In this document: positions 1-64,000 of the stretch, piece by piece | How positions within the stretch are numbered: position 1 is the first letter of the stretch | Layout: every line of letters begins with the position of its first letter | Assembly (NCBI GenBank): GCA_020845575.1 | Contig: JADLFL010000002.1 | Span: forward strand, 25,309-89,308 | Direction: 5' to 3' | DNA length: 64,000 bases | DNA from: Acidobacteriota bacterium | GTDB taxonomy: Bacteria > Acidobacteriota > Vicinamibacteria > Vicinamibacterales > Vicinamibacteraceae | Made by a program: the position numbers and the translations under genes | Notes under the pieces: generated by a model | What the model was told of the DNA's origin: nothing | Seen by the model: only the letters and a program-made list of their open reading frames with translations | The model's database searches: none

Positions 1-50
1 AGCAGGAAGGCGAACACCATGAACGCGGCGGCGGAGAAGCGAGACGTCAC
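1..50 (-). CDS. Possible 5' end of a membrane protein running off the window edge
   Basis: Reverse strand from GTG at 48-50 reads VTSRFSAAAFMVFAFLL, a hydrophobic N-terminus; only 50 nt visible. Confidence 0.3.
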   Translation of the reverse strand, partial: MTSRFSAAAFMVFAFL

Positions 51-67
51 GCCGCGACTGTAGCAAG

Positions 68-598
68 ATGAACGGGTCTTCGAAAGTCATGCGACTCGTC
101 CGCTCACTCGTTTCGCGCGCGCCGATCGACGCGGAGATCCGCGCCGCCCGCTATCCGAATCACGATCCGGCGCGATGGGCACTGCCGCTCGTCGACGCAC
201 TCGATCGTCTGGCCACGGGATGGCAGGTGGTCGAGCTCGACGAGGCGACGTTCGCGGCGCTCTGGCTGCCTGCTCACGAAGGTGAGCCCTGTCACGGCGA
301 CAGCATGCGGCTCGGCGATGATCCGGCAGGCCAACCCGTGCGGAGCGCGATCGAGTGGCTGGACGTGCATCGCGATGCGTACGCGTCGGCCAATCCATCG
401 TGCTGGGGACGGATCACGCACGCCGCGACTGCCTCGTCAGCAGCCCCCATCGTCGTATCGCCCGTGAACGTGGGCGATCGCGTCATGCCGCCGCATGCCG
501 CGTTGGTCGTCGTCGACGGCCTGCACCGCGCGGTCGGCTACGCACTCGCCGGTCGTCGCACGTGCCTCGCCTATGTGCCGATGGTGGAAGGGGAGTAG
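68..598 (+). CDS. Hypothetical protein with a ParB/sulfiredoxin-like DGLHR motif
   Basis: 176-aa ORF; C-terminal VVVDGLHRAVG resembles the DGxHR signature of the ParB-N/Srx fold. Confidence 0.55.
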   Translation: MNGSSKVMRLVRSLVSRAPIDAEIRAARYPNHDPARWALPLVDALDRLATGWQVVELDEATFAALWLPAHEGEPCHGDSMRLGDDPAGQPVRSAIEWLDVHRDAYASANPSCWGRITHAATASSAAPIVVSPVNVGDRVMPPHAALVVVDGLHRAVGYALAGRRTCLAYVPMVEGE

Positions 599-673
599 TG
601 CCGGGAATGCCGCGATGCCGAATGCCGTCCCCACGGCGTAGGGACCGGCGGGCGACGATCACCCCACGGAGGT

Positions 674-734
674 GTAGCCGCCGGATTCATGCGGCGAACG
701 GGGATCGCGCGGGCCGGACACGTCCGGCCCCTAC
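674..734. repeat. REPIN-like inverted pair of GTAG-footed palindromes
   Basis: GTAGCCGCCGGATTCATGCGGCG at 674 and GGGCCGGACACGTCCGGCCCCTAC at 711-734 (reverse complement GTAGGGGCCGGACGTGTCCGGCCC), between convergent genes. Confidence 0.65.
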
Positions 735-755
735 AGCGAGGTGGTGGGCCGGCGG

Positions 756-1409
756 CTATTTGCGCGGGCGGGCAGGTTTCTCGCCCGGAGAGGCTGCCCT
801 GGGAGGGTTCGGCGTGATCCACGTTGCCGGTGGCACGCCGCGACGGACCTGGCCAGACGAGGTGACGTTGCGCCCGTCGTTCTGACGCGTCGTCCACGTG
901 GCCGGCGGCGGCTCATTGGCCTTGTCATGGCGACCCCGGTCCACGCGACCCGAGGAGCGGTCGTCGTCGCGCCGCTCACCGCGATGACGCACGCGACGAT
1001 CCCCACGTTCGCCATGGTCGGGGACGGCGGTCGGCACGATCACGATCGACGGAACGACGTAGGTCACGACCTCCTGCTGCTGCACCACGACTGATGGCGG
1101 CTCATCCTGCTCGACGAACACCTCCGCCTCATCGTCCGCGTAGGTATCGACGGACGTGGCATGCCGTGTCCTCATCCGCACCATCAGCGCAATCACGCGC
1201 TCGGGGATGCCCTCGGCCTTCAGTTCCTGGATGTCAACCAGGTCCAGCGTGAACGGCCCGCCATCGGTCTCGATGAGCGCGATGAGCACCTCCTCGCCAA
1301 GCCCGGACCTGTGCAGTTCCATGATGTCGCGCACGGTGAGGTCGCCTGCGAACGACAGGCTGGCAGACAGGAGCAGGCCGCCGAACGTGAGTCCAAGGAT
1401 GCGTGTCAT
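756..1409 (-). CDS. Secreted hypothetical protein with a low-complexity Arg/Asp/Pro-rich tail
   Basis: Signal peptide MTRILGLTFGGLLLSASLSFA; helical N-terminal domain LTVRDIMELHRSGLGEEVLIALI. Confidence 0.7.
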   Translation of the reverse strand: MTRILGLTFGGLLLSASLSFAGDLTVRDIMELHRSGLGEEVLIALIETDGGPFTLDLVDIQELKAEGIPERVIALMVRMRTRHATSVDTYADDEAEVFVEQDEPPSVVVQQQEVVTYVVPSIVIVPTAVPDHGERGDRRVRHRGERRDDDRSSGRVDRGRHDKANEPPPATWTTRQNDGRNVTSSGQVRRGVPPATWITPNPPRAASPGEKPARPRK

Positions 1410-1457
1410 GGCTTTCTCTCGACGGCCGGCGACGGTCCTGGGCCGTCAACAAGGACT

Positions 1458-1512
1458 GCAGGGGCCGGACTTGTCCGGCACGCATGCTGAGATCCGGTGC
1501 CCGGTGCCCGGT
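1458..1512. repeat. REP-like palindrome followed by CCGGTGC heptamer repeats
   Basis: GCAGGGGCCGGACTTGTCCGGC (1458-1479) matches the 711-734 element; CCGGTGC x2.7 at 1494-1512. Confidence 0.55.
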
Positions 1513-1689
1513 CTATGTGCAAGATGCGTCCCGCCCCGTGATGTCCCCGTTGGGATGCAGTCGCTGTCCTGTGCAGGCGTCGGCGTGGACGGCGGCATCG
1601 CGTAAGTGCCCGTCGGGCGCAGGTTGGCCTCAGGCATGAGGTTTGCGCTACCGTGCACTGCGCCGGACGATCCGGCCAGAGTCACGAAC

Positions 1690-2712
1690 ATGGACCAGCG
1701 CGCCCTCCCCGCCTCGGCTCTCGTGCTCGGCTGCCTCGCTGCCGCCGGGATCGGCGGCTACGTGGCCGTGCGACAAGTGACCCCCGCCGGCGCGAGCGCG
1801 CCCGCCGGCACGACGCGCGAGGCACCGGAGCGCGCGTCTGCAGCAGTCGATCCAGCCACTCCGAACGCGTCGGAACCTCGCGCTGCGCAGGTCACTGCGT
1901 CGGAGGCCATCGCACCCGTGGGCAAGGCGCCTGACCGGCCGACGCCAGTCGCTGCGGTCACTTTCCAGACGCCAACGCCGCCAGTCGCCCCTCCCCCGAT
2001 GGACGTACCGCGCAGCACGCCGCCAGTCGTCGCACCGTCGGCGCTTCCCGGGGTGTCGGCGCCGCCGCAGGCTGAACACGCGGCCGACGCGGAGCGGAGC
2101 GGCGGTACCGAATCGATCGACGAGTCGCCCATTCCCTCGTCGGTGCCAGTCGCCGAAGCCACGAGGGCTCCGGAGCCCGTACGGCAGTACGAGCCGATTA
2201 CGATTCCCGCCAACGCCGTGATCGGCATTCAGATGGAGCAGACGGTCTCGACCGAGTCGGCTCGCGTCGAAGACCGCGTGCGGGCGCGCGTCACGCGCGA
2301 CCTGGTCGTCGCTGGCGACGTGGTGGTACCCAGGGGCGCACGCCTCATCGGCCACGTCGTGCTCGTTGAAGAGGGCGGGCGCGTGAAGGAACGCGCACGG
2401 CTCGGGCTCCGATTCCATACCCTCGTACTGCTCGACGGCACCGAGGTCGCGATGCCGACGGAGATCGTCTACCGCGATGGCGATTCACCCACGGGCCGCA
2501 GCGCGAAGAAGATCGGCGGCGCGGCCATCGGAGGCGCGGTGCTCGGCGCCATCCTCGGCGGCGGCAAGGGCGCCGCGATCGGCGCGGCGACGGGCGCGGG
2601 CAGCGGTGCGGGCTGGGCGATGACAGACGACCGCCAGCCTGCGGTGATTCGTGCCGGGCAGTCGCTCACCGTCCGCCTTGCCGACTCCGTGACCACGCAC
2701 GTCGAGCGCTGA
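1690..2712 (+). CDS. Membrane-anchored TrbI/VirB10-like domain protein with Pro-rich linker and glycine zipper
   Basis: N-terminal TM segment, Pro/Ala linker, ITIPANAVIGIQMEQTVS...VRARVTRDLVVAGDVVVPRGARLIGHV, then GGAAIGGAVLGAILGGGKGAAIGA; start refined to ATG 1690. Confidence 0.7.
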   Translation: MDQRALPASALVLGCLAAAGIGGYVAVRQVTPAGASAPAGTTREAPERASAAVDPATPNASEPRAAQVTASEAIAPVGKAPDRPTPVAAVTFQTPTPPVAPPPMDVPRSTPPVVAPSALPGVSAPPQAEHAADAERSGGTESIDESPIPSSVPVAEATRAPEPVRQYEPITIPANAVIGIQMEQTVSTESARVEDRVRARVTRDLVVAGDVVVPRGARLIGHVVLVEEGGRVKERARLGLRFHTLVLLDGTEVAMPTEIVYRDGDSPTGRSAKKIGGAAIGGAVLGAILGGGKGAAIGAATGAGSGAGWAMTDDRQPAVIRAGQSLTVRLADSVTTHVER

Positions 2713-2734
2713 CAGCGGCGCTATACTGCGGGGC

Positions 2735-3178
2735 ATGACTGCCGGCATCGTGAACTTCACTCGAGTGGACGCGACAGTGGCCTGCGCCGGCGACACGCCG
2801 AAGGAGGCGATTGCCACGCTCCCTGGCATGGGCTTCGTCTCCGTCATCAACCTGCGGCTGGCTCAGGAACCAGGCGTGGCAGACGAGGCTCAGGCGGCGC
2901 ACGACGCCGGACTCGGATACTTCCATCTCCCGATGGACCCGAATGCGCCGACCTTCGAAACCGCGGAGCAATTCCTTGCCATCGTCGAAGACACGGCCAA
3001 CCAGCCCGTGTACATCCATTGCGCGTCGGCCAACCGCGTGGGCGCCGTGTGGGTCATCAAACGCGTGGTGCAGGACGGCTGGTCGCGTGAGGACGCCATC
3101 GCCGAAGGTCAGCGTATCGGCCTCAAGAGTCCCGTGATGCTGGACTTCGTGCAGCGCTTCCTCGATGCACGAGCCTGA
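2735..3178 (+). CDS. Cys-based phosphatase/sulfur-transferase-like protein (DUF442/BLH type)
   Basis: HCASANRVG CX5R P-loop; VINLR motif. Confidence 0.85.
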   Translation: MTAGIVNFTRVDATVACAGDTPKEAIATLPGMGFVSVINLRLAQEPGVADEAQAAHDAGLGYFHLPMDPNAPTFETAEQFLAIVEDTANQPVYIHCASANRVGAVWVIKRVVQDGWSREDAIAEGQRIGLKSPVMLDFVQRFLDARA

Positions 3179-4661
3179 CCCGGGCCCGCGGCACGCGTTT
3201 CCCGACATCCCGCGTACGGCGGGCCCGCTGGGCGACATGCCCGCCGACGAATTCCGCGCGGCGGGCCACGCGCTCGTCGAGTGGATCGCCGATTACCTCC
3301 AGCACGCCGAGCGATACCCGGTGATGGCGCAGGTCGAACCCGGCGCCATCGCGCGCAGCGTGCCGTCCGCGGCACCCGATCACGGCGAGTCGATCGGCGC
3401 GATCCTCGCCGACATCGATCGCGTGATCGTTCCCGGCCTCACGCACTGGAACAGCCCCACGTTCTTCGCGTACTTCTCGATCTGCGCCAGCGGCCCAGGC
3501 GTGCTCGCCGACTTCCTCTCGGCGGCGCTCAATCAACAGGCGATGCTGTGGCGCACGTCGCCCGTTGCGACCGAGCTCGAAGCCGTCACGCTCGGCTGGC
3601 TGCGCCAGTTGATGGGCCTGCCCGCACCGTTTGAGGGCGTCATCTACGACACGGCGTCGATCTCCACGCTGCACGCACTTGCCGCGGCGCGTGAACGCGC
3701 GCTGCGCGGCGTCCGCCGCACGGGCCTGGCTGGCCGCGACGATGCGCGGGGGCTGCGTGTGTACTGTTCCGATCAGGCTCACTCCTCCGTCGAGAAGGCC
3801 GTCATCCTGCTCGGCCTCGGTCACGAGGCCGTCGTCAAGATCGCGTCCGACGAGGCGTTCCGCATGGACGTCGACGCGCTCGACGCGGCGATCGCGGCCG
3901 ATCGCGAGGGGGGACGGCATCCACTAGCCGTCGTGGCCACCACAGGCACGACGTCGACGACGAGCGTGGACCCCGTGCCGGCGATCGCCGACATCTGCGC
4001 GCGCGAAGGCGTGTGGCTGCACGTCGACGCGGCATACGGCGGTGCGGCAGCCCTCGTCCCGGACATGGCCTGGGTGCTCGCTGGCGCCGACCGCGCGGAT
4101 TCGCTCGTCGTCAACCCACACAAGTGGATGCTGACGCCATTCGACCTGAGCGTGCTCTTCTGTCGCGACATGGACGCGCTCCGCGAGGCGTTCGCGGTGG
4201 TGCCCGAGTACCTGAAGACGAGCGAGGCGCCAGAAGTGCGCAACCTGATGGACACCGGCGTGCAGCTCGGCCGGCGATTCAGGGCGTTGAAGCTGTGGTT
4301 CGTGCTGCGGTACTTCGGGGCGGAGGGGATGCGGTCGCGTATCGCCGAGCACCTGCGGCTCGCCCGCATCTTCGCCGGATGGGTGGATGCCGATCCCGCG
4401 TTCGAACGGCTGGCACCCGTACCGATGAGCGTCGTGTGCTTCCGCGCGAGACCAGCCGCGCTGGCCGGTGACGGGGCCGCGCTGGATGTCCTCAATGAAC
4501 GCGTACTGAATGAATTGAATGCAGACGGGCAGATTTTCCTCTCGCACACCAGGCTTCGCGGCGCGTACGCCCTGCGCCTGGCCGTAGGCCATGCCCGCAC
4601 CACCGAGGCCCATCTTTCGATGGCGTGGGACCTTATCCGCGCGCACGCCGCGCGCTCGTGA
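3165..4661 (+). CDS. Group II PLP-dependent decarboxylase (aromatic L-amino-acid decarboxylase-like)
   Basis: THWNSPTFFAYF, YCSDQAHSSVEK, WLHVDAAYGG, NPHKW (PLP lysine), LGRRFRALKLW. Confidence 0.92.
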   Translation: MHEPDPGPRHAFPDIPRTAGPLGDMPADEFRAAGHALVEWIADYLQHAERYPVMAQVEPGAIARSVPSAAPDHGESIGAILADIDRVIVPGLTHWNSPTFFAYFSICASGPGVLADFLSAALNQQAMLWRTSPVATELEAVTLGWLRQLMGLPAPFEGVIYDTASISTLHALAAARERALRGVRRTGLAGRDDARGLRVYCSDQAHSSVEKAVILLGLGHEAVVKIASDEAFRMDVDALDAAIAADREGGRHPLAVVATTGTTSTTSVDPVPAIADICAREGVWLHVDAAYGGAAALVPDMAWVLAGADRADSLVVNPHKWMLTPFDLSVLFCRDMDALREAFAVVPEYLKTSEAPEVRNLMDTGVQLGRRFRALKLWFVLRYFGAEGMRSRIAEHLRLARIFAGWVDADPAFERLAPVPMSVVCFRARPAALAGDGAALDVLNERVLNELNADGQIFLSHTRLRGAYALRLAVGHARTTEAHLSMAWDLIRAHAARS

Positions 4662-4707
4662 GGCTCGGCCGTACGGCCGGCACACGTTTTGCGATGGAGA
4701 CGAGTCG

Positions 4708-5289
4708 ATGCGACGTGTCCTGACCCTCGTGGTCGGCACTCTGCTGTGCGTGGCGATGCCGCGCGCCGCGGCGGCCGACATCCTGCTGACGCCGTTTGCC
4801 GGCGTGAGCTTCGTCGACGAGAACACGAAGAAGATGACGTACGGGGCGACGCTCTCGCTCGGAGGCCTGATCGGCTTCGAGGGCGAGTTGGCTCGGACGT
4901 CACTGGCCGAAGCGTCGCTGCGTGGCACGCCCATCGACCTGAACGCCCATGTGACGACAGGCATGGTGAATGTCGTCGCGCGCTTTCCCACGGGTCCGTT
5001 GCAGCCATACGCGACGGCCGGTCTCGGCGTGATCAGGGCGACGGGCAGCGCTGACGTGCCCGCGCTCGGGCCCGCACTGAGCATCAGCGGCAGGACGTTC
5101 GGCATGAACTACGGCGGCGGGCTCTACGTCTTTCCGTCGAAGTCGATCGGCATTCGCGGCGACATCCGGTACTTCAGGACCGTGGGCGACCTGACGCTGA
5201 AAGGTGCCGCGGACCTGTTCGACATCGACCTGCCGGTGCCCGACTTCGACTTCTGGCGCATCACCGGCGGCGTCACCCTCCGCTTCTGA
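4708..5289 (+). CDS. Outer-membrane beta-barrel protein (OmpA-like membrane domain)
   Basis: Signal peptide, alternating beta strands, PYATAGLG, GIRGDIRYF, terminal Phe (GGVTLRF); start refined to ATG 4708. Confidence 0.8.
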   Translation: MRRVLTLVVGTLLCVAMPRAAAADILLTPFAGVSFVDENTKKMTYGATLSLGGLIGFEGELARTSLAEASLRGTPIDLNAHVTTGMVNVVARFPTGPLQPYATAGLGVIRATGSADVPALGPALSISGRTFGMNYGGGLYVFPSKSIGIRGDIRYFRTVGDLTLKGAADLFDIDLPVPDFDFWRITGGVTLRF

Positions 5290-5365
5290 TGCCGATGCCA
5301 GCGCTCACTGTCCGGACATCCGGTGCCCGATGCCCGGTGACCGGTGCCCGATAGGAGGCTTCATT

Positions 5366-5953
5366 ATGCGTAAGTTCATACTGACTTCTTTCATCCTCGC
5401 AACAGCGGCGGCAGCGTCCACCACGCCGACTGCGGCACAAACGACAGGCGGAATCATCACGCCGTTCATCGGCGTCACCACCAACACGCCGACCGACGAG
5501 AACCGCACCGTGTACGGCGGATCATTCGGCGTCACGGGACGCATAGTCGGCGTCGAGCTCGACCTCGGCTACGCGCCGAACTTCTTCGAGGACGAGGACG
5601 ACTTCGGCGAACTCGACAGCAACGGAAACGTGACGACGGTGATGGGCAACCTGCTCGTCGGCGTACCGCTGGGCAAGGTACGCCCCTACGGGACCGTCGG
5701 CCTCGGGCTGATGCGCGCGGACCTCGGCCTGCTCGACTTCTTCGACGATCTCAGTCGCAACGACCTCGGCGTCAACTACGGCGGGGGCGTGATGGTGTTC
5801 GTGTCGGACAGGATTGCCGTCCGGGGAGATCTGCGGCAGTTCCGCAGCCTCGACAACACGGACCTCGACGACGATTTCCCGGAGCCGCGCGATTTCAGGC
5901 TCGGAGACTTCAAGTTCTGGCGCGCGACGGCAGGAGTGACGTTCCGCTTCTAG
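5366..5953 (+). CDS. Outer-membrane beta-barrel protein, paralog of the upstream gene
   Basis: SD AGGAGG then ATG 5366; PYGTVGLG, AVRGDLRQF, FWRATAGVTFRF. Confidence 0.8.
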   Translation: MRKFILTSFILATAAAASTTPTAAQTTGGIITPFIGVTTNTPTDENRTVYGGSFGVTGRIVGVELDLGYAPNFFEDEDDFGELDSNGNVTTVMGNLLVGVPLGKVRPYGTVGLGLMRADLGLLDFFDDLSRNDLGVNYGGGVMVFVSDRIAVRGDLRQFRSLDNTDLDDDFPEPRDFRLGDFKFWRATAGVTFRF

Positions 5954-5962
5954 AATGGGCGC

Positions 5963-7126
5963 GTGCCTCTGCCGCGACGCATCACCGACATCCAGCCGCC
6001 GGTCATCCCCATCCTCGGCGACTGGATTCGCAGCAATCCCGGCACGATCTCGCTCGGGCAGGGGATCGTGTCGTATGGCCCGCCGCCAGACGTGGCGGCG
6101 GCGCTACAGACCTTCGGCGGATCCGTGGCGGACCATCGCTACGGTCCCGTCGAGGGCCAGCCAGACCTCCTCGCGATCCTGCAGGACAAGCTGACGCGCG
6201 AGAACGGCATCCACCTCGATCGGCGGCGCGTGGTCGTGACCGCCGGGGGCAACATGGCGTTCCTCAACGCCGTGCTCGCGATCACCGATCCCGGCGACGA
6301 GGTCATCCTGCCGGTACCGTTCTACTTCAATCACGAGATGGCGCTGACGATGATCGGCTGTCGCGCCGTGCCGGTTCGCACCGACGCGAACTATCAGCTC
6401 GCTCTCGACGCGATTGGGGACGCCATCACCTCGCGTACCCGCGCCATCGTCACCGTCTCGCCGAACAACCCGACGGGCGCCGTCTATCCCGAACACGCGC
6501 TGCGGGCCGTGAATGCCTTGTGCGCGCGGCACGGTCTGTTCCACATCAGCGATGAGGCATACGAGTACTTCACGTTCGGCGACGCGCGGCACTGTTCACC
6601 GGCGTCTGCCGCCGGCAGTCGTGCGCACACGATCGCGCTGTTCTCGCTCTCGAAGGCATATGGCTTCGCGAGCTGGCGCGTCGGGTACATGGTGGTGCCG
6701 GAGGAACTGTTCGACGCCGTCAACAAGGTGCAGGACACGAACCTGATCTGCCCGCCGCTGGTGTGTCAGGCAGGCGCCGCCGCGGCGCTGCGCGTGGGAC
6801 GCGCGTACTGCGTGCCGAAGGTCGCCGACCTCGACGTCGTTCGCAGCGAGGTCCACGCAACGCTGGCAGGCCTCGGTGATCTCGTCGAGGCACCGCCGAC
6901 AGATGGTGCGTTCTACGTGCTGCTGCGCGTCAACACGACGCTCGACGCCTTCACGCTGACGCGGCGGCTGATCGAGCGGCACCGCGTGGCCGTCGTGCCA
7001 GGCAGCGCGTTCGGCCTCACCGACACGTGCGCGCTGCGCATCTCGTTCGGCGCCCTCGATCGCGACACGGTCGCCGCCGGCATGGCGCGCCTGGTCGACG
7101 GCCTCCGCGCGGAGATCGCATCGTGA
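5963..7126 (+). CDS. Class I/II PLP-dependent aminotransferase
   Basis: VVTAGGNMAF, SPNNPTG, SDEAYEYF, SLSKAYGFASWRVG (PLP lysine). Confidence 0.92.
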   Translation: MPLPRRITDIQPPVIPILGDWIRSNPGTISLGQGIVSYGPPPDVAAALQTFGGSVADHRYGPVEGQPDLLAILQDKLTRENGIHLDRRRVVVTAGGNMAFLNAVLAITDPGDEVILPVPFYFNHEMALTMIGCRAVPVRTDANYQLALDAIGDAITSRTRAIVTVSPNNPTGAVYPEHALRAVNALCARHGLFHISDEAYEYFTFGDARHCSPASAAGSRAHTIALFSLSKAYGFASWRVGYMVVPEELFDAVNKVQDTNLICPPLVCQAGAAAALRVGRAYCVPKVADLDVVRSEVHATLAGLGDLVEAPPTDGAFYVLLRVNTTLDAFTLTRRLIERHRVAVVPGSAFGLTDTCALRISFGALDRDTVAAGMARLVDGLRAEIAS

Positions 7127-7148
7127 CGTTGGGGACGGACAGAGAGGT

Positions 7149-7211
7149 GTAGCCAACGGACTGTGTCCGGCGGACCAGGATCGCTGACTGCCGGACGAGT
7201 CCGGCAGCTAC
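7149..7211. repeat. REPIN-like inverted pair of GTAG-footed palindromes
   Basis: GTAGCCAACGGACTGTGTCCGGCGG at 7149 and GCCGGACGAGTCCGGCAGCTAC ending 7211, between convergent genes and overlapping the J-domain gene stop codon. Confidence 0.65.
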
Positions 7212-7738
7212 GCCGTGCGCGTCGCGCTGTCGTCCTGGAACATCTGCCACGCGTGGACGACGGCGCGAAAACGCCGGGTGCGATCGTCGCTGGTGCGGGT
7301 ATCGCGTGCGACGTGACGATCGGGGTGCGTCTCGAACACGAGTTGCCTGTAGGCGCTGCGGACGTCCGCGTCCGAGGCTCCTGCCGCGATTGACGCACCG
7401 AGACGGTTCAGAAGCTGGATCGCAATCCGCTCCCGCGCGCTGCGCCTGACGATGCGCACGGGACGCGCCTGACGCGACGACGATGACGCCTGCGCGCCGC
7501 ATCGCGATGACGCCGGCGGCGCCTCCACGGGGATCCCCGCCGCCGCAGGCGCTGCAGACGCCGGTTGCGGATAGCGCTGGTGGAGGACTGTCGCCGACGC
7601 CACGCGAAGCGGCTCGAGGCGATGGACCCAGGACGGACTTGCGATGCGCGGCTCGCTCAGCCTGCCGAGCACCACCGGAGGCGGCGCGTCAGCCAGCTTT
7701 CTGAGCAGCACGTCGGCGAACCCGAGCCGAGCTCCCAT
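7208..7738 (-). CDS. Small protein with a C-terminal J (DnaJ) domain
   Basis: DADVRSAYRQLVFETHPDRH...RFRAVVHAWQMF with the HPD motif; start uncertain (ATG 7738). Confidence 0.7.
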   Translation of the reverse strand: MGARLGFADVLLRKLADAPPPVVLGRLSEPRIASPSWVHRLEPLRVASATVLHQRYPQPASAAPAAAGIPVEAPPASSRCGAQASSSSRQARPVRIVRRSARERIAIQLLNRLGASIAAGASDADVRSAYRQLVFETHPDRHVARDTRTSDDRTRRFRAVVHAWQMFQDDSATRTA

Positions 7739-7827
7739 GGAGAGGAGATCGGCGCCGGCCGCCGCCGCTTGAATGACATGCCAGGCAACGGGCAACGGGC
7801 ACCCCGACAACCGGACACCGGTCCGGA

Positions 7828-7852
7828 TGGAGGCCAGGGGTTTCAACCCCTG
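7828..7852 (+). repeat. REP-like palindrome, TGGAGGCCAGGGG family, copy 1
   Basis: TGGAGGCCAGGGGTTTCAACCCCTG; related copies at 34857-34884 and 52682-52708 on the opposite strand. Confidence 0.7.
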
Positions 7853-7925
7853 CGCAGACGGGTACAGGGGCACCCCTTGTGGGTGCCGTTCCGAAGGTCC
7901 ACGACCGTGTGATCTAGACTGCCGC

Positions 7926-9374
7926 ATGCGTCTGTTCCCGATTTTCGCGACGGCCGCCTGTTGTCTGCTGGTCCTGGCGATGCCGGCATCCGCCGGCGCG
8001 CAGGCGCCGGTGCCGCCCGTGCCTTCCGTCGCGCAACTCCAGTGGCAGCGGATGGAGTTCACGGCGTTCGTCCACTTCGGCCCCAACGCCTTCACCGGCG
8101 TCGAGTGGGGCTCGGGGCGCGAGCAGCCCACCGTCTTCAACCCGACAGCGCTCGACGCCCGGCAGTGGGCGCGCACCTTCAAGGCCGCAGGCATGAAGGG
8201 CGTGATCGTGACGGCGAAGCATCACGACGGGTTCTGCCTGTGGCCCACGAAGGAGTCGACGCACACGGTGGCCGCGAGTCCGTGGCGCGACGGCAAGGGC
8301 GACCTGCTCCGCGAGTTGTCCGATGCGGCGCGCGCCGAAGGCCTGAAGTTCGGCGTGTACCTCTCGCCGTGGGATCGCAATCACCCGACATACGGCACGC
8401 CGGAATACAACGACGTCTTCGTGCGCATGCTCGAAGACGTGCTGTCCAACTACGGCGAGATCTTCGAGGTGTGGTTCGACGGCGCCAACGGTGAAGGTCC
8501 CAACGGCAAGCGTCAGGTGTACGATTGGCCGCGCTTCCACGCCGTGGTGCGGCGCCTGCAGCCGAACGCGGTGATCTTCAGCGACGCCGGACCCGACGTC
8601 CGGTGGATCGGCAACGAGCGCGGCGAAGCGCCGCTCACCAACTGGGCGATGCTCGATCGCGATCGCTATCAGCCAGGCACGCCGCTCAGCATGGACCTGC
8701 CAGAGGGGTCGGCGCTCGGGCGGTTCTACGTGCCGGGCGAGTGCGACGTGTCGATTCGCCCGGGCTGGTTCTGGCGCGCGGCGGAGAACACGCGCGTGAA
8801 GTCACCGCGCGCGTTGCTGCGGTTGTACGAGACGTCCGTCGGACGCAACTGCACGCTGCTCCTCAACGTGCCGCCAGACGATCGCGGTCTCATCCACGAC
8901 AACGACGTGAAGGCGCTCGCGGGCATGCGCGCGTTCGTCGATCGCGTGTACGGGTCGTCGCTGGTGCCATCGGGAGCCACGGCGGGGGCCTCGTCTGCGG
9001 AGCGAGGGCATGCGGCGTCGGCGGTGCTCGATGCCGATCTCGACTCGTTCTGGGCGCCGGCCGGATCGACCGAGACAGGTGCGGTGACGGTGGACCTCGG
9101 CACGCCCGTCACCTTCGATCGCGTGCGGCTGCAGGAGTACGTGGCGCAGGGACAGCGCGTCTCGCTGTTCGAGATCGAAGCCTGGCTGAACGGCGCCTGG
9201 ACGCGTATCGCCAACGGCACCACCATCGGCCACACCCGCATCGTCGCCACCGACGTCACGACGACGTCACGCGTGCGGGTGACGATCCATGACGCGCGCG
9301 GCGTACCGCTCATCGCGTCGCTGTCGCTTCACGATTCCACGAAAGCCGCGCCTGCCGCGGCGGAGGCTCACTGA
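7926..9374 (+). CDS. Secreted alpha-L-fucosidase (GH29) with C-terminal F5/8-type (CBM32-like) domain
   Basis: Signal peptide; FVHFG, TAKHHDGFCLW, YLSPWDR, EVWFDGA, ECDVSIRPGWF; C-terminal VDLGTPVTFDRVRLQE; start refined to ATG 7926. Confidence 0.92.
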   Translation: MRLFPIFATAACCLLVLAMPASAGAQAPVPPVPSVAQLQWQRMEFTAFVHFGPNAFTGVEWGSGREQPTVFNPTALDARQWARTFKAAGMKGVIVTAKHHDGFCLWPTKESTHTVAASPWRDGKGDLLRELSDAARAEGLKFGVYLSPWDRNHPTYGTPEYNDVFVRMLEDVLSNYGEIFEVWFDGANGEGPNGKRQVYDWPRFHAVVRRLQPNAVIFSDAGPDVRWIGNERGEAPLTNWAMLDRDRYQPGTPLSMDLPEGSALGRFYVPGECDVSIRPGWFWRAAENTRVKSPRALLRLYETSVGRNCTLLLNVPPDDRGLIHDNDVKALAGMRAFVDRVYGSSLVPSGATAGASSAERGHAASAVLDADLDSFWAPAGSTETGAVTVDLGTPVTFDRVRLQEYVAQGQRVSLFEIEAWLNGAWTRIANGTTIGHTRIVATDVTTTSRVRVTIHDARGVPLIASLSLHDSTKAAPAAAEAH

Positions 9375-9375
9375 C

Positions 9376-10524
9376 ATGAACAGACGGCAACTCCTCCAGT
9401 CCCTGACCGTGGCACCCGTCGCGGCATCGTTGACGCCGTTGACACACGCGTCGTCGACGACGAGCGCTGCCGCGCAGGCAGGTACAGGTACCGCCGACCG
9501 GGTGATCGTCATCTCGCTCGACGGCGTGCGCACGCAGGAGATGTTCGGCGGCATCGACGTGAGCATCCTGCAGCACGTGATCGGCGAGAAGGTGAAGGCG
9601 TCCGATCACGCGCTGTACAAGACGTTCTGGCGCGAGACACGCGAGGCGCGACGCGAAGCGCTGATGCCGTTCATCTGGGGCACGTGGCTGAAGTCGCACG
9701 CGTCGATCGTCGGCGATCGCGAAGCGGGCAGCGTGATGACGCTCGGCAACACGCAACGATTCAGTTACCCGGGCTACGCGGAGCTGATGACGGGCGCGCC
9801 GCACGACGACGTCATCACCAGCAACGACAACAGGCGGTATCCCTTCGAGACGGTGCTGCAGGTCCTGCGGCGGGAACTCGGCGCCACGCGCGAGCAGGTG
9901 GCGTGCTTCGGCTCGTGGGACGTGTTCAGGTCGATCGCCTCGTCTGTCGACGATGCCGTGTTCGTGAACGCCGGGTTCCAGGCGTACGACTCGCCGGATC
10001 CGCGGCTGCAGGCGCTGAGCGCGGCGCAGTTCGAGACCGTGCCCGGCTGGAACTCGGCGCGCTACGACCACTACACGTGGCAGTTCGCGCTCGATCACCT
10101 GAAGCGGCACCAGCCGCGCGTGTTGTGGATCGGGCTCGACGAATCCGACGACTGGTCGCACGGCCGGAACTACGTGCGGTTGATCGAGTACCTGCACCGC
10201 TTCGACGGCTGGCTGGCAAAGCTGTGGGAGCAGCTGCAGACGGACCCGACGTTCAAGGGGCGGACGGCGCTGATGCTGGTGACCGACCATGGTCGCGGCA
10301 ACACGACCGCCGACTGGAACAGCCACGGCAAGGACACCGAGGGCGCGCAGTACGTGTGGGCGGCGGTGTCTGCGCCGAACTGGGCGGCGCGCGGTGTGTG
10401 GGCGCCGGGACATCCGCCGGCATCGCAGAGTCAGGTCGCGGCGACGATAGCAGCGTTCATCGGGAAGAGCGCGCCCCGAGGGGCGGGCGCGCCACTGAGA
10501 CCGGTGTCAAAGGGGAAAGGGTAA
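9376..10524 (+). CDS. TAT-exported alkaline-phosphatase-superfamily metalloenzyme
   Basis: MNRRQLL twin-arginine signal; ISLDGVRTQE, FSYPGYAELMTG, GLDESDDWSH, VTDHGRG. Confidence 0.8.
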   Translation: MNRRQLLQSLTVAPVAASLTPLTHASSTTSAAAQAGTGTADRVIVISLDGVRTQEMFGGIDVSILQHVIGEKVKASDHALYKTFWRETREARREALMPFIWGTWLKSHASIVGDREAGSVMTLGNTQRFSYPGYAELMTGAPHDDVITSNDNRRYPFETVLQVLRRELGATREQVACFGSWDVFRSIASSVDDAVFVNAGFQAYDSPDPRLQALSAAQFETVPGWNSARYDHYTWQFALDHLKRHQPRVLWIGLDESDDWSHGRNYVRLIEYLHRFDGWLAKLWEQLQTDPTFKGRTALMLVTDHGRGNTTADWNSHGKDTEGAQYVWAAVSAPNWAARGVWAPGHPPASQSQVAATIAAFIGKSAPRGAGAPLRPVSKGKG

Positions 10525-10602
10525 GGGGTAACGGACAAGGGCAGTACCAAAGGGGGAAGGGGAAAGGATCAAAGGGACGGAAAGGGGGAAGGGGAAAGGG
10601 TG
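10508..10602 (+). repeat. Purine-rich degenerate heptamer repeat tract (AAGGGGA/GACAAGG-like)
   Basis: Between convergent genes; shares the exact 22-mer AAGGGGTAACGGACAAGGGCAG (10523-10544) with the reverse complement of 63655-63676. Confidence 0.7.
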
Positions 10603-10616
10603 CAGGCCGATCAGCT

Positions 10617-13298
10617 CTATGGGGGCGTGGCGAGTTCCAGGCGCTGGCGTTTCAGGTAGAGGCCCTTGCGCGTGATGCCGAGGGCTGCGGCGACGGCGAC
10701 CTGGTTGTTGCCGTTGCGTTCCATCGCGCGAGTGATCGCTGCGCGTTCGATGTCGTCGTGAATCTGCTGTAGCGGACGATCGAGCCAGACGCTGCAGTAC
10801 GAACGGTCACCGTGCGTCGGCGGCAGCGTCGGCGTCGACGTGCGGACGTTGGGTGCGAGGTGCGTCACGTCCACCAGTTCATCGTCTTCGCTGAGGGCGA
10901 CGACGCGCTTCAGTTCGTTGGTGAGCTGCCGCACGTTGCCCGGCCATTCGTAAGCAGACAGGCACTCGAGTGCCTTGGGCGTGAGCTGGGGGATCGGCTT
11001 CCCCGCCTGTTTTGCATGCATCGTCAGGAAGTGGTTGACGAGCGTGGGGATCTCCTCGCGCCGCTCGCGGAGCGGCGGGATGGTGAGCGAGACGACGTTG
11101 AGGCGGTAGAAGAGGTCCTCGCGGAAACGACCGGCGCGAACGAGCTCCTCGAGGCGCGCGTTGGTGGCCGCCACGATGCGGACGTCGACGTGCTGGGGCC
11201 GTTCGCCGAGCGGCTGGATCTCGCCACTTTCGAGGAAGCGCAGCAGCTTGGGCTGCAGGTCGGCGTCGAGCTCGCCGATCTCGTCGATGAACAGCGTGCC
11301 GCCCTCGGCCTCGCGGATCAGCCCCTTGTTGTCGGCGACGGCGCCAGTGAACGCGCCCCGCCGGTAGCCAAAGAGCTGCCCCTCCAGCATGTCGCGCGGC
11401 ACGGCCGACACGTTGAACGCGATGAACCGCCGCTGCGACCGCTTCGAAAGCTCATGAACCTCCTGCGCGACGATCTCCTTCCCCGTCCCCGTCTCACCTG
11501 CGATGAGCACGGGCAGATCAGTTGGAGCGACGCGCTTGATCGTTGAAAGTAGTTTCCTCATCTCTGTCGAGATGTAGAGACCCACCTTGCCCTCTGGAGC
11601 GACATCAAGCTCCCAGGAAAGCACACGCTTCTTGGACTCCTGCCCAGATCGCAGGGCCGCGATCGCTGTTCCGATCATGCCGAAGACTTGTGCAATAGTT
11701 TCGCGCGAGGTGGGATCGAGCTTGGGCTGCAGCTCTAACGTGACGGTCTCGTCTCCGACGGCGCCAAACGCAATTGCATAAGGAGAATCCGGCGACAGTG
11801 TTCGCGACTGGATTACGCGTCCGTCAACGATCACCTTCATTCTTCGAAGCAAGTGGATGGTCTCAGATGCGGCGAGCGCTGGCTGCGGAAGAAGCGCGCA
11901 CACGTATGCCAATGATTCGGCGAGTTCGAAATGCAGTCTGTGCCTTCTGGTAGATGGCAGCCCCAACGGCGGCCAGTGGTTGGCGGGCACGGAAGCCCTG
12001 ATTCTCGCTGTCTGCTTTGCGCTACATCGATCGCCGGACGCGAGGAAAATCCGAATAGCCCTTCCGTGCTCACTGTACCAGCGCTTTCGATCCCCTCGAT
12101 CAGCCGCCAATACCGCACGTACGCGAGCCAGCAGACCGACAATTTCGGCACTGGGGTGTTGCAGGCGCTCAACGACATCCACAACGTCGAGGTCGGCGCG
12201 TGCGCTGTTTCCTGTCGCACAAAGCACTTCCGCACAAAGCAGCCTGAGTTTGGCCCAGTTTGCTAGATCACCGCGGTCATCTGCTGCCTGTTGTGCGGCA
12301 GTCAGCAGCTCAATCGCACCCTGCATGTTTCCGGATGCAACGGCAAATCTGCTACGAACCGAGGCCGAGTCAACCAGAAGGATGGTAGTCCCGCTGAGCT
12401 CAGAGACAATCGCGTCGATCTCTCGGACGTGTGGCTCTGCCTCCTGGATACCTCCCGTCTCCAGCGCGACGTTGGCGAGCGTATCAAGGAGCGCTCCACG
12501 CGCTAGCGATACTCTCGGAACAGCATCTAGTGCAGTCGAAGCCAGTGTTCTAGCTTTGTCGAAGTGGCCGCGACGACACTCAAGAAACGCTAGATTGGCT
12601 TGTGCAGCAGCTTGAAGAGATTGAAGCCCATGTACTGAAGCCGTCTCATAAGCGGTGCGAGCCCAACGAGCGGCGTCTACGTTCCGCGCGAGCAGATACT
12701 CTGCACCAGAAAGCGCTAAGCAAACGAACGTCTCGATGGCGCCGTTTGGCTCTGGTTCCAGCAGGGCCAGTGCGGAGAGCAGTTCAGGAACAGCGACGCC
12801 CGGAAGGCTTCGCTGCGCATGAGCCTGCCCAACGCGAGCATGCAGCGACGCCATCAGTTGGCGGTCTCCGCACTTCAGTACGGCGCGTTTGGCTGTTTCG
12901 AAGGCCTGCTGGCTCTCAGCGAGTCCGCGGTGGCTCGTTAGCAGTGTAAAACGCGAGAGCGCCGCGAGAGCAACCTGCTCGTGCTCCTGTGCAGCCTCTC
13001 CTTCCACCAGCACTCGCCCCAGCGTATCGAGTGCGTCTGCTACGCGACCAGATGAGCCGAACAGTTCACCCTTGACGCGCAGAGCAAACACTCGCAACGC
13101 TGCGTCAGGCGAGTCAACGGCATAGGTCCCGAGCTGTGCAGAAGCGGCTGACACAGCGCCAGCCTGTCGCAACAACTCAGCCTCGATGACGTCGCGTGTC
13201 GCATCAGGAAGAGATGCGGCATGCAACATGCGTCGACTACTAGAGGCGTTACCAGAACGGAGGGCACGCCGGAGGGCGGCTGGCAGGTTCAGGGGCAT
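10617..13298 (-). CDS. Sigma54-dependent enhancer-binding protein with a large TPR-like helical N-terminal sensor
   Basis: GETGTGKE (Walker A), [20 protein letters not shown] (Walker B), [20 protein letters not shown]-terminal Fis-type HTH; no REC domain; helical repeats such as [28 protein letters not shown]. Alternative start ATG 13229. Confidence 0.9.
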
Positions 13299-13303
13299 TC
13301 GGT

Positions 13304-13330
13304 GAAGTGCCGCAGAGTGTACAGCACTTC
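13304..13330. promoter_or_regulatory. Inverted repeat between the protease and the activator gene (hairpin or operator)
   Basis: GAAGTGC-13 nt-GCACTTC. Confidence 0.35.
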
Positions 13331-13361
13331 CTCGACCGCCCCTGATTCGACATTTATGATC

Positions 13362-14999
13362 TCAGTCGCCCCACACCAAGGTATCGCCCCACACGAGCGT
13401 GTCACCCCATACCAGGGTGTCGCCCCACACGAGCGTGTCACCCCACACCAAGGTATCCCCCCACACGAGCGTGTCACCCCACACCAAGGTATCGCCCCAG
13501 ACGAGCGTGTCGCCCCACACCAAGGTGTCCCCCCACACGAGCGTGTCACCCCATACCAGGGTGTCGCCCCACACGAGCGTGTTCGCGCCGGCTTTCGCGG
13601 CGAAGGTCAGACCACTGCGCTCGATTGTCTCGCCGGCGATGTTTGTCGTTGGCAAATTCTGCAACCCGCGTCGGGAAGCCGACACAGCAGAGACGACGTT
13701 GATAGCGCCGGCGCCGGCGGCGGCGACGCCGGATTCGGCGACGCGCTGCGAGGTGAGCTGGAGCACTGCCTTCACCTGGTGCGGCTTGAGCGACGGGTTG
13801 GCCTGGAGCACCAGCGCCGCGGCACCTGACACCATCGCCGCCGCCATGCTCGTGCCCGACAACCGCAGGTAGAAGCGCTGGCCGGACCCGGTCGAAACCG
13901 CGCCGTCCTTCTGCGCGAGCGTGCTCTGCGCGGCACCCGCCGACACTATGCGGCGGCCCGGCGCCGCGAGGTCGGGCTTCATGAACCCGTCGATCGCCGT
14001 GAGGCCACGCGAACTCCAGTCGGTCACGCGGTCGTCACTGCGCGCCACGGTGCCCATCGTGTCGATCGCGCCCACGGTGATCGCCGACGGCGCGTTGCCC
14101 GGCGAGGTGATGCTGTCGCGCACGCGTGTGCCATCGGGCAGCGTGCCGAGGTTGCCCGCCGACGCCACCACCACGAGCCCCGCGCGACTCGCACGCTCCA
14201 CCGCCTGCACGAGCGGATCGTCGGCCCAGCTCTCCAGCACCGGCTTGCCGAGCGACAGGTTGACCACGCGCAGCTTGTACGCGCGACGGTTCGCGATGGC
14301 CCAGTCGATCGCCGCGATCACGTCGCTCGTCGTGCCGTGTCCCTTCGCGTCGAGCACACGCAGGTTCACCACGTGCGCGCCTGGCGCCACACCGCTGAAG
14401 CGACCCGCACGCGTCGTCACGTTACCCGCCGCGATGCCCGCCACGTGCGTACCGTGGCCGTAGCCGTCGTTCCCGCGCTCACGCACGGAGACGAAATCCA
14501 CGGCCGCCACTACGCGGCCGCGCAGCGATTCGTGCGTCGACGCAATCCCCGAATCGATGATCGCGATGCCAATGCCCGTCCCGTCCACACCCGGCAGGCC
14601 GAAGGCCCCGCGCCACGCCTGGTCGGCACCGAGCGCCTGCACCTCGGTCGCCATGTGCGCTGCCACCGGCGCGTCCTCGGCCACCGCTGGCACGCCCGGG
14701 TCGCTCGCCAGGCGCGACAGGCCGGCCCTGTCCACTCTCAGGACGGCCCCCGTCTCCAGCACCTTCTCGACCACCAGACCATGCCGCGCCGCAAGGTCGC
14801 GGATCTGCGCCGGCGTCCCGGAGACGATCACCCCGCGTGCGGCACCGGCACCCACCTTGTCCACCAGCCCCCTCGACAGGCGCGCGCGATGGCCCTGAGC
14901 ATGCAGAGGCGACGACAGCACCAGCATCAGAAAGGCGATGGACACCCAGACGACGGTGCGCTGGATGGGCGAAGGGAGGGTCGAACGGAGGGAGAACAT
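13362..14999 (-). CDS. Secreted S8 (subtilisin, AprX-like) serine peptidase with a C-terminal (TLVWGD)12 tail
   Basis: Signal peptide ending SSPLHA, prodomain, intact triad IAIIDSG / GHGTHVAG / SGTSMAA, oxyanion SAGN; start refined to ATG 14999. Confidence 0.93.
   Translation of the reverse strand: MFSLRSTLPSPIQRTVVWVSIAFLMLVLSSPLHAQGHRARLSRGLVDKVGAGAARGVIVSGTPAQIRDLAARHGLVVEKVLETGAVLRVDRAGLSRLASDPGVPAVAEDAPVAAHMATEVQALGADQAWRGAFGLPGVDGTGIGIAIIDSGIASTHESLRGRVVAAVDFVSVRERGNDGYGHGTHVAGIAAGNVTTRAGRFSGVAPGAHVVNLRVLDAKGHGTTSDVIAAIDWAIANRRAYKLRVVNLSLGKPVLESWADDPLVQAVERASRAGLVVVASAGNLGTLPDGTRVRDSITSPGNAPSAITVGAIDTMGTVARSDDRVTDWSSRGLTAIDGFMKPDLAAPGRRIVSAGAAQSTLAQKDGAVSTGSGQRFYLRLSGTSMAAAMVSGAAALVLQANPSLKPHQVKAVLQLTSQRVAESGVAAAGAGAINVVSAVSASRRGLQNLPTTNIAGETIERSGLTFAAKAGANTLVWGDTLVWGDTLVWGDTLVWGDTLVWGDTLVWGDTLVWGDTLVWGDTLVWGDTLVWGDTLVWGDTLVWGD
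13365..13580 (-). repeat. 12 x 18-nt coding tandem repeat (TLVWGD)
   Basis: 12 units counted in the DNA; all unit differences are synonymous; ends directly at the TGA stop. Confidence 0.97.
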
Positions 15000-15082
15000 C
15001 GTGCAGGCTCCAGGTACAAGGGGAACGCGTTTCGGAGCTCGCCAAAATTGCCATGTGACGATGCGCCGACGTCTGGAGCAAT

Positions 15083-15097
15083 ACATGCGTCGTGCCA
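15083..15097 (-). promoter_or_regulatory. Candidate sigma54 (-24/-12) promoter for the S8 protease
   Basis: Minus strand TGGCACGACGCATGT: exact TGGCACG -24 box with correct spacing, but -12 box is ATGT instead of TTGC. Confidence 0.4.
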
Positions 15098-15263
15098 TGT
15101 GTGCAGAAATTGCGATCTCGGACACGAGATGCATGAGACGAATGCACCCCTGAAGCGGCGGACTCGTTGTGCCGACACAGGATCAGGGCCCGTCTCGACA
15201 ATTGGAAGTCAACCTCATCATTTGCTTGGAATCACTGTCGAGGCAGATTTTCCGCCCGTTGAT

Positions 15264-15281
15264 CGGCCAAGATCTTGGCCG
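15264..15281. promoter_or_regulatory. Perfect 18-bp palindrome in the divergent protease/ABC intergenic region
   Basis: CGGCCAAGATCTTGGCCG; a second dyad ATCTCG-GACA-CGAGAT lies at 15115-15130. Confidence 0.55.
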
Positions 15282-15307
15282 GTGTAGCCAAGGAGTTGCC
15301 CTCTCCC

Positions 15308-17002
15308 ATGAAGCGTCTTGCCGGCGTCCTCCTGCTTCTCGCCCTCATCGTCGCCGGCCTCGTGTGGCTGCGTACCGCTCCCGCGCGGCAGGCCGACACG
15401 ACGTTCGAACTCGTGGCCACACTCCGCGCCGAACCGCGTACGCTCAACAGGCTGCTCGCCGCCGACCGCGCCGCCCTCGTCGTCAGCCAACTCATCCACG
15501 AGCCGCTGGTCCGCGTGAATCACACGACGCAGGATCTGGAACCCGCCCTGGCCTCGGCATGGACCCTGTCCGACGATGGCCGGCGATTCACGGTGACGCT
15601 GCGACCAGATGCGCACTTCTCCGACGGCTCGCCCGTCACGGCAGGCGATGTGGTGTTCTCGGTGGAGACCGCTGCCGACACGCGCATCGGCAGCGTCGTG
15701 GCCGACAACCTCCTCGTGGATGGTGCTCCTGTGGTGGTGCGGGCGATCGACGCGCACACCGTCGCGATCGAGTACCCCACGCCGTTCGGGCCGGGACTCC
15801 GCCCCCTTCACGGCGTACCGATCCTGCCGCGCGCGCGCTATGAGGGGTTGGTCAGCGACGGCTCTCTCTCGAACGCGTGGACGGCAGACGCCCCGCCGGC
15901 GGGGATGGTGAGCGCCGGGCCGTTCGTCCTCGAACGCCACGAGCCAGGCGTGGCCCTCCACCTCGCACGCAATCCGCACTACTGGCGTCGCGCCGGCGAT
16001 GGCGCGCGGCTGCCGCGCGCCGCACGTCTCCGCTTCGACATCGTCCCGTCGCAGGATGCGGAGATGCTGCGTCTGCGCGACGGCCAGGCGGATGTCGTCA
16101 CCGCCGAGTTGCGCCCCGACGATCTGCCTGAAGCACGCGCGCTCGCCGCACAGGGCCGGCTGCAACTCTTCGAGCTCGGCCCTTCGCTCGACACCGACAT
16201 GCTCTGGTTCAACCTCGGGCCGCACGCACCTGGTGGCGAGAAGCGCGCGTGGCTGAAGGCCCGGGCGCTGCGAGAGGCGATTTCGCATGCCGTCGATCGC
16301 ACGGCGTTCATCAACGCGGTCTACAGGGGCGCAGCGGTGCAGGTGTCGAGCATGATCACGCCCGGCAATCGCGCCTGGCACGCAGATACGCTCGCGCCGC
16401 GACCGTATTCGCTCGACATGGCGGCCACGCTGCTGGACTCGATCGGCGTCCGCGATCGCAACGGCGACGGCATGCGCGAAGACGTCTACAACGCACCGGC
16501 GCGCTTCACGCTGCTCGTGCAGCAGGGCCACACGATTCGCCAGCGTGCTGCACTGGTCCTCCAGGAGTCGCTCTCGAAGGTCGGCCTGCAGGTGGAGATC
16601 GCCAGCCTCGACGCACGCGGATTGCAGGAGCGCCTGCGGCAGGGTACGTACGAGGCGATGTACCACGGCCTGCCCGGATCGGACACGGACCCGTCGGGCC
16701 TGATGGAGTTCTGGCTGTCGTCGGGCGCGTTCCATCTCTGGAATCCCGGACAAGCCACTCCGGCCACGCCGTGGGAGGCCGAGATCGATCGCCTGATGAC
16801 GAGTCAGCTTTCAATTACCGATGTGAACGAGCGCCGTGCACTGGTCCTGCAGGCGCAGCAGGTGCTCGACACGGAGCTGCCGGTAATAGTGTTCGCCGCG
16901 CCGAACGTGACGGTGGCCACGAGCGGACGACTGGAGCACGTGTCGCCAGGGCTGCTGTCGCCGACCGTGCTCTGGAACGCCGCCGCGATCGGCGTGCGGT
17001 GA
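15308..17002 (+). CDS. ABC transporter substrate-binding protein, family 5 (oligopeptide/dipeptide/nickel)
   Basis: EPRTLNRL, LIHEPLV, LRPDAHFSDGSPVTAGDVVFS, SAGPFVL, LARNPHYW, LREAISHAVDR; start refined to ATG 15308. Confidence 0.9.
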   Translation: MKRLAGVLLLLALIVAGLVWLRTAPARQADTTFELVATLRAEPRTLNRLLAADRAALVVSQLIHEPLVRVNHTTQDLEPALASAWTLSDDGRRFTVTLRPDAHFSDGSPVTAGDVVFSVETAADTRIGSVVADNLLVDGAPVVVRAIDAHTVAIEYPTPFGPGLRPLHGVPILPRARYEGLVSDGSLSNAWTADAPPAGMVSAGPFVLERHEPGVALHLARNPHYWRRAGDGARLPRAARLRFDIVPSQDAEMLRLRDGQADVVTAELRPDDLPEARALAAQGRLQLFELGPSLDTDMLWFNLGPHAPGGEKRAWLKARALREAISHAVDRTAFINAVYRGAAVQVSSMITPGNRAWHADTLAPRPYSLDMAATLLDSIGVRDRNGDGMREDVYNAPARFTLLVQQGHTIRQRAALVLQESLSKVGLQVEIASLDARGLQERLRQGTYEAMYHGLPGSDTDPSGLMEFWLSSGAFHLWNPGQATPATPWEAEIDRLMTSQLSITDVNERRALVLQAQQVLDTELPVIVFAAPNVTVATSGRLEHVSPGLLSPTVLWNAAAIGVR

Positions 17003-17006
17003 CCTG

Positions 17007-17885
17007 ATGCGCCGCGCGATCGCCGGACGACTCGCCTTCGCGCTCGCGCTCGTGGCGCTCGCGTTCGTGGGTGCGTTCGTGCTCACGGCGCTGGCGCCAG
17101 GCGATGCGATCGACGTCGGGCTGCGATCGACGCAATCTGTCGATGCCGAGCGCGTCCGCCTCGGACTCGACAGGCCCGTCCTCACGCGACTCGCGACGCG
17201 GATCGCGCGGCTGGCTGTGCTCGACTTCGGCCGATCCATCCGCTACGACCAGCCCGTGCTCACGCTCGTCCTCCAGCGGACCGCCACGACGATGCAGACG
17301 GGGGCGGTGGCGCTGGTGCTGGCACTCGTGATCGGGATTCCCGCGGGTGTGGCCAGCAGTCGCGCACGACGGCCCGCCGTGCGTCGTGCGATCGCGGCGA
17401 TCTCGATCGCGCTGCTCTCCATCCCTGCGCTCGTCGTCGCGCTCGTGCTCGCCGTCGTGGCGTCGAGCATCGGACTCACGTCGTGGATGGTGATGACGAT
17501 CGCGCTGGCGCTGCCGGCGGCGGCACTCATCGAACGCCTGCAGTCGCGCGCGATGGATGCCGTGCAGGTCGAGACATGCCTGCGCGCCGCACGCGCACGC
17601 GGCGTGCGGGAAGCGGCCATCACGTGGCGGCACGCGTGGCCGCTGTCGCTGTCTGCCGTGCTCGGCGTGACGGGCATCATCGCCGGACACCTGTTGAGTG
17701 GAGCGCTCGCGATCGAGCTGGTCACGGCCAGAAGCGGACTCGGCCTGCTGACGTACGAAGCGCTGATGGCGCGCGATGTGGAGCTCGCGGCCGGTTGCGC
17801 CGCGGCCGCTGCGCTCATCGTCGGACTCGCGACGCTCGCGGCCGACGTCGTGCAGCTCTGGGTCGACCCGCGGAGCGCCGCGTGA
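17007..17885 (+). CDS. ABC peptide transporter permease, DppB/OppB-like
   Basis: LAPGDA, RLGLDRP, DFGRSIRY, EAA-like loop ARARGV. Confidence 0.85.
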   Translation: MRRAIAGRLAFALALVALAFVGAFVLTALAPGDAIDVGLRSTQSVDAERVRLGLDRPVLTRLATRIARLAVLDFGRSIRYDQPVLTLVLQRTATTMQTGAVALVLALVIGIPAGVASSRARRPAVRRAIAAISIALLSIPALVVALVLAVVASSIGLTSWMVMTIALALPAAALIERLQSRAMDAVQVETCLRAARARGVREAAITWRHAWPLSLSAVLGVTGIIAGHLLSGALAIELVTARSGLGLLTYEALMARDVELAAGCAAAAALIVGLATLAADVVQLWVDPRSAA

Positions 17886-18880
17886 TCACCGTGCGGCGAT
17901 GCGGCGTCGCGCTGCTCGCGATCGTGTGCACGTGTGCGCTAGCGGCGCCGTGGCTGTCGACGGGCGATGTCGCGACTCAGTATCCCGACTACGCCCTCGC
18001 GGGGCCGTCGCTCGCGCGGCGCGACATGGTCGAGCGCCTGCCGCCCACGTATCGCGCGCGCGACGAGCGCCTGCCGCTGGAGTGGTTCGCCGGACATCTC
18101 GTGCGCAGCGCCGATCCGCACGAACCGTTGCTGCCGCTCGGCAGCGACACGCTCGGGCGCGATCAATGGACGCGCCTGCTCTATGGCGCGCGGTTGTCGC
18201 TGGGACTGGCGGGCGTGGCGCTCGTCGCCTCCGTCGCGATCGGCACGCTGGTGGGGCTCGTCGCTGGACGACGAGCCGGATGGACCGACAGCGCGCTGAT
18301 GCGCCTCGCGGACCTGTTCATCGCGTGGCCGGCGCTGTACGTCGTGCTCGTGCTGCGCGCGGCGCTGCCACTCACGCTGCCGTTCGGCACGCTGTTCCTC
18401 ATGATGGCCGCGGTGCTCACGCTCGCGGGCTGGGCGATCGTCGCGCGCGCGGTGCGCGCGGTGACCGCATCGGAGCGCAGCCGCGAGTCGGTACTGGCCG
18501 CGGAAGCCGCCGGCGCGTCGCCCGCCTGGATCATCAGGCGTCACCTGTTGCCGGCGAGCGTGCCCGTGATCGTGACGCAGGCGCTGCTGCTGGTGCCGAC
18601 GTTCATCCTCGCCGAAGCCACGCTCTCGTTCGTCGGCCTCGGCTTCGCGGAACCGGCACCGTCATGGGGCACGATGCTGCGCGAGGCCAGCAATCCGTTC
18701 ACGCTGCGCCACGCGCCATGGCTGCTCGCACCGGCCGGTGCGATCGCGCTCGTGACGCTGGCGGTGAATCTCATCTCCGGCAACCGGCAACGGGCAACCG
18801 GCAACCGGACATCGAACGGGTTGCCCCCCGTTCGCTCCGTCTCGGGTTCGGATACACGACCATCTGGTTTCCGTCGCTAG
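17882..18880 (+). CDS. ABC peptide transporter permease, DppC/OppC-like
   Basis: LGSDTLGRDQWTRLLYGARLSL, AAEAAGAS, ILAEATLSFVGLG, PSWGTML; GTG 17882 overlaps the upstream stop. Confidence 0.87.
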   Translation: MITVRRCGVALLAIVCTCALAAPWLSTGDVATQYPDYALAGPSLARRDMVERLPPTYRARDERLPLEWFAGHLVRSADPHEPLLPLGSDTLGRDQWTRLLYGARLSLGLAGVALVASVAIGTLVGLVAGRRAGWTDSALMRLADLFIAWPALYVVLVLRAALPLTLPFGTLFLMMAAVLTLAGWAIVARAVRAVTASERSRESVLAAEAAGASPAWIIRRHLLPASVPVIVTQALLLVPTFILAEATLSFVGLGFAEPAPSWGTMLREASNPFTLRHAPWLLAPAGAIALVTLAVNLISGNRQRATGNRTSNGLPPVRSVSGSDTRPSGFRR

Positions 18881-18901
18881 AATGTGGCTCGGAGGAATCT
18901 G

Positions 18902-19675
18902 ATGACATCGCGTCTTGTCGCGCTGCTGGCAGGCGTGCTCGCACTCGCCGGCTTCACCAGCCAAACGCCGCGCGAGTTGCGTGTGCTCACCTTCAATATC
19001 CATCACGCCGAAGGCATGGACGGCCGTCTCGACGTCGAGCGCATCGCGCAGGTGATCCGCGATTCGAAGGCCGACATCGTCGGCCTGCAGGAAGTGGATC
19101 GCGGCGTCGAGCGGACGGGACGACGGGATCTGCTGAAGGAGATCGCGGACCTCACGGGGATGCGGTTCTCGTTCGGCAAGAACCTCGACCACCAGGGCGG
19201 CGAGTACGGCAACGCATTCCTCACGTCGCACCCCATCGTCTCGGAGGGCAACAAGCCGCTGCCCAACGCCAACAACGTCGAGCCGCGCGGCGTGCTGCAG
19301 ACGGTGATCGACGTCGCTGGCACGAAGGTGCTCGTGCTCACGACGCACCTCGATTTCAGCAGGGACGAGCGTGATCGCGTGGCCAGTGCCGACGCGATGC
19401 TCGCGATGGTGGAGGCATTCGGCGGCGGTCCGGTGATCGCGATGGGCGACTTCAACGACTCGCCGGAGCGCACCCCATGGAAGCGCCTGACCAGCGGATT
19501 CACCGACGTGTGGACGGCCGTCGGTCAGAGCGACGGCTTCACGATCCCCGTCGAGACGCCGCGCCGCCGCATCGACTGGATCCTCGTCCGCGGCCTCACG
19601 CCCGTCCGCGCGGAAGTGCTGAGAACCGACGCATCCGACCACCTCCCCGTCGTCGCGACGGTGACGCTGCCGTAG
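18902..19675 (+). CDS. Secreted endonuclease/exonuclease/phosphatase (EEP) family protein
   Basis: LTFNIHH, GLQEVD, THLD, MGDFN, IDWI, SDHLPV; SD GGAGGA before ATG 18902. Confidence 0.9.
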   Translation: MTSRLVALLAGVLALAGFTSQTPRELRVLTFNIHHAEGMDGRLDVERIAQVIRDSKADIVGLQEVDRGVERTGRRDLLKEIADLTGMRFSFGKNLDHQGGEYGNAFLTSHPIVSEGNKPLPNANNVEPRGVLQTVIDVAGTKVLVLTTHLDFSRDERDRVASADAMLAMVEAFGGGPVIAMGDFNDSPERTPWKRLTSGFTDVWTAVGQSDGFTIPVETPRRRIDWILVRGLTPVRAEVLRTDASDHLPVVATVTLP

Positions 19676-19716
19676 GAAGGAAGGCCGAAGGAAAGAGGAC
19701 GAAGGAAGCCGGCAAC

Positions 19717-19763
19717 ACGAAAATAGTGGACACTGGTCCACTATTGTTACGAAAATAGTGGAC
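19717..19763. promoter_or_regulatory. Operator-like array upstream of the first DUF4143 ATPase
   Basis: AATAGTGGAC-ACTG-GTCCACTATT perfect dyad (19722-19745) and a 15-bp direct repeat ACGAAAATAGTGGAC (19717, 19749). Confidence 0.65.
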
Positions 19764-19811
19764 CTCAGCCCACTCCGTCCGTGAAGCAGGACCAGGGGCA
19801 ATGGGGGCACC

Positions 19812-20990
19812 ATGGCCATCGATCGCTACCTGAAGGCGGAGATCGTCTCGACGCTGGCTCAACGCATGGCGTTCATCGGTGGGCCGAGACAGATCGGCAA
19901 GACGACGCTCGCGTTGTCGCTCATCGGCCCTGATGCAACAGAACGCCATCCGGCCTACCTGAACTGGGACGATCCCAAGGTTCCGCCGGCGGTGCGCCGC
20001 GGGCAACTGCCGCCGGACGAGCCGCTCGTGGTGCTCGACGAGATCCACAAGTACGCGCGGTGGAGAAACCTGGTCAAGGGACTCTACGACACGGAGAAGA
20101 GCGTCCGCCAGTTCATCGTCACCGGCTCTGCGCGCCTCGATCACTACCGGAAGGGTGGCGACTCGCTCGCGGGCCGGTATCGCTACTTTCGGCTGCATCC
20201 GTTCTCGGTCAACGAGATCGCGGCGGCCACCGGAGCCCCTGCAGGCGAGCATGTGGATGCGCTGCTCGCATTCGGCGGATTCCCGGAGCCGCTGCTCGCT
20301 CAGAACGCGCGGGCGCTGCGGCGCTGGCAACGGGAGCGTCTCACGCGAGTGGTACGCGAGGACCTGCGTGACCTGGAGCGCGTTCGGGACGTCTCGCTCG
20401 TCGAGCAGCTTGTCGACCTGTTGCCGGAACGTGTCGGCTCCCTGCTCTCGGTGCGGAGCCTGCGCGAGGATCTCGAGGTCGATCACAAGACCGCCGAGCA
20501 CTGGATCACGATCCTCGAGAACCTGTACGTCTGTTTCCGCGTTCCGCCATATGGCGATCCGGCGCGGCGCCGCAGTCCGGGCAGTCCGGCCACGCGCATC
20601 CGCGCGCTGAAGAAGCAGCAGAAGCTCTATCTGTGGGACTGGTCGGTCGTACCTGACGAGGGGGCGCGCTTCGAGAACCTCGTGGCCGCGCAGCTCCTCA
20701 AGTACTGCCACTGGCAGGAGGACGTCGAAGGCCATCGCATGGAGCTTCGCTTCCTCCGCGACGTCGACGGACGCGAAGTGGACTTCGTGGTCATTCAGGA
20801 CAAGCGCCCGATCTTCGCCGTCGAATGCAAGACTGGTGAGCGAGCAGCGAGCCCGGCCATCCGCTACTTCGCCGAGCGCACGTCGATCCCCGTCTTCTAT
20901 CAGGTACACCGTGGTACCCGGCACTTCCAGCAGGGCCACGCTACTGTCGTTCCCTTCGCCCGCTGGTGCATGGACATGCAGTTGCCGTGA
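19812..20990 (+). CDS. AAA_14 + DUF4143 ATP-binding protein
   Basis: GPRQIGKTT, VLDEIHK, VTGSA, LAGR, GGFPE, KLYLWD, FENLVA, REVDFV...AVECK. Confidence 0.88.
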   Translation: MAIDRYLKAEIVSTLAQRMAFIGGPRQIGKTTLALSLIGPDATERHPAYLNWDDPKVPPAVRRGQLPPDEPLVVLDEIHKYARWRNLVKGLYDTEKSVRQFIVTGSARLDHYRKGGDSLAGRYRYFRLHPFSVNEIAAATGAPAGEHVDALLAFGGFPEPLLAQNARALRRWQRERLTRVVREDLRDLERVRDVSLVEQLVDLLPERVGSLLSVRSLREDLEVDHKTAEHWITILENLYVCFRVPPYGDPARRRSPGSPATRIRALKKQQKLYLWDWSVVPDEGARFENLVAAQLLKYCHWQEDVEGHRMELRFLRDVDGREVDFVVIQDKRPIFAVECKTGERAASPAIRYFAERTSIPVFYQVHRGTRHFQQGHATVVPFARWCMDMQLP

Positions 20991-21046
20991 TCGGGGCATC
21001 CGGCCGCCCGTTGCCACGTTCCCGTCGTAAAGAGGACGACCCAGAG

Positions 21047-21100
21047 TTTCCTTGCACGGAGGGAAATATCTGGTCGATACTTTCCCTGTGCAGAGGGAAA
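21047..21100. promoter_or_regulatory. Two copies of a 20-bp dyad at the start of the second DUF4143 ATPase
   Basis: TTTCCTTGCACGGAGGGAAA (21047-21066) and TTTCCCTGTGCAGAGGGAAA (21081-21100); the second overlaps the GTG start. Confidence 0.6.
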
Positions 21101-22368
21101 CCCTGAAGTACATCCTGGCCGACGCCATGGCCAGGCCGTTGCCGGAGGTGGTGCCGAGAGCGCTGACGCTGCCGCTGGATTCGCGCAAGGTCGTGGCGCT
21201 GGTCGGCATCAGGCGGTGCGGCAAGACGTCGATCCTCTACGACACGATGCGCCGCCTCGAAGCGAGCGGCGTCGACAGGCGGCGGATGGTCTACCTGAAT
21301 TTCGAGGACGACCGCCTGCTGCCGATCGAGACGGCGGAGTTCGATCACGTGCTCCGCGCGCACGCGGAGCTCTACCCGGAGGTGGCCGGCCAGCCGCGGT
21401 ACTACTTCTTCGACGAGGTGCAGCGCGCGCCGCGCTGGGAGACGTTCGTGCGGCGGCTCGTGGACACCGAAGGTGCCCGCGTCTTCGTCACCGGCTCCTC
21501 GTCGGACCTGCTGGTGCGCGACGTGGCGACGAGCCTCCGCGGACGCAGCATCTCGTTCGAGGTCTTCCCGCTGTCGTTCCCGGAGTTCCTCGCGTTCAGG
21601 GGCATCGAGCACACGCGGTACTCGCGCGCGTCGGAAGGACGGATCGCCGCGGCGCTCGACGACTATCTCGACACCGGAGGGCTTCCCGAGATCGTCCTGG
21701 CCGACGAGGCCCTGCGTCCGCGCATCCTGCAGGAGTACGTGGACCTGGTCTTCTACAAGGACCTCGTCGATCGCTACCGCGTGGGCAACGGACCCGTGAT
21801 GCGGCAGTTGCTCAAGACCTGCCTGGGCCAGCCGGCCGCGCTCTTCAGCGCGCACAAGGTCTATCAGGACCTGCGCTCGCAGGGGTACCAGCTCTCGAAA
21901 GACACCGTGTACCAGTACCTCGGCTACCTGGAGGAGTCGTACGTCGTGTTCACGCTTGCCGTGGCGGAGAAGTCGATACGGAAGCAGGCGGCCAATCCCA
22001 AGAAGGTGCACCCGGTGGACTGGGCGCTGGGCTATCCGTTCGTCCCGGCTCGACGCATCGACGTGGGGCACAAACTCGAGACGGCGGTGTTCCTGCACTG
22101 GCGTCGCCAGCGTCGCGATCTCGCGTACCTCGCCGGCGCGCGCGAAGTCGATCTCGTCGTCGATCCCGACAGGCCCGAAGCCGCCCTCAACGTGGCGTAC
22201 TCGGTGACCGACGCCGACACATGGGACCGTGAGATGGCGAGCCTCGAAGCGGCCGCCACGCGGGTCCCGAAGGCCGAGCGCGTGCTCGTCGCCCACGAGA
22301 CCGGTTCGCGCAAGCCCCCGAAGGGCGTGAAGGTGCTCGACGCCTGGCGCTACCTGCTTGGCGCGTAG
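21088..22368 (+). CDS. Second AAA_14 + DUF4143 ATP-binding protein, divergent from the first
   Basis: GIRRCGKTS, YLNFEDDRL, FFDEVQ, VTGSSS, LRGRS, GGLPE, NPKKVHPVD, LETAVF, REVDLV; probable GTG start at 21088. Confidence 0.88.
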   Translation: MQRETLKYILADAMARPLPEVVPRALTLPLDSRKVVALVGIRRCGKTSILYDTMRRLEASGVDRRRMVYLNFEDDRLLPIETAEFDHVLRAHAELYPEVAGQPRYYFFDEVQRAPRWETFVRRLVDTEGARVFVTGSSSDLLVRDVATSLRGRSISFEVFPLSFPEFLAFRGIEHTRYSRASEGRIAAALDDYLDTGGLPEIVLADEALRPRILQEYVDLVFYKDLVDRYRVGNGPVMRQLLKTCLGQPAALFSAHKVYQDLRSQGYQLSKDTVYQYLGYLEESYVVFTLAVAEKSIRKQAANPKKVHPVDWALGYPFVPARRIDVGHKLETAVFLHWRRQRRDLAYLAGAREVDLVVDPDRPEAALNVAYSVTDADTWDREMASLEAAATRVPKAERVLVAHETGSRKPPKGVKVLDAWRYLLGA

Positions 22369-22437
22369 GTCTACTATCCTCAACGAACTGGATCAGCGCC
22401 GCAATCCAGGCTCGCCAGCAGCACGAATTCATCGCCC

Positions 22438-22471
22438 CCGCAGGGTGACACTACACCGCCCCTGCGGCTAC
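22438..22471 (-). repeat. GTAG-footed REP-like hairpin overlapping a stop codon
   Basis: Minus strand GTAG-CCGCAGGG-14 nt-CCCTGCGG. Confidence 0.5.
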
Positions 22472-23269
22472 GTCACCGGTGGTGGCGTCACTTCTGTCAC
22501 GCTGTGGAATTGAAACACCACACTTGACGCGCTCTTCTCGGGCGCCGATGAAGCGAGGCTTTTTACCCCAAAGCTGGTGGGGCGGCGCACTCTGTCTTTA
22601 TCCAGAAGAGCGAAGACTGGGACAGGTAGAAGCCGGACTTTCTGTCCACTGAGGTGCTGGTCTTTCTGAGGGGCTGGGACGACAATTTGGAACGTCATGT
22701 TGCCGAACGCCAGTACCATTACGTACATAGGCCCAGTCTTGCTGCTCGGCTTTCGCCGCAACAGCACAACGCTCGTGTGCGCAATTGGCAGCGGACCTGG
22801 AGTCCAACTGCGTATGCATCTGTAATTCGTCCCGTCGTCGATCCGGTGTGTTGTAAGGTCAGGCTCTCGCAGCCAGCGCAAGGCCTCCTGAACATTCTTG
22901 ATATCGCTCTCATCCATGAGAGTCAGAGCAATTTTCACAAGAGCCTTATAGACGCCGAGCGGGCGATAGGAACGCGGAGCGATCGTGACCGTCAGCGTTC
23001 TCTTATCGTGATCAATGTCGGTGATGGGATCGCCGTCGCACTCCTGTATCCGCAGGAACGGGTGGTTCGTCGACCTCCTCCGTCCGATCGGGTGGTGCGG
23101 AGCGAAGCCATTCATCGAGCTCGTGACGAATCGCATACACGACGGACGCCTTCGAGCCCGGCACGCGGTGCACCGGCATCCCGCGTTCCGCGTGCCACCG
23201 CTGCGCGGTCCTCACGTTCCGCCGCAGGTGGTTGGCGATCTCCTTCCAACCGTCGATTCGTCCGTCCAT
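22468..23269 (-). pseudogene. Excisionase-like HTH ORF overlapping, out of frame, a low-GC domain resembling an HNH-endonuclease C-terminal region
   Basis: 23012-23269 GWKEIANHLRRNVRTAQRW (HTH); 22468-23136 is in another frame, with YRPLGVYKALVKIALTLM and LAFGNMTFQI; sampled line 22921-22980 is 33/60 G+C; the HNH-family resemblance is from recall only. Confidence 0.5.
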
Positions 23270-23364
23270 TCAGAGGCTCGATAGGGGCACTCGGCCCCAG
23301 ACGAGTGGGGATTCTACAACCTGGCAGGACGCATTGGAGCCCTCGGAGGCCCAGGCCAGTCCGC

Positions 23365-23769
23365 TCAGACGAATGGCGTGACGGTGGTCACGACGTCGCG
23401 GGCGCTGTCGCGCGCGGCGGTGGCGTCGGATTCCTTGTAGAAGCTCGAAGGTGTCAGGTCTTCCGCGCCGTAGAACGCAAGCTCGCGATCCCGGCGCAGC
23501 GTGCGGGATGCACGCGCCAGACGCTCCACGTGCGGAGCGAGCGCATCCGGCAGCAAACCGCGTTCGGCGACCAGGACATCCGCGACGTCGTGTACACGAG
23601 GGGGATCGACGCCGACCGACCTGAGGAGTCCCTTCAGAGCCAGTTCGACGACCTCCTGCGCTTCGCGCACGACGTCAGCCCAGCTCTCGGCCTCGAACAG
23701 GACGTCCAGCGCTCGCAGGCGCGCGGTGGCCCGACGCACGTGATCGACGGCAAGTTCCCGGTTACGCAT
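23365..23769 (-). CDS. HEPN domain protein
   Basis: 134 aa; EAQEVVELALKGLL, PPRVHDV, RRDRELAFYG; directly downstream of an MNT gene. Confidence 0.85.
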   Translation of the reverse strand: MRNRELAVDHVRRATARLRALDVLFEAESWADVVREAQEVVELALKGLLRSVGVDPPRVHDVADVLVAERGLLPDALAPHVERLARASRTLRRDRELAFYGAEDLTPSSFYKESDATAARDSARDVVTTVTPFV

Positions 23770-23784
23770 CGAACCGTCGTGGCA

Positions 23785-24258
23785 TCACGCCGCGCCCTTC
23801 CAGTAGGCTTGCCCGTGCGTCGTCCCCCGGACCAGGCGTCCCTCGGCGATGCTTCGGCTGACGCCAAGCAGGAAACGGCCGATCGCCCCGGTCGAGTCGT
23901 GCCAGACGACGCCGTCGACAGCGGCTTCACACCAGAGCGCCGATGGCTGTGCGCCCGGCTCGGGACAGTGAACGAAATGTACGTCGACCACGCGCCCCTC
24001 GACCTTGAGCGGCTCCTCGTCCCAGGGACGGTAGAGACGACGCTCGATTGCCACATCCGGCGCCAGGACCACCAGCACGTCGATGTCGGAACCCCGAGCC
24101 GCATCACCACGCGTCCACGAGCCGATGGCGACCAGCCCCAGCAGGGAGCGGCCGAACTGCCGCTCGACCCGACTCAGAATCGCGACATACGCCGCGACGG
24201 CCTGATCGAGGCGAGCGGGCGCCTGCTGGCGGCGGACGCGAACCGTGTTGGACGACAC
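23785..24258 (-). CDS. Minimal nucleotidyltransferase (MNT)
   Basis: IGSWTRGDAARGSDIDVLVV (GS-x10-DxD); GTG start inferred at 24258. Confidence 0.85.
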   Translation of the reverse strand: MSSNTVRVRRQQAPARLDQAVAAYVAILSRVERQFGRSLLGLVAIGSWTRGDAARGSDIDVLVVLAPDVAIERRLYRPWDEEPLKVEGRVVDVHFVHCPEPGAQPSALWCEAAVDGVVWHDSTGAIGRFLLGVSRSIAEGRLVRGTTHGQAYWKGAA

Positions 24259-24324
24259 CTCGTGATCATGCTCGCGCCAGGCACGATCTCGCAAGGCATG
24301 CAGTCGGCAGCCGACAGGCGGAAA

Positions 24325-24354
24325 TTGACACGACAGCGGACGGGCGACTACGCT
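24325..24354 (+). promoter_or_regulatory. Sigma70-type promoter of the his operon
   Basis: TTGACA (24325-24330), 18-nt spacer, TACGCT (24349-24354). Confidence 0.7.
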
Positions 24355-24363
24355 TGTACGGTC

Positions 24364-24447
24364 ATGGCGTTCGTCGGCCAGCAGCAGCATCACCATCATC
24401 ACCATGCCCACCGCCGTGGGACCGGTGATGGTCTGCGCGCCTGCTGA
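24364..24447 (+). CDS. hisL: his operon leader peptide
   Basis: MAFVGQQQHHHHHHAHRRGTGDGLRAC: six consecutive His codons plus one more, upstream of a terminator and hisI. Confidence 0.88.
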   Translation: MAFVGQQQHHHHHHAHRRGTGDGLRAC

Positions 24448-24485
24448 CGCGAGTTTCGCGACAACCAACAGCACGCCTCAAACGC

Positions 24486-24522
24486 AGCCTCGCTGGTCGA
24501 TCCGGCGGGGCTTTTGTGTGTT
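24486..24522 (+). terminator. Attenuator terminator of the his leader
   Basis: AGCCTCGCTGG-TCGAT-CCGGCGGGGCT 11-bp stem (2 G-U pairs) followed by TTTGTGTGTTT. Confidence 0.85.
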
Positions 24523-24683
24523 TGGGGGATACCGGCAACCGGCAATGGGCAACCGGCAACCGGAGGGCAGGACGGGATACCGGGCGTCAGGGGCGCAGGA
24601 CCGCCATTTGGCGCGGGTGGCGCCGGACGGGGTGGCTCCGGCGACAGGACTCGCGCCATCAGCCCGGGGATCAAGGACGGAAG

Positions 24684-24992
24684 ATGGATTTCGAGAAGTT
24701 TCACGGGCTGGTGCCCGCCGTGGTGCAGGACGATGCGAGCAATGAGGTGCTGATGGTGGGCTTCATGAACGAAGAGGCCCTGCGACGCACGCGCGAGACG
24801 GGCTTTGTCACCTTCTTCAGCCGCACGCGCAACACGCTCTGGACCAAGGGCGAGACGTCGGGCAACAGGCTCAAGGTGGTGCGCCTGCTCACCGACTGCG
24901 ACAACGACACCGTGCTCGCGCGCGTCGAGCGGCAGGGCGACGGCCTCGTGTGCCACACGGGCACCGTCAGCTGCTTCAACGAGGAAATCTGA
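24684..24992 (+). CDS. hisI: Phosphoribosyl-AMP cyclohydrolase (monofunctional)
   Basis: GLVPAVVQD, FFSRTRNTLWTKGETSGN, DCDNDT, CHTGTVSCF; no HisE domain; start ATG 24684. Confidence 0.93.
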   Translation: MDFEKFHGLVPAVVQDDASNEVLMVGFMNEEALRRTRETGFVTFFSRTRNTLWTKGETSGNRLKVVRLLTDCDNDTVLARVERQGDGLVCHTGTVSCFNEEI

Positions 24993-25898
24993 ATGGCACC
25001 CTCCGACTCCGCTCAGGGCAAACTTCGTCTTGGCATCCCGAAGGGCTCGCTGCAGGACTCCACCGTGCAGCTCTTCGCGCGCGCCGGCTGGAACATCTAC
25101 GTCAGCTCGCGCTCGTACGTCCCCGGCACCGACGATCAGGAACTGGAGTGCATGCTGATCCGCGCGCAGGAGATGGCGCGCTACGTGGCCGATGGGGTGC
25201 TCGACGCGGGACTCACCGGCCAGGACTGGATCGCCGAGCAGCTCATCGCGTCGCGCGCCGAAGTCGTGCCCGTGCAGGAGCTCGTGTACTCGAAGCAGAG
25301 TTTCGGCACCGTGAAGTGGGTACTTGCCGCCCCAGACGATTCGCGCTTCACGAAGCCCGAGGACTTCGCGGGCTGCACGATCGCCACGGAACTCGTGAAG
25401 GTGACCGAGGACTACTTCCAGGCCAAGGGCATCGACGTCACCGTTGAATTCTCCTGGGGTGCCACCGAGGTCAAGCCGCCCGTGCTCGCCGACGGTATCG
25501 TCGAGGCCACCGAAACGGGATCGACGCTGCGCGCCAACAGGCTGCGGATCATCGACACGGTGATGGAGTCGCGCACGCAGCTCATCGCGAATCCGGCGGC
25601 GTGGGTCGACCCGTGGAAGAAGACCAAGATCGAGAACATCGCGCTGCTGCTGCGCGCGGCGATCGAGGCACAGGGTCGCGTGGGGCTGATGCTCAACGTC
25701 AAGCGCGACGCGCTGAAGACGCTCCTCGAACTCGTGCCGGCGCTGCGTCGTCCCACGGTGTCGTCGCTGAGCGACGAGGACTGGGTGGCCGTGAACACGA
25801 TCATCGAAGAGCGCGTGGTGCGCGACCTCGTCCCGCGACTCAAGGCCGCCGGCGCCGAGGGCATCGTCGAGTACCCGCTCAACAAGATCGTGGTGTGA
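24993..25898 (+). CDS. hisG: ATP phosphoribosyltransferase, long form
   Basis: [41 protein letters not shown]-terminal regulatory domain. Confidence 0.95.
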
Positions 25899-25900
25899 GC

Positions 25901-27235
25901 ATGCTGAGGATCCTGGAGTCCACCGACACGCGGGCCGTCAGCCGCCTGCTCGAACGCACGCCCGCCGATCACGCGCGGATCGAGCCTGTCGTGAAGGAGA
26001 TTGTCGCGACGGTGCGTGCAAAGGGGGATCGCGCCCTCGTCGCGTACGCGAAGCAGTTCGATCGCCTCGACGGCCCGATCGAGCTGTCGCCGGCGGAGAT
26101 TCATGCTGGTGCCGCGGACTGCCCGCCTGCCGTGCGCCGCGCGATCGCGAAGGCCGCGCGCCACATCAGGATCGTCGCGAAGGCGCAGCTGCCCGCGCGC
26201 TGGACGAAGGTCGTGGCGCCGGGCGTGCGGGTCACGCAACGCGTCACGCCTCTCGAACGCGTCGGGTGCTACGTGCCAGGCGGACGCTATCCGCTGCCCT
26301 CGTCGCTGCTGATGGCTGCCGTGACGGCGCGTACGGCGGGCGTGCCAGAGGTGATCGTGACGTGCCCGCGACCCGACGCAGCCGTGCTCGCGGCGGCCGT
26401 CGAAGCCGGCGTCGATCGCGTGTATCACCTCGGCGGTGCGCACGCGATCGCGGCGATGGCATACGGCACGGCGAGCGTGCCGCGCGTGGACAAGATCGTC
26501 GGTCCCGGCAACGCCTACGTGGCCGTCGCGAAGGCGCTCGTCTCGTGCGATTGCGCCATCGACTTCTTCGCGGGTCCGAGCGAGATCGTGATCGTGTCGA
26601 CGTCGGGGCGTCCCGGCTGGGTCGCGGCCGACCTGCTCGCGCAGGCCGAACACGACGAGGACGCGCGGGCCATCCTGATCACGCCATCGAAGCAACTCGC
26701 GTCGCAGGTTGCGAAGGCCGTCGCGAAGCAGCTCGCCACGCCTGCCGCAGCCGCCACGCCCGCCGCGACGGCACTCGCGCGCAATGGGGCGATCGTCGTC
26801 ACGCGATCGATCGAAGAAGCCGCCGCGCTCGCCAATCGCATGGCTCCAGAGCATCTCGTGGTCGATTCACTCGACGTGGCGGCGATGATCCCCGCCGCCG
26901 GCTCGATTTTTGTGGGCGAGTGGACGGCCCAGGCCGCCGGCGACTACGCGATCGGCTCGAATCATGTGCTGCCCACGAGTGGCGCCGCGCGGTTCCGCGG
27001 CGGCCTGCACGCGTGGGATTTCGTGCGCGTGTCCACGGTGCAGCAGCTCACGCGCAAGGGCATCGAACTGATCGGGTCCACCGCCGCGACACTGGCCGAC
27101 GCCGAGGGGCTGGCGCTGCACGCGCTGTCGATTCGCGCGCGACTGACCGCTCCCGAGGCGAAACGACCCGTAGGGACGGCGAAACGTTCGCACACGAGAT
27201 CCCGTGACAGCAAGCGCGGTGGTGGGCGGCGATGA
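25901..27235 (+). CDS. hisD: Histidinol dehydrogenase
   Basis: GCYVPGG, DKIVGPGNAYV, AGPSE, DLLAQAEHD, APEHL, GDYAIGSNHVLPT; start ATG 25901. Confidence 0.95.
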   Translation: MLRILESTDTRAVSRLLERTPADHARIEPVVKEIVATVRAKGDRALVAYAKQFDRLDGPIELSPAEIHAGAADCPPAVRRAIAKAARHIRIVAKAQLPARWTKVVAPGVRVTQRVTPLERVGCYVPGGRYPLPSSLLMAAVTARTAGVPEVIVTCPRPDAAVLAAAVEAGVDRVYHLGGAHAIAAMAYGTASVPRVDKIVGPGNAYVAVAKALVSCDCAIDFFAGPSEIVIVSTSGRPGWVAADLLAQAEHDEDARAILITPSKQLASQVAKAVAKQLATPAAAATPAATALARNGAIVVTRSIEEAAALANRMAPEHLVVDSLDVAAMIPAAGSIFVGEWTAQAAGDYAIGSNHVLPTSGAARFRGGLHAWDFVRVSTVQQLTRKGIELIGSTAATLADAEGLALHALSIRARLTAPEAKRPVGTAKRSHTRSRDSKRGGGRR

Positions 27236-28275
27236 GCGCGGGCGATCAGTATGCGTACGACAGGGCCGACGCGCCGGCCAATGCGTTGCGGCTGCACCTC
27301 AACGAGCACACGGGTGGCTGCTCGCCGGCCGTCACGGCCGCATTGGCGGCGATGACACGCGAGACTGTCGCCCAGTATCCCGACTACGCGCGCGTCACGC
27401 AGGCCGTGGCAGACGATGCCGGCGTGCCGGCGGCCAGAGTGCTGCTCACCAACGGTCTCGACGAGGGCATCGTCGCCGTCGCGATGGCGCAGTTGCGCGC
27501 GCAGCCGGAAGCCGTGATTCCCGAGCCGGCGTTCGGCATGTATGCCAATGCCACGGAGGCCGTAGGGGGCACCGTGGTACGGGTGATGCCGGGGCCAGAT
27601 CTGTCGCTCGATCGTGAGGCGATCGCCGCCGCGATCACGCCGCGCACCGGTGTGCTGTTCATCGCCACGCCCGGCAATCCGAGCGGCGTCTCGCTCACGC
27701 ACGATGAGATCACCTGGCTCGCCTCCGCGCTGCCGCCTGGCGCGCTGCTGCTGCTCGACGAGGCCTACATCGCGTTCGGCGGCACGTCCTTCCTGCCGCA
27801 CCTCGACGAGTGGCCGAACGTGGCGATCGGACGTACGTTCGCGAAGGCTTACGGATTGGCCGGCGTGCGCGCCGGCGCCATCATCGCGCGGGAGGACGTG
27901 ATCGCGCGCCTGCGCCGCATGATCCCGCCTTACAGCCTGAACGCCTTCGCCGCCACGGCTCTCGAAGCGGCCATCGGCGATCCGGCGTACGTCGACGCCT
28001 ATCGAGCGGAAGTGGCAGCCTCGCGGCAGTTGTTCTACGACGCCTGCGACAGGTGGGGCCTCTCGTACCTGCGCAGCGACGCCAACTTCGTGCTCGTGCG
28101 CGCGGGCGAGAAGCGTGAGGCGATCCTCGCGGGCCTCGAAGCGCGCGGCATCTACGTGCGCGACAGGCACGGTCAGCCCGGCTGCGACGGCTGCATCCGC
28201 ATCACGACGGGCCTGGTGGCCCACACCAGGGCGTGCATCGACGTCATGGAGGAGATCCTGTGCGCAAAGGCGTGA
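27232..28275 (+). CDS. hisC: Histidinol-phosphate aminotransferase
   Basis: [37 protein letters not shown], his operon context. Confidence 0.92.
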
Positions 28276-28847
28276 TCGCGCGACACACGCGCGAGACCCG
28301 TATCGACATCAGGCTCGGCATCGAGGGCAAGGGACGCTACGACGTCCACACCGGCATCAGGTTCTTCGACCACATGCTGGAGCTCTTCACGCGGCACGGC
28401 GCGTTCGACCTGACGCTGAAGGCCGACGGCGATCTCGACGTCGATCAACACCACACGGTGGAGGACGTCGGCATCGCGCTCGGCGAGGCGTTCACGCAGG
28501 CGCTCGGCAGCAAGGTCGGCATCAACAGGGCCGGCTACTTCCTGATGCCGATGGACGAGACGCTCGCGATCGCGGCCGTGGATCTCGGCGGACGCCCGCA
28601 TGCCGTTGTCGATCTCGGCGTACGCGTGCGGCTGGTGGGCGATCTGCAGGTGGAACTGCTGCACGACTTCTTCGAGGGCTTCGCGCAGGGCGCACGCGCG
28701 AACGTCCACGTGAAGGTGATGTACGGGCGATCGAGCCACCATCGCATCGAGGCGGTGTTCAAGGCGTTCGCGCGCGCGATGCGCGTGGCCTGCGCGAAGG
28801 ACAAGCAGCTCGCGCGCATGCTGCCCAGCACGAAGGGCCTGCTGTGA
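28260..28847 (+). CDS. hisB: Imidazoleglycerol-phosphate dehydratase (monofunctional)
   Basis: [30 protein letters not shown]; GTG start 28260. Confidence 0.95.
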
Positions 28848-29527
28848 TCGTCGCGCTCGTCGACTACAAGGCCGGCAATCTCACGTCGGTGCGCAAGGCG
28901 CTCGCGGCCGTTGGCGCGGAGATCCTCACGCCATCGACGCCCGACGACCTGACCGCGGCCGACGCGATCGTCGTGCCCGGTGTCGGCCATTTCGACGCGA
29001 CTGCCGCGCTCGACGCGCCATGGCACGGTGCGATTCGCGCGCGCCTCGATGCCGGCGTCCCATTGCTGGGGATCTGTCTCGGACAGCAGTGGCTCTTCGA
29101 GGGTAGCGACGAGGCACCCGACGTGCCGGGCCTCGGCGTGCTGCCGGGCCGCTGCGTGAAGCTCACGCCCGTCGCCATGCCCACAGCCGACGGGACCACA
29201 CCCGTTCTGAAGGTGCCGCACGTCGGATGGAACGCGCTGACACGTACGGGACGTCCGTCGCGTCTGCTCGACGGGATTGCCGACAACGCGCAGGCGTACT
29301 TCACGCATTCATACGTCGCACCTGCAAGTGAGGCAACAGTGGCCACCACCGATCACGGCGGTGCCTTCACCAGCGTTGTCGAGCAGGGACTCGTGTTCGG
29401 CGCGCAGTTCCATCCCGAGAAGAGCGGCGGGACGGGATTGCGGATGCTGCGTAATTTCATCGACGTCGTGCGGGAACGCCGGGCGCGGAGAGACGGCCCT
29501 GCCGCGGCAACGGAGGAGGAGCGCTGA
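28844..29527 (+). CDS. hisH: Imidazole glycerol phosphate synthase glutaminase subunit
   Basis: [39 protein letters not shown]. Confidence 0.95.
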
Positions 29528-30285
29528 TGCTGTCCAAGCGCATCATCGCGTGCCTCGACGTGCGCGACGGACAGGTGGTCAAGGGCGTCAACTTCGAGGG
29601 ACTGCGCAACGCTGGCGATCCCGCCGAACTCGCGCGCCGGTACAACGTCGAGGGCATCGACGAGCTCGTCATCCTCGACGTGACGGCAACGCTCGAGAAG
29701 CGGCGGACGATGGCGCGCACTGTCGCGACAGTCGCGAAGGAGCTGTTCATCCCGCTCGCCGTCGGCGGAGGCATCGCGTCGGAGGACGATGCCGCTGCCG
29801 CGGTGGAGGCGGGCGCCGACAAGGTCGGCATCAACAGCGCCGCCGTCGCCAATCCCGCGCTCATCACCACGCTTGCCCGCCGCTACGGCTCACAGGCCAT
29901 CGTCGTGGCGATCGACGCCAGGCTCGAAGGCGATCGCTTCAGCGTGTACGTGCGCAGCGGATCGACGCCGACGGGACGCGACGCCGTCGAGTGGGCGCGT
30001 GAAGCCGCCGATCGCGGTGCTGGCGAGATTCTCCTGACGTCGATCGACAAGGACGGGACGCGCAGCGGTTTCGACCTGCCGATGACTGCCGCCGTGTCGA
30101 TGGCCGTCGGCATCCCCGTCATCGCGTCTGGCGGCGCGGGCACGTTCGAGCATTTCTCGGACGTCTTCACCACCGGTCGCGCCGACGCGGCGCTCGCGGC
30201 GTCTGTCTTCCATTTCAGCGAACACGCCGTGAGCGAGCTCAAGGCGCACCTCCACGCGCAGGGCATTCCGGTGCGGCAGGATTGA
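29527..30285 (+). CDS. hisF: Imidazole glycerol phosphate synthase cyclase subunit
   Basis: [44 protein letters not shown]. Confidence 0.96.
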
Positions 30286-30288
30286 CCC

Positions 30289-30978
30289 ATGCTGATTCCC
30301 GCAATCGATCTCCGCGACGGCCAGGTGGTGCAACTGGTCCAGGGCAAACGTCTCGCGCTGGCCACCGACGACTGGCAGTCATGGGTGGAGCGCTTCCGCC
30401 CGTTCCCGAAGGTGCAGCTCATCGACCTCGACGCGGCGATGGAGCGCGGCGCGAACGACGCACTGATGCGGAAGATCTGCGCCGAGAAGGCGTGCCGCGT
30501 TGGTGGGGGCATCCGCTCCATCGATCGTGCAACGCACGTCCTCTCGCTCGGCGCCACGCACGTGATCGTGAGCTCGGCGCTGTTCAGGGACGGGCTGCTG
30601 GATCTCGACTTCGCGGCCACGCTGGCCGACACGATCGGACGTGAGCGGATCATCGCCGCGGTCGACAGCTCGCAGGGCGTCGTCACGATCCGGGGCTGGC
30701 AGGAAGCGACGCGCGTGACCGCCGTCGAAGCGGCGCGTGCACTCGAACCGTTCTGCGACGAGTTCCTCTACACGAACGTGGACACCGAGGGGCTGATGCA
30801 GGGCATCCCGATCGACGCCGTTCGCGCCGTCCGCAACGCCACCACGCGCCGCGTCGTCGCCGCCGGCGGCATCACCACGCAGGACGAGATCGATGCGCTC
30901 GATGCCATGGACGTCGACGCCGTCGTCGGCATGGCCATCTACACGGGACGCCTCAGCTTGAAGCTGCCAGGCGCCTGA
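30289..30978 (+). CDS. hisA: ProFAR isomerase
   Basis: [47 protein letters not shown]. Confidence 0.9.
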
Positions 30979-30984
30979 CATCCT

Positions 30985-31033
30985 CCGGGCACCGGGCACC
31001 GGGCACCGGGCTCCGGGCACCGGGCTCCGGGCT
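30985..31033 (+). repeat. Heptamer tandem repeat CCGGGC(A/T) x7
   Basis: Seven consecutive units just after the hisA stop; a REP-like CCGCCTTCGCGCCTGCGGTGCTTCGGCG follows at about 31056-31083. Confidence 0.85.
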
Positions 31034-31113
31034 CCGGCATTCCCGGCATCGCGGCCCGCCTTCGCGCCTGCGGTGCTTCGGCGCGGCAGGCATTCCGCGC
31101 TACCCTTCCGCGC

Positions 31114-33555
31114 ATGCCTCAGTGCTCCCGGCGGCGCCGCCTTGTGCTCGTGCTCGCGGTGGCCGGACTCCTCTCCGGCGGATGCGCCGGCGACGATCCT
31201 TTCAACGTCGACAACGTCCGCGCCCACGTCGAACGACTGACCTCCAACGGCAGCCGCTGGACGGGCACCTCGTCGAATGAGAAGGCTCGCGCCTACGCGA
31301 TCGAGACGCTGCAGTTGTACGGCTTCGACGTGAGGGTGCAGGAGGCCGATGCGGCGTGGCGTGAAGGCGGTGTCACCACGCGGCTCTCCAACATCATCGC
31401 CATCAAGCCCGGCACGCACCAGGACGCGATCGGTCTCGTGTCGCACATCGACTCCGTGGCATGGGGACCCGGCGCCGGCGACGATGCGATCGGGACGGCG
31501 GTGCTGCTGGAGAGCGCGCGCGTGCTCGGCGCGCGACAGGAGCCGCGCTATTCGCTGATGCTGCTCGTGACCGACGGCGAAGAACATGGCCTGATGGGTG
31601 CGCGGGCACTGCTGGACGACCCTGAGGTACGGGCTCGCCTGCGGACGTTCATCAACCTCGAAGCCATCGGCACGTCGAGCCCGTTCATCCTCTTCGAGAC
31701 GGGCCCCGGCACGAGTCCCGCGCTGCGGGCATGGGCGTCAGCCACGCGACCGCGCGGCGGCTCGTACATGCAGTCGATCTACGACGCGCTCCCGAACGAC
31801 ACGGACTTCTCGGTGCTGAAGGAGCTGCCCGGCGTGTCTGGCGTCAACTTCGCGGCAGCGGGAGACGGGTACACGTACCACACCGATCGCGATCGCGCCG
31901 ATCGCGTCACCACCGGCGTGTTGCGAGAGGCCGGCCGCAACGTCTTCGACATCGTCTCCGGGCTCGACGCGATGACGACGCTGGCTCCGGAGCCGGCGAG
32001 TCCGATGTACTTCTCACTGCTGGATCGCACGGCATTCCTGACGTCTCTGCGCACGGGCGTGGCCATCGGATGGCTGGCCGTGGTGCTCGGCGCGCTGGCG
32101 TGGGTGGGCATGCTGCGACGGGTGGTGCGGAACGGTGGTGTGCGTCATGCCTTCGTGACGATCGCGTGGGCGACACTTGCCGCGGCGGCCGTGTTCGGCG
32201 CGCTGGTGGCGGCCGTGTGGTTGCTGAGGGCGGGACGCGCGGAACTGCATCCGTGGTTCGCGCATCCCTGGCGCCTCTTCGCGTTCATGACGGTGATGGT
32301 CGTGACCGTCACGTGGCTCGTGCGACGGCTCGCGACGGCGCTGCCGCCAGCATTGCGACCGGACGGCACGCCATTCGGTGTCTGGTACGCCGCGTTGCCC
32401 GTGTGGATCCTCATGCTCGTCGCGGCGCTGCTGCACGCACCAGCGGCGTCGTACCTCGTGTCGATGCCGCTCCTCGCCGCGGCACTGCTCGCGGGCCCGG
32501 CTGTGGGGGTTGCCGGCACCGGTGATGCGCTGCGTACGTGGCCGGCGCGCGTCGCGAGTGCGCTCGTCGCGATGCTCGTCTGGATCCTGTGGGCGCCCGA
32601 CCTCGTCGTGCTGCTGCCATTCGTCGTCACGCTGCTCGGCAGACTGCCTGTCGTGACGCCAACGTGGGTCTACCCCGTCGCGTTCTTCGTCGCGGGCATC
32701 GTGTTGTGGCCGCCGATGCTGGCCGTCCTCGTGGGACGCGTGCAATGGCGGCTGGCGCACAGCGTGGCGGGCAGCGTGCTGATGGTGGCCCTCGTGGTGT
32801 CTGGCCTGCTCGCGTGGATGGCGCCGGCGTTCACGGCGGAACGGCCGCAGCAGCGATCGGCGATGTTCATCGACGATCGCGTGCGCCAGACGGCGCAGTG
32901 GGCGCTGTACGGCAACGAACCCGGTGTCGACATAGGCCCGGGCGGGCCAGCCGACGTCGCGTGGGAGGGTGTCGACGGTCTGGCGATCGCCGGGGCGCTG
33001 GTCGCACCGAAGGCGCACCTGTTCCGCGCGCGCGTCCCGAATCCCTCGTCGCCAGCGCCAGTGACGGTCACCGCGACAGTGGCGCGCGGACAGGGTGATG
33101 CGGACGTCGAGGTCACGGTGGTTCCCGTCGATCCGGACTGGAGCAGCATGGCGATCGTGTTGCCGGAGTCGCTGGTGCCCACGCGATCGTCGCTCGCGGG
33201 ACGCACGCGCGCGGATCGCTGGCAGGCGTGGATGACGGCCGTGCCGGCCGACGGCATGACGTGGCGCGCCACGATCCCGTCCGGTCAGGCCGACAGACTC
33301 TCGGCGATGGAAGTCTGGGTGTCACGGTTCACGCTGCCAGACGCGGTACCGGGCGGTCAGGTCCCCGCGTGGCTGCAGGCACCGCACACGGCGTGGATGA
33401 CGCAGCACCTCGTGATGCTGCCCGTGATCGCCAACCAAGTGCAGCAGGTGGCCATGCCACTCGCACCACTCGTCCTGCCCGTTCCTTCATCGACGCCCGC
33501 CAACGCCGCGCCGCTGCAGCCGGCCGCGACACCAGGGACCGGAGGTCCGCGGTGA
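31114..33555 (+). CDS. M28 family metallopeptidase with a multi-pass membrane domain
   Basis: Possible lipobox LSGGC; SHIDS, GAGDD, TDGEE, INLEA, NDTDF, YHT; 8-9 TM helices, then a soluble C-terminal domain. Confidence 0.85.
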   Translation: MPQCSRRRRLVLVLAVAGLLSGGCAGDDPFNVDNVRAHVERLTSNGSRWTGTSSNEKARAYAIETLQLYGFDVRVQEADAAWREGGVTTRLSNIIAIKPGTHQDAIGLVSHIDSVAWGPGAGDDAIGTAVLLESARVLGARQEPRYSLMLLVTDGEEHGLMGARALLDDPEVRARLRTFINLEAIGTSSPFILFETGPGTSPALRAWASATRPRGGSYMQSIYDALPNDTDFSVLKELPGVSGVNFAAAGDGYTYHTDRDRADRVTTGVLREAGRNVFDIVSGLDAMTTLAPEPASPMYFSLLDRTAFLTSLRTGVAIGWLAVVLGALAWVGMLRRVVRNGGVRHAFVTIAWATLAAAAVFGALVAAVWLLRAGRAELHPWFAHPWRLFAFMTVMVVTVTWLVRRLATALPPALRPDGTPFGVWYAALPVWILMLVAALLHAPAASYLVSMPLLAAALLAGPAVGVAGTGDALRTWPARVASALVAMLVWILWAPDLVVLLPFVVTLLGRLPVVTPTWVYPVAFFVAGIVLWPPMLAVLVGRVQWRLAHSVAGSVLMVALVVSGLLAWMAPAFTAERPQQRSAMFIDDRVRQTAQWALYGNEPGVDIGPGGPADVAWEGVDGLAIAGALVAPKAHLFRARVPNPSSPAPVTVTATVARGQGDADVEVTVVPVDPDWSSMAIVLPESLVPTRSSLAGRTRADRWQAWMTAVPADGMTWRATIPSGQADRLSAMEVWVSRFTLPDAVPGGQVPAWLQAPHTAWMTQHLVMLPVIANQVQQVAMPLAPLVLPVPSSTPANAAPLQPAATPGTGGPR

Positions 33556-34868
33556 GCGGAACAGCAACGAGCCGCTGGCTGGACCACCTGGGTCTCGGCC
33601 GGCCCGAACTGCGGGCGTGGGCGCTCTACGACTGGGCCAACTCCGCGTTCATCACGACGATCGTCGCGGCGGTCTTTCCCATCTACTACAACAACGTGGC
33701 GGCGCGCGGCATCGCGCCCGAGACCGCCGCGTTCAACTTCAGCATGGGCACGACGATCGCGCTGGCCGCGAGCGCACTCGTCGCGCCGGTGCTCGGCGCC
33801 ATCGCCGACCACCGGCCGTACAAGAAGCGCTTCCTCGGTCTCTTCATGGTGGCCGGAGCACTCGCCTCGATGGCGATGGCGACGATCGGCGAGGGCGACT
33901 GGCGTCTGGCCATCGGCTTGTTCATGGTGGGCAACATCGCCGTGAGCGCGTCGATCGCGTTCTACGATTCCCTGCTGCCGCACGTGGCCGCGCCCGGGGA
34001 GCTCGATCGGGTCTCCTCATCCGGCTACGCGCTCGGCTACCTGGGCGGCGGACTGTTGCTGGCGCTGAATCTTGCGTGGATTCTGCAACCGGCGTGGTTC
34101 GGGATCCGCGATGCGGGCGTCGCGACACGGCTCTCGTTCTTCAGCGTCGGCGTGTGGTGGATCGTGTTCTCGATTCCGCTGCTGCGCAGGGTGCCGGAGC
34201 CGGCGATCGCCGGTGGCGGCCAGGCCTCGATCGGCGCGGCAACGCGGCGTGCGCTCGCGGGTCTCCGGCAGACGTTCACGCACCTGCGTCAGTATCGTCA
34301 GGCGTTCCTGATGCTGCTGGCGTTCCTCATCTACAACGACGGCATCGGCACGATCATCCGGATGGCGTCGCTCTACGGCGCGCAGATCGGCATCGCAGAG
34401 CACCACCTGATCGCGGCGCTGCTGCTCGTGCAGTTCGTCGGCGTACCGTTTGCGTTCGTCTTCGGCTGGCTGGCGGGGCGCATGGGTGCCAAACGCGCGA
34501 TCTTCCTGGCGCTCGCGGTGTACACGGGCATCAGCGTGCTCGGGTTCTTCATGGCCAGTGCCGTGCACTTCTACGCGCTCGCGATCCTCGTCGGGATGGT
34601 ACAGGGCGGCAGCCAGGCACTCTCGCGATCGCTCTTCGCCAGCCTGATTCCTCGCGAGCGATCGTCGGAGTTCTTCGGCTTCTTCGCCGTCACCGAACGT
34701 ACGGCGGGCATCCTCGGCCCGCTCACGTTTGCCGCCGCGATCGCGCTCACAGGATCGAGCCGCGGCGCGATCCTGTCGGTGATCGTCTTCTTCATCGCCG
34801 GTGCCCTGATCCTCGCGCGCGTCGACGTGGACGCGGGTCAACGCGCGGTGATCAATGCCGGGGGCTGA
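33552..34868 (+). CDS. MFS transporter (UMF1/Atg22-like)
   Basis: WALYDWANSAF, FYDSLL, VSSSGYALGYLGG, QGGSQALSRS, EFFGFF; GTG start 33552. Confidence 0.9.
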   Translation: MSGTATSRWLDHLGLGRPELRAWALYDWANSAFITTIVAAVFPIYYNNVAARGIAPETAAFNFSMGTTIALAASALVAPVLGAIADHRPYKKRFLGLFMVAGALASMAMATIGEGDWRLAIGLFMVGNIAVSASIAFYDSLLPHVAAPGELDRVSSSGYALGYLGGGLLLALNLAWILQPAWFGIRDAGVATRLSFFSVGVWWIVFSIPLLRRVPEPAIAGGGQASIGAATRRALAGLRQTFTHLRQYRQAFLMLLAFLIYNDGIGTIIRMASLYGAQIGIAEHHLIAALLLVQFVGVPFAFVFGWLAGRMGAKRAIFLALAVYTGISVLGFFMASAVHFYALAILVGMVQGGSQALSRSLFASLIPRERSSEFFGFFAVTERTAGILGPLTFAAAIALTGSSRGAILSVIVFFIAGALILARVDVDAGQRAVINAGG

Positions 34869-34884
34869 AAGCCCCTGGCCTCCA
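34857..34884 (-). repeat. REP-like palindrome, TGGAGGCCAGGGG family, copy 2
   Basis: Reverse complement TGGAGGCCAGGGGCTTTCAGCCCCCGGC; overlaps the MFS stop codon. Confidence 0.65.
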
Positions 34885-34959
34885 GCTGAATCCCCGGACG
34901 CCGGGCCTCCATCGATTCCGGGTACCATCTGCCGTCATCACACTACTGGAGAGACTGCC

Positions 34960-35406
34960 ATGCAACGCATCGGTCTGGGGCTGACGCTCGGTCTTGGTAT
35001 CGCCATCGGCGCCGTTGGCGCGACGTGGGCGCAGGGGCCTGCCGCGATCATGGGATCGCGCGCCGTCGACTGGAAGGACATGAAGGCGCGGACGACGAAG
35101 ATCGGTGAGTATCGCCAGGTGTTCCAGGACCGCACCGCGACGCTCGACGAGCTGGAGCTCCACGTGACGACGCTGCTGCCGGGGCAGAGCCCGCACGCGC
35201 CGCACCAGCATCCCGATGAAGAGGTGCTGATCATCCAGAAAGGGACCGTCGAGACATTCCTCGGCGATCGCACGCAGGTGGTCGGACCGGGGTCGGTGAT
35301 CTTTCAGGCAGCCAACCAGCCGCACGCCATCCGCAACGTGGGCACGGAGCCTGCCGTGTACCACGTCATCAAGTGGAACTCGCCGGGGATGAAGTTCAAA
35401 AAATAG
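34960..35406 (+). CDS. Secreted cupin domain protein
   Basis: Signal peptide; PHAPHQHPDEE and QPHAIRN cupin motifs; start ATG 34960. Confidence 0.85.
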   Translation: MQRIGLGLTLGLGIAIGAVGATWAQGPAAIMGSRAVDWKDMKARTTKIGEYRQVFQDRTATLDELELHVTTLLPGQSPHAPHQHPDEEVLIIQKGTVETFLGDRTQVVGPGSVIFQAANQPHAIRNVGTEPAVYHVIKWNSPGMKFKK

Positions 35407-35466
35407 CCGGCAACGAGCAATCGGCAAACCGGCAACCGGACATCACAGCCTGCGTGGCGCCGGTTG

Positions 35467-36192
35467 TCAGGCGACGAAGGCGTCGTAGTCGATCGCGGCG
35501 ACGAGGACCGGACGACCGCCAGACAGGCGAACCGTCGGCTGGACGAGGTGGCCGTCTTCGGAGAAGCGCAGCGGCGCGCCCTTGTGTCCGTCGAACGAGA
35601 GGGCGAGCGGATCCGATTCGCCGGCCGCTGACCGTACGGCCATCTCGAAGGCCACCTGCACCGCCATCCAGCCGCGCCAGGCCTCCTGGTCCATCGGCAC
35701 ACCCGTGTGTTGGCGGAAGCGCGCGTTGAGCGATGCCGCCTCCGGGGTGTCGATCCGCGGGTGCCAGTCGAGGTGGCGCGGCTGATACGGCGCCGGGGTG
35801 GCGGACGCCACCGACCACGCGCCTGGCCGCCATTCGCGCAACGGACACGTGTAGACCACCGTGCCCCACTCGTCCTGCCCGTCAAAGGCGTGGTCGTCGG
35901 TACGCGCAACCACCACGTTGACGGCGGCAGCTGTCGTGTCACAGAGGACGTCGCCAGACGCGCTGCCCCGCACGCGCGTGACGGCCAACAGCACGCGCAT
36001 CAGGCGCGCACGCCACTCCACATCGGCAAGTGCGAACTCCACGCCTCGACGAAGAGCGCCAGCGCCCGGGCCTTCCTCATCCCGCACGACGAGCCGGATC
36101 TCGCGCGAGGCCGCCGCGGCGGGCGTCCACCCGCTGACAAGGGTGCCCGGGATGGCGCGGCCGGCGACGTGGAGGAACGCGTGGGGCTTCAT
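35467..36192 (-). CDS. Hypothetical protein resembling part of a periplasmic ABC substrate-binding protein
   Basis: LNARFRQHTGVPMDQEAWRGWMAV...FDGHKGAPLRF...LVQP recalls binding proteins found with PQQ dehydrogenases (recall only). Confidence 0.5.
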   Translation of the reverse strand: MKPHAFLHVAGRAIPGTLVSGWTPAAAASREIRLVVRDEEGPGAGALRRGVEFALADVEWRARLMRVLLAVTRVRGSASGDVLCDTTAAAVNVVVARTDDHAFDGQDEWGTVVYTCPLREWRPGAWSVASATPAPYQPRHLDWHPRIDTPEAASLNARFRQHTGVPMDQEAWRGWMAVQVAFEMAVRSAAGESDPLALSFDGHKGAPLRFSEDGHLVQPTVRLSGGRPVLVAAIDYDAFVA

Positions 36193-36362
36193 GGTCGGGC
36201 GGGCCGGCGCATGCCGGCACAGCGCCCCTTACTGCAGCATCCCTGCCATCACCGCCATTCATGGCGATTTCGTCGAGTTGGCGTCAGTTCTTCATGTTCA
36301 ATGATTGAACCTCGTGTCGCATTTCGCTACGCAATCGCGTGTAACCGGCGTGCCCGGCGCGC

Positions 36363-37349
36363 CTACTTCGTCGTGCCCTGGAGTTGCAGCGTGCCGACCT
36401 TCTCGCCGCAGTAGACGTACCCGGTCACGCGCCCGCCTGCGGGCGACAACGACATGTTGCCGCACCCGAACTCGGCCTGCTTCGCAGCGATCGCCGAGGC
36501 ATTGGCCGCCATCTGCTCCATCTCCTTCGTCATGCGCTCGCTCAGTGCCTCCATCTTCTTCTGCAGGGCGTCCATCTCCTTGGAAGACATCTTCAGCATG
36601 ACGTTCGGGTCGCCCATCTTCTCGGCGAGTTCCTGATACTCCTGCATCGCTCCGCCTGTCGGGGCCTGCATGCCGAAGCTCAGCTGCTGGTCCGGTCCGC
36701 CGTCGAGCGAGAGCGTCAACGCCCCCGTCGTGGTCTCGAACGGCGTTGTCGCGCCCGGCTTGAAGTACTCCGCCTTGTAGGCCAGCGACGCCTCCAGTGC
36801 CGTTGTCGTCCACGGCCTGCCTTCGGGCGTGAGCGTGATCTTCCAGCCGTTGGTCCCCGTGAGCGCGAAGGTGGGCGTGGTGTTGATGAGGATGGCGCCG
36901 ACGCGCTTCCAGGCACCGCTCACCGGCGCGTACGCGAACACGCGCGCGTATCCGGGCATTGCAGCACCGGCCGCGATGGCTGCCGTCGCGCTGTACTTGC
37001 CCGCTGTCGTTGATGCGCCGGACAGCGTGACCTGGTCGTGGTCCACGAGGAACGTCGTCTCCGCCGGGAACGTGCCGGAGAACGCGAGGGGGACCGACGC
37101 GCCCGGCGCGGCGAGGGCGGTCTTGCTCAGCGTGACCTGCGGCGTGGGGTATTTCCCGTAGAGCGTCTTGCGGCCGGCGCGCGGGTCGAGCCCCTCCGCC
37201 CGCTGGGCGGCAGTCCACTCCGATCGCAGGCGCTTCATCTCGGCGTCGTACTTCGACGACAACCCTGCGGCCCGCACGAGTGCGCCCGCACACACCATCG
37301 CCAGCATCGTCATCAGCACGCCGCTCGCACGGCGGTTCAATCGCATCAT
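36363..37349 (-). CDS. Secreted hypothetical protein
   Basis: Signal-like N-terminus, beta-rich core, Met/Glu/Lys-rich coiled segment, two C-terminal Cys. Confidence 0.7.
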   Translation of the reverse strand: MMRLNRRASGVLMTMLAMVCAGALVRAAGLSSKYDAEMKRLRSEWTAAQRAEGLDPRAGRKTLYGKYPTPQVTLSKTALAAPGASVPLAFSGTFPAETTFLVDHDQVTLSGASTTAGKYSATAAIAAGAAMPGYARVFAYAPVSGAWKRVGAILINTTPTFALTGTNGWKITLTPEGRPWTTTALEASLAYKAEYFKPGATTPFETTTGALTLSLDGGPDQQLSFGMQAPTGGAMQEYQELAEKMGDPNVMLKMSSKEMDALQKKMEALSERMTKEMEQMAANASAIAAKQAEFGCGNMSLSPAGGRVTGYVYCGEKVGTLQLQGTTK

Positions 37350-37363
37350 CTCGAGTTCCTCCA

Positions 37364-37400
37364 GTCGGCCAACTTCGCCCTCCGGGCTACGGCGGACAGG
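37364..37400. repeat. REP-like element
   Basis: GCCAACTTCGCCCTCCGGGCTACGGCGGACAGG, intergenic, with an internal GCCC-T-C-C-GGGC-type hairpin and a CTAC foot; similar in style to the element at about 31056. Confidence 0.45.
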
Positions 37401-37439
37401 TCGCCCGGCCCGGCACAGTGGAGGGTGGCTGCGCCTGCG

Positions 37440-38741
37440 TCAAACGTGACGAAGCGGAGGGACGGCGGATGCGGCGGGCGAGGCCTGCAGCGTCATCACC
37501 ACGGCCACCCACCACCAGGTGAGTTCCGCGGGGCGTGCCAGCGGGAAGTCCACGATCGCGCACGCGGCGCCGGCGGCGACGGCAGCCGCGGTGCCGGCCA
37601 GGAGCGGCGAGACGGGGCGGGGCGCGCGGACCACCGTCAGGCCCACCAGCGCCAGCGGCAGGCAGAGCGTGAGCAGGCCCGGCACGCCGCGTTCGACGAG
37701 CACTTCGAGGTAGTCGTTGTGCACGTGGTCCGTGAGTCCGGCAAAGCGCGCATCGCGCACGCCGTCGCGCGCGGCCGAGCGCTGCCATTCGGCGAACTTC
37801 AAGGGCACCGCTCCCGGACCGAGCCCGACGATCGGCGCGTCGATGGCATGCCGCGCGACGATGCGCCAGAGATGGAGACGGCCGGCGACAGTCGTGTCGA
37901 GCGGACGGGCGGGTGAGACGAGCACCGCAAGCAGCGCGAACGCGACGACGGCCGCGAGTCCCAGGCGCACGCGGCGCGACCAGCGCAGGGCGGCGTAGAG
38001 CGCCATCGCGGCGGCGAGGCCGAGCACGGCACCGCGCGATCCCGTGGCAACGAGTGCCAGGGCCTGGAGCACGGCCGCTGCCACGTACGGCCATGCGCGT
38101 CGCCAGTCGATGGTCCGCTCGCTAACGGCCGGCGCGAGCAGCCCGGCGGTCAGCGGCAGTGTCGACGCCATCAGCACCCCGACGAAGTTCGGATTGCCGA
38201 GCGTGCCGTAGACGCGCATGCGCACGCTGGCGCCGTCGATCGGCGCGTGCCAGCCGATCACCGCGAACGGATCGAAGCCGCACCACTGCGCGAGCGCGAC
38301 GATGGCGCAGCCCGTGGCACCGAGCACCTGCGCGCGCAGGAGGCGCTCCACGGGCATGTCGTGGCGTGCCAGCGCCCACGCGAACATCGGCGCCGTGATG
38401 GCCAGCGCCATCGCCTCGAACGACGGCAGCGCCGCGGCCATCCCGGACACGAGCACGACGGCCACCCACGCAAGCGTCACGACGACGACGGTCGGCCTGA
38501 CATGCGCGGCAGTCGACGGGCGCACCGCGCCTGCCTGCGCACCGTCGCAGGGACGGCCATTGCTTGCCCCCGCCGCCGCGTCGTGGCGGCGGGGGTGGCC
38601 GCCCTTCAACGGCACGGCCCACAGGGCAACAGTCATGACGACCAGCCACGCCAGCTTCGGGTCCGAGAACGGCTGCTCGAGTCCCGGCCAGACCGCCAGC
38701 GGCAGGATCGCGAGGCTGGCCCGGGTGAGCAGGACGCGCAT
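37440..38741 (-). CDS. O-antigen ligase (Wzy_C/WaaL) family membrane protein
   Basis: YGTLGNPNFVG, ATGSRGAVLG, GLGPG, HVHNDYLEVLVERGVPG. Confidence 0.85.
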   Translation of the reverse strand: MRVLLTRASLAILPLAVWPGLEQPFSDPKLAWLVVMTVALWAVPLKGGHPRRHDAAAGASNGRPCDGAQAGAVRPSTAAHVRPTVVVVTLAWVAVVLVSGMAAALPSFEAMALAITAPMFAWALARHDMPVERLLRAQVLGATGCAIVALAQWCGFDPFAVIGWHAPIDGASVRMRVYGTLGNPNFVGVLMASTLPLTAGLLAPAVSERTIDWRRAWPYVAAAVLQALALVATGSRGAVLGLAAAMALYAALRWSRRVRLGLAAVVAFALLAVLVSPARPLDTTVAGRLHLWRIVARHAIDAPIVGLGPGAVPLKFAEWQRSAARDGVRDARFAGLTDHVHNDYLEVLVERGVPGLLTLCLPLALVGLTVVRAPRPVSPLLAGTAAAVAAGAACAIVDFPLARPAELTWWWVAVVMTLQASPAASAVPPLRHV

Positions 38742-38845
38742 CAGAGCATTGTGGCGCAGGGCCCTCGCGGTGTGACTGCCCGCCGGATGGCCTGCCGCGC
38801 CGGACGTCTCATGTGGTTCTCATCTGTAGTCGTCACAGTGGTGCA

Positions 38846-40114
38846 GTGACGACTGGCCGGACGGCTGCCGCAGTACTCGGGGGCTTGCTCTGCCTGCCCG
38901 GCGCCGCATCAGGCCAGGCAGGTGCGACGGCCGATGCCATTGGTGTCGCTCTGGCAGGCAGCGGGCCACTCACGCTTGCCGAGGCATTGGCGCGCGCGAG
39001 GGCGTACTCGCCCGCGATTCGCGCGGCAGACGCGCATGCCACGTCCGGTGCCGCCGTCGCGGATGCCAGCCGGCGATGGCAGGGTCCGCGTCTCGATCTG
39101 TCTGTCGAGAACCTCGGCGTGCGAGGACTCGACCGGGATGGCTTCGCGTGGATCACGCAGCCGCTCGACATCGGTCCGCGGCGATCCACACGCGTGGCCG
39201 CGGCGCGCGCGTCGCAACAGTGGCTTGCCGCGACAGCCGACGCGAGACGCCGCGAGACGGACGTCGCCGTCATCGACGCCTACCTGACCCTCGTCGAGGT
39301 GCAACAAACGGCAGCGCTGCTCGCCGGGCACGAATCGACGATCGACGAGGCGGTGCAGGTGATGGCCCACCGCGTCCGCGAAGGGGTGGCCCCCGAGGGC
39401 GATCTTCGCAAGCTCGAAGCCGAGGCCGCACGCACGCGTCTCGCGCGCGTCAGGTCCGAGCTCGCGCTGCGGCAGTCGTCGCTCGCATTGGGCGTCCTCA
39501 TCGGACGCGTCGACAGCACGCTCGGCCAGCACGTCGTGCTCCCCGCGCTGCCCCCGCTCGACGACGGACACGCCGATCTCGCGTCTGCCGTCGACCGGCG
39601 TGCCGACATCCGCACAGCCGTCGCACGCGTCGAGGAGCGGCGGGCCCTGGCGTCAGCCGAACGCGCGGCAGGTTCGGCCGCCTTCGCCGCGATGGCTGGC
39701 TACAAGCGCACGTCAGGGTTCAACACGGCCACGGCCGGCGTCTCGATCGATCTCCCGATCGGCGCCCGCAACGCCACGGATCGTCTGCGCGCCGACGCCG
39801 ACGCCTCCGCCGCCGCGTTCGATCTCGAACAGGCGCGCGCTGCGGCTCGTGCCGACATCGAAGGCGCGCTCCTGGCCATGCAGGTGCTCGCGGAAGAGGC
39901 CCGCCGCGTCGACGATACGCTCGTCGCCCCGGCGGTCGACGCCCGCCGCGCGGCACGTGCGGCATTTCGCGAAGGCACTGGCGATGCGCTCACGCTCGTC
40001 GACGCCGACCGCGTGTACCTCGACACGCAGCGCGACGCGCTCGCGGTGCGACTCGACGCCGTGACCGCCAGCATCCGCGCCCGCGTGGCGCTTGGATGGG
40101 ACCCTCTGCCATGA
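38846..40114 (+). CDS. TolC/CzcC family outer-membrane efflux protein
   Basis: LTLAEALARA, two OEP-like helical repeats, first gene of an RND operon; GTG 38846 inferred. Confidence 0.85.
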   Translation: MTTGRTAAAVLGGLLCLPGAASGQAGATADAIGVALAGSGPLTLAEALARARAYSPAIRAADAHATSGAAVADASRRWQGPRLDLSVENLGVRGLDRDGFAWITQPLDIGPRRSTRVAAARASQQWLAATADARRRETDVAVIDAYLTLVEVQQTAALLAGHESTIDEAVQVMAHRVREGVAPEGDLRKLEAEAARTRLARVRSELALRQSSLALGVLIGRVDSTLGQHVVLPALPPLDDGHADLASAVDRRADIRTAVARVEERRALASAERAAGSAAFAAMAGYKRTSGFNTATAGVSIDLPIGARNATDRLRADADASAAAFDLEQARAAARADIEGALLAMQVLAEEARRVDDTLVAPAVDARRAARAAFREGTGDALTLVDADRVYLDTQRDALAVRLDAVTASIRARVALGWDPLP

Positions 40115-41301
40115 CCCGCACCGGCTTCGCGCCCAGACGGCTACTCACCACGATCGCGATTGCCACGAGCGTCGCGTGCTCGTCGACGCACGAACCACGC
40201 GCCACGACGCCGGACGCGCCCACCGAGGGCGTGGCCCTGTCGCCGGCCGGCCAGGCGATGGCCGGTATCGAGACGCAGGAAGTAGAGGTCGAGTCGGCAG
40301 GCCCGACGCTCGAAGCCATCGGCACCGTCACGCTGGACGACACGCGCACCGCACGCATCGGCGCGCTCGTCGAGGGCATCGTCTCACGCACGCAGGTGGA
40401 CGTGGGCGATCGCGTGCGCGGCGGCGCGCTGCTCGCGGGCCTGCACAGCCACGACGTCCACGATGGCTGGGGCGACTACCGCAAGGCGGTGGCCGATCGC
40501 CGGCGCGCGGAACAGGAGCTCGCATTCGCCGACGAGACGCTCGCGCGTACCGAACGGTTGCTGGCCGACAAGGCGGCCTCCGTCATGGAAACGGAACGCG
40601 CGCGCGCATCGCAGGGGGGAGCGCGGCAACAGCTCGTCGCGGCGACCGCAGAAGTGCGGCGCGCACAGGATTCGCTCGAGCACCTCGGGATTCCCGTCGA
40701 TGCCAGCGCGCGATCCGCCGACGAGATTCCGGTGCGCACGCCGCGTGCAGGCGTCGTGCTGGAGCGCCTCGTCACGGCCGGCACCGCCGTCACGCCGGGC
40801 ACCGCGCTCTTCGTCGTGAGCGACACCTCGTCGCTGTGGGTCGTCGCCGAGGTCGACGAGGCCGACATCGGACGCGTCAGCATCGGCTCACCAGTCGAGG
40901 TCGTCGTGGCGGCGTACCCATCGGAGCGATTCGACGCACGCGTCGCGCGCATCGGCGACACCATCAATCCCACCACGCGTCGCGCCATCGTGCGCTGCAC
41001 GGTGACCAACACCGACGGCAGGCTCAAGCCGGGGATGTTCGCGCGCGTGACGATGGCGGGAGCGGGTACGTCGACGCGGGTGCGCGTACCCGTTGATGCC
41101 GTTCAGGATCTCGGCGATCGACGGGTGGTGTTCGTGTCCGACGGTCCTGGCCGGTACACCGCGCGCGACGTGGAGACGGGACCCGAGCGCGACGGACGCA
41201 TCGACGTCCGCCGCGGGCTTGCAGCCGGCGAGAGCGTGGTCACGCGCGGCGCGTTCCTGCTCAAGTCGCAGGTGCTCGGCCCCTCGGCAGGCGAGCCGTG
41301 A
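40111..41301 (+). CDS. RND efflux membrane fusion protein (CzcB/CusB-like)
   Basis: IGALVEGIV, VGDRV, IPVRTPRAGVV, LWVVAEV, LKPGMFA, VPVDAV; ATG 40111. Confidence 0.9.
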   Translation: MTRTGFAPRRLLTTIAIATSVACSSTHEPRATTPDAPTEGVALSPAGQAMAGIETQEVEVESAGPTLEAIGTVTLDDTRTARIGALVEGIVSRTQVDVGDRVRGGALLAGLHSHDVHDGWGDYRKAVADRRRAEQELAFADETLARTERLLADKAASVMETERARASQGGARQQLVAATAEVRRAQDSLEHLGIPVDASARSADEIPVRTPRAGVVLERLVTAGTAVTPGTALFVVSDTSSLWVVAEVDEADIGRVSIGSPVEVVVAAYPSERFDARVARIGDTINPTTRRAIVRCTVTNTDGRLKPGMFARVTMAGAGTSTRVRVPVDAVQDLGDRRVVFVSDGPGRYTARDVETGPERDGRIDVRRGLAAGESVVTRGAFLLKSQVLGPSAGEP

Positions 41302-44300
41302 CGATCGGCCTCGTCGAACGCCTGACGGCGTGGGCGCTCGAGCGCCGCGCCTTCGTGCTGGTGTGCGTCGCGGCACTGGCAGCCACTGGCCTGCTGGCGT
41401 GGCGCGACCTGCCCGTCGAGGCGTTCCCGGACCTCACCAACAACCAGGTCGTGGTGGTGACGCAGACGCCCGAGCTCGCGGCACCGGAAGTCGAGCAGCG
41501 CGTCACCTACCCGATCGAGACGGCGCTCATGGGGACGCCCGGGGCCGAGGAGGTCCGCTCGATCTCCAAGTTCGGGCTGTCGATGGTCACCGTGGTATTC
41601 GACGATTCGGTGCCGGTGTACCTCGCACGCCAGCTCGTCACCGAGCGCGTGAACGAGGCGAGGAGCCGCATCCCTCCCGGCGCGGAACCCACGCTCGGCC
41701 CGGTGGCGACGGCCTTCGGCGAGATCTACCAGTACCTCGTCGAGGGAGACGATGCGTCGGTGATGGCGCGCAAGACGCTGCACGACTGGTCCGTGCGCAA
41801 TCGCCTGCGCGCCGTACGCGGCGTAAGCGAGATCAATTCCTGGGGCGGGCTCACCGAGCAGTATCACGTGATCGTCGATCCGCGGCGCCTGGAACGGTAC
41901 GGCGTAAGTCCGGCGCGCGTGATCGAGGCGCTGGCCGCCAACAACGCGTCGTTCAGCGGCGGCTTCATCGAGCATCGATCCGAGCGGACCACCGTCCGCG
42001 GCGAGGGGCTGCTGACCAGTCACGCCGACGTCGGCGCCGTCGTAGTGTCGGCCGTCGACGGCGTGCCCGTGCTCGTGCGCGACGTCGCCGACGTGCGCTC
42101 AGGCCCGATGCCGCGCCAGGGCGCCGTGACGCGCGACGGCCGCGGCGAGACGGTGGCCGGCATGGTCATCATGCTGAAAGGCGAGAACGGCCGCGACGTC
42201 GGTGCGCGGGCGATGCTCCGTATCGAGGAAATCCAGCAGTCGCTGCCGGCCGGCGTGACGCTGACGCCGTTCTACGACCAGACGGCGGTCATCGATCGCA
42301 CGGCGGCGACGGTGCGGCGGAACCTGCTCGAAGGATCGCTGCTCGTCGTGGCGGTGCTGTTCTTCTTCCTGCGCGACGTCCGCGCGTCGCTCATCGTCGC
42401 CGCCGTCATCCCGCTATCGCTTCTGTGCGGCTTCATCGGCATGCGCATCTTCGGCGTCTCGGCCAACCTCATGTCGCTCGGGGCGATCGACTTCGGCCTC
42501 ATCGTGGATGGTGCCGTGGTGATGATGGAGAACGTCGTCAGGCGCCGCGGCGAGGGCAGGAGTGACAGGTCCGCCGCGATGGAAGTGGCGCGGCCGATCC
42601 TCTTCGGCGTGCTCATCATCATCGCTGTGTATCTGCCGATCTTCACGCTCGAAGGTCTCGAGGGGAAGATGTTCCGCCCGATGGCGATCACCGTGTGCTC
42701 GGCCGTCTTCGGTGCGCTGCTGTTGGCGCTCACGGCAGTGCCCGCCGCCTCGTCGCTCCTGCTGAAGGCCACCGCACACCACGAAGAGCCGGGGTGGTTC
42801 CTGCGCCTGCGCGACAGGTACGTGACATACCTGACCGGCGCGATGCGTCATCGTGCGCGTACGATCGCGGTGGCCGTCGCCACGGCGTCGATCGCGATCG
42901 GATCGCTGTGGTTCATCGGCACCGAGTTCATGCCCCGCCTCGACGAGGGCGCGATCCTGATCGAGACGCGCCGGCTGCCGTCGGTGTCGCTCGAGGAGTC
43001 GGTGGACATCTCGACGCGCGTCGAGCGCGCGGTGCTCGCCTTTCCGGAGGTCTCGCAGGTCGTCACGAAGATCGGTCGCCCCGATCTCGCGACGGAAGCG
43101 ATGGGCATCTACCAGGGCGACGTCTACGTCAACCTGCATCCCGAAGACGAGTGGACGACGGGCAGGGACAAGGCGGGGCTGATCGACGCGCTGGCGGCCT
43201 CGCTCGGCGAGATGCCCGGCCTCGACGTGAACTTCACGCAGCCGATGGCGATGCGCCTCGACGAGGTCGTCTCCGGCGTGAAGGCCGACGTGGCGGTGAA
43301 GATCTTCGGCGACGACGACGCCACGCTCGAACGGCTCGCGGCGCAGGTGCGGAGGGTACTGAGTGAGGTGCGCGGCGTCGCGGATCTCCAGGTGGAGATC
43401 CTGTCTGGCGCGTCGCAGCTCCAGATCGTCATCGACAGGGACGCCATCGCGCGATACGGCCTCGATGTCGCCGCCGTGCAGCAGGTGCTGGCCGTGGCAA
43501 TCGGCGGCCACGAGGCCACCGACGTTCTCGACGGGCCGCGCCGCATCCCCGTCGTCGTGCGCTTCCCCGCAGACACGCGGGCGAACGAGGACGCCATCGC
43601 GGGCCTGATCCTGACGGCACCCGGTGGCGAGAAGGTGCCGCTCTCGCGCGTGGCGCGTCTCACGCGCACGAGCACGCCGGAAGCCATCGCCCACGAAGAC
43701 GGGCAGCGCCGGCTGGTGGTGCAGTGCAACGTCCGCGGCCGCGACATCGGCAGTTTCGTGGCCGACGCGCAGAGCCGGCTTGCGTCGGTCACGCTGCCCG
43801 CCGGATACCATGTCCGCTGGGGCGGACAGTTCGAGAACCAGGCGCGCGCGATGGCGCGGCTGGCGATCGTGGTGCCGCTGTCGCTCGCGATCATCCTCGC
43901 GCTGCTGTACGTCACGTTCCGCACGGCACGCCACGCGCTGCTCATCATCCTCAACGTACCATTCGCGCTCGTGGGCGGCGTGGCGGCGCTGTGGCTGCGG
44001 GGGCTCAATCTGAATCTGTCGGCGTCTGTCGGCTTCATCGCGCTCTTCGGCGTGGCCGTGCTCAACGGCGTGGTCCTGGTCTCGGCCGTCAACCAGCTCA
44101 GGGCCGAGCAGGTGCCGCTGCGCGACGCGATCCTGCGCGGATCGGCGTCGCGACTGAAGGCCGTCCTGATGACGGCTCTCGTGGCGGCGCTCGGCTTCGT
44201 CCCGATGGCGCTCTCGCACGGCGCGGGGGCCGAGGTGCAGCGGCCGCTCGCCTCGGTGGTGATCGGAGGCATCATCACCTCGACGCTGCTCACGCTGATC

Positions 44301-44366
44301 GTGCTGCCAGTCGTGTATGAAATGATCGAGGGTGCGTTCCATGAGACTGCTCGTCGTCGAGGATGA
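41298..44366 (+). CDS. czcA: Heavy-metal efflux RND transporter, divalent-cation (CzcA) type
   Basis: AFPDLTN, SKFGLS, NLMSLGAIDFGLIVDGAVVMMEN (CzcA-type DFG..D..E), FMPRLDEG, AEVQRPLA. Confidence 0.88.
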   Translation: MTIGLVERLTAWALERRAFVLVCVAALAATGLLAWRDLPVEAFPDLTNNQVVVVTQTPELAAPEVEQRVTYPIETALMGTPGAEEVRSISKFGLSMVTVVFDDSVPVYLARQLVTERVNEARSRIPPGAEPTLGPVATAFGEIYQYLVEGDDASVMARKTLHDWSVRNRLRAVRGVSEINSWGGLTEQYHVIVDPRRLERYGVSPARVIEALAANNASFSGGFIEHRSERTTVRGEGLLTSHADVGAVVVSAVDGVPVLVRDVADVRSGPMPRQGAVTRDGRGETVAGMVIMLKGENGRDVGARAMLRIEEIQQSLPAGVTLTPFYDQTAVIDRTAATVRRNLLEGSLLVVAVLFFFLRDVRASLIVAAVIPLSLLCGFIGMRIFGVSANLMSLGAIDFGLIVDGAVVMMENVVRRRGEGRSDRSAAMEVARPILFGVLIIIAVYLPIFTLEGLEGKMFRPMAITVCSAVFGALLLALTAVPAASSLLLKATAHHEEPGWFLRLRDRYVTYLTGAMRHRARTIAVAVATASIAIGSLWFIGTEFMPRLDEGAILIETRRLPSVSLEESVDISTRVERAVLAFPEVSQVVTKIGRPDLATEAMGIYQGDVYVNLHPEDEWTTGRDKAGLIDALAASLGEMPGLDVNFTQPMAMRLDEVVSGVKADVAVKIFGDDDATLERLAAQVRRVLSEVRGVADLQVEILSGASQLQIVIDRDAIARYGLDVAAVQQVLAVAIGGHEATDVLDGPRRIPVVVRFPADTRANEDAIAGLILTAPGGEKVPLSRVARLTRTSTPEAIAHEDGQRRLVVQCNVRGRDIGSFVADAQSRLASVTLPAGYHVRWGGQFENQARAMARLAIVVPLSLAIILALLYVTFRTARHALLIILNVPFALVGGVAALWLRGLNLNLSASVGFIALFGVAVLNGVVLVSAVNQLRAEQVPLRDAILRGSASRLKAVLMTALVAALGFVPMALSHGAGAEVQRPLASVVIGGIITSTLLTLIVLPVVYEMIEGAFHETARRRG

Positions 44367-45021
44367 CCCCACGATCAGCCACTTTCTGGTGAAGGGCCTG
44401 CGCGAGGACCAGCACCTCGTGGACCTGGCCGAGGACGGCGAGACGGCGGAGGCCCGCGCGCTCACCGGCGACTACGACGCGATCCTGCTCGACGTCATGC
44501 TTCCCGTCCATGACGGCTTTGCCGTCTGCCGGCGCCTGCGCGCGCACGGCGTGGACACGCCCATCCTGATGGTGACCGCGCGCGACGCCCTCGACGATCG
44601 GATCCGCGGCCTCGATACCGGCGCCGACGACTATCTCGTCAAGCCGTTCGCGTTCGACGAAGTGGTCGCGCGCCTGCGCGCGCTGACGCGGCGCGGCCGT
44701 ACGCGCAGCCTGTCTGCCGTGCTGGCGGCAGGCGTCATCACGCTCGATCAGGAAGCGCACCAGGTCCGGGTCGCGGGTGCGCCCATCTCGCTGACGGCCA
44801 CCGAATACCGACTGCTGGAGTTCCTCATGCGGCGCGCCGGTACGATCGTGTCGCGCAACCAGCTTGCCGAGCACGTGTGGGGCGGCGACTACGATCCGGG
44901 CTCGAACGTGGCGGACGTCTACGTGGGCTACCTGCGCCGCAAGCTCGCCGGCACGGCGGCAGCCGACCAGATCAGGACGATTCGCGGGCTCGGGTACATG
45001 TTGGCGCGTTCGGAGACCTGA
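44341..45021 (+). CDS. OmpR-family response regulator (CzcR/CusR-like)
   Basis: LLVVEDD, LLDVMLP, GADDYLVKPF, TIRGLGY; ATG 44341. Confidence 0.93.
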   Translation: MRLLVVEDDPTISHFLVKGLREDQHLVDLAEDGETAEARALTGDYDAILLDVMLPVHDGFAVCRRLRAHGVDTPILMVTARDALDDRIRGLDTGADDYLVKPFAFDEVVARLRALTRRGRTRSLSAVLAAGVITLDQEAHQVRVAGAPISLTATEYRLLEFLMRRAGTIVSRNQLAEHVWGGDYDPGSNVADVYVGYLRRKLAGTAAADQIRTIRGLGYMLARSET

Positions 45022-46449
45022 GTGCGCGCGCCGCTGTCTTTCAGGACCCGCCTCACGCTGCGCTGGACCATCGCGTTCGGCCTGCTGCTCGCCTGCGCAA
45101 ACCTTGCGGTGTACCTCGGCGTGCGTACCTACGTGCACCGCGACTTCGATGCCACGCTCCGCACGCTGGCGGGCACCGAGATCGTGTCGTCGACGGACGA
45201 GGACGGCGAGCTCCACCTGCACGACCTCGCGCTCGAGGACCTGATCGGTGGCGACTACACCGACAAGTTCGTGCAGTACTTCTCCCTCGACGGCCGCATC
45301 GCGTTCCAGTCGACGGTGCTCGGCGGCAGGCGCGTGCTCGACGAGGCGGAGTTCGCGCGCGCGCTGGCGGGCGATCACCGCGTCATCACGCTGCGCATCG
45401 GCGACAGGCGCGGACGCGTGGTCACGGCGCTGATCCGCGATGCCTCCACGTCGTACGTCGCGGCGATCGGGCTATTCACCGACGCGCTCGACCTGATGCT
45501 GTCTCGCCTCGCCGCCATCCTCGTCGCCGTGTGGGTCCTCGCGCTCGGCGCCACGGCGTGGATCGGCTTCCTCCTCGCGTCACGCGCGCTCGAACCCATC
45601 GACGCGATCACCGCGCGCGCCGCGCGCATCGCGACGGGCGACATCGACATGCGTCTCGATCCGCCGCACGTGGACGATGAGATCGGGCGAATGACGCGGC
45701 TGCTGAACGAGATGCTCGACAGGCTGCACGCCGTGATCGACAGCCACAAGCGGTTCGCCGCCGACGCGTCGCACGAACTGCGTTCGCCGCTCACGGCGAT
45801 GGCCGGCGAGATCGACGTCGCGTTGCGGCGCGAACGCGACACCGACGACTATCGCGACACGCTGGAGCGCCTGCGCGCGCAGATCGACGGCCTGACGCAG
45901 GTATCCGAGCACCTCATGCTCCTTGCACGCGTCGAGGAGCGCGGAGAGTACGTGGCAGCCGAGGAGGTCTCGCTCGACACGCTCGTCGGCGACGCATGCA
46001 CCAGGGTCGCAGGACTGGCGACCGCGCGCGGCGTCACGATCGCGTCGGACGCGCTCGACGGGTTCGTGGCGTACGGCCAGCCCGGCCTCCTCGCCCGCGT
46101 GATCGACAACCTGTTGTCCAACGCGATCCAGTACAACAGGGACGGCGGGACGGTTCGCATCGCCGCGTTCGACGAGCCCGCGGCCGGCGACGCGTGGGAA
46201 ACGGGCCGGGTGCGCATCGAGGTGTCGGATACGGGGCCTGGTATCCCCGCGGACGAATGGGAGCGCATCTTCGATCGCTTCTACCGCCGCGAACCGTCGC
46301 GATCGCGACGCACGGGCGGCGCGGGGCTCGGCCTGGCCCTGAGCCGCGCCATCACCGCCTGGCACGGCGGCACCCTGCGCGTCCGCGCGTCGGGCGCGCA
46401 GGGGACGACATTCGAACTCGTCCTCCCGGGTCAGCGCGACCAACGGTAG
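45022..46449 (+). CDS. HAMP sensor histidine kinase (heavy-metal sensor type)
   Basis: Two TM helices, HAMP, ADASHELRSPL, NLLSNA, DTGPGI, FDRFYR, GAGLGL. Confidence 0.93.
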   Translation: MRAPLSFRTRLTLRWTIAFGLLLACANLAVYLGVRTYVHRDFDATLRTLAGTEIVSSTDEDGELHLHDLALEDLIGGDYTDKFVQYFSLDGRIAFQSTVLGGRRVLDEAEFARALAGDHRVITLRIGDRRGRVVTALIRDASTSYVAAIGLFTDALDLMLSRLAAILVAVWVLALGATAWIGFLLASRALEPIDAITARAARIATGDIDMRLDPPHVDDEIGRMTRLLNEMLDRLHAVIDSHKRFAADASHELRSPLTAMAGEIDVALRRERDTDDYRDTLERLRAQIDGLTQVSEHLMLLARVEERGEYVAAEEVSLDTLVGDACTRVAGLATARGVTIASDALDGFVAYGQPGLLARVIDNLLSNAIQYNRDGGTVRIAAFDEPAAGDAWETGRVRIEVSDTGPGIPADEWERIFDRFYRREPSRSRRTGGAGLGLALSRAITAWHGGTLRVRASGAQGTTFELVLPGQRDQR

Positions 46450-46495
46450 GGGCGGCGCATCTGTGTCAGACTTCGCGACAACCCCGGAGGATCAC

Positions 46496-47359
46496 ATGTC
46501 ATCGATCGACACTTCGACGCTCTCCCGCCGCACGTTCCTAGCGGCGACCCTCGCCACGCCGCTGACGGCAGCGCTCTCGGCCGCTGTCCGACCCACTGTC
46601 GGTCTCGAGCTGTTCTCGGTCCGTGGGGAGCTCGCCAAGGACCTGTTCGGTACGGTTCGCAAGGTGGCCGGGATCGGCTACGAAGCCGTCGAGTTCTTCT
46701 CGCCGTACTACCAATGGGACACGGCCTACGCCAAACAGGTGCGGCAACTGCTCGACGACGTGGGGCTGAAGGCGCCGTCGACGCACAACTCCGCCGACGT
46801 GTTCACGCCCGAGGGGCTGAAGAAGGCGGTCGAGTTGAACCAGGCCATCGGCTCGACGCTCGTCGTGATGGCGAGCGCGGGCCGTGGCGTCAGCACCATC
46901 GACGACTGGAAACGACTGTCCGATCGGCTCGCGCAGGCGTCGGAGACGCTGCGCCCGCTCGGCATGCGCGCGGGCTTCCACAATCACCAGAACGAGTTCA
47001 CGGCCGTCGAGGGCACGCGACCGATGGACGTGATCGCCAGCCGCACGCCGCGCGACTTCGTGCTGCAGCTCGATGTCGGCACGTGCGTCCACGCCGGGCA
47101 GGATCCCGTGGCGTGGATCAAGGCGCACCCCGGACGCATCGCGAGCATCCACTGCAAGGACTGGGCGCCTGGCGAAGGACCCGACAAGGGATACCACGTG
47201 CTTACGGGTGAAGGCACCGCCAACTGGCCAGCCATCCGCGCCGCCGCCGAATCGGTCGGAGGCGTCGAGACGTATCTCATCGAGCAGGAAGGCAGCCGCT
47301 ACACGCCGTTCGAGACGGTCGAGAAGTGTCTCGCCTCGTGGCGCGGCATGAAGGCCTGA
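46496..47359 (+). CDS. TAT-exported sugar phosphate isomerase/epimerase (AP_endonuc_2 TIM barrel)
   Basis: SRRTFLAA, FHNH, LDVG, HCKD, IEQE; SD GGAGG, ATG 46496. Confidence 0.88.
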   Translation: MSSIDTSTLSRRTFLAATLATPLTAALSAAVRPTVGLELFSVRGELAKDLFGTVRKVAGIGYEAVEFFSPYYQWDTAYAKQVRQLLDDVGLKAPSTHNSADVFTPEGLKKAVELNQAIGSTLVVMASAGRGVSTIDDWKRLSDRLAQASETLRPLGMRAGFHNHQNEFTAVEGTRPMDVIASRTPRDFVLQLDVGTCVHAGQDPVAWIKAHPGRIASIHCKDWAPGEGPDKGYHVLTGEGTANWPAIRAAAESVGGVETYLIEQEGSRYTPFETVEKCLASWRGMKA

Positions 47360-47368
47360 CCGCGCGCG

Positions 47369-49105
47369 TCAGGCGATCGCATCGATGCGCGCCTTCAGGC
47401 CCGCCAGCGCGTCGATCTGGCCGGTGAGGCCATCCCGGGCGGCAGTCAGCGACTGCTGCTCGGCCCGCACGAATCGGCTGTACGGGGCGATGCCTTCCTG
47501 CAGCCGGTCCGTGCTGCGCTGCAGTTCGCGCTCGAACTGCGCGCGCAGCGCCGTGGCGAGCGTCTCGCGCAGATCGTGGACCTTCTGGCGGAGTTCCTGC
47601 TTCGCCTTGCGGCGACGCGCCGGCACGATGAACAGGCCCACGGTCGCGATCACGCCCGCCAGCACGATGCCCGTGATGTCCGCCGCGGCCGTCGTCGCGG
47701 CGATGGTCACCAGCGTGCCGAGACCGAGCGCACCCGCTCCCGCCGCCGCGGCTGCCGCAACGGCGTTGCGCGCGCCTTCGGCCATCACCGCCGCCTCGCG
47801 CTGCCGATCGAACCCGTCCACCACCCGCTGCGCTTCCCTGCCGACGGACTCCAGCAGGCGCCCACGTTCGAGGTGGAATCCCGCCAGCTCCGGATCGCCG
47901 ACGATCCGATCGCGATACTGACGACGACGGTCGGCAAGGTGCGACGTGACCTGCTGCCACTGACGCAGGTCCGTGCTGACCATCCAGTCGATGAGATCCG
48001 ACACCTTCCGCTCGATCTCCGCGGGGGCGTCGGCCACCACTTCCCTGACGAAGCGCTCCTGCACCCGCGACTTGTCCAGCAGTTCCATCACCCGCGCGAA
48101 CCGCAGCACATCGTCGAACCACGCCTGCCCGCGCTGTTCCATCCGGAGCAGGACGTTGTCGATGTCGCCCATGCGCAGCGAGAACTGCTGCTGGACGTCG
48201 GCGCGGTGGATCGCGTGCTGTTGATCGACGTCGCTCAGCAGGCGCAGATCATCCTGCAGCAGCGCAAGGCGGCCGTCGGTGACGCCGAGGTAGCGCGATG
48301 CGAGCGCCGCGCCGACCCCGACGGGATTGGCGAGCTTCAGGCGCAGGCGTTCGCGCTGGTCCAGCCTGTCGTGCACGAAGCGTTCGAGCGCCTCGAAGCG
48401 GCTCGCGGTCCACACTTCGGGGTGGCCCTGCCTGGCGCGCATCGCGAGCTTCGCACTCACGGGGAACGTCTCGGGCGCGGTGCCGAGCGTCTCGCGGGCG
48501 TGATCGGCCACAAAGGCGGTCACTTTCGCGATGTCGGCCTCGGTCTCCAGCAGGTCGATCTTGTTGACGACGAGGACGACCTTCTTGCCCCATTCGCGGA
48601 TCGCGGTGAGGAACTGCCGTTCGCTCTCGGTGAACGGCCTGTCGGCCGACGTCACGAACAGCACGAGATCCGAGCGCGGCACGAACTCGGCCGTGATGGC
48701 TTCGTGTTCGCGGATGACGGCGTTGGTGCCCGGTGTGTCGACGAGCGTGATCTCGCGAAGGACGTCGACGGGCGCCGCGATCACATGGAGGTGGTCCGAT
48801 CGCACCACGCGGCTCGCCTCGTCACCGTAGCGCAGCAGGTGCACCTGCGCCGTCGTCGGCGTGACGCCTTCTTCGAGGACCGGTGTCCTGAGGAGTGCGT
48901 TGATGAACGCGCTCTTGCCGGCGTTGAACTCACCGACGATGACGACGAGGAACAGGTCGTCGAGCTGCTGGACGGACCGGCGCAGTGCGTCGAGCGCGTC
49001 AGGTGCCGCCTCGAGCCCCGTGAGCAGGTCGAGCAGCGCGGCGAGCGTGGCGCGCTCGTCGCTCAGGAGCTGCTGGTCCTCTGGACGGAGGAGGGCGGCG
49101 GGCAT
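47369..49105 (-). CDS. Bacterial dynamin-like GTPase
   Basis: GEFNAGKS (G1), GVTPTT (G2), DTPG (G3), NKID (G4), helical stalk, C-terminal hydrophobic hairpin. Confidence 0.9.
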   Translation of the reverse strand: MPAALLRPEDQQLLSDERATLAALLDLLTGLEAAPDALDALRRSVQQLDDLFLVVIVGEFNAGKSAFINALLRTPVLEEGVTPTTAQVHLLRYGDEASRVVRSDHLHVIAAPVDVLREITLVDTPGTNAVIREHEAITAEFVPRSDLVLFVTSADRPFTESERQFLTAIREWGKKVVLVVNKIDLLETEADIAKVTAFVADHARETLGTAPETFPVSAKLAMRARQGHPEVWTASRFEALERFVHDRLDQRERLRLKLANPVGVGAALASRYLGVTDGRLALLQDDLRLLSDVDQQHAIHRADVQQQFSLRMGDIDNVLLRMEQRGQAWFDDVLRFARVMELLDKSRVQERFVREVVADAPAEIERKVSDLIDWMVSTDLRQWQQVTSHLADRRRQYRDRIVGDPELAGFHLERGRLLESVGREAQRVVDGFDRQREAAVMAEGARNAVAAAAAAGAGALGLGTLVTIAATTAAADITGIVLAGVIATVGLFIVPARRRKAKQELRQKVHDLRETLATALRAQFERELQRSTDRLQEGIAPYSRFVRAEQQSLTAARDGLTGQIDALAGLKARIDAIA

Positions 49106-49111
49106 GCGCGG

Positions 49112-50200
49112 TCAGCGCGGCGAGACCACGTCGGCGTCGGCGCGCACGCCGCGTGCCTGCTGCGCGCTCGCCAGCAGTTCGAGGAGCGGTTCGGTCTGTT
49201 CGAACGACAGGCACGCATCGGTGATGCTCTGGCCGTATACGGCCGCGCAGCCCGGGACGTAGTTCTGGCGGCCTTCGACGAGGTGACTCTCGAGCATGAC
49301 GCCGAAGATCGGCCACGACCCGTCGGCGACCTGCGCGGCGACGTCGTGCGCAACGTCCACCTGCAGGCGATGGTCCTTCCGGCTGTTGCCGTGCGAACAG
49401 TCGATCATCACGCGTTCGGGCAGTTCGTTGGCCCTGAGGCGGTCGCACAGCTCGCGCACCGCTGCCGCGTCGTAGTTCGGCCCCGTGCGCGTGCCGCCGC
49501 GGAGGATGACGTGGCCCGTGTCGTTGCCGGTGGTCTGGAAGATCGCCGACACGCCCTGCTTGGTGACCGACGGGAACAGGTGCGGCGAGCGCGCCGAGAG
49601 CACGGCGTCGACAGCCACCTGGGCGCTGCCGTCGGTGCCGTTCTTGAATCCCACGGGCATCGAGAGGCCCGACGCGAGCTCGCGGTGGACCTGACTCTCG
49701 GTGGTGCGCGCGCCAATCGCGACCCATGAGGTGAGGTCGGCGATGTGCTGCGGCAGCTGCGTGTCGAGGAACTCGCACGCCGTCGGCAGGCCGAGCTCGT
49801 TCACGTCGAGCAGGAGGCGGCGCGCGAGGCGAATCCCCTTGTTGATGTGGAAGCTCTCGTCGAGGTCGGGATCGTTGACGAGCCCCTTCCAGCCGACAGA
49901 CGTCCGCGGCTTCTCGAAGTAGCAGCGCATCACCGTGATGAGCTGGTCCTTGTAGCGTTCGGCGACGGGCAGGAGCCGCTTCGCGTAGTCGAGGGCGGCG
50001 CGGGTGTCGTGGATCGAGCAGGGACCGACAATCACCACGAGGCGTCCGTCGCGGCCGGCCAGCACGTCGGAGATGGCCGCCCGCGTGTTGGCAACCACGT
50101 TCGAGGCGGCCTCCGAGATCGGGAGCTCTTCGAGCAGGATGGCGGGCGGCAGCAACGGGCGGGTCTGGGCGATACGGAGGTCGTCGGTCCTGCGGAACAT
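49112..50200 (-). CDS. 3-deoxy-7-phosphoheptulonate (DAHP) synthase, class I (AroF/G/H type)
   Basis: GPCSIHD, YFEKPRT, IGARTTESQ, GFKNGTDG, IDCSHGNS, SITDACL. Confidence 0.95.
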   Translation of the reverse strand: MFRRTDDLRIAQTRPLLPPAILLEELPISEAASNVVANTRAAISDVLAGRDGRLVVIVGPCSIHDTRAALDYAKRLLPVAERYKDQLITVMRCYFEKPRTSVGWKGLVNDPDLDESFHINKGIRLARRLLLDVNELGLPTACEFLDTQLPQHIADLTSWVAIGARTTESQVHRELASGLSMPVGFKNGTDGSAQVAVDAVLSARSPHLFPSVTKQGVSAIFQTTGNDTGHVILRGGTRTGPNYDAAAVRELCDRLRANELPERVMIDCSHGNSRKDHRLQVDVAHDVAAQVADGSWPIFGVMLESHLVEGRQNYVPGCAAVYGQSITDACLSFEQTEPLLELLASAQQARGVRADADVVSPR

Positions 50201-50242
50201 GTCACCCGCCAGATTACCGTACCCGCCGCCAAAACGCCGAGA

Positions 50243-51760
50243 TCACCACGCCGAATCGAGCGCCAGGAGCCTTGTGGCGCCGCTGGCGGGACGACGACCG
50301 CCGAGCCATTCCACGCGGGTGAACGGGCGCGTCGGATAGACCCTGTCGGTCATGACGGTTTCGCCTTCGTTGGCGAAGACCTCGATGACCGAGACGTCGA
50401 AGATCACGCGAATCGGGATCTGGGCCGACGGCCGCAGGGGTGCCGTGTGACGCTCGGCGTAGCCCTTCGACGACTCGCCGAGGCGGGACCGCTCCCTGTC
50501 GATCGAGAGCGTCCTGTGGTCCGCGCTCACCGCGACGATCGCCTCTTCGCCGTTGTCGTTACTGAAGCGGAGTCCGACGTCCTCCGTATCTCCGGCCGTG
50601 ACGACGAACGTGATGTCGGCGCTGGGGGGCAACGGGAGCGGGGTGCTGCGCAACTCCTGATGCTTCCGCGCGTCACCGGCCACCAGGGTGCCGAGACCGC
50701 CGGCCGGTTGCTGGAGGAGGCGCCAGCCGTCAGGCGTACGGCGCACCCGCAGGCGCCGCGGGATCGACTGCGCGCCCCGCCACGTCATCGTCGGTTCATC
50801 GTTGGCGTACTGCCAGTTGCTGATCCATCCCATCCAGATGGGGCCGCGGTCCTGCGACGGCAGATCCGAGAACGAGATCGACGCGTAGAAGTCCTTGCCG
50901 TGATCGGCCCAGAGCGCCTCCGCTGACGCCGGCGTGTCGCTCACGAAGCGTGTGCCGTCGAAGTCGCCCACGAAATACTGTCCACCCGAACCGCCCTGCG
51001 GACCGCCGGGGTTGACGTCCACGTCGAGCACCCAGCGCGACTGCGTGGGATCGTGCTCGACAGGCACCTGCATGAGGTCCGGACACTCCCACACGCCGCC
51101 AGTCGCACCGGCGGGCCCGAAGTCGCTCAGGAACGTCCACGCCTTCAGGTCGCGCGACGCGTAGAACCGAACCTTGTGCTCATCGGGGAGCGCCACCACC
51201 ATCACCCAGCGCGCCGTCGGGGCGTGCCAGAACACCTTCGGATCGCGGAACTCCCGCAGGCCGATGTCGATGACGGGGTTGCCCGCGTACTTCTGCCATG
51301 TGCGCCCGCGATCCTGGCTGACGGCGAGGTTCTGCGTCTGCGTGTCGCGGCTGTGCCCCGTGTAGATGGCCACGAGGCATGAGGGGTCGCCGCCGGACAC
51401 GCGGCACAGGCCGCTCGTGTTGCGGTGGTCGACCACCGCGCTACCCGAGAAGATCATGATGCCGTTCTCTTCGCCCAGCGCCAGCGGCAGGTGCTGCCAG
51501 TGCAGCAGGTCGCGACTCACGGCGTGTCCCCACGACATGTGTCCCCATGTGGGGCCTTGCGGGTTGTGCTGGTAGAAGAGGTGGTATTCGCCCTTGTAGT
51601 ACACGAGCCCGTTCGGGTCGTTCATGAAGTGGCGCGCGGGCGTGAAATGGATGCGCGGCCGGAGCGGCTCCGTGTAGGGCCGCGGCTGCGGTTGAGCCGC
51701 AACGACGCTCACGCCTACGGTGGCGATCACGGCGAAGCGACCCACGAGAGGGGCGTACAT
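50243..51760 (-). CDS. Secreted GH32 levanase/beta-fructosidase
   Basis: FMNDPNG, WGHAVS, FRDP, WECPD; signal peptide; start about ATG 51760. Confidence 0.93.
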   Translation of the reverse strand: MYAPLVGRFAVIATVGVSVVAAQPQPRPYTEPLRPRIHFTPARHFMNDPNGLVYYKGEYHLFYQHNPQGPTWGHMSWGHAVSRDLLHWQHLPLALGEENGIMIFSGSAVVDHRNTSGLCRVSGGDPSCLVAIYTGHSRDTQTQNLAVSQDRGRTWQKYAGNPVIDIGLREFRDPKVFWHAPTARWVMVVALPDEHKVRFYASRDLKAWTFLSDFGPAGATGGVWECPDLMQVPVEHDPTQSRWVLDVDVNPGGPQGGSGGQYFVGDFDGTRFVSDTPASAEALWADHGKDFYASISFSDLPSQDRGPIWMGWISNWQYANDEPTMTWRGAQSIPRRLRVRRTPDGWRLLQQPAGGLGTLVAGDARKHQELRSTPLPLPPSADITFVVTAGDTEDVGLRFSNDNGEEAIVAVSADHRTLSIDRERSRLGESSKGYAERHTAPLRPSAQIPIRVIFDVSVIEVFANEGETVMTDRVYPTRPFTRVEWLGGRRPASGATRLLALDSAW

Positions 51761-51853
51761 GCGCATCGGTGCGCACAGCGTACAACGGCTGTGATGCGGC
51801 CATGCACGTGCTCGACCGATGGCGCGGTGATGCGGTACGGTGCCTGTATCGCC

Positions 51854-52681
51854 ATGCCAGTCATCACCACCACCGCCACGCCAACCACCACCATCCACTA
51901 CGAGGAGCGCGGCGAGGGCGCGCCGATCGTGCTCATTCACGGATGGCCGCTGAGTCATCGCATGTGGGAAGGGCAGGTGAATGCGCTCGCGGCAGCGGGC
52001 CATCGGTGCATCGCCTACGACAGGCGCGGGTTCGGGGAGTCGGGCCGTCCAGCTGGCGGGTTCGACTACGACACGTTCGCGTCGGACCTGAACGACCTCA
52101 TCACCGCGCTCGACCTGCGCGACGTGACGCTTGCGGGGTTCTCGATGGGCGGCGGCGAGGTGGCGCGCTACATCGGGCGCTACGGGACGTCGCGCGTCAG
52201 GGGCGCGATCCTCATCGGCGCCGTGACGCCGTTCATGCTGAAGACCGACGACAACCCCGAGGGCGTCGACGGCGGCGTGTTCGATGGAATGAAGGCCGGC
52301 GTCACGTCGGATCGCATCGCGTTCCTCGAGTCGTTCATGAAGCCGTTCTTCAACTGGACGCCTGGCTCCGGAACGCCGAGTGACGATGTGGTCGCGTACA
52401 GCAAGTCGATCGCATGGGTCGCGTCGCCGGTGGGCACGCAGGACTGCATCGACGCGTTCGGTCGCACGGACTTCCGTCGGGACCTCGCGGCCGTCGACGT
52501 CCCGACGCTCGTGATCCACGGCGACGCGGACCAGATCGTGCCGCTCGAGGTGTCCGGTGCGCGCGCCGCGGCGATGATCCGCGGCGCGAAGCTGGAAGTG
52601 GTGAAGGGCGCGCCGCACGGGCTGAACGCCACGCACGGCGCCGAGCTCAACGCCCTGATGCTCGGGTTCCTCGAGCGGTGA
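51854..52681 (+). CDS. Alpha/beta hydrolase, non-heme chloroperoxidase/arylesterase type
   Basis: HGWPL, YDRRGFG, GFSMGG, HGDAD, PHG; ATG 51854. Confidence 0.92.
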   Translation: MPVITTTATPTTTIHYEERGEGAPIVLIHGWPLSHRMWEGQVNALAAAGHRCIAYDRRGFGESGRPAGGFDYDTFASDLNDLITALDLRDVTLAGFSMGGGEVARYIGRYGTSRVRGAILIGAVTPFMLKTDDNPEGVDGGVFDGMKAGVTSDRIAFLESFMKPFFNWTPGSGTPSDDVVAYSKSIAWVASPVGTQDCIDAFGRTDFRRDLAAVDVPTLVIHGDADQIVPLEVSGARAAAMIRGAKLEVVKGAPHGLNATHGAELNALMLGFLER

Positions 52682-52708
52682 GCCAGGGGTTGGAACCCCT
52701 GGCCTCCA
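52682..52708 (-). repeat. REP-like palindrome, TGGAGGCCAGGGG family, copy 3
   Basis: GCCAGGGGTTGGAACCCCTGGCCTCCA between convergent stop codons. Confidence 0.7.
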
Positions 52709-52717
52709 ACGGAACCT

Positions 52718-54550
52718 CTACTTGAGCGATGGCAACAGGGCGGCGAGCGCCCTCATGCGGGTGGCGTCGGCACCAGACAGCGTGGCGGCGCGCTCGTTGA
52801 TGCGATCGGCGACCATCGACAACTGGCTCGCCTCGCCGCTCGTCACGAGGCCGCGCAGCATCTCCACGCGGTCGGACGGCACGGCACCCGATCGCACCAG
52901 CTGATCGACGTACGCCAGCGCAACGGCGCGGTCGGCCGGCCACGTCGCCTTGTCCTGGTGCTGCACGTTCCAGCTCTTCGCGTGCACCTTCCCCGCGGCG
53001 TCGAGCTCGTTGCTCGTGAGGACGTCACTCGCCGTCAGCTTGAACACGTCGAGACCGCGCGACATCTCCGACCCGTACACGTACCCGTTGTACCAGTACG
53101 CCGACCAGTAGCCACCCGTGATGAGCCGCTTGGCGTCGAGCGGTCCGCGATCGAAGAACGCGATCTCCTTCGGGTTGGCCGAGTCCGTGAAGTCCATCAC
53201 CGACACGCCGCCCTGATACCAGGCCTGCACCATCAGGTCGCGTCCGGGCACGGGCACGAGCGACCCGTTGTGCGCCACGCAGTTCTCCGTGGCAGTCTGC
53301 GGCGCGGGCAGCTTGTAGTAGCTGCGGAACACGAGCTTGCGATCGACGATGTCGAAGATCGCGTTGGCGCCCCACGTGGGCTGATCGGTGGCCAGGCAGC
53401 GCGGACGCATGCCGCCACCCCACTCGTCGGTGAACACGACCTTCGTGCCGTCGTTGTTGAACGTCGCCGAATGCCAGTACGCGAAGTTCTTGTCGGCCAC
53501 GGCGTCGAGGCGCTTCGGGTTCGCCGGATCGCTGATGTCGAGCAGGATGCCGTTGCCCGAGCAGGCACCGGCCGCCAGGCCGACAGCCGGGTACACGGTG
53601 ATGTCGTGGCACTGGTTGGTCACCGCGGTCTTCTGCGTGCCGGGACCGTGATCGCCGCCGGCCCACAGGCCGGCGATGTTGCCCTTCTCGTCGGCGAAGA
53701 TGCGCGGCCGCGCCACGATGCGCGCGTCCTGCGGGCTGGCGAGCGGCACCTTGATCACGTCGATGCTGAAGAGCGCCGTCTCGGGATCCTCGCCGGGCTC
53801 CTTGCCCGAGCACCCGGCGAGTTCCTCGGCCGAGCGCGTGCCGGCGGTGCCGGATCCGTACACGTAGACGTTGGCCGAATCATTCGGATCGGTGACCAGC
53901 GTGTGCGTGTGGGAGCCTCGGCATGTCTGCACGGCCGCCACCTGCTTGGGCGTCTTCACGTCGCTGATGTCGAAGATGCGCACGCCGCGGAAGCGATCCT
54001 TGCTGACCGGATCCTCCACGCCGCCCACGCCGCAGTCGAGCCGCCCGCGCGTCTGCTCCACGGACATGAACAGCAGCGACCCGTGTACCGACACGTCGCC
54101 CTGACCGCCCGGGCACACGACGGAGGTCACGAGCGCCGGGCTCGCCGGGTTGCTGATGTCGTAGACGTTGAAGCCGCTGAAGTTCCCGACGAACAGGTGA
54201 TTCCCGCTGAAGGCCAGATCGGAGTTGGCGAAGTTCAGCCCACCCCACGGGCGCGGCGGCGTCTTCGGCTTCGCGGCAGGCTTCTTCGCCTTGGCGTTCG
54301 CCGGGGGCCCATCCTCGTCCGGCATCCGCGGATTCGGCTCGCCGGCGGGCGCCTTGGGATCGAAAAACCCCTGGGGCTTGGGTACGTTGGCCAGCAGCTC
54401 GATTCCGCGAGCGGCGACGCCGGCGTCCTTCAGACCGGCCTTCAACCCGACGCGCGGATCGGTGGATGACGAGGACGTCTGCGCGGCGGCAGGCGCAACA
54501 ATCGTGGCCGTGAGGGTCGCCACGGCCAGTACACGAACGACACGATTCAT
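52718..54550 (-). CDS. Secreted LVIVD-repeat protein
   Basis: Repeated units such as FNVYDISNPASPALV, VRIFDISD, ILLDISDPANP; NCVAHN; signal peptide; ATG 54550. Confidence 0.85.
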   Translation of the reverse strand: MNRVVRVLAVATLTATIVAPAAAQTSSSSTDPRVGLKAGLKDAGVAARGIELLANVPKPQGFFDPKAPAGEPNPRMPDEDGPPANAKAKKPAAKPKTPPRPWGGLNFANSDLAFSGNHLFVGNFSGFNVYDISNPASPALVTSVVCPGGQGDVSVHGSLLFMSVEQTRGRLDCGVGGVEDPVSKDRFRGVRIFDISDVKTPKQVAAVQTCRGSHTHTLVTDPNDSANVYVYGSGTAGTRSAEELAGCSGKEPGEDPETALFSIDVIKVPLASPQDARIVARPRIFADEKGNIAGLWAGGDHGPGTQKTAVTNQCHDITVYPAVGLAAGACSGNGILLDISDPANPKRLDAVADKNFAYWHSATFNNDGTKVVFTDEWGGGMRPRCLATDQPTWGANAIFDIVDRKLVFRSYYKLPAPQTATENCVAHNGSLVPVPGRDLMVQAWYQGGVSVMDFTDSANPKEIAFFDRGPLDAKRLITGGYWSAYWYNGYVYGSEMSRGLDVFKLTASDVLTSNELDAAGKVHAKSWNVQHQDKATWPADRAVALAYVDQLVRSGAVPSDRVEMLRGLVTSGEASQLSMVADRINERAATLSGADATRMRALAALLPSLK

Positions 54551-55185
54551 CTTCCCTGCTCCTTCAGCATCGCGCGCATGCGCGCGATTTCCATCGACTG
54601 ATCCGCCTCCACGTCGGAGACGAAGTCGAACATCTCGGGTTCCTGTCCGCCGCCTGGTGCCGCCAACAGCTCCCGCACCATCGTCAAGGCGCCTTCGTGG
54701 TGCTGGATCATGCCTTCGAGGAACAGGCGATCGAAGGCCGGGCCTTTCGCAGCGGCGAGGCGCGCCATCTGCGCGGGCGTGAGCATCCCGGGCATCTGTC
54801 CGTGCGCCATGTGGTGCGCGTGCGGATCGGGCAGCGGCTCTCCGCGATGCTCCAGCCACTCACGCATCATCTGCATCTCGTCGCGCTGCGACACGTCGAT
54901 CCGCAGCGCCATCCGCTTCAGATCGTCGTTCATGGTGCGCGTCTGGACGAGCGCCACCATCTCGAGCGCCTGCGCATGGTGGCCGATCATGCCCTGCATG
55001 AACGCCGTGTCGGCAGGACGATGCCGCACGCCGTGCGTGTCGGTCGCCTCGTCCGCGCTGATCTCGCGCGTGGGCTGTCCCGGCGCGCCCGGTTGGACGA
55101 TACGAGGCGCCTGCGCGCCGACAACGACAGGAGCGACGAAAAGGGCTGCCAGCAAGGCCAGGGCCGATACGGCTGTGCTTGACAC
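54547..55185 (-). CDS. DUF305 domain protein (ferritin-like)
   Basis: FMQGMIGHHAQALEM, Q.DE...M, MPGMLT, FLEGMIQHHEGAL; 4-nt overlap with the LVIVD gene. Confidence 0.88.
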   Translation of the reverse strand: MSSTAVSALALLAALFVAPVVVGAQAPRIVQPGAPGQPTREISADEATDTHGVRHRPADTAFMQGMIGHHAQALEMVALVQTRTMNDDLKRMALRIDVSQRDEMQMMREWLEHRGEPLPDPHAHHMAHGQMPGMLTPAQMARLAAAKGPAFDRLFLEGMIQHHEGALTMVRELLAAPGGGQEPEMFDFVSDVEADQSMEIARMRAMLKEQGR

Positions 55186-55293
55186 GTATTGATGGTGTCA
55201 CGAAACATGGGTCGGCTCCCACTCGTCTGATACGCGCTCGTGCGCGCGCAGGACCACTTGTGGAAGTTCCTTTTCGGCCGGAGAGAGACCCTC

Positions 55294-55869
55294 ATGTTCA
55301 AGCACGTACTCGCGGCGGCAACCGTCGCTGTGTTGATTCAGGCAGCACCCGCCGTGGCGGCACCGATCCAGTGGAAGACCGTCGACGGCGGGAACGACCA
55401 CTGGTACGAGGTGGTCGCAGCCGAAGGCATCACCTGGACTGCGGCACAGGTCGCGGCAACCGCCGCCGGGGGATACCTGGCGACGATCGGCAGCGCAGAA
55501 GAGGACGCGTTCGTCCAGTTGCTGCTCCCGACGAACGTCGCCTTGCGATCGCACTACTGGATTGGCGCAGAGAATGTCGGGACCGGCCCCTTCACCTGGG
55601 TGGACGGGACTCCGTTTTCGTACACGAACTTCTGGGGTGGAGAGCCCAACAACGCCGCGTACGGCGACGATGAAGAGGACTACCTGGCGTATGACCTGCG
55701 CGATGGGTACGGGTGGAACGACGCGCCGAACGAGTTGCACCGCTACTATCAGTTCGCTCGCGGCTATGTCCTCGAGAAGAACGCCGCCACCAGCGTGCCC
55801 GAGCCGGCCAGCCTGACTCTCCTGGCCCTCGGTGCCCTCGCCATGGGCGTGGCCCGGCGTCGACGGTAA
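55294..55869 (+). CDS. C-type lectin domain protein with a PEP-CTERM sorting signal
   Basis: ITWTAAQ, GGYLATI, YWIG, FTWVDG, YTNFWGGEPNN, WND; ends VPEPASLTLLALGALAMGVARRRR; ATG 55294. Confidence 0.92.
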   Translation: MFKHVLAAATVAVLIQAAPAVAAPIQWKTVDGGNDHWYEVVAAEGITWTAAQVAATAAGGYLATIGSAEEDAFVQLLLPTNVALRSHYWIGAENVGTGPFTWVDGTPFSYTNFWGGEPNNAAYGDDEEDYLAYDLRDGYGWNDAPNELHRYYQFARGYVLEKNAATSVPEPASLTLLALGALAMGVARRRR

Positions 55870-55897
55870 GACACGCGCCTGCGACTGCAGAGCCACG

Positions 55898-55934
55898 CGG
55901 CCCGGGTCCCTCGCGGACTCGGGCCGTTGTCGTT
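55898..55934 (+). terminator. Probable intrinsic terminator
   Basis: CGGCCCGGGTCC-CTCGC-GGACTCGGGCCG stem followed by TTGTCGTT. Confidence 0.55.
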
Positions 55935-56013
55935 GGCGGGCATCTGCCTTCGCGGACGTCGTCGCGCCGCCATGCGCTACAGCCGAGGTCACAAGGGCTA
56001 TACTCGCCCTGCC

Positions 56014-57567
56014 ATGAGCCATCCCGGCGCGTCTGCGTGGCCGGATCACCCCTCGTCCTTCGCGGACCTGCTCGTCTCCGCCCTCCGCGAAGCGGTTGTC
56101 GTCACCGACGCCGACGCCACCGTCACGTACTGGAACGACGGCGCGACGCGTGTCTTCGGATGGACGGCCGACGAACGCGTCGGCCGCCCTCTCGTCGAAC
56201 GTCTGCCCGAGCACGAGCGCGAGGCGGTGGCCGCACAGATGCGCTCGATACTCGCCGGCAACGAGTGGCACGGCGAGTGTGAGGACTACCGCAAGGACGG
56301 CACGCGCGTGTGGCTCGACGCCAGCATCCGCCCCCTGCGCGCAGACGATGGGACCGTGGTGGGCATCCTCGGCATCGCCGAGGACATCACGGCGCGCAAG
56401 GACGCCGAAACCGCCCAGCAGGAGAGGGAGAAGGGACTCGCCGAGCAGATCCGGCAGTCGCAGAAGATGGAAGCCATCGGCAGGCTGGCCGGCGGGATGG
56501 CGCACGACTTCAACAACCTGCTCACGGTGATCAACGGCTACACGACCCTGCTGCTCGACAACGCGCCGGCGGACGCCACGCAGCGGGAGGCGCTCGAAGC
56601 CGTCCGCGACGCTGGCGAGCGCGCCGCGGCGCTGACGGCACAGCTCCTCACGTTCAGCCGCAAGGCGGTCGTGGAACCGCGCGTGATCGATCTGAATCGC
56701 GCGACCGAGTCGGCGCTGCGCCTGTTGCGACGCCTCGTAGGTGAGGACATCCATCTGTCGACGGAGTTCGCATCGTTCCTGCCCACCATCCGCATCGATC
56801 CGGGGCAGTTCGAACAGGTGCTGATGAATCTCGTCGCGAACGGTCGCGATGCGATGCCAGCCGGCGGACGTCTGCGCGTCGCGACATCGGAGGTGCGCGT
56901 TCCCGCGTCGCCGTGCGCGCAACCACTGGACCTGCCGGCGGGCCGCTACGTGCGCCTCACCGTGGCCGACACGGGCGACGGCATGGACGAGAACGTGCTG
57001 TCGCACATCTTCGAGCCGTTCTACACGACCAAGACCGTCGGCAAGGGGACGGGGCTCGGCCTCGCCACCGTCTACGGCATCGTCAGGCAGGCTGGCGGGA
57101 CGATCACCGTCGAGAGCGCCGTCGGCCGGGGATCCACCTTCCACGTCGTGTTGCCGGCAGTCGACGGCGACGTGGAACCCGGAGAGTCGCGCTCACGGCG
57201 GGCGACGCCGCGTGGACACGAGACCCTGCTCCTCGTGGAGGACGAGGGCGCCGTGCGCCGCTTCGCGCGGCTCGCGCTGGAGATGCAGGGGTACCAGGTG
57301 ATCGAGGCAGCGTCGGCGCGCGAGGCGTTGAGTCTCGCACCCGAGACACTCGCAGGCGTGGCCCTGCTCGTGACCGACGTCATCATGCCCGTCACGAGCG
57401 GCCGCGATCTCGCCGGGATGCTCAAGCGACAGTATCCGCTCATGCGTGTGCTGCTGATGAGCGGATACACGAGTGACGTCGGGGGGCCGAACGGCGCCGA
57501 AGCCTTCCTGCAGAAGCCGTTCACACCGCAGGCCCTCGCACGCAAGGTGCGCGACGTCCTGCAGTGA
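56014..57567 (+). CDS. Cytoplasmic hybrid histidine kinase (PAS-HisKA-HATPase-REC)
   Basis: YWNDGA...FGW (PAS), QKMEAIGRLAGGMAHDFNN, NLVAN, FEPFYTTK, GTGLGL, LLVEDE, LVTDVIMP, FLQKPF. Confidence 0.93.
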   Translation: MSHPGASAWPDHPSSFADLLVSALREAVVVTDADATVTYWNDGATRVFGWTADERVGRPLVERLPEHEREAVAAQMRSILAGNEWHGECEDYRKDGTRVWLDASIRPLRADDGTVVGILGIAEDITARKDAETAQQEREKGLAEQIRQSQKMEAIGRLAGGMAHDFNNLLTVINGYTTLLLDNAPADATQREALEAVRDAGERAAALTAQLLTFSRKAVVEPRVIDLNRATESALRLLRRLVGEDIHLSTEFASFLPTIRIDPGQFEQVLMNLVANGRDAMPAGGRLRVATSEVRVPASPCAQPLDLPAGRYVRLTVADTGDGMDENVLSHIFEPFYTTKTVGKGTGLGLATVYGIVRQAGGTITVESAVGRGSTFHVVLPAVDGDVEPGESRSRRATPRGHETLLLVEDEGAVRRFARLALEMQGYQVIEAASAREALSLAPETLAGVALLVTDVIMPVTSGRDLAGMLKRQYPLMRVLLMSGYTSDVGGPNGAEAFLQKPFTPQALARKVRDVLQ

Positions 57568-57574
57568 CGCGCCG

Positions 57575-60500
57575 TCAGCGCGAGAACACGGCTTCGTCGA
57601 GGTTCATGATCGTGTTGACCACCACGGTCCACGCCGCCACGTCAACGACGTCGAGCACCGCGTCGGGTGGCCGTTCGCCGGTGCCGAGCAGTGCCTTCGC
57701 CGCGTGCGCATCCGATACGAACCGCTGACGCGTGGTCGCGTGAAGCCGCATCAACGTGTCCACCTCGGACGATGATGGCGTGCGCGACAACACGCGCCTG
57801 AACCCCATCGTCACGCGATCGGCCGGCGACGCGTCGCTGCGAACGAGATCCTCCGCGAGCACCCGGGCACTCTCCACGAACTGCGGATCGTTCATCAGGA
57901 TGAGCGCCTGCTGCGGTGTGTTGGTCCGCTGCCGCGTGACGATGCAGGTGAGGCGCTCCGATGCGTCGAACGCCGTGGCCGAGGGCGGCGGTGCCGCACG
58001 CTTCCACGCCGTGTAGAGGCTGCGCCGATGGAGCGCCTCACCCTTCGACTGCGGATACGTCGAGCCTGCCGCGAGCGCTTCCCACACGCCGGGCGGCTGA
58101 TAGGGATACACGCTCGGACCGCCGATGTGGCGCACGAGCAACCCGCTGGCCGCCAGCGCGCTGTCGCGTATCTGCTCGGTGGACATGCGGAACGACGGCC
58201 CGCGCGCGAGCCATGTGTTGTCCGGATCGATGCCACGCGCCTGTTCGTCGGCCACCGACGCCTGGCGGTACGTGGCGGATGTCACGATCAGCCGCTGCGT
58301 CGCCTTGGCGTCCCAGCCCGACTTCACGAACGTCGTCGCGAGCCAGTCGAGGAGTTCGGGATGACTGGGCATCCGGCCCTGGCTGCCGAAGTCCTCGGCC
58401 GTCGCCACGAGCCCGCGACCGAACGCCTGCGCCCAGTAGCGATTCACGAACACGCGAGCCGTGAGCGGGTTGGACGGAGCGAGCAACCACCGCGCGAGGC
58501 CGAGCCTGTTGCGCGGCAGGTCGTCCGGGAACGGCATGATGGCCTGCGGCGTGCCCGGGGAGACTTCCTCGGTTGGTGCGTCGTAGGCACCGCGCGCGAG
58601 CAGGAACGTCTTGCGCGGCGTCGCCTGTTCGCGCATCACCATGACGCTGGGCTGCGCGGTGAGGATCGCGTTCTCTTCTCCGCGAATCGTGGTGATTTCG
58701 GCGAGGCGCTCGCGGTGCGCCTTGTCGACGCGCAGGACGTAGTGCTCGCGCAGCGCCGCCCGCTCGTCGGCCGACAGGTTCACCGACCCCGGTGTCAGAT
58801 GCCCGGTGCCCGATGCCCGGACCTTTGCGATGAGGCTCGCGAGCGCGTCGTCGCGACCGGCGAGTGCCGCGACTTCGACGGCGCTCAACTGCCTGGCGTA
58901 CGCGCGGAAGTCGTCGACGCTCACGTCGCGCAGGGATTCCTTGCTCAGTTCGCCGACGCTCCCGAGACGCAGGCCGAGCGGTGCGCCCGACATCTGTCGC
59001 CCTTCGATGCCGCTGTTGAACAGGCTGCGGTGGAGGTTGTCGACGAGCGTGCGCGTGGCGAGCGGCCGTCCGTCGAGGAACAGGCGAAGCCCCGCCGCGC
59101 GGCTCGATCCGTCGTAGGTCAGGGTGAGGTGACGCCACTGGTCGGGTGCAACGGCCTCCGTACTCCTGATCTCGATCGAGTCATCAGGCGCAACGTGGTG
59201 CAGCGCCGCTGTCACGGTCCCGTCGGATTCGACACGAACGAGGTACCCGCGATAGCCGTTCGCGAAGCTGCCCGACCGCGTGATCAACGGACCCGCCGTG
59301 CCCGCCACGTCCATGCGGAACCACGTGGCGAGCGAGAACGGCTCGTGCCTGTCGAACAACGCCGCGTCCTGCGGTGCCTTGATCTCGCTGTCGCCGCGCA
59401 ACCGCTGTGCACCGCCGATGCGACCTGGCACGGTCACGGGCGCGCGATCCTCGTCGCCGCCGAGGAACGCCGGCCCCGCCGCCGAGCCCGTGTTGACGAA
59501 CGTCTTCATCGGCACGAGCGTGCTGTTTCCCTTCCTGTCCTTCACGAGCACGCGTCCCGGGCGCATGTCGTCGAGCGGCAGGTGCACCACGAGGCCATCG
59601 TTGGCGGGCAGGCGGTCTGTCCCCTTCGTCGTGCGCAGCCATGCCGCGAAGCCCTCGTCGTACGCGGGAGCCTCGACGGCGACCTGTGGTTCGAGCCCGG
59701 CGCGCCTGGCGCGCAGATCCGCGAGTCGCGTCTCGGCCTCGGACGACGGCAGGATCACCGTGGGGCTCGCCATGCCCGAGTACGGCGCCTGTCCGGACTC
59801 GTTGACGGTGTTGAAGAACGCGAAGAGCTGGAAGTACTCCTTCTGGCTGATCGGGTCGTACTTGTGGTCGTGGCAGCGCGCGCAATCGAGGGTCACGCCG
59901 AGGAACGCGCGCCCGAGCGTCTGCACGCGATCCGCGACGTACTCCACGCGGTACTCCTCCGGTACGATGCCGCCTTCCTGGCTCTGCATGTGGTGCCTGT
60001 TGAAGGCGGTGGCGAGGCGCTGTTCCCGCGTGGCATCCGGCAGCAGGTCGCCCGCGATCTGCCAGGTGATGAACCTGTCGACGGGCATGTTGTCGTTGAA
60101 CGCGCGGATCACCCAGTCGCGCCACGGCGACATGTCGCGCGGCACGTCGTCCTGATAGCCGTGCGTGTCGGCGAAGCGCGCGATGTCGAGCCATTCGGCG
60201 GCCATCCGCTCGCCATAGGCCGGCGACGCGAGCAGGCGATCGACGAGCGACTCGTAGGCGTTCGGTGACGCGTCGCTCACGAAGGCGTCGACTTCCGCCG
60301 GCGTGGGCGGCAGGCCCGTGAGCGCCAGCGTCACGCGGCGGATGAGGACGTCGCGCGGCGCCTCCGGCTGCGGCGACAGCCCCTTCGACGCGAGTGGCGC
60401 CTTGACGAACGCGTCGATCGGGTTGCTCGCGGAATCGTGCGAGGGCAGGGCGGGCACCTCCGGCATCGACGGCGGCGTGTACGCCCAGTGCGGCGTCCAC

Positions 60501-60904
60501 TCGGCGCCCTGATCGATCCAGCGCACGAGCAGGGCCTTCTCGTAATCGGTGAGCGTGAGGTGCGACGCCGGCGCCGGCATCAGTACGGCGGGGTCGTCGC
60601 TGAGGATACGGCGCACGAGCTCACTGGAGCCCGGGCGGCCGGGCACCACGGCCGTGCGGCCCGACGACAGGCGCGCGAACGCGACGTCACGGACGTCGAG
60701 CCGCAGTTCGCTCTTGCGCGCCGCCTCGTCGGGGCCATGGCACATGAAGCACCTGTCCGAGAGGAGCGGCCTGACGTGCAGCGCGAAGTCCACGCGCTCG
60801 GGCAGTCCTTCGACGGCTGGCCCCGGCACGCCGCAGCCGGCGGTCGCGCCGGCCACCACCGCGGCCAGGACGCACCGTACGATGACCTTCTTGCTGGTGG
60901 TCAC
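57575..60904 (-). CDS. PSCyt1-DUF1549-LamG-DUF1553 (PSD1/PSD2, planctomycete-type cytochrome) protein
   Basis: Lipobox-like TAGC, RCFMCHGPD, HWAY, NPIDAF, YGERMAAEWLD.ARFADT.G, CARCHDHKYDP, LTARVFVNR, PSHPELLDWLA, TNTPQQAL.LMN. Confidence 0.93.
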   Translation of the reverse strand: MTTSKKVIVRCVLAAVVAGATAGCGVPGPAVEGLPERVDFALHVRPLLSDRCFMCHGPDEAARKSELRLDVRDVAFARLSSGRTAVVPGRPGSSELVRRILSDDPAVLMPAPASHLTLTDYEKALLVRWIDQGAEWTPHWAYTPPSMPEVPALPSHDSASNPIDAFVKAPLASKGLSPQPEAPRDVLIRRVTLALTGLPPTPAEVDAFVSDASPNAYESLVDRLLASPAYGERMAAEWLDIARFADTHGYQDDVPRDMSPWRDWVIRAFNDNMPVDRFITWQIAGDLLPDATREQRLATAFNRHHMQSQEGGIVPEEYRVEYVADRVQTLGRAFLGVTLDCARCHDHKYDPISQKEYFQLFAFFNTVNESGQAPYSGMASPTVILPSSEAETRLADLRARRAGLEPQVAVEAPAYDEGFAAWLRTTKGTDRLPANDGLVVHLPLDDMRPGRVLVKDRKGNSTLVPMKTFVNTGSAAGPAFLGGDEDRAPVTVPGRIGGAQRLRGDSEIKAPQDAALFDRHEPFSLATWFRMDVAGTAGPLITRSGSFANGYRGYLVRVESDGTVTAALHHVAPDDSIEIRSTEAVAPDQWRHLTLTYDGSSRAAGLRLFLDGRPLATRTLVDNLHRSLFNSGIEGRQMSGAPLGLRLGSVGELSKESLRDVSVDDFRAYARQLSAVEVAALAGRDDALASLIAKVRASGTGHLTPGSVNLSADERAALREHYVLRVDKAHRERLAEITTIRGEENAILTAQPSVMVMREQATPRKTFLLARGAYDAPTEEVSPGTPQAIMPFPDDLPRNRLGLARWLLAPSNPLTARVFVNRYWAQAFGRGLVATAEDFGSQGRMPSHPELLDWLATTFVKSGWDAKATQRLIVTSATYRQASVADEQARGIDPDNTWLARGPSFRMSTEQIRDSALAASGLLVRHIGGPSVYPYQPPGVWEALAAGSTYPQSKGEALHRRSLYTAWKRAAPPPSATAFDASERLTCIVTRQRTNTPQQALILMNDPQFVESARVLAEDLVRSDASPADRVTMGFRRVLSRTPSSSEVDTLMRLHATTRQRFVSDAHAAKALLGTGERPPDAVLDVVDVAAWTVVVNTIMNLDEAVFSR

Positions 60905-60937
60905 TCGTTCACGCCTTCCCTGTTGCCCGGTCTTCTC

Positions 60938-62044
60938 CTACCGCTGGATGCGCGCCGAACCGCCCTTCGCGAGCGCACGCACGTCCTCCACCGTCGCCAT
61001 CGTCGTGTCGCCGGGGAACGTGGTGATGAGGGCGCCGTGCGCCCAGCCGAGGCGGACGCTCTGCTCGGGGGATTCGCCGGAGAGCAATCCGTAAATCAAC
61101 CCTGACGCGAATCCGTCGCCACCGCCCACGCGGTCGAGCACGTCGAGCTGCATCACGGGTGCCGTGACGCGCTCGCCGCCGAACCACGCGACAGCCGACC
61201 AGCTGTGGCGATTGGTGGTGTGGACTTCGCGCAATGTCGTGGCCACCACCTTGATGTGCGGGTACTTGTCCACGACCTGCTGGATGGTCTCGAAGAACGC
61301 GCTCGTGTCGAGCGCCGAGTCCTTGCCCGCCTCAGGGCCCTTCACGCCGAGTGCCTTCTGCAGGTCTTCCTCGTTGCCCACCAGGACGTCCACGTGCTCG
61401 ACGATGCGCGAGAAGACCCCGGCGGCGCGCGACACGTCACCTTGCGCTTTCCAGAGCTTTTCGCGGTAGTTCAGGTCGAACGACGTGACGGCGCCAGCCT
61501 TGCGCGCGGCCTGCAGCGCTTCGATGATCACTTCCGCCGTCGTCTCCGACAGCGCGGCGAAGAGCCCGCCGCTGTGGAACCAGCGGACGCCCTCGCCGAA
61601 GATGGCGGCCCAGTCGAAGTCGCCGGGCTTCAGGAGTGCTCCCGCTTCGTTTGCGCGGTTGTAGAAGACCACCGGCGGGCGCACGCCCATGCCCTGGTCG
61701 CTGTACACGGTGGCCATGTTCGGCCCGCGCGCGCCGTCGTGATCGAAGTACTTGTAGAACGGCTTGACGCCCATCGCCCTGACGCGCTCCGCGATGAGGT
61801 CGCCGACGGGATATCTGACCATCGCCGTCGCAATCCCCGTGCGCAGCCCGAAGCCGTCCGAGAGGTTGGCCGCGACGTTGAACTCGCCGCCGCTCACGTG
61901 GATGTCGAGCGAGCGCGCCTTCCTGAACGGGACGCGACCGGGATCGAGCCTGTGGATGATGGCGCCGAGAGAGACGAGATCGAGCGAGCCTTGCGCGGGG
62001 ACGGAGAGAGTCATGAGCGATCGGTTCAGGGAGAGGGTCGGCAT
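60938..62044 (-). CDS. PfkB family sugar kinase, 2-keto-3-deoxygluconate kinase-like
   Basis: SGGEFNVA, FDLNYR..LW, GNEED, DRVGGGDGFASG. Confidence 0.88.
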   Translation of the reverse strand: MPTLSLNRSLMTLSVPAQGSLDLVSLGAIIHRLDPGRVPFRKARSLDIHVSGGEFNVAANLSDGFGLRTGIATAMVRYPVGDLIAERVRAMGVKPFYKYFDHDGARGPNMATVYSDQGMGVRPPVVFYNRANEAGALLKPGDFDWAAIFGEGVRWFHSGGLFAALSETTAEVIIEALQAARKAGAVTSFDLNYREKLWKAQGDVSRAAGVFSRIVEHVDVLVGNEEDLQKALGVKGPEAGKDSALDTSAFFETIQQVVDKYPHIKVVATTLREVHTTNRHSWSAVAWFGGERVTAPVMQLDVLDRVGGGDGFASGLIYGLLSGESPEQSVRLGWAHGALITTFPGDTTMATVEDVRALAKGGSARIQR

Positions 62045-62065
62045 TCGGCCGACGGTTTTCGTGCG

Positions 62066-63475
62066 TCAGGCATCGGCCCACTGCGTGTGGAACGAACCGT
62101 CGCGATCGGTGCGCCTGTACGTGTGCGCGCCGAAGTAGTCCCGCTGGCCCTGCGTGAGGTTGGCAGGCAGCCTCGCGCTGCGGAACGCGTCGTAGTAGGC
62201 CAGTGACGCGCCCGTGGCGAGCACGGGGATGCCAAGGCCGACCGCGGTCTGCACGAAGGTACGCCAGCCCTGTTGACGCTCGGCCACAGCGGCACTGAAC
62301 GACGGGTCCATCAGCAGGTTGACGAGCGACGCGTCGCGCGCGAACGCCGCGCGGATGTCCTCGAGCAGCGTCGCGCGGATGATGCAGCCCGCGCGCCAGA
62401 TGCGCGCCACCTCGCCGGGGTCGACGTCGTAGCCGTACTCGGCCGACGCCATCCGCAGCAGCGCCATCCCCTGCGCGTACGAACACACCTTGCTCGCGTA
62501 GAGCGCCTGTCGAGCGGCGTCGATGAGCGCGGCGCGATCGCCGCTGAACGCGGCGCTCGGCCCCGTGAGCACGCTGCTTGCCGCTACGCGTGCGCTCTTC
62601 TGGGCGGAGATGAGCCTCGAATCCACCGCCGCGTTCACCGTGGGAATCGGTGCGCCGACGTCGAACGAGTTCTGGCTCATCCACTTGCCGGTGCCCTTCT
62701 GCTGCGCTTCGTCGAGGATCACGTCGACGAGCGGGCCTCCGGTCTCGGGGTCGACCTGCGCAAGGACCGCGGCGGTGATCTCGACGAGGTACGACTTCAA
62801 CTCGCCGCGATTCCACTCCGCGAACAGCGCACCGATCTCCGGCGCTCGCAGGCCGAGGCCGCGACTGAAGACGTCGTAGACCTCGGCGATGAGCTGCATG
62901 TCGCCGTACTCGATGCCGTTGTGCACCATCTTCACGTAGTGCCCGGCCCCGCGGGCGCCGACGTGACCGACACACGGCTGTCCGTCCTCGGCGCGTGCGG
63001 CGATGGCCTCGAGGATCGGCGCCACGGCCTCCCACGCCGCCGTCGATCCGCCCGGCATGATCGCGGGGCCGCGCAGCGCGCCCTCCTCACCGCCCGACAC
63101 GCCGGTGCCGAGGTAGAGCAGCCCGCGCGCCGCGAGTTCCGCTTCGCGGCGATCGGTGTCCTTGAAGAAGGAGTTGCCCGCGTCGATCACGATGTCGCCG
63201 GGCTCGAGGTGGGGCGTGACGTGGGCGATGACCTCGTCGACGGGCTTGCCCGCCGGCACCATCAGCAGCACCTTGCGTGGCCGCACGAGCAATTCCGCCA
63301 GGTGCGCCGCCGACGACGCCCCGACGACGCGCCGCCCGTCACCCACGGCAAACGCCTGCGTCTTCGCCGCATCGAGGTCGTACCCGACGACCGAGAATCC
63401 CCGGCTCTCGATGTTGCGAGCGAGATTGCCCCCCATCACACCCAGGCCAATGACGGCGATGTCCACGGGGCACAT
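62066..63475 (-). CDS. gnd: NADP-dependent 6-phosphogluconate dehydrogenase
   Basis: IGLGVMG, MVPAG, DAGN, GVSGGEEGA, KMVHNGIEYG, QKGTGKW, QRDYFGAHTY; start refined to ATG 63475. Confidence 0.95.
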   Translation of the reverse strand: MCPVDIAVIGLGVMGGNLARNIESRGFSVVGYDLDAAKTQAFAVGDGRRVVGASSAAHLAELLVRPRKVLLMVPAGKPVDEVIAHVTPHLEPGDIVIDAGNSFFKDTDRREAELAARGLLYLGTGVSGGEEGALRGPAIMPGGSTAAWEAVAPILEAIAARAEDGQPCVGHVGARGAGHYVKMVHNGIEYGDMQLIAEVYDVFSRGLGLRAPEIGALFAEWNRGELKSYLVEITAAVLAQVDPETGGPLVDVILDEAQQKGTGKWMSQNSFDVGAPIPTVNAAVDSRLISAQKSARVAASSVLTGPSAAFSGDRAALIDAARQALYASKVCSYAQGMALLRMASAEYGYDVDPGEVARIWRAGCIIRATLLEDIRAAFARDASLVNLLMDPSFSAAVAERQQGWRTFVQTAVGLGIPVLATGASLAYYDAFRSARLPANLTQGQRDYFGAHTYRRTDRDGSFHTQWADA

Positions 63476-63487
63476 TGTGAACCTGTC

Positions 63488-63690
63488 AAAGAGAAAAGGG
63501 GAAGGGACAACGGACAAGGACAGCGACAAAGAGACAAGGAGCAAAGAGACAAGGGGCAAGACGAAGGAAGGAGAAGGAAGGCTGTGGCAGCGGTGTGCGA
63601 GCACCGTTGGCCTTCCCTCTGTCCTCTTTCGTCTTGCCCCTTGCGCCTTTTTCGCTGCCCTTGTCCGTTACCCCTTGACCTTTTCCCTTT
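63488..63690. repeat. Long imperfect inverted repeat built from purine/pyrimidine heptamers
   Basis: Purine-rich left arm (GACAAGG-like) about 63488-63581, pyrimidine-rich right arm about 63610-63690; shared blocks AACGGACAAGG and CAAGGGGCAAGACGAA. Confidence 0.75.
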
Positions 63691-64000
63691 TCACCGCATC
63701 TCAGCGCGAAGCGTGACCGTCTGCCCCGGTGGGATCTCCACGTCGAAGGCGATCGGCGTGAGCCCAGGAGAGTGGATCTCGATGCGATGGGGGCCGGCTT
63801 CCAGGTTCAGGTGCTGGAAGACGCCGTCGAAGTCGTCGACGATGCCCACGTAGTTGTCGTCGGCGAAGACCTGTGCGTCGCGAGGCGCATCGGTGATCCG
63901 CAGTCCGCCGTACGTCACGCCCGGAGTCGGGTCGTAGTACGTCGTCGGGACGGTGCCGAACGGGTAGAGACCGTCATCGCCGTAGTAGACGCCGACGCCG
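63691..64000 (-). CDS. PEGA-like domain protein, 3' end (partial)
   Basis: ...YYDPTPGVTYGGLRITDAPRDAQVFADDNYVGIVDDFDGVFQHLNLEAGPHRIEI; frame appears open to the window edge. Confidence 0.75.
   Translation of the reverse strand, partial: GVGVYYGDDGLYPFGTVPTTYYDPTPGVTYGGLRITDAPRDAQVFADDNYVGIVDDFDGVFQHLNLEAGPHRIEIHSPGLTPIAFDVEIPPGQTVTLRAEMR

Follow-up and report, generated by a model that had tools for sequence, protein, structure and literature searches.

In a 64,000-nucleotide stretch of DNA (GCA_020845575.1, JADLFL010000002.1:25309-89308; hereafter the window) from a soil Acidobacterium near Luteitalea pratensis, we identified a previously undescribed gene set consisting of an S8 protease with a Trp-containing repeat tail, a sigma-54 enhancer-binding protein (EBP) with a TPR-like sensor, a divergent importer with a family-5 substrate-binding protein (SBP), and a sigma-54 box ahead of the protease gene (Table 1). 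Taken as a whole, the locus is best explained, tentatively, as a reduced representative of a cassette conserved in acidobacteria, which is defined here and not in the literature. The cassette has the order SBP5-permease-permease(-DHDPS-like) and, divergent from it, (HTH_17)-S8 with Trp tail-(mini-ORF)-(MASE9/HD-GYP/GAF)-TPR-EBP. Its recurrence across genomes, the enrichment of promoter boxes, and the genomic context of the sensor family make a regulatory role well supported at the level of sequence comparison.

Table 1. Features of the protease, activator, and importer locus (positions counted from the first letter of the window)
Feature	Position	Strand	Basis or remark
Sigma-54 enhancer-binding protein (EBP), 893 aa	10617-13298	-	Pfam domains, GAFTGA motif
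Fis-type HTH_8 DNA-binding domain, residues 849-886	10641-10754	-	Pfam
AAA+ sigma-54 interaction domain and lid, residues 577-825	10824-11570	-	Pfam, AlphaFold2 (AF2), Foldseek
TPR-like helical solenoid sensor, residues 1-436	11991-13298	-	AF2 model
Inverted repeat GTGCTGTAsACTCTGCrGCAC in the 63-bp spacer directly ahead of the activator start	13307-13327	-	Conserved in relatives
Pre-pro S8 subtilase gene	13362-14999	-	Pfam Peptidase_S8 (PF00082), E 3e-55
C-terminal tail, 12 x TLVWGD, up to the stop codon	13365-13580	-	Translation
Predicted Sec signal peptide, residues 1-34, ending LHA/QG (putative cleavage site at the slash)	14898-14999	-	Read from sequence; N-terminus kept in the Luteitalea ortholog
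Sigma-54-type promoter box TGGCACG-N4-ATGTATT (TGGCACGACGCATGTA at 15082-15097)	15080-15097	-	About 85 nt upstream of the protease ATG
Conserved block CTGATCCTGTGTCGGC, candidate activator-binding site	15171-15186	-	Footprint alignment; about 75-90 nt upstream of the -24 box; putative function
18-bp perfect palindrome CGGCCAAGATCTTGGCCG	15264-15281	.	26 bp ahead of the SBP start
Family-5 (Opp/Dpp/Nik-type) SBP	15308-17002	+	SBP_bac_5, E 6e-76
ABC permease 1	17007-17885	+	BPD_transp_1
ABC permease 2	17882-18880	+	BPD_transp_1; putative start GTG 17882

Translation, Pfam, and an alignment of 37 homologs confirmed the description in the earlier note of a secreted S8 protease with an intact triad and 12 identical TLVWGD units. 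The longer reading frame spans 13362-15134 (minus strand), and the likely start is the ATG at 14999, giving a protein of 545 aa that begins with MFSLRS; the Luteitalea pratensis ortholog (79% identity) starts at the same place. The triad D149/H182/S384 and the oxyanion residue N283 are invariant in the 37 homologs, and together with a propeptide and a signal peptide they characterize the protein as a pre-pro subtilase (MEROPS S8A). The propeptide and catalytic domain were modeled confidently by AF2, with ProN-Tk-SP (3AFG) as the best match among solved structures. Tk-SP/AprX-type pre-pro-subtilases (PDB 3AFG and 9UES) share the N-terminal propeptide, the D-H-S subtilisin fold, and a C-terminal extension, but this extension is a beta-jelly-roll domain in Tk-SP, whereas here it is a run of identical hexapeptides without a predicted fold.

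The tail comprises exactly 12 units with a DNA period of 36 nt. At least eight independent synonymous codon variants and no amino-acid changes were found among the units (neutral probability of about 1e-5), a pattern indicating that the tail is under purifying selection. The AF2 model of the tail had a pLDDT of about 31 without secondary structure or strands, no confident solenoid prediction was obtained for it with AF2, and it matched none of the Pfam repeat models, including the left-handed beta-helix model Hexapep. In relatives, the TLVWGD unit occurs in 16 (Luteitalea pratensis), about 17, and 3 copies. The motif is near-identical across a huge protease family, and its hhWG core is nearly universal across phyla, which speaks against a private signal. 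The tail was never found as a free small gene unfused to S8, an observation that speaks against a peptide loop and is equally compatible with an accessory domain and with a precursor. EBP and ABC neighbors are missing beside most proteases with such a tail, indicating that the tail must have a role independent of the circuit. Multi-copy peptide precursors, such as yeast alpha-factor, KEX2-processed fungal repeat proteins (ustiloxin precursor), and cyanobactin PatE with the subtilisin-like PatA/PatG, likewise have tandem identical core peptides, copies kept identical while the DNA drifts, and an associated subtilisin-family protease. In contrast to these, the repeats described here are fused to the protease and lack spacers or recognizable cleavage motifs.

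The co-oriented gene downstream was borne out by Pfam and AF2 as a sigma-54 activator with a long TPR-like sensor. Pfam identified Sigma54_activat (PF00158, E 4e-63), AAA_lid_14 (PF25601), and HTH_8 (PF02954) and no receiver domain; a GAFTGA loop in the AAA+ domain and an HTH at the C-terminus place the protein among sigma-54 EBPs. The best Foldseek matches of the AAA+ domain were NtrX, NtrC1, FlrC, and FleQ, with a target-normalized TM-score (TMt) of 0.8 for the last three. Residues 1-436 are predicted by AF2 to form about 24 paired helices with a pLDDT of 80-95; on this sensor, Pfam gave only a sub-threshold match to TPR_12, and no sequence relative was found in the PDB. EBPs with ligand-binding N-terminal domains (NorR, FhlA, DmpR/XylR, TyrR, and FleQ) resemble it in the GAFTGA-containing AAA+ domain, its lid, and the Fis-type HTH. 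They likewise have no receiver domain, an N-terminal domain presumed to gate the ATPase, and a target promoter of the -24/-12 type, which for the window protein is putative. The window protein differs from them in its input, a TPR-like solenoid of about 440 residues followed by a small alpha/beta module, which to our knowledge occurs in no characterized EBP. The sensor family comprises 322 clusters at E<=1e-30. Identity comparisons of the parts showed the sensor to be the fastest-evolving part of the cassette: between the window and Luteitalea, the TPR region is 59% identical and S8, SBP, and AAA+ are 73-78% identical, and between loci L009 and L010 the sensor stands at 66% against 92%.

The -24/-12-like box proposed earlier ahead of the protease held in part, since its -24 element is perfect (TGGCACG) but its -12 element is deviant (TGT for TGC), a combination conserved in three relatives. 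In a footprint alignment, the box was among the few islands conserved in the window, L002, and Luteitalea. The canonical TGGYAC-N7-GC was found on the protease-ward strand at the equivalent position in 11 more distant loci, in addition to the conserved variant in the window's genus; about 15 loci overall have a sigma-54 box ahead of the protease. Nine of the 11 boxes lie in the first-scanned intergenic DNA (about 6.3 kb), where about 0.4 would be expected at 0.066 per kb per strand, and only one box faced the opposite way. The genome contains rpoN. The intergenic region between the protease and SBP genes (15000-15307), described in the earlier note as 308 bp long and dyad-rich, has this length and a conserved 18-bp palindrome, whose core CAAGATCTTG is invariant in three relatives, but its other dyads are weak. 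No intrinsic terminator was found in the 63-bp spacer between the protease and activator genes, and the inverted repeat in this spacer is also present in L085, L002, and L100 and partially in L087.

On the other side of the intergenic region, Pfam confirmed the divergent family-5 peptide-binding protein and two permeases. The SBP is 73% identical to its Luteitalea ortholog and did not reach any NCBIfam equivalog cut-off. Two ATPases would be expected to accompany these parts in an Opp/Dpp-type importer; no ABC ATPase gene was found in the window locus or the Luteitalea locus, and the Terriglobales versions of the protease and importer set carry one. The reservation that the ABC adjacency might be coincidental was not upheld, as the divergent importer is the most conserved neighbor within the protease's clade.

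Synteny of the cassette was observed in Luteitalea pratensis (CP015136.1), in loci L002, L004-L006, L008-L010, L027, L064, L088, L100, and L104, and in 10 further genomes of the window's order. The module ranges over Luteitalea pratensis, other Vicinamibacterales, Solibacteraceae, and one Betaproteobacteria MAG, and the cassette proteases form one clade in the S8 tree (100% SH-aLRT support). The sensor profile matched in 51 of 401 genomes of the phylum, including 27 genomes of the order to which the window belongs. A Trp-tail S8 gene lies directly upstream of 12 of the 17 sensor-family EBPs that were full-coverage profile matches with readable upstream DNA (12 genera), and the other five have no adjoining S8 gene. 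Across all 80 S8-tail loci, the enrichment of an EBP within 5 kb was modest (11 versus 3.9 expected). Linkage of homologous proteases to TPR-EBP and ABC genes had been set beforehand as a test, and the synteny and the 12 of 17 EBPs favor a functional module. The adjacency of protease, activator, and importer thus appears not to be due to chance.

Most sister loci contain, in addition, a gene for a MASE9/HD-GYP c-di-GMP enzyme and a mini-gene of 7-10 codons resembling the tail unit. Mini-ORF peptides fitting the pattern M-x(1-5)-[IL]I[VIA]W[STDG] were found in at least 14 sister loci versus 0.44 expected by chance, and their sequence varies with that of the tail (IIWGE beside IIWGD tails and IIVWTD beside SIVWTD). 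These mini-genes suggest that a short linear peptide is the form in which the tail unit is read. The window, Luteitalea, L002, and L100 lack both the mini-ORF and the MASE9/HD-GYP gene, and no short ORF ending in a tail-like motif was found on either strand at 9000-20000; hence, the window carries a reduced form of the cassette. It also lacks the DHDPS-like gene, which its nearest relatives keep. The mini-gene was lost along with the HD-GYP gene while the TPR-EBP stayed, and this joint loss points to the membrane sensor, not the TPR domain, as the reader of the motif.

The locus is not a member of the RRNPP systems of Bacillota and phages (Rap/Phr, NprR/NprX, PlcR/PapR, Rgg/SHP, and AimR/AimP), although the proposed logic is alike. 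As proposed, both would draw short hydrophobic peptides from a secreted source, take them up by Opp-type import, and read them in the cytoplasm with a helical-repeat receptor that is joined to a transcription output and governs a secreted protease, as NprR does with nprA. Furthermore, the sister-locus mini-ORF peptides (…IIVWS) are similar to hydrophobic pheromones of the SHP and XIP types. RRNPP systems act through a plain HTH or a phosphatase, whereas the output here is a sigma-54 AAA+ ATPase. The peptide would come from a tail of 12 copies on the protease itself, in a diderm Acidobacterium for which the circuit is proposed from sequence alone. The window EBP had no Pfam, NCBIfam, or PDB sequence match to RRNPP receptors and only a generic TPR-like fold. 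No small secreted pro-peptide gene lies beside the receptor, leaving the protease tail as the only candidate source, and our literature search on RRNPP yielded descriptions for Gram-positives only. Of the RRNPP-like peptide circuit suggested in the earlier note, the linked and probably regulated module is retained, and the loop itself (tail cleavage, hexapeptide import, and reading by the TPR domain) is hypothetical. A simple RRNPP-like picture is weakened by the missing sequence relation to RRNPP receptors and by sister lineages that employ a membrane c-di-GMP enzyme and PilZ-type activators.

We propose that the subtilase is synthesized as a pre-pro-enzyme for export via Sec, that the protease and activator genes form one sigma-54-dependent operon switched on by the activator (positive autoregulation), and that the importer facing them is functionally part of this unit; jointly, these steps are probable. 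Several observations suggest a single sigma-54 operon: synteny and the -24/-12 box are conserved, no terminator separates the two genes, and the genome contains rpoN. The tail unit may be kept as a discrete short peptide motif recognized by the cassette's sensors, in view of the synonymous-only variation and the sister mini-genes with their tail-like C-terminal motif. More speculatively, this lineage would have lost the membrane MASE9/HD-GYP sensor and the mini-gene, which would leave the cytoplasmic TPR-like solenoid as the remaining candidate reader, and the adjacent importer could feed the solenoid with tail-motif peptides or other protease-released peptides. An imported peptide is a quite possible ligand of the activator, and it is doubtful that such a peptide stems from the protease's own tail.

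The same genes could also constitute a nutritional regulon, a somewhat unlikely reading in which the activator turns on the protease and importer for protein scavenging, with nitrogen status, amino-acid status, or peptides derived from the substrate as its cue. The tail would then be a cis-acting accessory module and not a signal, serving to retain the enzyme at the surface or membrane, to bind substrate or polymers, or to form a beta-solenoid stalk. This would agree with the constant fusion of the tail to S8 proteases, its presence on thousands of them, mostly without the cassette, the conserved linker IAGE...G.AF directly N-terminal of it, and the catabolic-looking neighbors of the importer (DHDPS-like, class-V aminotransferase, and M48 peptidase). 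An accessory tail is also consistent with the GVLVGD-type tails of related S8 clades, which match the left-handed beta-helix hexapeptide consensus, and with the beta-roll model LbR_Ice_bind, which is barely above cut-off for some homologous tails only, those with a 7-8 residue period. However, the window tail has no AF2 fold, its 12 units are identical though silent sites drift, and a purely structural repeat would hardly account for unit-like mini-ORFs. In addition, a 440-residue sensor outpacing every enzyme of the cassette would be unusual for a simple nutrient sensor.

Less probable still than a nutritional role is a circuit based on c-di-GMP or a protein partner, in which the ancestral cassette acts via the membrane MASE9/HD-GYP(-GGDEF) enzyme and the solenoid binds a protein partner or nucleotide instead of a peptide. 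The window would be a remnant, with its activator under a partner encoded elsewhere and its importer linked only metabolically. HD-GYP genes favor such a circuit as the most widespread neighbors of Trp-tail S8 genes (about 25 of 80 loci, several clades), with HD-GYP/GAF paralogs elsewhere in the window's genome, and so do the Terriglobales, in which the same protease and importer are paired with PAS-PilZ EBPs containing the c-di-GMP-binding PilZ domain. The AAA+ domain resembles those of the c-di-GMP-responsive FleQ and VpsR, and TPR domains frequently bind proteins, which would suit a protein partner. Nevertheless, Pfam revealed no PilZ or other c-di-GMP motif in the window EBP, and the window's genus kept the S8/EBP/importer trio and the sigma-54 box after the loss of HD-GYP, indicating that the trio is under selection on its own. 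The proposed cassette must also be weighed against mere descent, in which the three parts are neighbors without functional coupling; this was already disfavored and is highly improbable. Close relatives share the full stretch between the his operon and the fucosidase gene, and therefore within-genus synteny alone proves little. Yet the set is found again, with its genes rearranged, in other orders and classes, it is present in the Betaproteobacteria MAG, and the sensor family occurs mostly at this one kind of locus.

The subtilase (S8), the sigma-54 enhancer-binding protein (EBP), the divergent importer (family-5 substrate-binding protein, SBP5, and two permeases) and a sigma-54 box form a genuine cassette that is conserved and previously undescribed. 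Literature searches retrieved no description of the Trp tail, the sensor family, the cassette or a subtilase-linked EBP with a TPR-like input domain.

The S8 peptidase (PF00082, E 3e-55) probably starts at ATG 14999, giving a protein of 545 aa with a predicted N-terminal Sec-type signal peptide, and the Luteitalea ortholog has an identical beginning. The enzyme belongs to the AprX/Tk-SP-type pre-pro-subtilases; AlphaFold2 modelled both an N-terminal propeptide and a catalytic domain confidently, and the top solved structural match was pro-Tk-SP (PDB 3AFG). The catalytic triad and oxyanion residues showed no variation in 37 homologs, and the final 72 residues consist of 12 exact TLVWGD units up to the stop codon, as the earlier note had described. 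In the AlphaFold2 model, the tail had a pLDDT of ~31 and was without secondary structure, and it matched none of the catalogued repeat families. The divergent SBP5 and its two permeases across 308 bp, also described earlier, were confirmed by a Pfam domain search.

The EBP (893 aa) begins 63 bp downstream of S8, and no intrinsic terminator was found between the two genes. It combines a GAFTGA-bearing AAA+ domain with a lid and a Fis-type HTH, and Pfam and NCBIfam searches showed no receiver domain; the protein is a true bEBP whose input domain is uncharacterised. In the N-terminal 560 residues, Pfam returned only a sub-threshold TPR_12. The AlphaFold2 model, built from a 12-sequence alignment, predicted about 24 paired helices in residues 1-436 (pLDDT 80-95), arranged as a TPR-like solenoid and followed by a small alpha/beta module. 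These domain matches and the model agree with the receiver-less, co-oriented activator with a TPR-like sensor that had been proposed. With the full EBP model, the top 50 Foldseek matches were all AAA+ proteins with no solenoid relative among them, and the sensor sequence had no match in the PDB. Just upstream of the activator start codon, an inverted repeat (GTGCTGTAsACTCTGCrGCAC) was kept in five relatives while the remaining spacer diverged; possible roles are those of an operator, of a promoter element or of an RNA hairpin.

Features of the cassette and its surroundings, with amino acid identities between the window and Luteitalea and between the sister loci L009 and L010
Feature	Location	Strand	Window vs Luteitalea	L009 vs L010
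EBP, AAA+ and HTH	10617-13298 (whole gene)	-	76%	
EBP, TPR-like solenoid (sensor)	residues 1-436		59%	66%
EBP, alpha/beta module	after solenoid		52%	
Stretch with G+C ~0.63 (0.68-0.70 around), protease and sensor part of EBP	12001-14000			
Inverted repeat before EBP	13307-13327			
S8 open reading frame	13362-15134	-	78% (catalytic domain)	92-94%
S8-SBP5 intergenic region	15000-15307			
SBP5, true start at 15308	15308-17002	+	73%	92-94%
Two permeases	to 18880	+	67-75%	92-94% (permease)
Junction of second permease and Exo_endo_phos gene	18880-18884 (cf. L085 3080-4018)			
Two DUF4143/AAA_14 ATPase genes	19812-22368			
DHDPS-like gene	missing in window			92-94%
HD-GYP gene	sister loci			71%
Mini-ORFs	S8 stop to HD-GYP start in L004, L005, L008-L010, L104, L108, L110-L112, L114-L116, L119, L121			
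Tails not of the Trp-Gly type	S8 at L022, L028, L036, L043, L046, L048, L053, L055, L057, L061, L070, L074, L077-L079, L081, L084			

In the DNA of the tail, two codon sets alternate between units and produce a 36-nt period, and the array holds at least 8 independent synonymous variants and no replacements (neutral probability ~1e-5). Relatives carry 16 TLVWGD copies (Luteitalea pratensis DSM 100886, a cultured strain with a complete genome and the same module), about 17, and 3, the last count perhaps reflecting assembly collapse of the array. Another contig, the fifth, ends within the repeat, immediately upstream of the activator. With catalytic domains only 77-79% identical among these relatives, the shared six-residue unit is unremarkable by itself, and the synonymous-only variation within the array is stronger evidence of selection on the tail than conservation of the unit across genomes. 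The repeat tail was present on thousands of subtilases, most of them alone or with only an HD-GYP gene adjacent, and when the tail alone served as query to look for small stand-alone genes with Trp repeats, only S8 gene fragments were recovered. Related S8 proteins of other clades and phyla bear other short tandem tails (GVLVGD, GILMSD, GVAIGD, GYLWTG, GNLWAD, GYSWSE, RASWS, TSSWS and VNWGS), suggesting that a short-repeat tail, and not the Trp-Gly form alone, is general in this subtilase family.

A TGGYAC-N7-GC box was identified on the protease-ward strand in 11 loci of the window's S8 clade, upstream of S8 or of a small HTH gene preceding it. The first-scanned intergenic regions (~6.3 kb) contained 9 such boxes versus ~0.4 expected (background 0.066 per kb per strand). 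Just a single box, palindromic in sequence, faced the importer. None was found in a scan of the Terriglobales versions of the cassette. In the window, L002 (a long-read MAG contig), Luteitalea and L100 (same genus), the box reads TGGCACG-N4-(A/G)TG(T/A)ATT, so that the -24/-12-like box noticed earlier before the protease stands as to its conserved TGGCACG, but the -12 element is deviant. It is among only four conserved islands in the otherwise diverged S8-SBP5 intergenic region, the others being both ribosome-binding sites, the palindrome CAAGATCTTG adjoining the SBP5 start, and a CTGATCNTGTGTCGGC block ~80 nt upstream of the box. Together with the presence of rpoN in the genome, the conserved box and the box enrichment make it likely that protease and activator are both transcribed from a sigma-54 promoter driven by the activator. 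The chain from activator through sigma-54 promoter to protease is the best-supported step of our interpretation, and we consider it probable.

Orthologs of S8, EBP and the importer occur in the same order in Luteitalea pratensis CP015136.1 (around 7.17-7.19 Mb), L002 and L100, and the same his operon and fucosidase genes flank the cassette there. This shared layout assigns the window to an acidobacterium of the Vicinamibacterales, hence to a diderm. We surveyed the neighbourhoods of 80 S8 loci from one-per-species genomes and of further loci, using tblastn and Pfam for scoring. In related loci, genes were called as longest ORFs and verified with Pfam or tblastn; some of the MAG contigs are frameshifted or broken inside the repeat, and SBPs elsewhere were identified by tblastn with the L010 SBP as query and from Pfam tables. 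In a quick S8 tree, the window S8 fell in a clade with 100% SH-aLRT support. The arrangement of this clade is (M48/LysM), class-V aminotransferase, DHDPS-like, permease, permease and SBP5 on the importer side, and (HTH_17), S8 with Trp tail, MASE9/HD-GYP/GAF(-GGDEF) and an EBP (870-930 aa, TPR-like N-terminus) on the divergent side; it was found in Vicinamibacterales, Solibacteraceae and one Betaproteobacteria MAG. The importer was the most constant neighbour in the clade, which argues against the caution in the earlier note that its adjacency might be coincidental.

Across the 80 S8 loci, an EBP lay within 5 kb of S8 in 11 cases versus 3.9 expected, a modest enrichment in counts that are not independent over related genomes; the genomes concerned have roughly one sigma-54 activator per 180 kb. 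Searched against 1.84 billion representatives, the sensor-domain profile recovered 322 clusters (E<=1e-30), in which full-length members have 860-960 aa, and it matched 51 of 401 sampled genomes of the phylum, 27 of them in the window's order. Among 17 full-coverage matches with readable upstream DNA, 12 (from 12 genera) were directly downstream of a Trp-tail S8 with SBP5 divergent upstream, most with an HD-GYP gene between S8 and EBP; four had no S8 nearby, and one had the importer without S8. The S8-EBP link is specific to particular clades, and the conservation of the neighbourhood exceeds what descent alone explains. Terriglobales had the same gene content in another order, with one additional ABC ATPase and an activator of PAS-AAA+-HTH-PilZ architecture. 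These PilZ-type activators (L029, L039, L045 and L066) adjoin MASE9-HD-GYP-GAF-GGDEF enzymes, suggesting direct c-di-GMP control of the sigma-54 activator.

The sensors were the fastest-changing parts of the cassette, as would be expected if signal perception is diversifying or if constraint is weak. The tail units of L009 and L010 differ by one residue (TLIWDN vs TMIWDN). TLVWGD was retained with sensors down to 51-59% identity, and other tail units pair with sensors <30% identical, a pattern fully confounded by phylogeny. The region has ~68% G+C overall and ~63% over the protease and sensor, a stretch also among the fastest-evolving of the cassette.

In at least 14 sister loci, an ORF of the form M-x(1-5)-[IL]-I-[V/I/A]-W-[S/T/D/G](E/D)-stop was found between S8 and HD-GYP, against a chance expectation of about 0.44 over all loci. 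These mini-ORFs have 7-10 codons, several with a Shine-Dalgarno sequence; the peptide resembles the tail unit of the adjoining protease, and the MASE9/HD-GYP gene is always next. LIIWGE mini-ORFs accompany xIIWGD or xLIWGD tails, IIVW(S/T/D) mini-ORFs accompany x(I/L)VWG tails elsewhere, and MRIIVWTD lies beside a SIVWTD tail, matches that represent few independent events, the LIIWGE group being a single family. It thus seems that the tail unit is recognised as a short linear motif; a leader peptide before HD-GYP is another possibility for the mini-gene. Both the mini-gene and HD-GYP are absent in the window's genus and in L117, and this joint loss suggests the membrane sensor, rather than the TPR solenoid, as the motif reader. 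Ligand binding inside the membrane has been predicted for MASE9 by the domain's definers (bioRxiv 10.1101/2021.11.05.467447).

A more speculative reading is that a diderm soil bacterium operates an autoinduction loop like that of RRNPP systems, assembled from unrelated components. The subtilase, once secreted, would cleave its own 12-copy tail into TLVWGD-derived hexapeptides, the family-5 ABC importer would return these to the cell, and the TPR-like solenoid on the sigma-54 AAA+ activator would bind them, leading to transcription of the protease and activator. In sister lineages, the tail motif, also supplied by the 7-10-codon mini-gene, would be read by the intramembrane MASE9 sensor setting c-di-GMP levels. 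Taken as a whole, with all steps together, this loop is unlikely. For the activator's ligand, we tentatively favour a peptide, given the helical-repeat architecture of the sensor, an importer that is constant and mini-genes that resemble the motif. Release of this peptide from the tail of the protease, as the earlier note suggested, is possible but rather improbable. It is opposed by an hhWG core that is almost universal, by many tailed proteases that lack the circuit, and by a tail that is never separate from the protease.

Alternatively, the cassette could be a nutritional regulon with an accessory tail, a main rival that we regard as less likely than not; mini-ORFs that track the tail variant favour peptide recognition over a purely structural reading of the tail. 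A c-di-GMP or protein-partner circuit, of which the window locus is a remnant, is the other main rival and, in our judgement, improbable. The proposed autoinduction loop resembles RRNPP systems in logic, but the EBP has no homology to their receptors, its output domain is of a different kind, and there is no pro-peptide gene here. RRNPP membership therefore fails on testable features.

Acidobacteriota rank among the most abundant bacteria in soil; to our knowledge, almost nothing is known about their control of extracellular proteolysis or about any use of peptide signals by them. The cassette joins four undescribed or poorly described elements, namely the repeat tail, a TPR-input sigma-54 activator family of hundreds of clusters, a peptide-type importer and, in sister lineages, a mini-gene with an intramembrane c-di-GMP sensor. 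Should the tail motif prove to be the signal, no RRNPP-type peptide-receptor circuit would have been described before outside Gram-positives and their phages, nor any signal fused to the protease under its control. Even on a sober reading, the locus offers a defined regulon under sigma-54 and a ligand question that can be tested.

On the importer side, the window has no ABC ATPase gene after the permeases; the Exo_endo_phos gene directly follows the second permease. A DHDPS-like gene occupies this place in Luteitalea, L002, L100 and most cassettes. NCBIfam assigned no pathway to the DHDPS-like, aminotransferase or SBP genes, and use of hydroxyproline or murein peptides was considered and dropped as unsupported. 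Beyond the importer, several cassettes (e.g., L006 and L009, 0-5 kb) carry genes for a monofunctional transglycosylase, an NlpC/P60 peptidase and an M48/LysM peptidase, a hint of a link to cell-wall turnover. In the genome of L003 and L125 (one 3.36-Mb contig), the cassette is decaying: IS elements lie on either side of S8, the SBP gene is split, EBP is absent at the S8 locus with a sensor fragment elsewhere, and the S8 tail is irregular and degenerate. In addition, the DUF4143/AAA_14 gene pair of the window, located between the Exo_endo_phos gene and the his operon, is probably an insertion, since Luteitalea and L002 have nothing at this site.

What the first reader, a model, noticed from the sequence alone, without database searches (positions are those of the whole stretch)
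13365..13580. (TLVWGD)12 tail: protein-identical but DNA-diversified repeats with a strict two-unit rhythm
All 12 units encode exactly TLVWGD, yet codons vary at synonymous positions only. Units strictly alternate ACG-CTC with ACC-(T/C)TG, giving a 36-nt period. The 36-mers at 13401-13436 and 13545-13580 are identical (144-nt spacing). This indicates purifying selection on the exact peptide and expansion by dimer-unit duplication. The protein stops at the last Asp. Possible roles are a released peptide, a beta-solenoid/amyloid-like Trp ladder, a surface or polymer anchor, or an autoinhibitory tail.
Basis: seen in the sequence. Interest (0 to 1): 0.72.

Follow-up and report, generated by a model that had tools for sequence, protein, structure and literature searches.

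The report
Tryptophan hexapeptide tail on acidobacterial protease
A secreted subtilisin-type protease of a soil Acidobacterium ends in twelve identical Thr-Leu-Val-Trp-Gly-Asp units that selection keeps identical; the tail belongs to a widespread repeat family that no database or paper searched names, and whose fold and function are still unknown.

Summary
The minus-strand gene 13362-14999 encodes a Sec-exported S8 subtilase ending in 12 exact TLVWGD units followed directly by the stop. All DNA differences between units are synonymous, and the units follow a strict 36-nt two-unit rhythm.

It is not a one-off. 297 of 328 related S8 proteases, mostly Acidobacteriota, carry C-terminal [DN]-[NTS]-hydrophobic-hydrophobic-W-G-[NSD] arrays, most often with period 6. 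Same-genus orthologues keep TLVWGD with 10-17 copies. One sister pair has SLVWGD throughout, reached by two different codon routes in the odd and even units. This argues that uniformity of the units is itself selected.

No Pfam or NCBIfam model and no paper found covers the tail. Two AlphaFold2 runs left the arrays unfolded (pLDDT 30-48).

My best reading is a beta-repeat Trp-ladder module with YdcK-like hexapeptide periodicity (confidence 0.4). The main rival is a multi-copy precursor of a hexapeptide signal (0.3). The rival draws on conserved synteny with a peptide importer and a TPR sigma-54 activator, and, in relatives only, a membrane HD-GYP sensor and 8-10-codon mini-genes ending in the same motif.

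This scan has reported the family before on other DNA.

The parts
13365..13580 (-). Array of 12 x TLVWGD (residues 474-545 of P0122), made of six 36-nt dimers
13362..13364 (-). TGA stop directly after the last unit
   Evidence: Orthologues end at the same unit boundary but with TGA, TAG or TAA
13581..13652 (-). Short beta-strand linker (residues 450-473) between the catalytic domain and the array. AlphaFold2 pairs strand 464-469 with 472-477, which includes the first TLVW
   Evidence: pLDDT falls from 84 to 50 here
13725..14582 (-). Peptidase_S8 catalytic domain (P0122 residues 140-425), with Asp149, His182, Asn283 and Ser384 invariant in a 101-sequence alignment
14655..14897 (-). N-terminal propeptide-like beta-alpha-beta region (about residues 35-115)
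   Evidence: secondary structure, and fold match to pro-Tk-SP 3afg for the relative's model. The boundaries are inferred
14898..14999 (-). Probable Sec signal peptide (residues 1-34, hydrophobic core, ...LHA then QG) and start codon ATG at 14999 with a GGAG ribosome-binding site
   Evidence: The cleavage site is inferred and no signal-peptide predictor was run
10617..13298 (-). Co-oriented sigma-54 activator: a 560-aa helical TPR-like sensor, an AAA+ domain and an HTH_8 domain, with no receiver domain. It starts 63 nt after the protease stop and no terminator was found between the two genes
   Evidence: Synteny is conserved in relatives
15275..18880 (+). Divergent peptide-type ABC importer genes: SBP_bac_5 binding protein (15275-17002) and two BPD_transp_1 permeases
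   Evidence: The same divergent arrangement occurs in L002, L003, L005, L006, L007, L029, L037 and L082

Best explanation
The tail is a non-catalytic C-terminal repeat module of an exported S8 subtilase. Each hexapeptide probably contributes one short beta-strand (T-L-V-W) and one tight Gly-Asp turn. The units would stack into a regular, uncapped beta-structure of solenoid or strand-stack type that displays ladders of Trp, Leu and Asp. This rod would act as a binding, retention or self-association element for the protease in the envelope or on a polymer. Because stacked units form ladders, a substitution in one unit is selected against unless every unit carries it. This, together with array turnover in 36-nt phase, keeps all units identical at the protein level while synonymous sites drift. 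Shown here: the anatomy, the selection, the family-wide motif, the concerted evolution and the gene context. Inferred: the beta-stack fold and the binding or retention role.
For: (1) The family motif is [DN]-[NTS]-[ILV]-[VIL]-W-G-[NSD], with Gly after Trp in 276 of 297 proteins. This is the pattern of a strand followed by a Gly-dependent turn. (2) A tail-only phmmer search of 1.84 billion representatives found 1916 hits. They fall into other S8 tails and classical beta-solenoid hexapeptide proteins of pattern [VI]-x-G-[DN]-[AT]-x, with E-values down to 1e-29. About 89 of the best 148 are of this kind, and five of the six I scanned with Pfam pass the PF18836 YdcK beta-solenoid cut-off (the sixth, P0127, scores 15.3 bits, below it). 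In the register V-W-G-D-T-L the window unit fits the same pattern. (3) Many homologues have non-identical units, 12-residue periods in which a Trp unit alternates with a Trp-less x-T-V-x-[GA]-[DN] unit, conserved insertions and conserved C-terminal caps. These are features of a folded repeat domain. (4) Trp-Trp spacings are mostly even (6, 8, 10 and 12 in 259 of 297 proteins), as expected if in/out strand alternation must be kept. (5) AlphaFold2 models the first TLVW as a strand paired with the preceding strand. In a relative it models ETTI-EG-ETFAW-SQ-NIVW-GN-VIGS as successive short strands with 2-residue turns at pLDDT 70-83. (6) 8-residue-period homologues weakly match the grass antifreeze beta-roll family PF21300. 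(7) The all-Thr to all-Ser switch in both unit classes fits a requirement for uniform ladders if odd and even units share a ladder.
Against: Two AlphaFold2 runs, with 101- and 68-sequence alignments, left the pure arrays at pLDDT 30-48 with no secondary structure. No Pfam repeat model, including PF18836 and Hexapep, matches the tail even at E <= 10. The PDB sequence search gave only E = 0.72. The array has no C-terminal cap, and with Trp and Leu pointing outwards a monomeric solenoid would be very hydrophobic. Perfect unit identity is unusual for structural solenoids. The conserved signalling and import neighbourhood, and the free-standing mini-genes in relatives, are not explained by a purely structural role. 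The phmmer similarity between periodic sequences may reflect composition and period rather than homology.
Confidence: 0.4

Rival explanations
1. Polyprotein precursor of a hexapeptide signal. After Sec export the protease, or another protease, cuts its own tail into about 11-12 identical hexapeptides, for example after Trp. The adjacent family-5 binding protein and permeases re-import them. The TPR-like sensor of the adjacent sigma-54 activator binds them and tunes expression. This would be an RRNPP-like circuit in a diderm phylum, with the pro-peptide fused to its processing enzyme.
For: Unit identity is exact and held by selection, and both unit classes switched Thr to Ser by different codon routes, with no mixed arrays among 10 genus members. 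Copy number varies from 10 to 17 while the peptide is kept. In this clade the tail ends exactly at a unit boundary. The array is modelled as disordered. Synteny of the S8 gene with SBP_bac_5 plus permeases and a receiver-less TPR sigma-54 activator is conserved from Vicinamibacterales to Solibacteraceae. In relatives a MASE9-like HD-GYP-GAF membrane protein lies within 5 kb in 27 of 81 loci. Nine 8-10-codon mini-genes with ribosome-binding sites, ending in IIVW[ST], IIWGE or VVWG, sit just after the S8 stop in 8 loci, against about 0.25 expected by chance. As a precedent, tandemly duplicated Phr pro-peptides are cut by extracellular proteases, imported by Opp and bound by TPR receptors (PMC11343458).
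Against: There is no evidence of cleavage. The window and its genus lack both the HD-GYP gene and any mini-gene. A protease next to a peptide importer is also what a purely nutritional operon looks like. The mini-genes have no export signal and match the array unit only in about half of the loci. Many homologous tails have degenerate units, conserved insertions and caps, and a preference for even spacing, all of which point to a folded domain. The TPR assignment of the sensor is below the Pfam cut-off (20.5 against 30.1 bits). No canonical -24/-12 box was found on the S8 strand upstream.
Confidence: 0.3
2. C-terminal pro-region. The tail helps export, folding or latency (an intramolecular chaperone, an autoinhibitor occupying the substrate cleft, or an aid to outer-membrane passage) and is removed and degraded on maturation, without any signalling role.
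For: The closest solved relative by sequence is the pro-subtilase Tk-SP (3afg, E 1.7e-55), and it is also the top fold match of the relative's model. From my own knowledge of the Tk-SP and aqualysin literature, not checked here, such enzymes auto-remove C-terminal extensions. Trp-Gly with hydrophobic P2-P4 residues is a plausible subtilase site (inference). The tail is modelled as unstructured.
Against: A disposable pro-region would not need 12 identical units, exact identity held by selection, or 10-17 copies. The Tk-SP match covers only residues 99-439 and not the tail. No test of cleavage was possible.
Confidence: 0.15
3. A recent neutral slippage expansion, or an assembly artefact, with no function.
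For: Tandem 18-nt units can expand by slippage. Copy number differs between species. Several assemblies break or frameshift inside the array.
Against: At least 8 differences are all synonymous. The unit-by-unit order is retained against a 98%-identical orthologue, with 7 of 7 array differences synonymous at the same nucleotide divergence as the rest of the gene. The dimer rhythm is shared across the genus. The motif is conserved in 91% of relatives. The units are diverse enough at the DNA level to assemble unambiguously, since the longest self-match is 50 nt.
Confidence: 0.03

Closest known systems
YdcK-type beta-solenoid hexapeptide repeat (Pfam PF18836), common in short phage-like proteins, and the wider left-handed beta-helix hexapeptide class
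   Same: Both have period 6 and the pattern [VI]-aromatic-G-[DN]-[AT]-x, which in the window reads V-W-G-D-T-L. They find each other by phmmer at E down to 1e-29.
   Different: The PF18836, Hexapep and Bactofilin models do not match the tail even at E <= 10. Trp is invariant here but only one of several aromatic residues there. Here the array is the uncapped extreme C-terminus of a secreted protease, and all units are identical. No confident model shows the fold.
RTX nonapeptide beta-roll at the C-terminus of serralysin-type secreted proteases
   Same: Both are acidic Gly-Asp-containing tandem repeats at the C-terminus of a secreted protease, with two repeats per structural turn. Both could plausibly be disordered until they bind cations outside the cell.
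   Different: The unit differs (6 against 9 residues, with no GGxGxD). The protease class differs (S8 against M10). This protein has a Sec signal peptide, and no type I secretion genes were seen in the cluster. Ca2+ binding was not tested.
Tk-SP of Thermococcus kodakarensis (PDB 3afg, 9ues), a pro-subtilase with a non-catalytic C-terminal domain
   Same: It is the best solved relative of the catalytic and propeptide parts (E 1.7e-55) and the top fold match of the relative's model. Both have an S8 core followed by a C-terminal extension.
   Different: The Tk-SP extension is a beta-jelly-roll domain and not a Trp hexapeptide array. The sequence match stops at residue 439.
RRNPP(A) peptide signalling of Bacillota (Rap/Phr and relatives), including tandemly duplicated pheromone pro-peptides (PMC11343458)
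   Same: The parts list matches: an exported precursor with repeated short peptides, subtilisin-type extracellular proteases, an oligopeptide permease and a cytoplasmic TPR-type receptor. Here all of them lie in one cluster.
   Different: The phylum is different and diderm. The putative precursor is fused to the protease. The receptor would be a sigma-54 activator. Processing, import and binding are all untested, and the TPR match is below the cut-off.

Membership tests
Peptidase S8 / subtilase (Pfam PF00082) | HMM match above the gathering score | tested here: met
   187.9 bits against a cut-off of 21.8, E 3.2e-55
Peptidase S8 / subtilase (Pfam PF00082) | Asp-His-Ser catalytic triad plus oxyanion Asn | tested here: met
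   D149, H182, S384 and N283 are invariant in the 101-sequence alignment A1. The core is modelled at pLDDT above 90
YdcK beta-solenoid repeat (PF18836) | HMM match at or above the gathering score (30 bits) | tested here: not met
   No Pfam family matched the tail alone or the tail plus linker at E <= 10, and none matched in the whole protein at E <= 1
YdcK beta-solenoid repeat (PF18836) | Hexapeptide pattern [VI]-x-G-[DN]-[AT]-x in tandem | tested here: met
   The register V-W-G-D-T-L is read directly from the sequence. There are mutual phmmer hits with proteins that pass PF18836
YdcK beta-solenoid repeat (PF18836) | Left-handed beta-helix fold | tested here: inconclusive
   AlphaFold2 gave pLDDT of about 35 for the array and 30-48 in a relative
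Bacterial transferase hexapeptide (Hexapep, left-handed beta-helix) | Pattern [LIV]-[GAED]-x2-[STAV]-x and an HMM match | tested here: not met
   Position i+1 is Trp and not G/A/E/D. There is no HMM hit. Only a hexapeptide transferase at E 0.72 appeared in the PDB search. The pattern itself is recalled from PROSITE
RTX beta-roll (PF00353) | GGxGxDxUx nonapeptides, with type I secretion | tested here: not met
   The unit has 6 residues and no GGxG. There is no Pfam hit. A Sec-type N-terminus is present
Grass antifreeze beta-roll (PF21300 LbR_Ice_bind) | HMM match above 30 bits | tested here: not met
   There is no hit for this tail. Only 8-residue-period homologues reach 29-35 bits
RRNPP-type peptide signalling circuit | Exported precursor carrying the mature peptide | tested here: inconclusive
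   A signal-peptide-like N-terminus and a repeated C-terminal peptide are present. Release of the peptide is not shown
RRNPP-type peptide signalling circuit | Oligopeptide permease for re-import | tested here: inconclusive
   SBP_bac_5 and two permeases are adjacent and syntenic. No ATPase gene was seen in the cluster, and the substrate is unknown
RRNPP-type peptide signalling circuit | Cytoplasmic TPR receptor that binds the peptide | tested here: inconclusive
   TPR_12 scores 20.5 bits against a cut-off of 30.1 in the activator's 560-aa sensor. Binding cannot be tested here
RRNPP-type peptide signalling circuit | Proteolytic maturation of the precursor outside the cell | not testable with these tools
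   This needs mass spectrometry of the secreted material

The most novel reading that the evidence does not exclude
The tail is a 12-copy polyprotein of a hexapeptide signal fused to its own processing protease. Its products are re-imported by the divergent family-5 ABC system and read by the TPR-like sensor of the adjacent sigma-54 activator. In relatives they would also be read by a membrane MASE9-type HD-GYP c-di-GMP phosphodiesterase, with 8-10-codon mini-genes supplying the same motif from inside the cell. This would be an RRNPP-like peptide communication system in Acidobacteriota, a phylum in which I know of no described peptide signalling (my own knowledge, not searched for here).
Probability: 0.3. 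Interest if true: 0.9.

Novelty: new variant of a known kind. Interest (0 to 1): 0.62.

Why it matters
Secreted subtilases are among the main extracellular proteases of Acidobacteriota, which are abundant but poorly cultured soil bacteria. Nine in ten of the sampled relatives of this enzyme carry a Trp-Gly repeat tail that no domain database names and no paper I could find describes, so a major feature of these enzymes is uncharacterised.

If the tail is a Trp-ladder beta-stack, it is a new minimal repeat architecture. It could explain how these proteases are retained on cells or substrates.

If it is a multi-copy peptide precursor, it opens peptide signalling in a phylum where I know of none. 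It would also give a candidate ligand for the orphan MASE9 sensor domain.

The locus is also a clean natural example of selection for uniformity among tandem repeat units.

Tried and rejected
- **Structure prediction.** AlphaFold2 was run on the whole protein with a 101-sequence alignment and on a relative with an irregular, better-anchored tail with 68 sequences. Both left the arrays at low confidence, so no fold search of the tail was meaningful. The fold search of the second model returned only subtilases.
- **Family and structure look-ups for the tail.** Pfam on the tail alone at E <= 10 gave nothing. NCBIfam gave only S8 families, all below their cut-offs. The PDB sequence search gave only a hexapeptide transferase at E 0.72.
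- **Literature.** Searches for the motif strings, for subtilase plus repeat plus Trp, and for Acidobacteria found nothing relevant.
- **A free-standing copy of the motif or a mini-gene.** None was found in the 64-kb window, in the orthologous locus L082, or next to the genome's only MASE9 gene.
- **A canonical sigma-54 -24/-12 box upstream on the S8 strand.** None was found in the window or in 11 related loci.
- **A second tailed paralogue in the same genome.** None was found.
- **A universal two-unit rhythm.** This is rejected as a family-wide rule. Lag-2 DNA identity is highest in only 11 of 21 period-6 arrays.
- **A tail that always ends at a unit boundary.** This holds only for this clade, 9 of 61 complete tails.
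- **A hypermutable array.** This is rejected. Against the 98% orthologue the array diverges at 6.7%, against 5.9% for the rest of the gene.
Full report
**Observation.** The reverse complement of window 13365-13580 is 12 head-to-tail 18-nt units, each encoding TLVWGD. A TGA stop follows the last Asp directly. Odd units begin ACG CTC and even units begin ACC YTG, without exception. Tandem Repeats Finder therefore scores a 36-nt period higher than the 18-nt one (352 against 240). Dimers 1 and 5 are identical, and the exact self-match at offset 144 runs for 50 nt. Six of 18 columns vary, and all are synonymous positions. At least eight substitutions are needed. Only 24% of single-base changes in these codons (31% of transitions) are synonymous, so all eight being silent has a neutral probability of about 1e-5 to 1e-4.

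**The protein.** The array is the C-terminus of a minus-strand gene with a Peptidase_S8 domain (E 3e-55). The longest ORF starts at 15134. The ATG at 14999 has a GGAG 8 nt upstream and opens a typical signal peptide, so I take the product to be the 545-residue P0122.
- AlphaFold2 with 101 homologues models an N-terminal propeptide-like unit, the catalytic core and a short C-terminal strand region at pLDDT above 90.
- Asp149, His182, Asn283 and Ser384 are invariant.
- The nearest solved relative is the pro-subtilase Tk-SP (3afg, E 1.7e-55), but that match ends at residue 439.
- The genome is a 4.57-Mb, 96%-complete MAG and has no second copy.

**The tail is a family trait.**
- Nearly all full-length proteins among the 120 best homologues (41-77% identity, soil metagenomes) end in arrays built around hydrophobic-hydrophobic-W-G.
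- A scan of one genome per species found 576 relatives. The best 80 are mostly Acidobacteriota (Vicinamibacterales, Terriglobia, Solibacteraceae, Blastocatellia), with a few from other phyla.
- Over 328 sampled relatives, 297 have at least four units.
- The per-protein consensus is [DN]-[NTS]-[ILV]-[VIL]-W-G-[NSD], with Gly after Trp in 276 of 297.
- The commonest Trp-Trp spacing is 6 (150 proteins), followed by 12, 8 and 10. Even spacings dominate.
- A tail-only search of 1.84 billion representatives gave 1916 hits.
- No Pfam or NCBIfam model covers the tail, even at E <= 10. No paper turned up for the motif strings.
- This scan has flagged the same family several times on other DNA.

**Evolution within the genus.** Ten same-genus orthologues (75-98% identity) were recovered.
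- Eight have TLVWGD. Where the assembly spans the array, copy numbers are 10, 12, 13, 16 and 17.
- All complete arrays end at the same unit boundary, but with TGA, TAG or TAA.
- The alternation of CTC and YTG leucine codons is shared by six species. The 36-nt dimer is therefore ancestral in the genus and not a recent event in the window. Two species have homogenised it.
- A sister pair (support 94/94) has SLVWGD in all 15 units, with serine codons alternating AGC and TCN.
- Each of those codons is one step from the ACC-CTC and ACG-YTG unit classes seen in another congener. Thr and Ser were therefore exchanged at least twice independently, once per unit class. No mixed array is seen. This is my strongest evidence that uniformity of the units is itself under selection.
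- Against the 98%-identical orthologue the array keeps its unit order. It differs at 7 of 105 bases, all silent, which is the same divergence as the rest of the gene. It is therefore not hypermutable.
- Across 35 homologous arrays I counted 200 synonymous against 105 non-synonymous codon types, where neutrality expects about 24:76.
- The two-unit rhythm recurs elsewhere, including at the protein level (for example TIIWGN/TMVWGS and NIVWGE/NLVWGE). It is the best lag in only 11 of 21 arrays.

**What the tail is physically.**
- In favour of a beta-repeat: the motif reads as a four-residue strand plus a Gly-dependent turn.
- In the register V-W-G-D-T-L it matches the [VI]-x-G-[DN]-[AT]-x hexapeptides of YdcK-type beta-solenoid proteins. 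About 89 of the best 148 tail-only hits are of this kind, and five of the six I scanned pass PF18836.
- Many homologues have degenerate units, Trp-less alternate units that keep the Val and the turn, conserved insertions and C-terminal caps.
- Eight-residue variants touch the antifreeze beta-roll model.
- AlphaFold2 pairs the first TLVW with the preceding strand. In a relative it draws successive short strands with two-residue turns at pLDDT 70-83.
- Against: both predictions leave the pure arrays at pLDDT 30-48. No repeat HMM or solved structure matches. The array is uncapped.
- I therefore treat the beta-stack as inferred and cannot choose between a three-sided helix, a two-sided roll and a hairpin meander.

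**Gene context.** The protease is followed 63 nt later by a sigma-54 activator, with no terminator found between them. The activator has a 560-residue TPR-like sensor and no receiver domain. The protease faces a divergent SBP_bac_5 gene and two permease genes.
- This arrangement is conserved in the closest relatives and as far as Solibacteraceae.
- In those more distant relatives a membrane protein (MASE9-like N-terminus, HD-GYP, GAF) lies between the protease and the activator. A homologue is within 5 kb of the protease in 27 of 81 loci.
- The MASE9 domain was proposed to bind its ligand within the membrane (bioRxiv 10.1101/2021.11.05.467447).
- In eight loci, nine mini-genes of 8-10 codons sit just after the protease stop. 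Each has an ATG and a purine-rich ribosome-binding site and ends in IIVW[ST], IIWGE or VVWG. About 0.25 would be expected by chance.
- The window and its genus lack both the HD-GYP gene and the mini-gene. This locus is a reduced version of the cassette.

**Mechanism.** I commit, at 0.4, to a stacked beta-repeat Trp-ladder module that serves binding, retention or self-association. Ladder uniformity would explain the selection for identical units.

The main rival, at 0.3, is a multi-copy precursor of a hexapeptide that is released, imported and sensed. It is modelled on Rap/Phr-type systems, in which tandemly duplicated pro-peptides are cut by extracellular proteases, imported by Opp and bound by TPR receptors (PMC11343458). 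It explains the exact identity, the variable copy number, the context and the mini-genes. It has no direct support and fits the degenerate, capped tails of other clades poorly.

A disposable C-terminal pro-region (0.15) and neutral slippage (0.03) are less likely.

**Limits.** No cleavage, binding or localisation data exist. The signal peptide and domain borders are inferred. Relatives are not independent samples. Several long-read assemblies carry frameshifts in the array, and several short-read contigs end inside it.

Noticed in passing
L002:6911-6943 and 7013-7042; L005:6757-6783; L006:6914-6946; L007:6884-6916; L067:6808-6837; L103:3156-3185; L107:3262-3288; L097 (minus strand, about 110 nt after the S8 stop): Nine mini-genes of 8-10 codons lie directly downstream of the tailed S8 gene in eight related loci. 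Each has an ATG and a GGAG-like ribosome-binding site and ends in IIVWS, IIVWT(D), IIWGE or VVWG. About 0.25 would be expected by chance. The residues after Trp match the locus's own array unit in about half of the loci. No such mini-gene exists in the window.
   Followed up: partly
L007:6973-8922, L002:7101-9038 and homologues in 27 of 81 loci; own genome G000:C44 (L083): A membrane protein with a MASE9-like N-terminus, an HD-GYP (HD_5) domain and a GAF domain sits next to tailed S8 genes in many Acidobacteriota, usually between the protease and the sigma-54 activator. In the window's genus it is missing from the cluster. The genome's only MASE9 hit lies on another contig.
   Followed up: partly
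L086 and L087 (same-genus genomes G007 and G006): All 15 units are SLVWGD, with Ser codons alternating between the AGC and TCN families. These families cannot interconvert by silent single steps, so this is a footprint of two separate Thr/Ser replacements in the two unit classes.
   Followed up: yes
L082/L093, L088, L091 (long-read MAGs); L084, L089, L092 (short-read MAGs): Long-read assemblies show 1-2-nt indels inside the array that break the frame. One result is that the database protein P0002 ends in out-of-frame residues. Short-read contigs often end inside the array. Tails of this family are therefore under-called in protein databases.
   Followed up: partly
window 11619-13298 (minus strand): The activator's 560-residue sensor is 67% identical to its orthologue in L082. 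It shows only a faint collinear similarity (25% over 134 residues, E 0.004) to the sensors of the syntenic activators in L007 and L002, whereas the AAA+ parts are 47-57% identical. The sensor evolves much faster than the rest of the protein.
   Followed up: partly
PDB 8jmw (hit): An S8 peptidase, Vpr, has been solved in a fibril form. This may be relevant if the Trp tails mediate self-assembly. I did not read the entry or any paper on it.
   Followed up: no
L078, L061, L064, L073, L081: S8 proteases of other phyla (Chloroflexota, Saccharimonadales, Gammaproteobacteria) carry related Trp repeats with other units and periods: TSSWS, DITWE, DGYLWS, DGNLWA and VNWGS.
   Followed up: no
window 7773-9374 and L082:11759-13264: An alpha-L-fucosidase with an F5/8 type C domain flanks the cluster both in the window and in the orthologous locus.
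   Followed up: no
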